DNA of 20,000 nt. It comes from an uncultured virus (IMG/VR IMGVR_UViG_3300021399_000146). Taxonomy: Duplodnaviria; Heunggongvirae; Uroviricota; Caudoviricetes. Under the pieces are notes generated by a model. The model was not told where the DNA came from and searched no databases. It worked only from the letters and a program-made list of their open reading frames with translations. Made by a program: the position numbers and the translations under genes. The stretch lies in the IMG/VR virus record IMGVR_UViG_3300021399_000146, one strand, 5' to 3'. Positions 1 through 20,000 of the stretch are shown one piece after another; within the stretch, counting starts at the first letter, position 1, and each line of letters opens with the position of its first letter.

Positions 1-1118
1 CGACGGTCACCTTTGATACGACCTTTGTCTTCAAGGAACTTAACAAGAGTCCTCAAATTATCGGCACCATTCTTTCTCTTATCAATAATGATACGAGCGG
101 ATAGACCTGTCTTGGCATTTCCAGATTCATTTGTAGAAACCTTGGTGGGTTCAAAGAGTACCGTATTACCTTCAAAACCATCTGTGGCTTCATGATATCT
201 GGAGTCTTCTTTGATCTCACCGGTAAGCGTTATTAATGCAGAGGCATTATACTCGACACTTCTACCACCACTGATCTTGACATCCTTATTACCATACTGG
301 AACTGTTTCTTTGGTCCGGCAAATGCAGCCATAGCAACATTTGCATTCTCATGTGCGATTGTTATGAGAATGATATTTGCTTCTTTGAGCATCGGTAAGA
401 TATCATTAAGAACACCTTTAAGTGTTTTAGCGTTCTGCATACCGTCTGTGTTAGAACGCATTTCCTTCTGCTTATCCCATTCCTTCTTATCACGCATATC
501 ATATTCCTTGGCGATTACATCTGATAATGAATCCAGGAACACGAGTGTTGGTGGCATAAGCATGATGGGACGGTTGTGATCATCTACTTCTAACGTATCC
601 TTTGTTAACACATCTTTATATTTCATCTTGTTTTCATATATCTCTGTAATGTATTCCTGAAGAGTATCGTAACCGATAGCACCATTCTTGATAGTGTATC
701 GAGGATAGTCTTCATCGAACCATGACTCAGGCAGCTTAGTAAGAGTTTTAACTCTCTGAAGAGATAGTCTGTTTTCTGCATCAATGTGTACAACGTTACC
801 ACCGAACTGATATGCGATGTTTGCAACCATTTGGATACCGAGCGTTGTTTTGAACGACTGGGTTGCTCCTGTCAGTACATTGAATGATCCAGCCTGAAGA
901 CCTATACATTCTCTTTGTTTTATGATCTTACCTGATTCATCTCGAACATTCACGATATATCCAAGATAATAGTCTATAACAGATATTCCTGTAGGATAAC
1001 AATAATCAACAAGAGTATTCTTTTTGAATACTTTTGATGTTCCTCCTCCTGACAGGACTGTCATGATGTTAAGGTCCTTCAAATCAGCTTCCAGGGCTGA
1101 TGCTTTCTTAGTGGCCAA
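1..1118 (-). CDS. RecA/UvsX-like recombinase (3' end runs off window)
   Basis: Missing from the ORF track; translated manually from TTG at 1118 (RBS AAAGGAAG 7 nt upstream): MATKKASALE...YPTGISVIDYYLG...Walker A GATQSFKT...HIDAE...Walker B LVFLDS...SGGRSVEYNAS; frame open to position 1. Confidence 0.88.
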   Translation of the reverse strand, partial: MATKKASALEADLKDLNIMTVLSGGGTSKVFKKNTLVDYCYPTGISVIDYYLGYIVNVRDESGKIIKQRECIGLQAGSFNVLTGATQSFKTTLGIQMVANIAYQFGGNVVHIDAENRLSLQRVKTLTKLPESWFDEDYPRYTIKNGAIGYDTLQEYITEIYENKMKYKDVLTKDTLEVDDHNRPIMLMPPTLVFLDSLSDVIAKEYDMRDKKEWDKQKEMRSNTDGMQNAKTLKGVLNDILPMLKEANIILITIAHENANVAMAAFAGPKKQFQYGNKDVKISGGRSVEYNASALITLTGEIKEDSRYHEATDGFEGNTVLFEPTKVSTNESGNAKTGLSARIIIDKRKNGADNLRTLVKFLEDKGRIKGDR

Positions 1119-1153
1119 TTTGCATCTTCCTTTCTTATATGAATTTTGGTAAA

Positions 1154-1768
1154 CTACTGTTCATTGTCAACCAATGGTTTAATTTTGAATTTCTTATGGA
1201 GATAATCGTCAATGCTGACAGATAGAAGCGTGCGTCCGGTTTTATCATAATAAATGAATTCCAACTTGTTTTCAGTTGCACTTCTCAATACAGCATGTTT
1301 ACATTCACCAGCTTGATCATATACAGCATATGCCTTATAAAGTTCGAAATAATCGAGATCGAACTTTGTTCTAACTACCACACCTTTGATTGGAGTATAA
1401 CACTTAAGTTTTGCAGATTTAGATAATGCATGATCCTTAAGTTTTGTATACAGCCAATATATTGGCCCATGCTCGAATCCTTGGTCAAAGTCCGAATGGT
1501 CATTAAAGATTATACCATCGGAGATTATGATGTTATGATTGGAAATTGTACCAGTCCATATAGTAATAACTGTACCTTCATCGGATAAACTTGCACCTAC
1601 GCGTAACCCTTCTGATGCTGTTACTGGATATTTATACCATTCAAAATCACTAGTATTGGATTCATAATTCCATCGTCGACCCTCGTTGTTCCAGTCCTCG
1701 GTATATTGTGTCATCCAGCTTGTCATTATTTCACGGACTGTGTCAAATGATATTAATGGTGCGCACAT
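1154..1768 (-). CDS. hypothetical protein (C-terminal beta-rich module shared with paralogs)
   Basis: 204 aa ORF, RBS GAGGAGG upstream, co-oriented in operon. Confidence 0.75.
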   Translation of the reverse strand: MCAPLISFDTVREIMTSWMTQYTEDWNNEGRRWNYESNTSDFEWYKYPVTASEGLRVGASLSDEGTVITIWTGTISNHNIIISDGIIFNDHSDFDQGFEHGPIYWLYTKLKDHALSKSAKLKCYTPIKGVVVRTKFDLDYFELYKAYAVYDQAGECKHAVLRSATENKLEFIYYDKTGRTLLSVSIDDYLHKKFKIKPLVDNEQ

Positions 1769-1784
1769 ATTAATTTCCTCCTCT

Positions 1785-2114
1785 TTATCTTGATATGTTA
1801 TAATTAACAGCCATTGTTACAATGGCAGAAATAATGAATAACCATAACACACATAATGTCCAGAATAGTAAACGATATTTGATCAACTTCTTTTCTTTAG
1901 TAGAAAGAGTATTAGCATTTTCATTTTCATTTTCGGGATCACGCCATGCTTCAACAGTGGTTCTTACAATGTGTCTTAAATCATAGACTTCCTGTTTGAG
2001 ATCATCTATTGTATTCCCAATATCAAATGTTACTGCAAACAATGCTGCTAAACCAACAACACTACCAAGTGTTATAATGATATATAGAAGCACTTTCCAG
2101 AATCCTTCTAACAT
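1785..2114 (-). CDS. small membrane protein (2 predicted TM helices)
   Basis: Hydrophobic stretches at both ends; start moved to ATG 2114 because of RBS GAGGAG upstream. Confidence 0.7.
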   Translation of the reverse strand: MLEGFWKVLLYIIITLGSVVGLAALFAVTFDIGNTIDDLKQEVYDLRHIVRTTVEAWRDPENENENANTLSTKEKKLIKYRLLFWTLCVLWLFIISAIVTMAVNYNISR

Positions 2115-2118
2115 AATA

Positions 2119-2658
2119 TCACTCCTCATCGAATGTGATCATTTTAGAATGATCAGATAGATCACATATTTTTACATTACCCCTTAGAATGTCCACGAAT
2201 TTTATATCAACATTTTTACTTTGATATGTCATGAAGTTGAGTCTCGGCCACTTCCATGAATCCTCAGCGTCATACCCAGTATATATACCATAAAAGTCAT
2301 TGATAATCCAGTTATCAGGTGTTTTGATGAAATACGCATCACCGATATTGAAATTGTTGTCTATAATATCCGTATCGGCTTTTAATCCACCCATTGTGAT
2401 ATGGTATTTATTACCAAGGGTATCAATTCTATCTTTTGGACTCCAGATATGCTGATCATTAAGCTGTATGTCAGCCCAATATAAAATTAAACCTTTAGCA
2501 GCAGTCATGAATGTCAGTTTATTAGGTTTATATTCTGACAATATACCACATATCTTTTCTTCTTTTGTATGTCCATCATCATCGGTAACGAATTTGTGTA
2601 AGATATATGCATCTCCTACAACATACATCTTTTCATCAAACTTATATGTCATTATCAT
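2119..2658 (-). CDS. hypothetical protein with internal duplication
   Basis: 179 aa, RBS AGGAGG; two copies of (V/I)GDAY...G(I)...L(T/N)FMT. Confidence 0.75.
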   Translation of the reverse strand: MIMTYKFDEKMYVVGDAYILHKFVTDDDGHTKEEKICGILSEYKPNKLTFMTAAKGLILYWADIQLNDQHIWSPKDRIDTLGNKYHITMGGLKADTDIIDNNFNIGDAYFIKTPDNWIINDFYGIYTGYDAEDSWKWPRLNFMTYQSKNVDIKFVDILRGNVKICDLSDHSKMITFDEE

Positions 2659-2830
2659 TTCCTCCTTTTAAAACATTTCTGTTATGTTCATTATCCAGAA
2701 TATCAAATCCCAATATTTTTCCGTCACCAGTGATCCTCATACCTTCGATGAGATATTCGTGATATTTAAACAATCCTTCTTTCTCCAAAACATCATTCGG
2801 GTTTGGAGTCTCTGTTGATTTTTGATTCAT
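2642..2830 (-). CDS. small hypothetical protein (start uncertain)
   Basis: 62 aa ORF filling the gap between neighbours and overlapping both. Confidence 0.45.
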   Translation of the reverse strand: MNQKSTETPNPNDVLEKEGLFKYHEYLIEGMRITGDGKILGFDILDNEHNRNVLKGGNDNDI

Positions 2831-3857
2831 AGTCTTTAATCTCCTCCGTTACATCCATGCCATACTTGTCTTTTACATATTCTATTAATGCAGGTACAGG
2901 TTCAACAACAATGTTATTTGTAATAGCATCATTGATTTTACCATTTACCTCATCATGTTCAATATGTTCTGACATGATCTGATATTTCACAAACTGATTA
3001 TTTTTATAAGCATTCATGATACCATGATACTCACTGAGTTCACCATTCTTACAATGAATGATAAATCTATGTGGGGATGCTATATCCTTTGATAACCACG
3101 ATCTCAATTCTTCACATGAATTGATATGAACGGTAATGAATTCCATGGCGAATTCATTCGGTACTGTTTCGACTTCAAAGTTATCATTTGCAAAGAAGAA
3201 TACTCTCTTTTCATCTTCACCATACTTCCAACGTAACCATGGTCCTGTGTAGTATACTCCATTACCAAAATCAGTATATCCATGATAATGACCGAATACA
3301 CATAACTTGGAAATACTTCCCAATTGTTCTGCAGAATGAAGTATCTCATACTGTGTTGATTTACATGGTGATTTTACTTCAGATGATACAGGACCATGGC
3401 CAACTATCAAGTCATAGTTTTCTTTGAAAGCCTGCGAATAATCTATGCTGCCGCGGTATTCTTGCGGTAAATACAATACAGATGCCCCGTTATGGAGTTT
3501 ACCTTTACATGCAGTCTTTGTATAAAAGATTTCCGTATCAGGGAGTTTCTCAAGTAACGGCATGAACATTTCATACTGTTCATTATCATGAGTATATGTA
3601 CCATGAATGAAATGAACGGGTACATGTTGGATACCATTTCTACCACAGTTGTTCATGACAAGATTAACAAGTATCAGTGATGCAAACTTTATTTCTTCAA
3701 CATTTAATTTGTGATCAAATAGATCACCGACAACAAATATACAATGACATTCTTCTTTATGTTCTTTGATCAAACCCAGGAACTTATCCAAAGATTTCAA
3801 AAAGTCTGAATATGGTAATTTGACTCCCAGATGGAGATCTCCTATAAAAGCATACAT
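2793..3857 (-). CDS. Mre11/SbcD-like metallophosphoesterase nuclease
   Basis: Calcineurin-like motifs GDLHLG, GDLFD, HGTYTHD, GH, FGHYH, then YTG. Confidence 0.88.
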   Translation of the reverse strand: MYAFIGDLHLGVKLPYSDFLKSLDKFLGLIKEHKEECHCIFVVGDLFDHKLNVEEIKFASLILVNLVMNNCGRNGIQHVPVHFIHGTYTHDNEQYEMFMPLLEKLPDTEIFYTKTACKGKLHNGASVLYLPQEYRGSIDYSQAFKENYDLIVGHGPVSSEVKSPCKSTQYEILHSAEQLGSISKLCVFGHYHGYTDFGNGVYYTGPWLRWKYGEDEKRVFFFANDNFEVETVPNEFAMEFITVHINSCEELRSWLSKDIASPHRFIIHCKNGELSEYHGIMNAYKNNQFVKYQIMSEHIEHDEVNGKINDAITNNIVVEPVPALIEYVKDKYGMDVTEEIKDYESKINRDSKPE

Positions 3858-3862
3858 TCATA

Positions 3863-4588
3863 TCATTCCTTCTTATTTATTTCGGCCATGTCATATAATT
3901 CTGACAATAAACAGATTGCATAACAATCTTTCATTCCATCAAACATCTCATCTTCTGTTATGTCATGACGAGTGAATATAACAGGATAGTCATGTGGATC
4001 TACTCGGTTTCTCTTAAAGAGGAACCCACATCGAACATCCGATGATACCGGTTCAACCACACTTTCTAATGTATATAATTTTTTGTCTAATATGATATAT
4101 AATGGAGTATGTGATTCAGTATAACCTGATATCAATTCACTCAAAAGAGTTAGATCAGCCTCACTCTTATGTTTCGGATACATTTTAGATTTAAGCTCAT
4201 TCATGTCACTTAGAGAATATTCATATATTTTTGATGGTAAGCAATACCTTGTTAAAAATGCTGGTGATATGAATAACTTTCTACCAGACTTTATCCGACC
4301 GACATGATTTTGAACTGGAACACCTTCACCATCATCACCATATGGATATTCAATTCGTATTGGACCTTCGGGAACTATTTCCAATTCGTTTGTAAACAAT
4401 TCACAATGATAAAATGTAACAGACCCCATCACTACGAATGGTGTTGTTGACGGTTCTAATTTATAACGATATGACTCTGTCAATGTAATAACCGGCGGTT
4501 TGAATATACCGTCAACGTATTGCATATCCTCATGAGGACAATAATCCCACATAGGTGGAATCTCATATTGTCTATAATTTTTATCCAT
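3863..4588 (-). CDS. hypothetical protein
   Basis: 241 aa ORF with RBS GGAGG. Confidence 0.7.
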   Translation of the reverse strand: MDKNYRQYEIPPMWDYCPHEDMQYVDGIFKPPVITLTESYRYKLEPSTTPFVVMGSVTFYHCELFTNELEIVPEGPIRIEYPYGDDGEGVPVQNHVGRIKSGRKLFISPAFLTRYCLPSKIYEYSLSDMNELKSKMYPKHKSEADLTLLSELISGYTESHTPLYIILDKKLYTLESVVEPVSSDVRCGFLFKRNRVDPHDYPVIFTRHDITEDEMFDGMKDCYAICLLSELYDMAEINKKE

Positions 4589-4659
4589 TTATATGTACCT
4601 CCTATATAACTTGTAACACAACAGAAGATGCTTAGGGTTTGTAGCGTGTGAGATTAATT

Positions 4660-4690
4660 AAAAATTGTGGTTGGTGGGATTAACCACAAT
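4660..4690 (-). terminator. intrinsic terminator overlapping the peptide stop codon
   Basis: ATTGTGGTT-N9-AACCACAAT followed by TTTT on the minus strand. Confidence 0.6.
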
Positions 4691-4733
4691 AAACTTCAGA
4701 ACCTGAAGTGTTTGGGATATAGATTTCTCCCAT
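4680..4733 (-). CDS. 17-aa peptide MGEIYIPNTSGSEVYCG
   Basis: RBS AAAGGAG 8 nt before ATG, promoter-like motif upstream, terminator at stop. Confidence 0.55.
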   Translation of the reverse strand: MGEIYIPNTSGSEVYCG

Positions 4734-4773
4734 AATATCAACTCCTTTCAAGAATATATTTCTTCTGTTGTGT

Positions 4774-4792
4774 TCAAGTCAATAATATGTGT
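4774..4792 (-). promoter_or_regulatory. putative phage promoter motif copy 1 (ACACATATTATTGACTTGA)
   Basis: Same consensus and spacing as 3 other intergenic copies; directly downstream of a terminator. Confidence 0.65.
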
Positions 4793-4801
4793 AAACAAAA
4801 G

Positions 4802-4833
4802 AAAAAAAAAATACGGGGCATTACGCCCCGTAT
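4802..4833 (-). terminator. intrinsic terminator
   Basis: ATACGGGGC-N5-GCCCCGTAT plus T run; near-identical copy at 17872-17903. Confidence 0.85.
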
Positions 4834-4838
4834 AAATT

Positions 4839-5390
4839 CTACTTTATCTTTATTTTGTCGCATACTCGACAGAATGTACTTATCATTCTATCAAGTGATA
4901 AATAGTCTGCAACATTCGCAGTTGCATCCGTTGAGAATTTGTCAATGTACTTTATTTTTCTTCTATCGACAATACCCCATTTGAATGTACAGGATGTATC
5001 ATCGAATTCTCTACAGCCTGCCTTCTCAAGCTCTATACACAGAGCTTTCGAATTGTTGATTATAATCCAGAAACTATATGAGTCTCTAATCTCATAATCG
5101 ATATCATAATAAAATTTGTCAAAATGTTTTTCAACAAATTCGATTATGAACTTTACGGCTTTTGGCCATTGTTCATAGTTGTTCTTCATCTTACGCAATG
5201 AATCTTCATTCACCATGAGTTGACGTAACTTGAAGCAACTATCAACACTACCGGAGTCTTCTGATAAGAGACTAGATAATGTTTTCTCAATCTCTTCGTT
5301 ACGACTCTTCTCGTTCGTATCTAAGATCTTTTTAAGTTCCTCCGAGATCTTCGATACCATTGTTTCTGCTTTCATTTCTTTTTCCTCCAT
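4839..5390 (-). CDS. hypothetical protein (N-terminal coiled-coil-like)
   Basis: 183 aa ORF ending just before the terminator. Confidence 0.7.
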   Translation of the reverse strand: MEEKEMKAETMVSKISEELKKILDTNEKSRNEEIEKTLSSLLSEDSGSVDSCFKLRQLMVNEDSLRKMKNNYEQWPKAVKFIIEFVEKHFDKFYYDIDYEIRDSYSFWIIINNSKALCIELEKAGCREFDDTSCTFKWGIVDRRKIKYIDKFSTDATANVADYLSLDRMISTFCRVCDKIKIK

Positions 5391-5709
5391 TTTCTTTATT
5401 TTTTATTCTCGATACAGCACTCTGACTGAATCGAAGAATATTTGCAGCATCTCGTTGTGAAAAGTGTTGATTGTCAACGAGATCATTTATAATATCCTTT
5501 GTATTTTTATTTATGTCATACATCAGGATAGTTTCCACATTATTTATATCAGGGACTATCACCGTGTGAAAATAAGATTTCATTACGAAACCTTTTATGT
5601 ATTCATCACGGTGAATTATTTTTCGTTTAAAAAAGTATATTTCGATAATAGAATTCTGATCTTCATCTATCATCGAACATACTCTTTTTGCACATTCCAT
5701 CAGAGTCAT
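5332..5709 (-). CDS. putative helix-turn-helix protein
   Basis: SQRDAANILRFSQSAVSRI HTH signature; RBS GAGGAG. Confidence 0.65.
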   Translation of the reverse strand: MTLMECAKRVCSMIDEDQNSIIEIYFFKRKIIHRDEYIKGFVMKSYFHTVIVPDINNVETILMYDINKNTKDIINDLVDNQHFSQRDAANILRFSQSAVSRIKNKENGGKRNESRNNGIEDLGGT

Positions 5710-5913
5710 TGTATCACTCTCCTCTTGATTTTTAGTATCTATATCAATTGATTATTTTTAAAATGAGTGGGGTGTACTATACACCCCGGAAATAAAGCGG
5801 GTGATCGGATTTACCCTATAAATAAAATTATACAGCGCGGGCTTAAAGCCCGCATGTGGAAGTTAAAGAAATGCCCCACACGTATTTTCGGAGAAAGAAC
5901 ATACGTGTGGGTT

Positions 5914-5987
5914 TGGTTAGGGCAGTGGGGTTCGAACCCACGATGACAGAGTCAAAGTCTGTTGCCTTGCCACTTGGCTATACCCTA
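5914..5987 (-). tRNA. tRNA-Gln(TTG)
   Basis: Full cloverleaf, ACAGA-CTTTGAC-TCTGT, encoded CCA. Confidence 0.93.
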
Positions 5988-6009
5988 ATATATAATACTG
6001 TATTCATTC

Positions 6010-6028
6010 TCATGTTAATAATATATAT
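6010..6028 (-). promoter_or_regulatory. putative phage promoter motif copy 2 (ATATATATTATTAACATGA)
   Basis: Consensus match, between terminator and tRNA-Gln. Confidence 0.65.
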
Positions 6029-6031
6029 TTG

Positions 6032-6068
6032 AAAAAAGAAAAAGAATTGTGGGGGGCATAAAGCCCCC
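6032..6068 (-). terminator. intrinsic terminator ending the Ro60/Y-RNA unit
   Basis: GGGGGC-TTTAT-GCCCCC hairpin followed by T-rich tract on the minus strand. Confidence 0.7.
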
Positions 6069-6140
6069 AAGGTAAATGATGAAACTATTTGTAGAACGTC
6101 GGAGGTCCACCAATGGATCCTAACCAAGGTGGGCCATATA

Positions 6141-6323
6141 TAAAACCGCTCATGAGAATAATGGTGGCAGTGTATAGTTTGCCCAGCGCCTCCGTGTTAA
6201 ACGCAGTATCCTGTTCCCGATACCATCGGCTTTAATGTTTAACTACAACCGGGGAGTGTCTTTTAAAATAATTATCAATTATTCAATGAAGTAACACTAC
6301 CGTCTGCTTCATGAGCGGTTTTA
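6141..6323 (-). ncRNA. Y-RNA-like RNA A (YrlA-type module with non-tRNA cargo)
   Basis: 15-bp terminal inverted repeat; GAAGCAG, GGTAGTGT/ACACTGCC stem, TACTTC and TTCTC motifs; begins 7 nt after the Ro60 stop. Confidence 0.75.
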
Positions 6324-6330
6324 AACTTAT

Positions 6331-8055
6331 TTAATTTTTGGGAGACTCATGAGGAGAAGTGCTCTTCCACTCTATGTTATCCCACTGCTTGATGTATTCG
6401 TGTGCAAAGAGTATCTCTTTGCCAGTCCATCCTGTAAGCATTGCACATCTGTATGTCATCTGAGGAACTACGACGTTGTCATATCCCGCAGTCTGAACAG
6501 AGAATACATTGAGCTTTGGGTTAACCTTCTTACGGTAATCAAGTATAAGCTTGTATACATTGATCATACCGCGAAGGTCTACTTGTCTATCCCTTCCCCA
6601 TACTTTGTATGTCCAACGTGAACGCTGTCCATACTTATAACTGAACTCATCTATGTATTCCCTCTGATCCTTGCCGGTTCCATACAGACCACCACAGCCT
6701 GCTTGCATGTCAGAGAATATGAACAAGTTGTCAACCCATACATGATTCTCGATAGCATTCTTGAACCATTTCCAGATTCCTCCTTCGGTCTGACCACCGA
6801 TATCAGAATAATGGTCGGCATCGATTTCTGATGCCTGTTTGAGAACACCATTTCTGTGTGAAACAGGAAACTCTTTGTAGTTGTCACCGAACTTGACAAC
6901 GTAGCCCTCATCTGAACACTGCGCTGCAATGACAGATGACAGATTGTCGATATGCGCTACTGTGGTAGAACCGTATTCACTTGTCAGTGCACCCCAAGCG
7001 GAGCCGGAGTTATCAGACAGAGATACGGTAACACCTTTGAGTTTAGGGAGGTTCTCGACTGCGGCATCGATACACTCCTCAAGACCGTCAAGTATAACAG
7101 GAAGATGATGTACTTTACTCTCATTCTTGAGTCTGTTGTAAGCAGCCTCATATCTGAATGGGAACTGTTTTCCTTCCTTTACGCCATCCTTAAGATCAGC
7201 CATATATGCCTTGCAGAATTCAATATCATCGATTTCTGTGAAGACATTCTTGATGTTCCTCAGGAGAGCCATGTGTCCCATCTTGGTAGTAGCAAGAATA
7301 TCCTTCCAGCTCATACCACGAGACTTCTTCTGCTCCCATGTCTCATCCTCTTCTTTAACCTGAACCGTACCAGTCTTCATAAGTTCATCAAGAACCTCTG
7401 AATTAGCATGAGTCAAGCGTACTGCATTGATCATACCAAGATCAGCATTCTTATACTTATTAACCTGATAACGGCCAAGATGAGAAAGCTTATCAGCTAT
7501 ACTCCTCTTGAGGATAGAAGGCATGTTGTTCTTCTTACCTTCGTTGATGAAGAGGTAATAAGAACACTGTGATGCAGGCTCATCAGCCCTCATCATAACC
7601 TGTGCATTATATTCGTTGAACTTGCCAGGATTCTGGTCAGACCATTCTTTCCTTTTGGGATGAACGGCTGCACGAACCATGATTACCTGAGGATTCAACC
7701 TCATGTAGTAATCCTTTCTAAGCTCAACCGCAAGTTTCAGAGTTCCCTCAAAGTCATAGTCAAGAGCCTTGTCTATAACCTCCTGGAAGATCTCCGTTGT
7801 TGACTTCTTATCATAGTCTTTCGTGATGAGTTCATCATCTTCGAAAGTAGCATCTTCCTTCTCAAATGTTCCATCTGAGATGTTGTTTCTGTAATAGGAA
7901 GGCTCACCAAAGATAGAAGAAGCAGCAACCATTTTGAGAGTATCGAGTGGATTAATCTTATAAGATTGACCTCCCATAAAGTTTGTCACTACTTCATCAG
8001 GCTTGAGTTTCTGATTATCAGTCATCTTCTTAGCCATGTCTGAAATTCTGCTCAT
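6331..8055 (-). CDS. Ro60/TROVE-domain RNA-binding protein (Rsr-like, TROVE + vWA)
   Basis: 574 aa; N-terminal NFMGGQSY, HMALLRNI, QFPFRY, vWA MIDAS DNSGS and later FSD motif; RBS AAGGAGG. Confidence 0.92.
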   Translation of the reverse strand: MSRISDMAKKMTDNQKLKPDEVVTNFMGGQSYKINPLDTLKMVAASSIFGEPSYYRNNISDGTFEKEDATFEDDELITKDYDKKSTTEIFQEVIDKALDYDFEGTLKLAVELRKDYYMRLNPQVIMVRAAVHPKRKEWSDQNPGKFNEYNAQVMMRADEPASQCSYYLFINEGKKNNMPSILKRSIADKLSHLGRYQVNKYKNADLGMINAVRLTHANSEVLDELMKTGTVQVKEEDETWEQKKSRGMSWKDILATTKMGHMALLRNIKNVFTEIDDIEFCKAYMADLKDGVKEGKQFPFRYEAAYNRLKNESKVHHLPVILDGLEECIDAAVENLPKLKGVTVSLSDNSGSAWGALTSEYGSTTVAHIDNLSSVIAAQCSDEGYVVKFGDNYKEFPVSHRNGVLKQASEIDADHYSDIGGQTEGGIWKWFKNAIENHVWVDNLFIFSDMQAGCGGLYGTGKDQREYIDEFSYKYGQRSRWTYKVWGRDRQVDLRGMINVYKLILDYRKKVNPKLNVFSVQTAGYDNVVVPQMTYRCAMLTGWTGKEILFAHEYIKQWDNIEWKSTSPHESPKN

Positions 8056-8101
8056 AACGTTTCCTCCTTTGAAAAAATATGTTATGGAATAATATATTAA
8101 A

Positions 8102-8225
8102 ATAGACCCATAAGAATATTTATACTGTGTAAATTTTATATCCCGCGGAGACAGTTGCGGTCGCTAAACATTGTCAGCATTTTGGCGTCTCGAAGTAACA
8201 GCATAGGTCTGCATTATGGGTCTAT
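8102..8225 (-). ncRNA. Y-RNA-like RNA B (module with pseudoknot-like cargo)
   Basis: 12-bp terminal IR ATAGACCCATAA; TGCAG, TATGCTGT/ACAGTATA, TACTTC, TTCTT. Confidence 0.75.
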
Positions 8226-8236
8226 AATAATAAGCG

Positions 8237-8386
8237 AACATGCATGAGAATATTGGTACGGCGTACATAACCCATCTTTTGGAAAGATGGGTCGTCAGGA
8301 ATTGAACCTGAAATGTAAGATTTGCAGTCTTATGTGTTTACCATATTTCACCACGAAGTATCCGTACCGACTGCATCATGCATGTT
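8237..8386 (-). ncRNA. Y-RNA-like RNA C containing a complete permuted tRNA-Cys(GCA) cloverleaf
   Basis: 11-bp terminal IR; module plus D arm, TAAGA-CTGCAAA-TCTTA, TCAGG-TTCAATT-CCTGA, and an acceptor hairpin closed by a CCA loop. Confidence 0.8.
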
Positions 8387-8413
8387 TTTAAAGGGATTGG
8401 GTAATACAACCCT

Positions 8414-8491
8414 TGGTCTCACATACTTGATTTGAACAAGTGATCTTCCGGGTATGAACCGGACGCTCTGGGCCAACTAAGCTAATGTGAG
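8414..8491 (-). tRNA. tRNA-Met(CAT), probably elongator
   Basis: TCCGG-TTCATAC-CCGGA, paired 1:72, A73, CCA. Confidence 0.85.
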
Positions 8492-8495
8492 AATA

Positions 8496-8637
8496 GATAT
8501 TATAACGAGAATAATGATAGGGTTTAATAAGCCAAACGCTCTAACCTATTGAGCTAATTTCCTAAGACAGGGAATAAAAGAATCGAACTTTCAACATTTT
8601 GGGAAGTAACCCATATCGACTGCTTCGTTATAATATC
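8496..8637 (-). ncRNA. Y-RNA-like RNA D (canonical YrlA topology)
   Basis: 13-bp terminal IR; module, then CCAAA, T arm (TTCGATT), loop-closed acceptor, D arm GCTC/GAGC, TTTGG. Confidence 0.85.
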
Positions 8638-8639
8638 AT

Positions 8640-8715
8640 TGGTGGACCCGGATAGAATCGAACTATCGACACGTGGTTCTTCAGACCACTGCTCTACCAA
8701 CTGAGCTACAGATCC
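8640..8715 (-). tRNA. tRNA-Phe(GAA)
   Basis: 76-nt cloverleaf, GTGGT-CTGAAGA-ACCAC, CCA. Confidence 0.95.
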
Positions 8716-8720
8716 ATTTA

Positions 8721-8868
8721 AAACATAAACGAGAAAAATGCATTCGGGTTATGGTCTTACCAGTGACCGGCATAGCCCATAGGACTATGAAGAGATTCGA
8801 ACTCTTGGATCGGTTTTAACGTGACATGTTAATCGAAGTAACCGAACGCTACTGCATCGTTTATGTTT
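8721..8868 (-). ncRNA. Y-RNA-like RNA E (permuted tRNA retaining an Asp-like GTC anticodon hairpin)
   Basis: 12-bp terminal IR; module, TTAAC-ATGTCAC-GTTAA, AAGAG-TTCGAAT-CTCTT, closed acceptor, GGTC/GACC D arm. Confidence 0.8.
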
Positions 8869-8871
8869 AAT

Positions 8872-8948
8872 TGGCGCCTAGTGTAGGACTTGAACCTACG
8901 ACACACGGATTAACAGTCCGTCGCTACTGCCAACTGAGCTAACCAGGC
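8872..8948 (-). tRNA. tRNA-Asn(GTT)
   Basis: ACGGA-CTGTTAA-TCCGT, G73, CCA. Confidence 0.94.
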
Positions 8949-8952
8949 GTAT

Positions 8953-9106
8953 TGGTGGGGGAGGACAGGATTCGAACCTGCGAAGCATAATGCACCGGAT
9001 TTACAGTCCACGAATGAAGTATCCGTTACCGCTGCATCATCATTAGACGAGAATTATGTAACGGCGTCCTTGGTTCAGGCGCCTTTGGCCACTTGGCTAC
9101 TCCCCC
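8953..9106 (-). ncRNA. tRNA-Tyr(GTA) interrupted at 28/29 by a 68-nt Y-RNA module (insert 9010-9077)
   Basis: GGGGGAG/CTCCCCC-ACCA acceptor, long variable arm; CC|insert|GGA-CTGTAAA-TCCGG. Confidence 0.8.
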
Positions 9107-9119
9107 ATATTAATATAGA

Positions 9120-9236
9120 TATCAATTGCTCCTTTCACCCAGGAGGGACTCGAACCCTCGTCTTCTTTCATATGTTATATAACATACTACTCAACGCATT
9201 AACCTCTGTGCTACCAGACTGCGGGAGCAATTGATA
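9120..9236 (-). ncRNA. tRNA-like RNA (D and T arms, no anticodon or CCA, 13-bp closing stem)
   Basis: TATCAATTGCTCC IR; TAGCACAGAGGTTAATGC D arm; GAGGG-TTCGAGT-CCCTC T arm. Confidence 0.6.
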
Positions 9237-9238
9237 AT

Positions 9239-9377
9239 TGGGCCGGAATACAAGAATCGAACTTGTGACAAGGGGATTAACATTCCATGAAGTATCCGTT
9301 ACCGCTGCATCATCATTAAATGAGAATATTGTAACAGTATATTTTCACCTACTCTAACCAACTGAGTTAATTCCGGC
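9239..9377 (-). ncRNA. tRNA(GTT, Asn-like) interrupted at 28/29 by a 61-nt Y-RNA module (insert 9287-9347)
   Basis: GCCGGAAT/ATTCCGGC-CCA; GG|insert|GGA-ATGTTAA-TCCCC; ACAAG-TTCGATT-CTTGT. Confidence 0.8.
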
Positions 9378-9381
9378 ATGT

Positions 9382-9521
9382 TGGGGCTGGATACATGACT
9401 CGAACATGTGACACGGGCGGCCCTATCGCAACGAAGTAACTCATACTCCTGCATCATCGTTAGATGAGAAATAACGTACAAGTACATTTCTACCTGCTCT
9501 ACCGACTGAGCTAATCCAGCC
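9382..9521 (-). ncRNA. tRNA(AGG, Pro-like) interrupted at 28/29 by a 63-nt Y-RNA module (insert 9430-9492)
   Basis: GGCTGGAT/ATCCAGCC-CCA; GG|insert|GCG-ATAGGGC-CGCCC; ACATG-TTCGAGT-CATGT. Confidence 0.78.
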
Positions 9522-9551
9522 ATAAATAAAGTAATATTTCTATTACTTTCT

Positions 9552-9570
9552 TCACGATAATAATATGTAT
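9552..9570 (-). promoter_or_regulatory. putative phage promoter motif copy 3 (ATACATATTATTATCGTGA)
   Basis: Consensus match about 30 nt upstream of the first interrupted tRNA. Confidence 0.65.
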
Positions 9571-9682
9571 TTCATTTTTATAAATAATAGAAATGAAATA
9601 ATGATAAGATAGGAAGGGAATGGTACCACAAACGTGGTACCATTCAGGTGTTGTATAGATACAGTCCTGGGTGAGACTGTAT

Positions 9683-9757
9683 TGGTGACGCTACCGAGAA
9701 TCGAACTCGGGACTCCTCCGTGAAAGGGAGATGTCTTAACCTCTTGACCATAGCGCC
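9683..9757 (-). tRNA. tRNA-Glu(TTC)
   Basis: TCTCC-CTTTCAC-GGAGG, CCA. Confidence 0.94.
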
Positions 9758-9766
9758 ATATAATAA

Positions 9767-9918
9767 AGCTTCATGAGAAAATCATAAATGGTTAAATGTG
9801 ATAATGGGTGCTTATTTCAGCGTCTGCCAATTTCGCCATGTATGGAATTCCATACAGCAAGATTCGAACTCGCATGCGTCCTGTTATGAAGTAACCATCT
9901 ACTCTGCATCACAAAGCT
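9767..9918 (-). ncRNA. Y-RNA-like RNA I (permuted, Leu-like D arm)
   Basis: GATGCAG, TAGATGGTT/AACCATTTA, TACTTC, TTCTC; GCGAG-TTCGAAT-CTTGC; TGTATGG-AATT-CCATACA closed acceptor; GCGAAATTGGCAGACGC. Confidence 0.8.
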
Positions 9919-10005
9919 AGATTATCAAAAGGGTGAGGCGGGTTTATGACCTCACCCTAGAAAGGATGGATGTTTCATGAAATGCTCCATATTCCATGAA
10001 ACACT

Positions 10006-10091
10006 TGGTGGGAAGAGATGGAGTCGAACCACCCGAGTCTAAGACAGCAGATTTACAGTCTGCCCCGCTACCACTTACGGTATATCTTCCC
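10006..10091 (-). tRNA. tRNA-Tyr(GTA)
   Basis: GCAGA-CTGTAAA-TCTGC, long variable arm, CCA; slightly atypical D arm. Confidence 0.88.
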
Positions 10092-10098
10092 ACATAAA

Positions 10099-10196
10099 AC
10101 ATTACAAAGTATTCTATCAGACTCGAACTGATGACCTCTTGCACCATTCGGTGATCAAGCGCTCTAACCATCTGAGCTAAGCGTCCAATGCAATGT
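10099..10196 (-). ncRNA. tRNA-like RNA / pseudo-tRNA (intact D and T arms, remodelled anticodon arm, mismatched acceptor, no CCA)
   Basis: TAGCTCAGATGGTTAGAGC; CTTG-AT-CACC-GAAT-GGTG-CAAG; ATCAG-TTCGAGT-CTGAT; outer ACATTGCA/TGTAATGT stem. Confidence 0.6.
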
Positions 10197-10352
10197 ATAT
10201 GCCCATGATGATGAAGAGGAGTACCACACCATGGCTGGCCCATATTATTTTTTAAGCACCGAGTATTCATATGACCTAGTCTAAAATGCATGTTTAGACA
10301 TGTATGATATATTCCAATCAAACGGTCGCTCCTCATGGCCATCCGTGCTGTC

Positions 10353-10428
10353 TGGTGAGCGTAATGGGACTTGAACCCATGGCCCTACGCTTAAAAGGCG
10401 TATGCTCTACCAGCTGAGCTATACGCTC
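10353..10428 (-). tRNA. tRNA-Lys(TTT)
   Basis: TACGC-CTTTTAA-GCGTA, CCA. Confidence 0.95.
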
Positions 10429-10451
10429 ACGAATTAAGATATGAATGATAT

Positions 10452-10527
10452 TGGTGGAACATACGGGACTCGAACCTGTGATCCTCGAGTTATGAGCTCG
10501 ATGCCTTACCAACTTGGCCAATGTTCC
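10452..10527 (-). tRNA. tRNA-Ile2/Met(CAT)
   Basis: TCGAG-CTCATAA-CTCGA, G1:C72, CCA; Ile2 versus Met not resolvable by eye. Confidence 0.85.
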
Positions 10528-10529
10528 AA

Positions 10530-10606
10530 TGGTCCGGATGACAGGACTCGAACCTGCGGCATCTTGGTCCCAAACCAAGCACTCTGCCAAACTGAGTTAC
10601 ATCCGG
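10530..10606 (-). tRNA. tRNA-Pro(TGG)
   Basis: CTTGG-TTTGGGA-CCAAG, C1:G72, A73, CCA. Confidence 0.95.
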
Positions 10607-10614
10607 ATATAAAA

Positions 10615-10699
10615 TGGTGCTGCTTGTCGGATTTGAACCGACACGTCGTTAGACACAAGAACCTAAATCTTGCGCGTATGCCAATTTCGCCAAAGCAGC
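10615..10699 (-). tRNA. tRNA-Leu(TAG)
   Basis: CAAGA-TTTAGGT-TCTTG, long variable arm, CCA. Confidence 0.94.
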
Positions 10700-11037
10700 A
10701 CATATCTATCGATGATGTTCTTACATGACATCTATACAGGGATCATTGTCTATAGACTAATCCATTGTACGATTCTTACTTGAACTACCGTACCTAACTT
10801 GATTATCAGGGTGACACTAACGATCAGGTCACATCTTCATCGATTCAATATGTTGATCCTATGTTGCGCTCGTGAGTTGACGAAACCCCGGCTTTCCCTT
10901 CAGGCTTAGGTTTAACCTGGCTTTGTGTAAGGTCGACGGTTTAACGTTCTTCCATACTGTCTACTACAGTGAGGACCGCCTCCCACATAGGCATCATGAG
11001 TTCGAACTATGATTCGCTACTAACGATGTGGCCACCA

Positions 11038-11251
11038 TCCGGACCAAGATCATCGCCGTCATAATGGGTTAGTTGATTCCCACACACCCTCACGACCATT
11101 AACCAATAATTGCGCGGAGCCATATATCGTTTCAGGACATCGGCGCAGTCCTCTTTGGTGTGTTCAAACTCTGAGAAACATCCATCGGTCCATGGTTCTT
11201 TTTTATAACGCACATGATGAGCGTGTCCTGTGATGTTTCTCTTGGTCCGGA
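11038..11251 (-). ncRNA. unassigned structured RNA, about 214 nt
   Basis: Perfect 12-bp terminal IR TCCGGACCAAGA plus several internal stems; strand inferred from neighbours. Confidence 0.45.
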
Positions 11252-11322
11252 GTTTCTTATCTGGGTCATCATGATGAATCTTTTCATTATACTAATCGAT
11301 TGACATACGATTCAACCAACGC

Positions 11323-11466
11323 CGTATAACGATTCCAGATCTCCGGTGGTAAATGATGGCAATGGATGCTCTCCCATATCCTGAGCTATCGAGGACCCGA
11401 GGGTCCCCGACCCCGATTCGAACGGGGGACTTACCGTACCATCATTCTGGTATGATATAGTATACG
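11323..11466 (-). ncRNA. circularly permuted tRNA-like RNA lacking the shared Y module
   Basis: CCCCG-TTCGAAT-CGGGG, closed acceptor TCGGGGAC..GTCCTCGA, D arm GCTC/GAGC, on a long AATGATGGTA/TGCCATCATT stem. Confidence 0.7.
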
Positions 11467-11575
11467 TTTTGTGTATCTTACAATTGTAAGAGACCTTGAG
11501 AAAGGCATGTGATACCGGCACAATGATAAAGGCAAATCAAACCGGATGTGGATATGAACAAATATACTATATCAT

Positions 11576-11662
11576 TGGTACCTGAGGTGGGACTCGAACC
11601 CACAGTTGTCTTTCGACACTTGATTTTGAGTCAAGCTCCTAAACCAATTCGGATACTCAGGC
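11576..11662 (-). tRNA. tRNA-Leu(CAA)
   Basis: CTTGA-CTCAAAA-TCAAG, long variable arm, CCA. Confidence 0.93.
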
Positions 11663-12083
11663 ATGTTTAAATATATCTCAACCCGCATATGCCAGAGGGA
11701 TGGTCTTATTGATCTTGCCATCTTTTAAACTGTCTATGAATGACTGTTAAACATATGCGGGTGAAATATCACTGGATGCCGAGGGGCCATACACAGACCC
11801 TTGGAAATATCCTTGCGTTAAAAACGCCCTAGTCCATGTTAGCCAGTATTGTCGGCATCCACATCACTTATGGAGATATCTAAGTATCTCCAGTCTCCAC
11901 CACAGCCCTCGGTAGCGGGATCATTTTCCCTCACTATTTCCTCCGACAGGCCATGGATTCATCCCACCTGGATGTGCGCACATCCTACATGGGTATATAC
12001 AACGGTGGAGAAGATGGACGTTGCAACGAATAATCTTTCATCATCTTCCCATTACCGATGTAAACTATAGTAGTGAATTTTGA

Positions 12084-12332
12084 TTAATTATTATTATCAT
12101 TATTGATCTTTTCATTCAAATTAACTATCAAACCATCTATGACGATTTTATTCAGAGGACCATCATATATCTCTTCAGCTTTGTCATCAATGACATATAT
12201 TGACAATCCTTGTGCATTTGAATGAATGTCATATATAAATTTAATTTGTTCTATAAATGAGAAAGGGTCAGTCCTGTTCATCTGTGATCTGTATCCTTCC
12301 CAATACACCTGATATCTAATTTTACCAGACAT
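12084..12332 (-). CDS. hypothetical protein
   Basis: 82 aa, RBS GGAGG. Confidence 0.65.
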   Translation of the reverse strand: MSGKIRYQVYWEGYRSQMNRTDPFSFIEQIKFIYDIHSNAQGLSIYVIDDKAEEIYDGPLNKIVIDGLIVNLNEKINNDNNN

Positions 12333-12334
12333 TG

Positions 12335-12685
12335 TTATTCCTCCTGCCGTTTGGGATAATGATCTCCTACGTTGTACATCACATATTCCGATTCAGGAAC
12401 ATCGAAAGTGTATTCAACGTATTCACCATTCTTTTCACCTGATATTGTTAATGTACATTTAGCCGGATGATATCGAGCTGGCGAGCCTTCTGAACCAGCC
12501 GATGTCCATGCACTTGTATAATCTTTGTAGACAACTGTTCCTTCAGATATTCTGTTTGATTCATTCTTAATGCAAACAAACACTATTACACCAAGAACAG
12601 AAATAATTACAAGTGCAACGATTATTTCTATGAAGTTATAACTGAAAAAGTTTCTCACTTTTCTGCGTTTAGTATCGACCTTCAT
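12335..12685 (-). CDS. single-pass membrane protein
   Basis: 116 aa, TM segment IIVALVIISVLGVIVFVCI, beta-rich C-terminal domain. Confidence 0.75.
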   Translation of the reverse strand: MKVDTKRRKVRNFFSYNFIEIIVALVIISVLGVIVFVCIKNESNRISEGTVVYKDYTSAWTSAGSEGSPARYHPAKCTLTISGEKNGEYVEYTFDVPESEYVMYNVGDHYPKRQEE

Positions 12686-12688
12686 TGG

Positions 12689-12976
12689 TTAGCTCTCCAT
12701 ATTCTTGATTGAATTTAATATTGATACAACCGATGCAAGTGTCATATCTGATATTAAATCATTCTTTGCAGGTTCGTCATTAGAAAAGCTGACTTTTAAC
12801 TTTATACTAGAATCAACCATCATTCTATTAACGAGCTCCTGCTGTTTTGTTAACCGAACATCTTTGTCAATTGCGGGTTTGTGGCCCGCAATGACATTTT
12901 TGATTCCTTCCTCGACTGATAATAATCCTTTATCATTATCATCGAAAGTGATTGTGATTTCAACTGTCTTTTTCAT
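12689..12976 (-). CDS. hypothetical protein
   Basis: 95 aa, overlaps the upstream gene. Confidence 0.65.
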   Translation of the reverse strand: MKKTVEITITFDDNDKGLLSVEEGIKNVIAGHKPAIDKDVRLTKQQELVNRMMVDSSIKLKVSFSNDEPAKNDLISDMTLASVVSILNSIKNMES

Positions 12977-14078
12977 TATTTTCCAACCCCTTCTTTATTT
13001 CTTCATCAGTGATTGTTTCCGCATCATCACAGATAATGACTTTGACCCCAGTAGCAGATGAAAGTTTTTCAAGCTGTTCATTAAAGATCTTCTCAGCTAT
13101 TGCGTCGGAGTCATTTTCAAAATTATCATCCAACTTTCTGTTCAGATCAATATATGCATCGTTAGGTGAATTACCAAATCCTTCTAACTGAGACCATGCG
13201 TCTTTATCATCCTTGGACTTTAATGATGCTTTAAAGAGATTAGGACCATCCACCATCTCGATCATTACATCTGCAATAGTATGTATATTGAAGAAATTCT
13301 CTTTCCAGAGTGCCATGAAGTAATCGTCATCATACTCCGAGTGATTCATACAGAATTCGATAAGATCACCCTGAGATATAATGGGAATCTCATATTCTTC
13401 ACATATCTTGCGTTCCAACTTACAACCACGAGAATTCTCCCAATCCCCATAGAACAGAACTTCATCTGCTTGACCCAACATACCAATGGATCTACAGAAA
13501 GTATACTGGTTGAATGTTCGTGATCCAGGGGCTCCATAATGAATCTCATCGGGATCATACGGATCAAACTGATTGATGAGTTTTACATACTTAATGGGTC
13601 TTTCCGTATACAGAGCATACAGCTCATGGAGAAGCCTACGTTGCTTTCTTATTTCTTTTATATTCTTACCAGTGTATGGTTGAGATATAAAGAGATTTGT
13701 TGTATAATGAAAGATTCTGTTTTGTGGTATAAAGAATTTGTGACCACGCTGTTTATCTTTCAATTTTTCAATCTGTTTTGGATCTATTTTTTGATCATAA
13801 AGTATTTCAATATCATTGTCCTCAAGTGTCACACCATGATATTTGAGATTGATTGGTAATTGATCGTATGATACAACTGTCATGCAGAAATTAACCATGA
13901 CAGAATTACAGAGCTGAACCGGTTTTGTCCAGTCACCATCATCATCATGACGCAACTCATATACATATGGGGATCCGGGTATATCACGTCTATCGATACG
14001 GTTTTCTGTAACAAATACAGGTGTACCAAACAATATAGCATTATACCATGTTACCTCATCATACCTTCTTCGTCCCAT
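12960..14078 (-). CDS. multidomain protein: LPD28-like N-terminus plus DUF4406/nucleoside-deoxyribosyltransferase-like domain
   Basis: RIDR..IP...Y.YELRHDDD...V.VNF (LPD28-like); FISQPYTG...AD.V.F..DWENSRGC.LE (DUF4406-like), recognised by eye. Confidence 0.65.
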   Translation of the reverse strand: MGRRRYDEVTWYNAILFGTPVFVTENRIDRRDIPGSPYVYELRHDDDGDWTKPVQLCNSVMVNFCMTVVSYDQLPINLKYHGVTLEDNDIEILYDQKIDPKQIEKLKDKQRGHKFFIPQNRIFHYTTNLFISQPYTGKNIKEIRKQRRLLHELYALYTERPIKYVKLINQFDPYDPDEIHYGAPGSRTFNQYTFCRSIGMLGQADEVLFYGDWENSRGCKLERKICEEYEIPIISQGDLIEFCMNHSEYDDDYFMALWKENFFNIHTIADVMIEMVDGPNLFKASLKSKDDKDAWSQLEGFGNSPNDAYIDLNRKLDDNFENDSDAIAEKIFNEQLEKLSSATGVKVIICDDAETITDEEIKKGLENNEKDS

Positions 14079-14790
14079 TATTTTCGTCCTCCTTGTTTAA
14101 ACTTTCTTTGAATGCATTAAACCTCGACAAAAATGTATTGAAACTTTTCTTGTATGCCGATTTATATGCTTCATTGTATTTATTGATGATAAACTCTAAG
14201 AATTCACTATCGGTTGAACTACGTCTCGTATTAATGGTTTCACTATCCATCCACAGAAGTCCACTGATAATCATGACGTATTGTTCATAACTATCAATAG
14301 ATGGAGTGGAAATCTCATTTCCGTAGAGTTCATCAAACCAGAATGAATTGGTTATTGTCAACGGATGTGAATGCATCATAACATATCTTGGTCCGATATT
14401 AAACCCGGCTGGACACATGTAGTATTGATCGCAGTATTCTTTGATTGAGAGTTCTTTGAATTCTTTGAAAAATGGTTCACGTCCTTCATACTCAAGACCA
14501 ATGATCTTACACCAATCTTCAATGAACTCTTTGGCACCACAACTCACGCGGAATGAATATAATTCGATACCTCTCGAGTATTGTTCTATATAGAAATATG
14601 CAGCATCGATATTGTTGGTGACAGCCATAAGTTCCGACTCATCCAATATCACTGTATATGTTTTACCAGGTTGACGTGATATTTCAACCTGGTATGAATT
14701 GATAGAACCATCTGTCTTTTTGAAGATATCTGTTATCTTATATCCCGATTTAGATGGTGCCGTTATATTACATTTTTCACTGAGAATCAT
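14059..14790 (-). CDS. hypothetical protein
   Basis: 243 aa, overlapping neighbours. Confidence 0.7.
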   Translation of the reverse strand: MILSEKCNITAPSKSGYKITDIFKKTDGSINSYQVEISRQPGKTYTVILDESELMAVTNNIDAAYFYIEQYSRGIELYSFRVSCGAKEFIEDWCKIIGLEYEGREPFFKEFKELSIKEYCDQYYMCPAGFNIGPRYVMMHSHPLTITNSFWFDELYGNEISTPSIDSYEQYVMIISGLLWMDSETINTRRSSTDSEFLEFIINKYNEAYKSAYKKSFNTFLSRFNAFKESLNKEDENNGTKKV

Positions 14791-15577
14791 CTATCTCACC
14801 CTTTTTCTTTCTTTTGACGCTAGCTCTATGTTCAGCCTGTCGGAAACGTTTGTTGTTTAATTTATTTGCTTCCTTAGTAACTCTTTTAAATATATTACGT
14901 CCACCAAAGTATCGTTTAGCAATTGCCATTGCAATACCGGTTTCAGTGTCAGGGTGTTCGGTTGCACATCCAGTTACTATGGTAACTTTATTCCGTCCTT
15001 TTGAATCTTTATCACTCCATATAACAGTCGTGATAGTGTCACCGTTCTTTTCATTTATCTGGATATCTTTAATACCAGCAATACCCGGTAGTCTATGATC
15101 AAACATATTAGGATAGACCTTTTTCTTCTGCTTTGGTCTCTCTGTAGGTACCTTTATTTTTGGCATTACTTTCTCCTCCTTTGAATTTTGACGTTTCATG
15201 TGATGGGCAACCATCTCTCTGTCATTCATGGCAAATACTAATGTATCGATTACCCTAAAAGGAATATTCGATTCCCTGCTACACATATCATACATTTCCA
15301 ATTCTTCATTCCACTTAATGATCGGGTTATAATTATCATCTGATATTTGGTCTATAGCCACATAGTCAAGCACACCTACTGTAACTCTGCGTGAGTGATA
15401 TATGAATTTATAAACAACTTCATTACCACCGCCATTTGGGATTCCTACGATGAGATAGGTATGATTTTCTTCATCATGAGTACATCTAACATGGGTATAG
15501 CATAATGGAGCGATCATTAAACATGGAAGACTCTTCCTTATCACACCATCAAATTCATCTTTTGATAGCATCATCAT
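14777..15577 (-). CDS. hypothetical phage protein
   Basis: 266 aa; C-terminal T.V.WSD..T.V...D.ETG.AMAIAKR.FG motif familiar from Firmicutes phage hypotheticals. Confidence 0.7.
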   Translation of the reverse strand: MMMLSKDEFDGVIRKSLPCLMIAPLCYTHVRCTHDEENHTYLIVGIPNGGGNEVVYKFIYHSRRVTVGVLDYVAIDQISDDNYNPIIKWNEELEMYDMCSRESNIPFRVIDTLVFAMNDREMVAHHMKRQNSKEEKVMPKIKVPTERPKQKKKVYPNMFDHRLPGIAGIKDIQINEKNGDTITTVIWSDKDSKGRNKVTIVTGCATEHPDTETGIAMAIAKRYFGGRNIFKRVTKEANKLNNKRFRQAEHRASVKRKKKGEIDDSQ

Positions 15578-15601
15578 ATTTTATACATCCTTTCAAGTTT
15601 C

Positions 15602-16369
15602 TCATTCAACTCTATCGAGCGCGTTGGATAAGCGTATATTCTCAAAACGGTCTCTTACTTCTTCAGCCTTACCACAGGTCATTTTTCCTTCACTGCATTT
15701 ACCTGTAACGGCACATGATGGACCGGCATGCCTAAATATATCTGGTGCTACATTCTCACAGAGTTTATACATTTCTATTGCTAAATCTCTTATTTCCCAC
15801 TGCGCTCTATTACAGCAGCGGAGTTTGAAGAAGTTGAATAATGAACGAACATTCATTGTTACAATGATAGATGTTTGACATGCATTCGGAAGAACCATAC
15901 GAGCATCCTCATTCGCTTTCTTTTCAGCAGCTTTCTGATCCATGCCCTGATTGATAAAGTCTTCTATCAAACAGCCTCTGATGCTTTCATAGTCAACCTG
16001 AATAGAAGCCATCAGATATTCATATGCCTGTAATGCCGCTGGACAATTCTTGATACTCTCGGGGATAACATAGTCAAACTGTGTCTCATCAACATAACGC
16101 TGAGACTTCTGAGAGTAAGAAGCGATACGATGACGAACCAGTTGGTGTGAACATGCCCTCGAGATACCTTCAATTGCAAAGGTAAATGTTACATGCTCTA
16201 TTGGTGATTCATGACCAAGCTCAAACAGCATGTTCAAGAACTTCTCCGTCTTCTCAGGGGTGAGTCCTTCCTGAAGAGACTCGATGTCTGAAGAAGAATA
16301 ACACAGCTTTGCGGCTGTTGCTATTACTTTCTCTGGGTCGGGTGTGTGTGCAATAAGCTTAACTTTCAT
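15602..16369 (-). CDS. thyX: FAD-dependent thymidylate synthase
   Basis: GHESPIEH, SRACSHQLVRHRIASYSQKSQRY ThyX signature, AQWEIR. Confidence 0.96.
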   Translation of the reverse strand: MKVKLIAHTPDPEKVIATAAKLCYSSSDIESLQEGLTPEKTEKFLNMLFELGHESPIEHVTFTFAIEGISRACSHQLVRHRIASYSQKSQRYVDETQFDYVIPESIKNCPAALQAYEYLMASIQVDYESIRGCLIEDFINQGMDQKAAEKKANEDARMVLPNACQTSIIVTMNVRSLFNFFKLRCCNRAQWEIRDLAIEMYKLCENVAPDIFRHAGPSCAVTGKCSEGKMTCGKAEEVRDRFENIRLSNALDRVE

Positions 16370-17784
16370 TTCTTTTCCTCCATATAATCATAGTCTTTTA
16401 AAAATATTCCATACAAAGCAAGTTTATCAACAAGCTCCTTTATGGATTTTTTACCAAGGTTTCTGACATTCAACAGTTGTGAATACTGTAATGTCGACAA
16501 TGTTGCTACATCATTTATACCTGCACGGTATAATGCGTTGTAGGTTCTTATTGACAAATTCATATCTTCCAATGTGGCCGGTATAAACAGTTTTACATCA
16601 CCCGTTTTTGCAACACGTAACTCCTGGTTTGTTTTAATCAAACCTTTTTCATATCCACACATGAGAATGTTATACATCAATGGGTTATCTGATATATATG
16701 AATAAATATCAGGAAGTGTTGCACCAACTGATGCAGGAATTATCAGATTTGCAACAGCATAGAATTCATCAGATGGTCCTCTGAATAGTTCTTCAATTAC
16801 GGGATCACCAACATTATCAGTTACCAGTCTAAAACCATTGGTTATCAGTTTTCCGTACTTTGCAGCATTGCGTAATGTATGCAATGCTTTTACATAAATT
16901 TGCTGTAATCTTCCTGCTGACGGATAACCATGATGTGCTTCACGTATAGCTGTTAAAGATTTCCCATCGACGAATTTTTCTTTTATAATTATGAACTCCC
17001 GTTCATTGAGTAACCTCCTACAGTTAAAAAGGATCACCTTTGATAGACTTTGTTCATGATTAATTATAAACTCGGTATCTGTTATGTTTTCATTTTTTAT
17101 AAATGTATCAATGAACGTGTCGCTTGTGAAAACATTTGATTGTATTAAATTATCACTGTACATTGCTCTTATTACATTCCATGGGAAATACGAAACTAAC
17201 GGAAATTTGATTTTGTCGTTAGTGATCACACGTAATGCATCTACGATATGCCTATACTGACACCATCCTGCTGCACCATGTTTGAGTTGATATTTAATAG
17301 CAAACATTTTGAAGTCATCTATTGTATGTACGTTGTTATAGTTGAGCTCCCGTATGGTTCCTTTCATTCTTGCATTACACATGATCTGGTTAATATGATT
17401 TATATTTGGATTCGTATACTCGGGTTGATTAAATACCCTTCTTGATATGTTCATATGTATTTTTTCAACATTTCTAAAGCTGACTACATACAAAAGAGGA
17501 TATTCTTCCATATACGAATCCTTGATTGAAGGATTTGTCATACCGAAGTAATACTTCATTAAATATGCAACAACTTCGTCTGAATTATAACCCGAATCCC
17601 ATAGAGACTGGCTTATTGCATCATATATCTTTTCAAGATCGAAGTTATCGATATTTTCCCCATATAAATTTATGAGGTCACGGTCATTCAGTGTCTTGAT
17701 GAACTCATCGACAGTAGTCGTTTGGTTTAACCCGAAAATGTTCTTACTGATATTATCAGCCATTTTTGTTAAATTGAATTTCAT
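16366..17784 (-). CDS. protein with sigma70 region-4-like HTH and C-terminal RNA polymerase alpha-CTD-like domain
   Basis: LNEREFIIIKEKF.DGKSL.AI......S.GRLQQI..KAL..LR; LEDMNLSIRTYNALYRAGI.....L......L..VRNLGKKSIKEL. Confidence 0.75.
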   Translation of the reverse strand: MKFNLTKMADNISKNIFGLNQTTTVDEFIKTLNDRDLINLYGENIDNFDLEKIYDAISQSLWDSGYNSDEVVAYLMKYYFGMTNPSIKDSYMEEYPLLYVVSFRNVEKIHMNISRRVFNQPEYTNPNINHINQIMCNARMKGTIRELNYNNVHTIDDFKMFAIKYQLKHGAAGWCQYRHIVDALRVITNDKIKFPLVSYFPWNVIRAMYSDNLIQSNVFTSDTFIDTFIKNENITDTEFIINHEQSLSKVILFNCRRLLNEREFIIIKEKFVDGKSLTAIREAHHGYPSAGRLQQIYVKALHTLRNAAKYGKLITNGFRLVTDNVGDPVIEELFRGPSDEFYAVANLIIPASVGATLPDIYSYISDNPLMYNILMCGYEKGLIKTNQELRVAKTGDVKLFIPATLEDMNLSIRTYNALYRAGINDVATLSTLQYSQLLNVRNLGKKSIKELVDKLALYGIFLKDYDYMEEKK

Positions 17785-17841
17785 TTCTTTTTCCTCCAGT
17801 TTATTTTTATATGATGATCATTGTTTATTATATACTGATCA

Positions 17842-17860
17842 TCATATAAATAATATACAT
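17842..17860 (-). promoter_or_regulatory. putative phage promoter motif copy 4 (ATGTATATTATTTATATGA)
   Basis: Consensus match directly downstream of a terminator. Confidence 0.65.
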
Positions 17861-17871
17861 ATGAAAATAAT

Positions 17872-17903
17872 AAAAAAAAAATACGGGGCATTATGCCCCG
17901 TAT
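17872..17903 (-). terminator. intrinsic terminator
   Basis: ATACGGGGCA-TAA-TGCCCCGTAT plus T run on the minus strand. Confidence 0.85.
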
Positions 17904-17917
17904 ATTATTCTTCTTTA

Positions 17918-18079
17918 TCACAATGCGAAGGGATCTATCGATGGATCATATGGAATGTCCGGTTTCTCAACTTTCGGTGCTGAGGCTTCTTTAATCGTTT
18001 TGATTAATTCGATGATGTTGAGATTCAAATTATGTAATTCGCTCTCAATACCTATCAATGTTTCACTTGTATCATTCAT
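17918..18079 (-). CDS. small hypothetical protein
   Basis: Start moved to ATG 18079 (RBS AAGGTGA); overlaps the upstream stop. Confidence 0.55.
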   Translation of the reverse strand: MNDTSETLIGIESELHNLNLNIIELIKTIKEASAPKVEKPDIPYDPSIDPFAL

Positions 18080-18425
18080 CAGTATCATCACCTTTACCAT
18101 ATATTTTTTTAGCGAGATCTTCTACCCCAGAATCAAAGTCAATCATCCTTTTTATTACAAAAGGATCAGCAGGTTGGTCCGGTTTTCGACATGTATAATA
18201 GTCATTCTTTTTGTCATTCTCTAACATACTGAAAACACCGATGATTATTCCGAATATTATTACGGCACCAACGAATTCGAGTACAAGAGATATATTAATG
18301 ACCCCATGTATCAATGCTGCGATGTTTCTATATCCGAGGACACCTATTACAAATATAAACTGTATTGCCAATATGGCACACACAGCAGTCAGAGTTGTTT
18401 TAACAAATGATTTCATTGTCTTCAT
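18072..18425 (-). CDS. membrane protein (2 TM)
   Basis: 117 aa with two hydrophobic helices; RBS GAGGAG. Confidence 0.7.
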   Translation of the reverse strand: MKTMKSFVKTTLTAVCAILAIQFIFVIGVLGYRNIAALIHGVINISLVLEFVGAVIIFGIIIGVFSMLENDKKNDYYTCRKPDQPADPFVIKRMIDFDSGVEDLAKKIYGKGDDTDE

Positions 18426-18699
18426 TCTCCTCTCTTATTCCCATTGGAACAATTGTAAACCTGTCTGTATCTTCAATATCAATTGTTATATGGTCCGGCA
18501 CCATGTTATCTCCTACTCGTGCGACAACGAAGAAATCCATGCGATTAGATAGCTTTGTCAAACCAAGATATATTGTAGGATATTGACCGAAAATTTTCTT
18601 TTCATTATCAAATATCATATATGCTTGACCTATCTTAAACGCAGAGGGGACAAATCTGCGTAACTGTACAACTTCCAAAAACTCTGGAGGAGTTTTCAT
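18400..18699 (-). CDS. hypothetical protein (paralog family module)
   Basis: 99 aa, FKIGQAYMI motif, RBS AAAGGA. Confidence 0.7.
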   Translation of the reverse strand: MKTPPEFLEVVQLRRFVPSAFKIGQAYMIFDNEKKIFGQYPTIYLGLTKLSNRMDFFVVARVGDNMVPDHITIDIEDTDRFTIVPMGIREENEDNEIIC

Positions 18700-18717
18700 T
18701 TTTAATCATCCTTTCCA

Positions 18718-19317
18718 TTAATAGACTTTACCTTGACCTTTCAGATAATCATATTCAACAGGTGGTTTCATATGGTCCTTCATGTTTCTCATACGATTCA
18801 TGTATGCATCAGGATCTTTATCACATTCAAGAATCTCTCCAATGTTCATTCTGATGATATGCTTTTCCTGACTGTCGGTTTCTTCATTATAATAGTGCAT
18901 GACATACAGGTAGTCATCTTCAGATGTCTGTTGAACGAAACTGATACGATCACATGCATGACCATGTTTACACTGCATTACATATGGAATCGTATTAACC
19001 TTATCAACATGCTCAAGATAATACTTGAAGTAATTATCATGTGTGAAGAACTTTGCGTCTAATGTGAGAATATCATACATACAACTCTCATCAGTATCGA
19101 GATTCTTAACAAGGAATTTGTATTTTTCATTAGTTCCTTTAAGCTCATATTGATTCTCTAAATAATCAACAACATAGAATGGTTGAAATGTTTCCTTATC
19201 AAATATGATGCGTTCATTGTTGTCCGGTTTGTCACTTTCTCTGTGATATAAGAATTCTGGCTCAAAGCAACGTATCAAACCACCCCAATATTGGGTTAAC
19301 TTGTCAATCAGATCCAT
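18718..19317 (-). CDS. hypothetical protein
   Basis: 199 aa, RBS AAGGAGG. Confidence 0.7.
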   Translation of the reverse strand: MDLIDKLTQYWGGLIRCFEPEFLYHRESDKPDNNERIIFDKETFQPFYVVDYLENQYELKGTNEKYKFLVKNLDTDESCMYDILTLDAKFFTHDNYFKYYLEHVDKVNTIPYVMQCKHGHACDRISFVQQTSEDDYLYVMHYYNEETDSQEKHIIRMNIGEILECDKDPDAYMNRMRNMKDHMKPPVEYDYLKGQGKVY

Positions 19318-19756
19318 GTTCAGCCTCCTTATATTCCTTTCTCAAATCCATGAGAATTATACCCAGCATGTTTTTACCCTTACCACCGGATACACCCCAG
19401 AACTTGTCATGCCATACATTACCTTCTATGAGACACCTGTCACCAGTGGCGATCAGCTTCTCTCTGATTTCCGGGTTTTGATCAAACTTGGCTTTGACAA
19501 CTTTTCTCATTATGTCAACCTTGACATCTTCCCAGTCCTCACGGAGTTTAACCTTTTTGCCCAGTTTCTTTGCAGCACCTGGTGTTAGTTGTGAAAACTC
19601 AAGTTTCGTCTTAGTGTCTTCGCATTTCTGTGCCTGAAACGCTGCTTCCGAATTCTTATAATCTATACCATCAAATGTTATATCACATAGATAGAAATTT
19701 GACAGGAAGAAGAATTCACCCCTGAACTCAGTTATTGCATCTTCATCAATTGTCAT
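19304..19756 (-). CDS. NADAR (YbiA-like) family hydrolase
   Basis: FLSNFY, SEAAFQAQK, AKKLGK, DWEDVK, KAKFDQN, LIEGN.WHD.FWG, GKNMLG.ILM motifs; start at 19756 by RBS GAGGAGG. Confidence 0.92.
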   Translation of the reverse strand: MTIDEDAITEFRGEFFFLSNFYLCDITFDGIDYKNSEAAFQAQKCEDTKTKLEFSQLTPGAAKKLGKKVKLREDWEDVKVDIMRKVVKAKFDQNPEIREKLIATGDRCLIEGNVWHDKFWGVSGGKGKNMLGIILMDLRKEYKEAEHGSD

Positions 19757-20000
19757 TTTGGTGTTCCTCCTCATTTTCTGTTATAACATCATATTTCGGT
19801 GAATCATCATCGTCATCATCGTCAGGTGAGGATGGTTCATTGAGAAATGATGGTTTCTCAACTTTATGAAGAATTTCTATTCCAACGATAACTTTGTTAT
19901 GTAATAAATCTCGTGCAAAGATGTTAATATTCCTGAGATTATCACCATCCGGAATAGTTATCATGATAAAATTTCGAGTGATATCGCATACAGTACCAGT
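19746..20000 (-). CDS. hypothetical protein (5' end outside window)
   Basis: Frame of ORF 19746-19964 stays open to 20000; acidic C-terminal tail. Confidence 0.6.
   Translation of the reverse strand, partial: TGTVCDITRNFIMITIPDGDNLRNINIFARDLLHNKVIVGIEILHKVEKPSFLNEPSSPDDDDDDDSPKYDVITENEEEHQNDN

Follow-up and report, generated by a model that had tools for sequence, protein, structure and literature searches.

A tRNA-like body with an anticodon loop on a Y RNA-type handle, upstream of a TROVE/Ro60-type gene in a rumen phage

Introduction

What would a Y-like RNA do with an anticodon loop? The question is raised by an element on the minus strand (8386..8237) of the window, the 20-kb stretch of rumen phage DNA analysed here. 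A first-pass annotation had read this element as a Y-like RNA holding a complete tRNA-Cys, permuted at the acceptor/D junction and closed by a CCA loop, and had seen in it either an unchargeable mimic that displays its anticodon or the precursor of a permuted tRNA. Canonical YrlA 'lacks the anticodon loop', in the words of the Wang 2018 preprint, and the element does differ from it, as that annotation had said, by a real anticodon loop of the full 7 nt. The 2018 preprint on the structure of YrlA calls the factor bound by its tRNA-like domain 'an unknown factor'; a family in which this domain has a genuine anticodon loop, and varied triplets on the same body, points to anticodon-reading partners.

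Results and discussion

Locus and handle

All the segments that had been listed are present on the minus strand and in the order given, namely the P1 and P2 stems, the D, anticodon and T arms, CGACCCA, a U, the CCA hairpin and UGGGUUA (Table 1). Some 180 bases downstream of the element, and on its strand, begins a gene whose 574-aa product scores 22.1 bits against Pfam TROVE (cut-off 23) and matches phrog_850 'RNA-binding protein' with an E-value of 3e-42. The family profile matches the Ro60 of Thermus phage phiLo (9l5y, 9kop; E 3.4e-13), the only solved relative of the window's TROVE family by sequence, and many among the 120 homologs listed for the protein carry PF05731. The five closest TROVE proteins are 78-90% identical. 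A tRNA-Met, the element, a second module and the TROVE gene lie together within about 8500-6300. A Ro60/TROVE gene close by on the same strand and a terminal stem (P1/P2) with near-invariant internal-loop motifs are the marks of a Y RNA and of its handle, and both are found here. The reading as a Y-like RNA is thus borne out, by the adjoining TROVE gene and by a conserved handle that is shared with hundreds of neighbouring modules.

Table 1. Positions of the parts of the element and of its neighbours in the window
Feature	Positions	Strand	Remarks
Outer stem P1, 5' strand ACAUGCAUGA	8376..8385	-	pairs with 8238-8247
P1, 3' strand UCAUGCAUGU	8238..8247	-	helix 1 of the family alignment
Handle internal-loop motif, 5' side UGCAGUC	8369..8375	-	family motif GA[A/U]GC[A/G]G
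Handle internal-loop motif, 3' side AAUAUUC	8248..8254	-	family motif A[U/C]AUUCUC
Second stem P2, 5' strand GGUACGG	8362..8368	-	pairs with 8255-8261
P2, 3' strand CCGUACC	8255..8261	-	helix 2
Conserved AUACUUC motif directly after the P2 5' strand	8361-8355	-	
Acceptor-proximal 5' strand UCG, tRNA positions 5-7, within the conserved handle motif	8354..8356	-	Rfam tRNA alignment
Acceptor-proximal 3' strand CGA, tRNA positions 66-68	8292..8294	-	helix 3
U8, G9 and D arm GUGA / AAUAUGGUAA / ACAC with A13.A22	8334..8353	-	Rfam alignment
Anticodon arm UAAGA-CUGCAAA-UCUUA	8316..8332	-	Rfam alignment; anticodon GCA at 8325-8323
Variable loop CAUU (4 nt)	8312..8315	-	
T arm UCAGG-UUCAAUU-CCUGA	8295..8311	-	Rfam alignment
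Capping hairpin CCCAUCUUU-CCA-AAAGAUGGG	8271..8291	-	stacks at the place of acceptor pairs 1-4
3' linker UUAUGUACG	8262..8270	-	unpaired in both fold models
Second Y-like module, between the element and the TROVE gene	8100..8224	-	R1 48.2 bits, positions 1-146
TROVE/Ro60-type protein gene, presumed partner of the element	6331..8055	-	574 aa

The 5' internal-loop motif is near-invariant in alignments A2, A3 and A5 and recurs in 264 distinct modules around TROVE genes, and the internal loop is presumably the site at which Ro60 docks. Model R1 gave 354 matches (E<=1) in the window and 64 related loci, and many of these matches are full-length handles grouped around the TROVE gene. Two isolates with related TROVE genes, Acetatifactor muris (L178) and Bacillus sp. 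(L186), had none at E<=1e-6. Relatives were reached by an alignment query of the viral contigs, which gave matches where a scan with the single protein gave none; an exact 38-base pattern was absent from the viral contigs searched, and 50,697 phage records searched with the locus by BLAST returned no match. One of five large related records encodes RtcB, which marks tRNA repair, and RtcB linkage was for this reason dropped as a general context.

A structured tRNA-like element

The observation of a structured tRNA-like element is real. The Rfam tRNA model (RF00005) scores it at 46.5 bits (E 2.8e-7 for the 20-kb window; model positions 5-66 of 71), above its gathering score of 29 bits, and the tRNA arms are there together with the tertiary nucleotides U8, G18 and G19 in the D arm, the T-loop UUCAA and an A15 that pairs with U48. 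The predicted fold has an energy of -51.3 kcal/mol, compared with -30.8 +/- 3.2 for shuffled sequences (z -6.4), and none of 200 shuffles was as stable.

Across related phage and metagenome loci (an alignment of 24 relatives) all six helices covary. In the handle, 8 of the 9 pairs of P1 (helix 1) are changed on both sides with 92% of cells paired, and P2 (helix 2) covaries at 6/7 pairs (91% of cells paired). In the body, covariation is seen at 3/3 pairs of the UCG/CGA helix (helix 3; 88% of cells paired), at 3/3 pairs of the D arm (helix 4) and at 5/5 pairs of the anticodon stem (helix 5; 98% paired); the T arm (helix 6) is 100% paired, three of its five pairs covarying and the remaining two being invariant G-C. 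Over the whole alignment the proportion of paired cells is 93.1%, falling to 36-43% once the partners are slid; 28 of the 32 pairs have changes on both sides, and 0/500 shuffles reach any of five measures. These shuffle controls overstate the support, since the sequences are related to one another and the alignments had been fitted to our model. Among 31 parsed relatives the tertiary pair 15:48 is A:U in 17 cases and G:C in 8, so that 25/31 keep one or the other.

These results bear on the possibility that the locus is simply a decaying tRNA-Cys gene without function, trapped among repeated handles. The arrays are indeed repetitive and shuffle their parts: a 31-nt exact repeat lies near the element, and the window copy itself combines a 5' part of ortholog group X with a T arm and variable loop that resemble those of group Z. 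A decaying gene would nevertheless hardly show six covarying helices across phages whose TROVE proteins are about 50-80% identical, a covarying 15:48 pair and a capping hairpin kept with changed sequence, and we disfavour this explanation as very improbable.

The acceptor end

The 'complete' tRNA of the first-pass annotation does not stand, as the window copy has only three acceptor pairs (UCG/CGA; 3-4 in the element family) and is not called by ARAGORN. The match to the tRNA model is local (5-66), with no seven-pair stem that has a free 5' end and a 3' discriminator-CCA. Where the break falls is less simple. By nearest-neighbour energy of the window copy alone, an 11-pair hairpin (-47.1 kcal/mol) is preferred to UCG/CGA plus hairpin (-43.0), since the capping hairpin can be extended by A-U and G.U at the cost of the UCG/CGA pairs; in relatives, however, UCG/CGA covaries, and the break therefore sits inside the acceptor arm. 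A break at the acceptor/D junction, as had been supposed, agrees with the energies of this one copy and not with the relatives.

In regards to charging, a CCA is encoded by 11/11 free tRNAs of the window, but none follows the acceptor pairs of the element, and in eight loci of the focal clade there are no real cases among 7 handle-borne bodies as against 69 of 70 free tRNAs. The element accordingly looks unchargeable, as had been suggested, and with no free NCCA end we propose that it would be neither charged nor used in decoding. A hairpin occupies the capping position in all members of ortholog groups X, Y and Z with differing sequence and 3-9 pairs, and is absent in many other relatives. 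Its loops in these groups are GCAU, GAAAA, ACA, GCA, UAU, GUCAA, CUAAUC, UUAACA and UUU; the closing CCA loop described earlier does exist in the window copy, but only there.

A second explanation is that the element is a tRNA precursor or a handle-tagged tRNA-Cys, which would be cut in or near the capping hairpin by an RNase P type of cleavage, trimmed and given CCA, or would lose its handle and have its ends rejoined; in both cases a decoding tRNA-Cys would result. Circularly permuted tRNA genes of the red alga Cyanidioschyzon merolae mature via a circular intermediate into ordinary tRNAs. Like them, the element has a 3' acceptor strand upstream of a 5' acceptor-like strand with a loop between the two; unlike them, it is 'permuted' only in its outer acceptor arm, which is absent in relatives, and no joined form was seen in the RNA-library contigs. 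A precedent for opening the looped acceptor of a Y RNA is the M. smegmatis YrlA, which is cleaved by RNase P and gains CCA in vivo according to PMC4201824. That case needs a 7-pair acceptor, whereas the window copy has 3 + 9 pairs (or 11), would have to be cut within a 9-11-pair helix, and belongs to a focal clade in which the acceptor-like arm ranges from 7 to 12 pairs. The idea gains from several relatives being called tRNAs by ARAGORN, from one (L008a) having exactly 4+3 acceptor pairs closed by a loop, and from handle-bearing tRNA-like genes in the same arrays that have an open 7-pair acceptor and an encoded ACCA. It loses by the lack of a CCA at the right place, which 69/70 neighbouring tRNA genes encode, by the hairpin missing in many relatives, and by the contigs of four RNA libraries, in which no skipping or back-joined form was found at the element, although rare forms are lost from contigs.

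Free tRNAs that share the anticodon of a handle-borne body are also present in the loci (Cys in L072; Asn in L071 and L072; Lys in L049 and L063), which again speaks against a precursor. A check for another tRNA-Cys had been proposed: ARAGORN calls none in the 20-kb window, and of the relatives L072 has a free Cys tRNA, whereas L009 (a 163-kb record, 61% complete) shows no Cys-type match other than the handle-borne GCA body, so that there is room for a decoding role there. On the whole the permuted precursor of the first-pass annotation finds no support in these data, and we consider a precursor or tagged tRNA in the broader sense improbable.

Cysteine identity

The identity set of tRNA-Cys comprises U73, the anticodon GCA and features of the core, and of these only GCA fits the window copy. 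Its 15:48 pair is A:U, that of E. coli tRNA-Cys being G:G; the base after the acceptor pairs differs among the GCA copies, and the 'U73' on which the earlier assignment leaned occurs in the window copy alone. The A13.A22 pair was tried as a sign of cysteine identity and rejected, as it is found family-wide, also with GUA, UAU, GUU and UUU bodies (Tyr-, Ile- and Asn-type included). Cysteine identity is thus unsupported, because no other copy has the U73 or the CCA loop, A13.A22 is not specific, 15:48 is A:U and the direct orthologs show five anticodons.

The anticodon loop and its triplets

Dozens of such RNAs occur in related phage and metagenome loci, and together they form a large and undescribed family of handle-borne tRNA bodies with changing anticodons; no account of Y RNAs that bear an anticodon came up in full-text literature searches. 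Of 42 distinct relatives, 34 have a loop of 7 nt in which U33 and A37 are kept (N-U-NNN-A-N), and U33 with R37 is present in 27/28 when the parse did not demand them. The seven direct orthologs, on the other hand, bear the triplets GCA, GUU (three times), UAU, UUA and GAU. The loop frame is conserved and the triplet is variable, so that the conservation of the anticodon in homologs, on which the earlier reading had been made to depend, holds for the first and fails for the second. An excess of variability at the anticodon was considered and is unsupported, since the column test was not significant (3/3 anticodon columns vary compared with 67/141 others; Fisher p 0.11). The changes of triplet among direct orthologs would fit retargeting and, equally, a triplet without constraint.

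The latter would be expected of a generic tRNA-shaped Y RNA, a Ro60 gate or a tether to PNPase or to some other binder of shape, in which the anticodon arm is architectural and the triplet drifts. Five triplets on nearly the same body are what such an RNA would show, and known Y RNAs act through their shape and PNPase binding, as PMC4201824 and PMC12135203 describe them. The variable arm also agrees with it, as its type does not match the anticodon: it measures 14-16 nt in the six other direct orthologs versus the 4-nt loop of the window copy, and is long in UAU and GUU bodies and short in GUA and GCU bodies, from which it follows that no synthetase-type identity set is kept. A class II variable arm was for the same reason rejected as a mark of retained Leu/Ser identity; CAA and UGA bodies fit, and UAU, GUU, GUA and GCU bodies do not.

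Against a purely architectural arm stands the base at position 34, which among 28 parsed relatives is G 14 times, U 10 times, C 4 times and never A; G and U together account for 24/28, in an A+T-rich RNA. Paralog group Y keeps GCA in 5/6 members while its anticodon stem exists in three covarying versions. The handle-borne loops moreover copy those of cognate tRNAs: for 8 of the 12 anticodon types that have a free counterpart, one such loop is identical in every letter to that of a free tRNA of the same type from these loci. Finally, anticodon-like hairpins are about 6- to 9-fold enriched in handles that lack a tRNA body, and hence have no L-shape to hold up: 16 were counted in modules of YrlA order (1.7 +/- 1.2 in shuffles) and 38 in the 'other' modules (5.9 +/- 2.5). 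The second module of the window has the same handle with a bare hairpin of this kind, AAAUG-CUGACAA-UGUUU, and a fold z of -3.3. Given these points we consider a generic shape, with a triplet of no consequence, to be a rather unlikely account of the family.

Expression

Colinear contigs from the RNA libraries of four studies cover the element, which is weak evidence that it is expressed, as such contigs may contain DNA. Contig ends lie at 8382 and 8389, but assembled contigs do not show transcript ends, strand or level, and neither these ends nor the stretches left uncovered were given any weight. Contig joints at tRNA genes were set aside, having sides of 20-24 letters and looking like cross-matches from other organisms. 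A scan for promoters and terminators gave counts at chance and nothing at the element.

Comparison with known Y RNAs

YrlA (RF02553), known from Salmonella, mycobacteria and mycobacteriophages, resembles the element in adjoining a Ro60/TROVE gene on the same strand, in a handle formed from the 5' and 3' ends that carries a GAAGC-type motif and a YUAY-like UUAC on its 5' strand, and in an effector part that mimics tRNA by its D and T arms and by an acceptor closed with a loop. The arms follow one another differently, as T, acceptor and D in YrlA and in the native order of D, anticodon, variable and T in the element, and the handle joins at the anticodon stem in the former and at the acceptor arm in the latter. 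No Rfam YrlA match was obtained at E<=10 in 8100-8420, and the YrlA-order copies of the same window score 26.3 and 22.9 bits, under the YrlA gathering score (69 bits).

By analogy, the element is closer in arm order to Yrn1 of Deinococcus radiodurans, which as described in PMC4201824 has a D-like region, an arm at the anticodon position, a T arm and a Ro60 stem on the acceptor side. By the same description Yrn1 lacks both a full D arm and a variable arm, and its loop measures 6 nt. Compared with this published account, the element is of tRNA grade in its D arm, its 7-nt loop with U33 and A37, its variable loop or arm and its 15:48 pair. Unlike Yrn1, the element also has many paralogs that bear different triplets. 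The phiLo RNAs Yrl1 and Yrl2 (PDB 9L5Y, 9KOP) are likewise Y-like RNAs just upstream of a phage Ro60 gene, and PMC12135203 reports that phage Ro60, the two Y-like RNAs and host PNPase form a complex in vitro; passages of that paper describe a stem-bulge-stem with a CGAA motif, and its text uses the word 'tRNA' twice and 'anticodon' not at all.

A possible function

We are inclined, at somewhat better than even confidence, to see the element as an unchargeable, anticodon-displaying tRNA mimic on a Ro60 handle. The Y RNA would dock on the phage Ro60/TROVE protein through its two-part stem with internal loop, and from this handle would grow a tRNA body in native order, with D arm, GCA anticodon arm, variable loop, T arm and three acceptor pairs, the capping hairpin taking the place of the acceptor end. 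Its L-shape would expose a genuine anticodon loop together with the elbow, and such an anticodon-specific look-alike could bind a factor that reads both. Candidates range from an anticodon nuclease or a modification enzyme to a T-box leader or that part of a synthetase which binds the anticodon. The captured factor might then be soaked up, or be tied to Ro60 and a nuclease that Ro60 recruits. What the data show is the fold, the family, the linkage to the Ro60 gene, the missing chargeable end and a loop frame that is conserved around a changing triplet; that Ro60 binds the element, that an anticodon-reading partner of one of these kinds exists and that the phage benefits is inferred.

Known targets of the anticodon nucleases of anti-phage defence are Lys-UUU, Tyr, Asn, Asp and Cys tRNAs; these targets overlap the commonest triplets of the handle-borne loops. 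A bolder proposal, which we offer tentatively and with more doubt than belief, is that these phages run Ro60-tethered 'programmable' anticodon decoys, each displaying one loop on a tRNA body or a bare stem-loop, whose triplet would be swapped in evolution to track the host factor that attacks or reads tRNA, and that Ro60, perhaps with PNPase, would neutralise or exploit this factor. The natural triplet variants are ready-made specificity mutants for pull-downs and defence assays.

Single phage arrays also join Y RNAs and tRNAs in native order, in permuted order, as a bare stem-loop and as an open acceptor with an internal handle, and the presence of several such topologies in one array bears on the origin of Y RNAs from tRNAs.

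Structure of the element and of its family

On the minus strand, the element begins with a 10-pair outer stem, an internal loop of 7+7 nt, a second stem of 7 pairs and a 5-nt linker, and continues with UCG, U8 and G9, the D arm, a 5-pair anticodon stem that displays the loop CUGCAAA, CAUU as variable loop, the T arm (loop UUCAAUU), CGA, a 9-pair hairpin with the closing loop CCA and a 9-nt linker, the closing strands of both stems forming its end. The segment list of the first-pass annotation was correct, and all its segments are present on this strand. Positions 8356..8292 scored 46.5 bits with the Rfam tRNA model (E 2.8e-7 for the window; gathering score 29), the match being local only (model positions 5-66), and the element is not among the 11 tRNAs that ARAGORN called in the window. 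The 150-mer has an unconstrained optimum of -51.3 kcal/mol, against -30.8 ± 3.2 for shuffled sequences (z -6.4), and none of 200 shuffles folded as well.

A covariance model, R1, built from the window copy and four copies picked by eye in related viral contigs, matched 354 times at E<=1 across the window and 64 loci; at E<=1e-8, 95 sources including metagenome loci yielded 47 matches, of which 42 were distinct, and 80 genome/MAG loci yielded 11 at E<=1e-6. In a 24-sequence alignment, fitted to R1 itself and made of sequences related to one another, 93.1% of the cells formed pairs, against 36-43% with partners displaced by 1-3 columns; changes on both sides were seen at 28 of 32 pairs, and 0 of 500 shuffles attained even one of the five observed values. 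Pairing in the anticodon stem was 98%, and all five of its pairs covaried. A strict parse recovered the full native-order tRNA body (D, anticodon, variable, T) in 31 of the 42 distinct matches, the tertiary 15:48 pair being A:U in 17 and G:C in 8, with the remaining six apparently partly mis-registered. That the element is a decaying gene is, in our view, highly improbable.

The G and A of CGA are contested by two alternative pairings. In the register first proposed, the hairpin grows to 11 pairs and the chain is broken at the acceptor/D junction (positions 7/8), whereas in the family register CGA pairs with UCG of the conserved handle motif (…UACUUCG) and the 9-pair hairpin stacks on top, so that the break falls inside the acceptor arm, at about tRNA positions 4/5. 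The nearest-neighbour energy of the window copy alone speaks for the junction (-47.1 vs -43.0 kcal/mol), but covariation across the family favours UCG/CGA, the three acceptor-proximal pairs all covarying (UCG/CGA, GCA/UGC, UUA/UAA, ACA/UGU). Many relatives are entirely without the capping hairpin; in the three closest ortholog groups every member has it, with differing sequences, 3 to 9 pairs and loops GCAU, GAAAA, ACA, GCA, UAU, GUCAA, CUAAUC, UUAACA and UUU. Among family members the CCA loop was seen in the window copy only, and the base taken for U73, the Cys discriminator, is not conserved in relatives; both are best taken as chance.

Anticodon loop

Of the 42 distinct matches, 34 have a loop of 7 nt whose second letter is U and whose sixth is A, and U33 with purine 37 was found in 27 of the 28 native-order bodies of a separate regex census of all 225 sources, which required neither. 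The anticodon conservation that the first-pass annotation had asked about among related phages therefore extends to the frame of the loop and stops at the triplet: the 31 parsed bodies carry UUU (8), GCA (6), GUA and GUU (3 each), UUA (2) and UAU, GAU, GCU, CAA, GGU, UGU, UGA, GUC and AAU (1 each). The window copy, with GCA, is one of seven distinct sequences of an ortholog group assigned by flanks and body, in which L071, L072 and L073 have GUU, L008 UAU, L067 UUA and L070 GAU (L-numbers denote related loci), and the anticodon arm outside the triplet is invariant save for one covarying pair. Close ortholog pairs differ at a higher rate at the triplet than elsewhere (L071 vs L008, 2/3 and 12/154; L070 vs L072, 1/3 and 10/157; L067 vs L070, 3/3 and 21/153); a column test for excess triplet variability within the group was not significant (p 0.11).

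A generic tRNA-shaped Y RNA with a drifting triplet is the main rival explanation, which we hold to be possible, if rather unlikely. Against it stand the bias towards G and U at position 34 (G 14, U 10, C 4 and A 0 in the 28 census bodies), the enrichment of anticodon-like stem-loops in other handles, and the retention of GCA in 5 of 6 members of a paralogous group, across three covarying stem versions, in the same phages (the group is absent from this window). In addition, of the 12 anticodon types also carried by a free-standing tRNA in these loci, 8 have handle-borne loops identical in every letter to a loop of such a tRNA.

The window copy is without the long variable arm present in its six orthologs, and its variable loop and T arm resemble a third group, which carries GUA; its parts are therefore shuffled. 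Since the type of variable arm is independent of the anticodon and A13.A22 is a trait of the whole family, no amino-acid identity set is preserved, and the name tRNA-Cys given earlier fits the triplet only.

Chargeability and expression

As it stands, the element probably cannot be charged. It has three acceptor pairs only, and in eight loci of the focal clade none of seven handle-borne bodies has a real CCA after them (the single flag of a loose test was CC+A within a hairpin), while CCA is encoded at the end of 69 of the 70 free-standing tRNAs called by ARAGORN; the one exception lies within another Y module. Free tRNAs sharing a handle-borne anticodon were found for Cys in L072, Asn in L071 and L072, and Lys in L049 and L063. 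The L009 record (163 kb, 61% complete) has 10 tRNA-family matches, every one of them in the array, and its handle-borne body is the sole Cys type, which counts against the unchargeable reading. We consider a precursor of a working tRNA improbable. In four metatranscriptome libraries of four studies, contigs run colinearly with the genome across the element (436, 544 and 549 nt, no differences; 1303 nt, 14 differences, none within the element) and all continue into the TROVE gene, which hints at transcription, with DNA carry-over possible. None has a joint at the element, a slight indication that there is no rearranged product, such contigs showing neither ends nor rare forms.

The handle in other topologies

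A motif-and-pairing census, stricter than the R1 search and missing variants, gave 264 distinct handles (the two-part terminal stem with a conserved internal loop, presumed to be the Ro60 site) in 225 sources: 28 enclose a tRNA body in native order, 48 follow the YrlA order (T arm ahead of D arm) and 188 are others. Hairpins resembling an anticodon arm (stem of 5 pairs, Y32-U33…R37 in a 7-nt loop, T loops left out) numbered 38 in the others, about six-fold the 5.9 ± 2.5 of 200 mononucleotide shuffles (maximum 15), and 16 vs 1.7 ± 1.2 in the YrlA-order class. Also in the arrays are tRNA-like genes that encode (A)CCA and have an open acceptor of 7 pairs, the handle being set inside them as a closed hairpin; the window's Tyr-type copy at 9106..8953 is one of these. 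Given these genes and the enriched hairpins, the handle has been combined with tRNA parts in several topologies, and the display of an anticodon loop is a family habit, not a single-copy oddity.

Neighbourhood and host

The element sits within a dense row of tRNA genes and more Y-like modules. The next gene 3' of it, on the same strand, encodes a 574-aa TROVE/Ro60-type protein that scored 22.1 bits with Pfam TROVE, slightly below the cut-off of 23, and matched phrog_850 'RNA-binding protein' at E 3e-42; a profile of 28 relatives matched the solved Ro60 of Thermus phage phiLo (E 3.4e-13). Of 7997 scored candidates, 3135 proteins reached E<=0.001; many of them bear the PF05731 flag, and the contigs that carry them measure up to about 285 kb. 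Elsewhere the window has phage-like genes for a UvsX-like recombinase, an SbcD-like nuclease and ThyX. Because TROVE relatives occur, besides large viral contigs, in MAGs labelled Ruminococcus, Oscillospiraceae and Lachnospiraceae, the host probably belongs to the Bacillota of the rumen or gut.

Coordinates of features in the window and in related loci
Feature	Position	Strand	Remarks
Element	8386..8237	-	Y-like RNA with tRNA body
Second Y-like module	8224..8100	-	between element and TROVE gene; handle like the element's; no tRNA body; anticodon-like hairpin, loop CUGACAA (GAC)
TROVE/Ro60-type gene	8055..6331	-
Further Y-like handle	6319..6142	-	directly after TROVE stop codon; here and at L009 5727-5890 encloses a differing, conserved structured insert
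Tyr-type tRNA-like gene	9106..8953	-	open 7-pair acceptor GGGGGAG/CUCCCCC, A73, encoded CCA; long variable arm; loop CUGUAAA; handle as closed hairpin between D region and anticodon stem
Its orthologs	around L067 1150-1330, L009 3170-3340, L008 1800-1960, L072 1100-1260
Ordinary tRNA-Tyr	10091-10006
tRNA-like unit	9521-9384	-	perfect 7-pair acceptor GGCUGGA/UCCAGCC, D arm, T arm; handle with short closing loop replaces anticodon arm; in the DNA an inside-out YrlA; limits of the units within the array ambiguous
YrlA-order module	9464-9312		overlapped by 9521-9384
Similar units	L009 about 2740-2900, L072 about 2120-2290, L037 about 8130-8270, L041 about 8060-8220
Handles with an insert of one or two bare anticodon-like stem-loops	L010 5798-5900, L025 5849-5950, L012 5856-5962; further, L015 5991-6059, L022 5642-5734		loops CUUCUAA, CUUCCAA, CUUUUAA, CUUAAAA, CUGCUAA
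31-nt exact repeat of handle 5' half	9317-9287, 9044-9014	-	only one matching 3' half, located between them, with both as possible partners
Rfam tRNA match	10186-10108	-	34.0 bits; no ARAGORN call
Rfam tRNA match	9220-9135	-	27.8 bits, just below threshold; no ARAGORN call; within long module, 12-pair enclosing stem
472-aa ORF	16366-17784	-	RNA polymerase alpha CTD domain at the C-terminus (Pfam E 1e-15), rest of the protein unassigned; unusual in a phage
Handle-borne bodies with UUA	L035 1798-1931, L067 3536-3691
Free-standing 'tRNA-Stop (tta)'	L037 6167-6256		ARAGORN call

Relation to known Y RNAs and possible role

The arms of YrlA are ordered T, acceptor, D, with the handle at the position of the anticodon stem, and YrlA 'lacks the anticodon loop' (Wang 2018 preprint). 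The focal RNA misses both the Rfam YrlA score and the arm-order and handle features of YrlA, and is therefore not filed as such. Its arm order is that of D. radiodurans Yrn1, which, however, is described as having a 6-nt loop and neither a variable arm nor a full D arm (PMC4201824). The focal RNA is best called a variant form of the Y RNA/tRNA-mimic kind. A full-text literature search, in the texts it reached, found no anticodon-bearing Y RNA, a precedent being possible among supplementary lists of phage YrlA. The supplements of Chen 2014 reportedly list phage YrlA RNAs.

The sequence comparisons establish the fold, the conserved handle, the linkage to the TROVE gene, an end unfit for charging, and a loop of conserved frame whose variable triplet resembles a tRNA anticodon. 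By analogy with all Y RNAs, Ro60 would bind the handle; in vitro, phage Y-like RNAs and host PNPase are bound by a phage Ro60 (PMC12135203). The tRNA body may then present its elbow and anticodon loop to a factor reading both, and we lean, with some reserve, towards an anticodon-specific decoy or tether, structural identity included. Candidate partners would be anticodon nucleases, anticodon-loop modification enzymes, the anticodon-binding domains of synthetases and the T-box leaders of Bacillota hosts. Among the tRNAs that anticodon nucleases target are those for Lys (UUU), Tyr, Asn, Asp and Cys.

The two handle-borne bodies with UUA would read the stop codon UAA, and a stop codon may be recoded in some related phages.

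Follow-up and report, generated by a model that had tools for sequence, protein, structure and literature searches.

The window analysed here, i.e., the whole stretch of 20,000 nucleotides, comes from an uncultured phage of ruminant-gut metagenomes, and the DNA runs that contain most of it are labelled as gut or sheep-gut metagenome. It carries phage markers, including a UvsX-like recombinase, an SbcD-like nuclease, and ThyX, and a comparison with the GenBank phage collection returned no close phage, a plain tRNA-Tyr being the sole match. A dense array of RNA genes runs along its minus strand from approximately 10700 to 6145 and includes the gene (8055-6331, directly downstream of the arrayed RNAs) of a 574-aa homologue of Ro60 (TROVE). 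This protein scores 22.1 bits against Pfam TROVE, just below the 23-bit cut-off, and has more than 3000 relatives, many of them with PF05731, on contigs of up to ~285 kb. Moreover, a profile built from 24 Ro60 relatives matches the structure of the Ro60 of Thermus phage phiLo (9KOP, E 1.9e-13), and there is a match to PHROG 850, which is annotated as an RNA-binding protein (E 3e-42).

ARAGORN recognizes 11 ordinary tRNAs in the window, plain tRNA-Tyr and tRNA-Asn genes among them, and Rfam gives 13 tRNA matches at the gathering score. In addition, six free-standing Y RNAs of 122-175 nt, all on the minus strand, have ends that pair as a terminal stem of 10-11 bp. The Y RNA at 9767-9918 follows the YrlA order, with T arm, 7-bp loop-closed acceptor, and D-like arm on a 10-bp terminal stem, and the one at 8498-8635 is also YrlA-like, scoring 26.3 bits with the Rfam YrlA model against a gathering score of 69. 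At 8722-8867, the order is Y 5' strand, an anticodon-like hairpin of 5 bp with a 7-nt loop, T arm, loop-closed acceptor, D arm, and Y 3' strand. The unit at 8237-8386 has a Yrn1-like order, in which the Y stem takes the acceptor position around D, anticodon (GCA), and T arms, and an Rfam tRNA match of 46.5 bits lies within it, at 8292-8356. The other two are located at 8103-8224, without an evident tRNA-like part, and at 6145-6319, just downstream of the Ro60 gene. According to the predicted folds of the two cleanest Y RNAs (8722-8867 and 8498-8635), the 5' half consists of the terminal stem, a 7-nt GA(T/A)GCAG strand, and the inner stem, and is followed by a variable middle, the returning inner stem, a 7-nt TTCTC strand, and the other side of the terminal stem.

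Three CCA-ended tRNA genes carrying a loop-closed Y module

The same strand of the array contains three further genes, A, B, and C, which read as tRNA-like bodies with an encoded CCA, have the Ro60 gene 0.9-1.5 kb downstream, and are among neither the ARAGORN tRNAs nor the Rfam matches. The earlier note had described them as CCA-ended tRNA genes interrupted by inserts of 68, 61, and 63 nt, each with U at both ends, and the sequence bears this out for all three: the inserts lie at 9077-9010 in A, 9347-9287 in B, and 9492-9430 in C, and the first and last position of each is T. Gene A (9106 to 8953) is tRNA-Tyr-like, with a 7-bp acceptor, A73, CCA, a long variable arm, a 3-bp D stem, a G18G19 loop, and a TTCGAAT T arm; its anticodon stem consists of 2 bases, the 68-nt insert, 3 bases, the loop CTGTAAA, and the 3' strand. 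Genes B (9377 to 9239, loop ATGTTAA) and C (9521 to 9382, loop ATAGGGC) have class I bodies, carry the Y hairpin after position 28, end in CCA, and stand in tandem, only 4 nt apart. Normal 5' ends had been attributed to the three genes, which is not the case for B and C, as their acceptor helix has 8 bp and includes a G:C pair at -1:73 (G-1:C73 in gene C).

None of the three chimeric genes is called by ARAGORN in its native form, whereas all three are called after in-silico deletion of the insert, A as Tyr(gta), B as Asn(gtt), and C as Pro(agg). The AGG in the loop of gene C is not a usual bacterial anticodon. The perfect 5-bp anticodon stems predicted for the rejoined sequences are obtained at the insert boundaries given above and only there, with 5/5 Watson-Crick pairs, and shifts of 1-4 nt leave 3-4 pairs. 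The acceptor stem with its 3' CCA and the tertiary nucleotides of the D and T loops (U8, G18G19, and TTCRA) are present in the chimeras, and their columns are invariant in the alignment described below. The minimum free energy (MFE) fold of the whole gene B reproduces acceptor, D arm, Y hairpin, 3-bp anticodon stem, and T arm; the full-length MFE folds of A and C do not reproduce the designed insert/anticodon region, and the z-scores of the whole-gene folds are modest (A -2.98, B -1.33, C -2.34).

Rfam models do not recognize this arrangement. The tRNA model (RF00005) has no match to A, B, or C, even at E up to 10, and the YrlA model (RF02553, gathering score 69 bits), which the earlier note had suggested running, has no match inside any single one of the three genes. 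Its only match here reaches 22.9 bits at 9325-9432, across the junction of genes C and B. This sub-threshold match rests on the order T arm/acceptor/D arm, which arises from any two tandem tRNAs, and was not counted as evidence. Upstream of gene C, a weak promoter-like site reads TTTATA-16-TATTAT (9557-9584, minus strand); the promoter scan as a whole was not above chance, with 12 sites found and 16 expected.

In the inserts, the two strands of the locus's Y module appear in reversed order and are closed by a helix of 4-5 bp with a tetraloop. This agrees with the proposal of the earlier note that the halves of the module had been swapped and joined by a short loop. In the 68-nt insert of A, an outer stem is followed by a 7-bp inner stem, a 7x7 internal loop (TTCTC / GATGCAG), a 5-bp closing helix, and the loop TAAT. 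Folded alone, this insert gives the designed hairpin at -18 kcal/mol (z -2.03), and the insert of B also gives a hairpin with the 7x7 internal loop (z -2.54). For the insert of C, the long hairpin is found in the centroid, the MFE structure being different (z -0.71), and its inner stem, CTTGTAC/GTATGAG, is compensatory with respect to the inner stems of A and B. The pattern TTCTCRT-N4-6-GATGATGCAG, which the inserts share around their apical loop, occurs in 3 copies in the window, against 0.00 expected from 200 shuffles. Similarly, the 5'-strand motif GCAG-N9-12-WACTTC occurs in 9 copies, all on the minus strand, against 0.13 expected; 3 of them are in the inserts and 6 in the free-standing Y-like RNAs.

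In predicted folds, the inserts and the free-standing Y RNAs have the 7x7 internal loop, the inner stem, and the sequence motifs in common. However, the inserts are closed by a helix of 4-5 bp, compared with the 10-11-bp terminal stem of the free Y RNAs, and this shorter helix could weaken the binding of Ro60. In addition, the local motif [CT]GA[TA]GCAG fits the published Ro60-site GNCGAA(N)G only partly: the inserts read TGATGATGCAG, and only a single free-standing copy reads CGAAGCAG / ACGAAGCAG. Regarding topology, genes A-C and the Y RNA at 8722-8867 are exact circular permutations of each other, built from one set of parts arranged in one circular order, and the description of the three genes as the un-permuted counterpart of YrlA is upheld at the level of topology.

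Relatives of the chimeric genes and covariation

A locus search with the single Ro60 protein found nothing, but a profile-guided search succeeded and fetched Ro60-relative loci from viral (64), metagenome (78), and MAG/genome (80) sources, with the window's own contig appearing as L306. The chimera architecture is also found upstream of Ro60 in L126 (=L317), L127 (=L312), L159, L316, L318, and L320, and in L316, L320, and L127 the chimeras stand beside Ro60 in the same arrangement as in the window. A window-like orthologue of A is located at L316:1162-1317; orthologues of B at L316:2570-2720 and L320:4293-4428; and orthologues of C in L126, L127, L159, L299, L316, L318, and L320. When viral contigs were scanned with sequence patterns, the matches were mostly isolated and due to chance; L066, together with a confirmation of L127 and L159, was all that this approach contributed.

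From 10 sequences and a structure set by hand, a covariance model (R1) was constructed; run over 221 Ro60 loci, it scores genes A, B, and C at 70.1, 141.8, and 139.4 bits, respectively. Most of its matches are plain tRNAs of ~77 nt, and many of the long ones span the junction of two tandem canonical Y RNAs, such as L128:10102-10248, with 62.7 bits and 5/7 acceptor pairs, so the R1 score alone cannot identify a chimera. At L410, a related Ro60 locus from the cultured strain Acetatifactor muris DSM 23669, the RNAs gave only weak R1 matches. A heuristic classifier of the 79 distinct long R1 matches was too noisy and was dropped.

The best 18 R1 matches, taken from 11 loci and comprising 17 chimeras and one plain tRNA, were aligned (alignment A3). 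Standard pairs occupy 97.4% of the 568 cells of A3, compared with 73.3% in shuffles, and double-sided changes occur at 26/33 pairs, a number reached by 0/500 shuffles, although these pair counts lean towards the model structure because A3 was fitted to it. Slid controls of the same alignment are only 38-44% paired. Across the insert, the bridging positions 27:43 and 28:42 pair in 100% of the rows, with four pair types each, and the three inner pairs of the anticodon stem are paired wherever letters are present. A separate RNAalifold prediction on a MAFFT alignment yields the acceptor, D, Y inner, Y closing, 3-bp anticodon, and T helices, with 18/31 pairs compensatory. Within the module, the internal-loop motifs are constant, and the apical closure varies in length and sequence, the loops of the aligned chimeras being TAAT, TTAA, TAAC, CTTG, and longer ones. 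With the motifs of the Ro60 site kept and the apical closure free, this is the pattern of a working part and not of a spacer. The chimeras are a real and conserved class of RNA.

The layout is not uniform across the class. The single insertion site at 28/29 that had been proposed holds for the three genes of the window and, as a 2+3 split of the anticodon stem with the insert after position 28, for 14/17 aligned chimeras, as well as, by eye, for L325 and L409. However, it does not hold for the Tyr-type genes of L127, L126, L318, and L320, in which a whole 5-bp anticodon hairpin follows the insert and the D stem is decayed. The T loop of L299:3256-3390 is decayed, and the chimeras of L155 and L156 differ again in layout. 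CCA is encoded in the closer relatives of the window and absent in the C-type gene of L127, L159, L155/L156, and L166.

Anticodon variation, RNA libraries, and possible functions

The anticodon varies among orthologues that share the same body. B-type orthologues carry GTT or TTT, and C-type orthologues CAG, CTG, AAG, AGG, or ATG, while one has a loop of 8 nt. Positions 34-35 read CA/CT/AA/AG/AT among orthologues, with positions 32-33 and 36-37 constant. Contigs from 4 metatranscriptome runs (3 studies) were placed on the array, and those of 3 runs from 2 studies (X14 records 4 and 5; X5 records 26, 28, and 29; X17 record 12) cross the insert boundaries of A, B, and C unskipped. The unspliced form is present in the RNA libraries, which is the extent of this observation, made on assembled contigs in which carry-over of DNA is possible. 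No joint that removes an insert was found among the metatranscriptome contigs, which by their nature cannot show ends, strand, or rare spliced forms. Two contig joints, 8708/9494 and 8903/9350, were set aside: their sides are short or are separated by foreign letters, and what they connect is tRNA-like parts and not the boundaries of inserts. As a separate observation, not counted as evidence, the bin 9579-9665, upstream of gene C, has zero depth in all 4 RNA runs.

These data bear directly on the possibility that the hairpin is an intron-like element, which would be excised, with ligation of the halves into an ordinary tRNA-Tyr, an ordinary tRNA-Asn, and a third tRNA. In such a scheme, splicing would be guided or timed by the Y module, perhaps together with Ro60. 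The exact removal of each insert gives perfect 5-bp stems, 7-nt loops, and ARAGORN tRNAs in all three cases, and the U at both ends of every insert would also fit such a process. Bacterial tRNA-Tyr is identified by the set G1:C72, A73, long variable arm, and GUA, all of which gene A keeps. Nevertheless, this function, which was among those put forward in the earlier note, appears unlikely. The expected link to RtcB did not materialize, as neither RtcB nor the archaeal tRNA splicing endonuclease (EndA, PF01974) was found in any of five related phage records (41-100% complete, two of them to 96% or more); an Rnl2-type ligase is present in 2/5 of these records, and a host RtcB or another ligase could act on the chimeras. 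A bulge-helix-bulge cannot be drawn, since both junctions face each other at a three-way junction, and the inserts, located in a stem and 61-68 nt long, fall far short of a group I intron, which has a ribozyme core of about 200 nt or more and sits in the anticodon loop; they matched no intron family. Moreover, orthologues that share acceptor and body carry different anticodons, some relatives have decayed D or T arms, plain genes for tRNA-Tyr and tRNA-Asn are already present in the window, and the RNA-library contigs are unspliced only. Processing of another kind, in which cleavage of the apical loop would turn the chimeras into two-piece Y RNAs with base-paired halves, has a precedent in the YrlA of Mycobacterium smegmatis, which is cleaved by RNase P and found in vivo as a pair of halves to which CCA has been added (Chen et al. 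2014, PMC4201824), and would be in keeping with the apical closure being the most variable part of the module. However, the RNA-library contigs run through the apical loops and the aligned chimeras have no conserved cleavage motif there, which makes such precursors very unlikely.

That the genes are merely dead tRNA genes, broken by a copied Y module and without function, is extremely improbable. The 20-nt 5' strand is identical between A and B and suggests recent copying between modules, but double compensatory changes are found in every helix across contigs whose Ro60 is ~46-81% identical to that of the window, the acceptor, D, and T helices are kept together with an encoded CCA, and the genes occupy the same place upstream of Ro60 in relatives. 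Tyr, Asn/Lys, and His-like tRNA classes are targets of anticodon nucleases (colicin E5 type, PrrC, and retron-associated PtuAB), and the loops of the chimeras mimic Tyr, Asn or Lys, and His-like anticodon loops. The chimeras could act as decoys, their exposed and authentic-looking hairpins soaking up or reporting tRNA-cleaving defence enzymes of the host with Ro60 and its partners alongside. The fast variation at positions 34-35, with 32-33 and 36-37 constant, is as expected of an arms race, and the genes sit within a phage tRNA array. On the other hand, the same variation could equally reflect relaxed constraint. A decoy function, which is compatible with a stable chimera, has some likelihood, albeit a low one.

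Considering the architecture of the three genes, its conservation with covariation, the linkage to Ro60, and the insert-bearing form in RNA libraries, A, B, and C are probably stable, unspliced, Ro60-binding chimeras that constitute the unpermuted isomer of YrlA-type Y RNAs. A polycistronic tRNA/Y-RNA transcript would be processed by RNase P and the 3'-end/CCA machinery, which would release the chimeras like the neighbouring tRNAs; this ordinary end-processing is suggested by the polycistronic tRNA array together with the open acceptor, the CCA, and the tRNA ends of the chimeras. The released RNAs would be 139-154 nt long, with ends presumably as stable as those of a tRNA, and the loop-closed Y module would branch from the 5' strand of the anticodon stem. 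Free Y RNAs appear to use the same module as their terminal, presumably Ro60-binding, stem, and the hairpin of the chimeras would likewise hold the phage Ro60, since its internal loop is that of the free Y RNAs. The tRNA part, i.e., the elbow, the anticodon hairpin, and the free CCA, could then serve as an effector module that engages host tRNA-binding proteins, in parallel to the contact role of the tRNA-like domain of YrlA; candidate partners are a synthetase, EF-Tu, a tRNA-cleaving defence nuclease, and PNPase. Chimeras and YrlA share their parts and the circular order of these, the break being at the acceptor stem in the chimeras instead of at the Y stem.

A further reading, which seems doubtful, has RNase P, the CCA-adding enzyme, and aminoacyl-tRNA synthetases (TyrRS for A, and HisRS for B and C with their -1:73 pair) accept the chimeras as true substrates, yielding charged Ro60-carrying tRNAs and, at the same time, a living intermediate in the origin of YrlA. 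If this were true, Ro60 and any nuclease recruited by it would be brought to EF-Tu, ribosomes, or anticodon nucleases, and a tandem pair such as C/B would hold the whole YrlA order across its junction. A tandem pair of this type as the source of YrlA would match the proposal of Wang et al. 2018 (10.1101/312249) that YrlA derives from a dimeric tRNA. Whatever their partners, the chimeras keep everything that a tRNA end needs together with a presumed Ro60 handle and, thus, offer a direct way to ask whether Ro60 particles couple to tRNA processing, charging, and tRNA-directed defence.

Relation to known Y RNAs and tRNA mimics

YrlA RNAs have been described from over 250 bacteria and phages (Chen et al. 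2014, PMC4201824). Wang et al. 2018 (10.1101/312249) compare YrlA to a circularly permuted tRNA and consider that it might be processed towards canonical tRNAs. YrlA (RF02553), as described for Salmonella Typhimurium and M. smegmatis, resembles the chimeras in its location beside Ro60, its bulged Ro60-binding stem, and its tRNA-like T arm/D arm/acceptor portion, and in both RNAs the Y stem leaves at the anticodon-stem position. Moreover, the YrlA of M. smegmatis is reported to acquire an open acceptor and CCA after RNase P cleavage. In contrast, YrlA as made ends in the Y stem and has a loop-closed acceptor and no free CCA, whereas the chimeras have tRNA ends with an encoded CCA, a loop-closed Y stem, and an anticodon hairpin that is kept. 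Yrn1 of Deinococcus radiodurans is another Y RNA bound by Ro60; it resembles a tRNA in some of its features, possibly including an anticodon arm, and its order is that of the unit at 8237-8386; however, its Y stem replaces the acceptor stem and it is hence without a CCA end.

TROVE proteins have been noted in some jumbo phages (Iyer et al. 2021, PMC7824862), and Ro60/Y RNA particles tether Ro60 to PNPase, a complex that a phage Ro60 and its Y-like RNAs form with the host PNPase in vitro (PMC12135203). In Thermus phage phiLo, Y-like RNAs (Yrl1/Yrl2) lie just upstream of the Ro60 gene, as in the window, and the same source cites mycobacteriophages, CcrColossus, and Bacillus phage G as other cases of phage Ro60 with Y-like RNAs. 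These phage RNAs differ from the chimeras in being stem-bulge-stem structures with their free ends in the stem, and in the available portion of that report none is described as a CCA-ended tRNA. Archaeal tRNA introns at non-canonical positions and split tRNAs, which are the subject of a review (PMC4090602), similarly have a self-paired intervening sequence inside the anticodon stem, but they depend on a bulge-helix-bulge and EndA, neither of which was found for the chimeras (EndA in 0/5 related records). Finally, tmRNA and the tRNA-like structure of TYMV combine a free CCA end with an extra functional domain, although they have no Ro60-type module and a different connectivity, and a permuted-tmRNA model gave only a sub-threshold match of 11 bits. 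A 2026 preprint on three tRNA-mimic families concerns, in the portion available, other RNAs.

The chimeras seem to be a tRNA-mimic design that varies the Y RNA/tRNA-mimic type, with a putative Ro60-binding hairpin, and a full-text literature search found no earlier account in which a loop-closed Y module sits in a CCA-ended tRNA, in line with the novelty assigned to this topology in the earlier note. Because both tRNA finders and Rfam miss such genes, phage inventories of tRNAs and Y RNAs are incomplete. The same parts occur at this one locus in three connectivities: the RNA ends in the Y stem, as in YrlA; it carries the Y stem where the acceptor would be, much as in Yrn1; or it ends at the acceptor and has its Y stem closed, as in A, B, and C. 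This coexistence bears on how YrlA arose.

Gene junctions and possible shuffling of RNA genes

A contig from the metatranscriptome run X5 (record 26) matches the window at 8953-9045, within gene A, and continues into 203 nt of unrelated sequence that starts exactly past the CCA end of this gene (8953). This exact point of divergence suggests that the sequence following gene A varies between strains; modular shuffling of the RNA genes may thus take place. The C-type gene is directly followed by the B-type gene both in the window, with a gap of 4 nt (9382-9377), and in the related phage locus L320, with a gap of 13 nt (4279-4293). In both cases, the parts run across this junction as Y 5' strand, T arm, acceptor strands, D arm, and Y 3' strand, an order that the C-B tandem junction shares with the permuted Y RNAs of the YrlA type.

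Nested and atypical tRNA-like genes

Two related phage loci carry CCA-ended tRNA genes (L128:13173-13335 and L350:5573-5730) in which approximately 85-95 nt are inserted within the anticodon loop, the inserts themselves holding D-arm-like and T-arm-like hairpins. These genes are a second kind of nested tRNA, distinct from the Y-hairpin chimeras.

Between genes B and A of the window lies a tRNA-like element (9135-9220, minus strand), which matches the Rfam tRNA model below the gathering score (27.8 vs. 29 bits). Both a D arm and a T arm (TTCGAGT) are present; the anticodon region comprises 29 nt instead of the approximately 15 nt of the model, and the acceptor stem is replaced by a surrounding terminal stem of about 12 bp (ATCAATTGCTCC / GGAGCAATTGAT) that extends the element to approximately 9125-9232. 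The Y motif is absent from this element. At 10105-10187 (minus strand) lies another tRNA-like gene (Rfam tRNA, 34 bits), whose anticodon region is enlarged; its acceptor stem pairs poorly and it is preceded by a GC-rich hairpin, gene and hairpin both being kept in the related locus L127 (approximately 6040-6161).

Acetatifactor loci

A chimera is also present in a MAG labelled Acetatifactor sp. (L409:4870-5137), with the anticodon stem split 2+3 as in the window genes (CG/CGA-CTTTGGA-TCG/CG, slashes marking the split) and the apical part of the Y hairpin enlarged by approximately 170 nt of additional structure. Moreover, a contig of the cultured strain Acetatifactor muris DSM 23669 (L410) encodes a Ro60 homologue with 52% identity to that of the window, near which weakly matching Y-like RNAs are located. 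This strain could provide an experimental handle.

Other open reading frames of the window

Two further ORFs are encoded on the minus strand: one of 472 aa (16366-17784), whose end corresponds to the C-terminal domain of RNA polymerase alpha (E = 1.2e-15), and one of 156 aa (19304-19774), which encodes a NADAR-domain protein (E = 8e-29).
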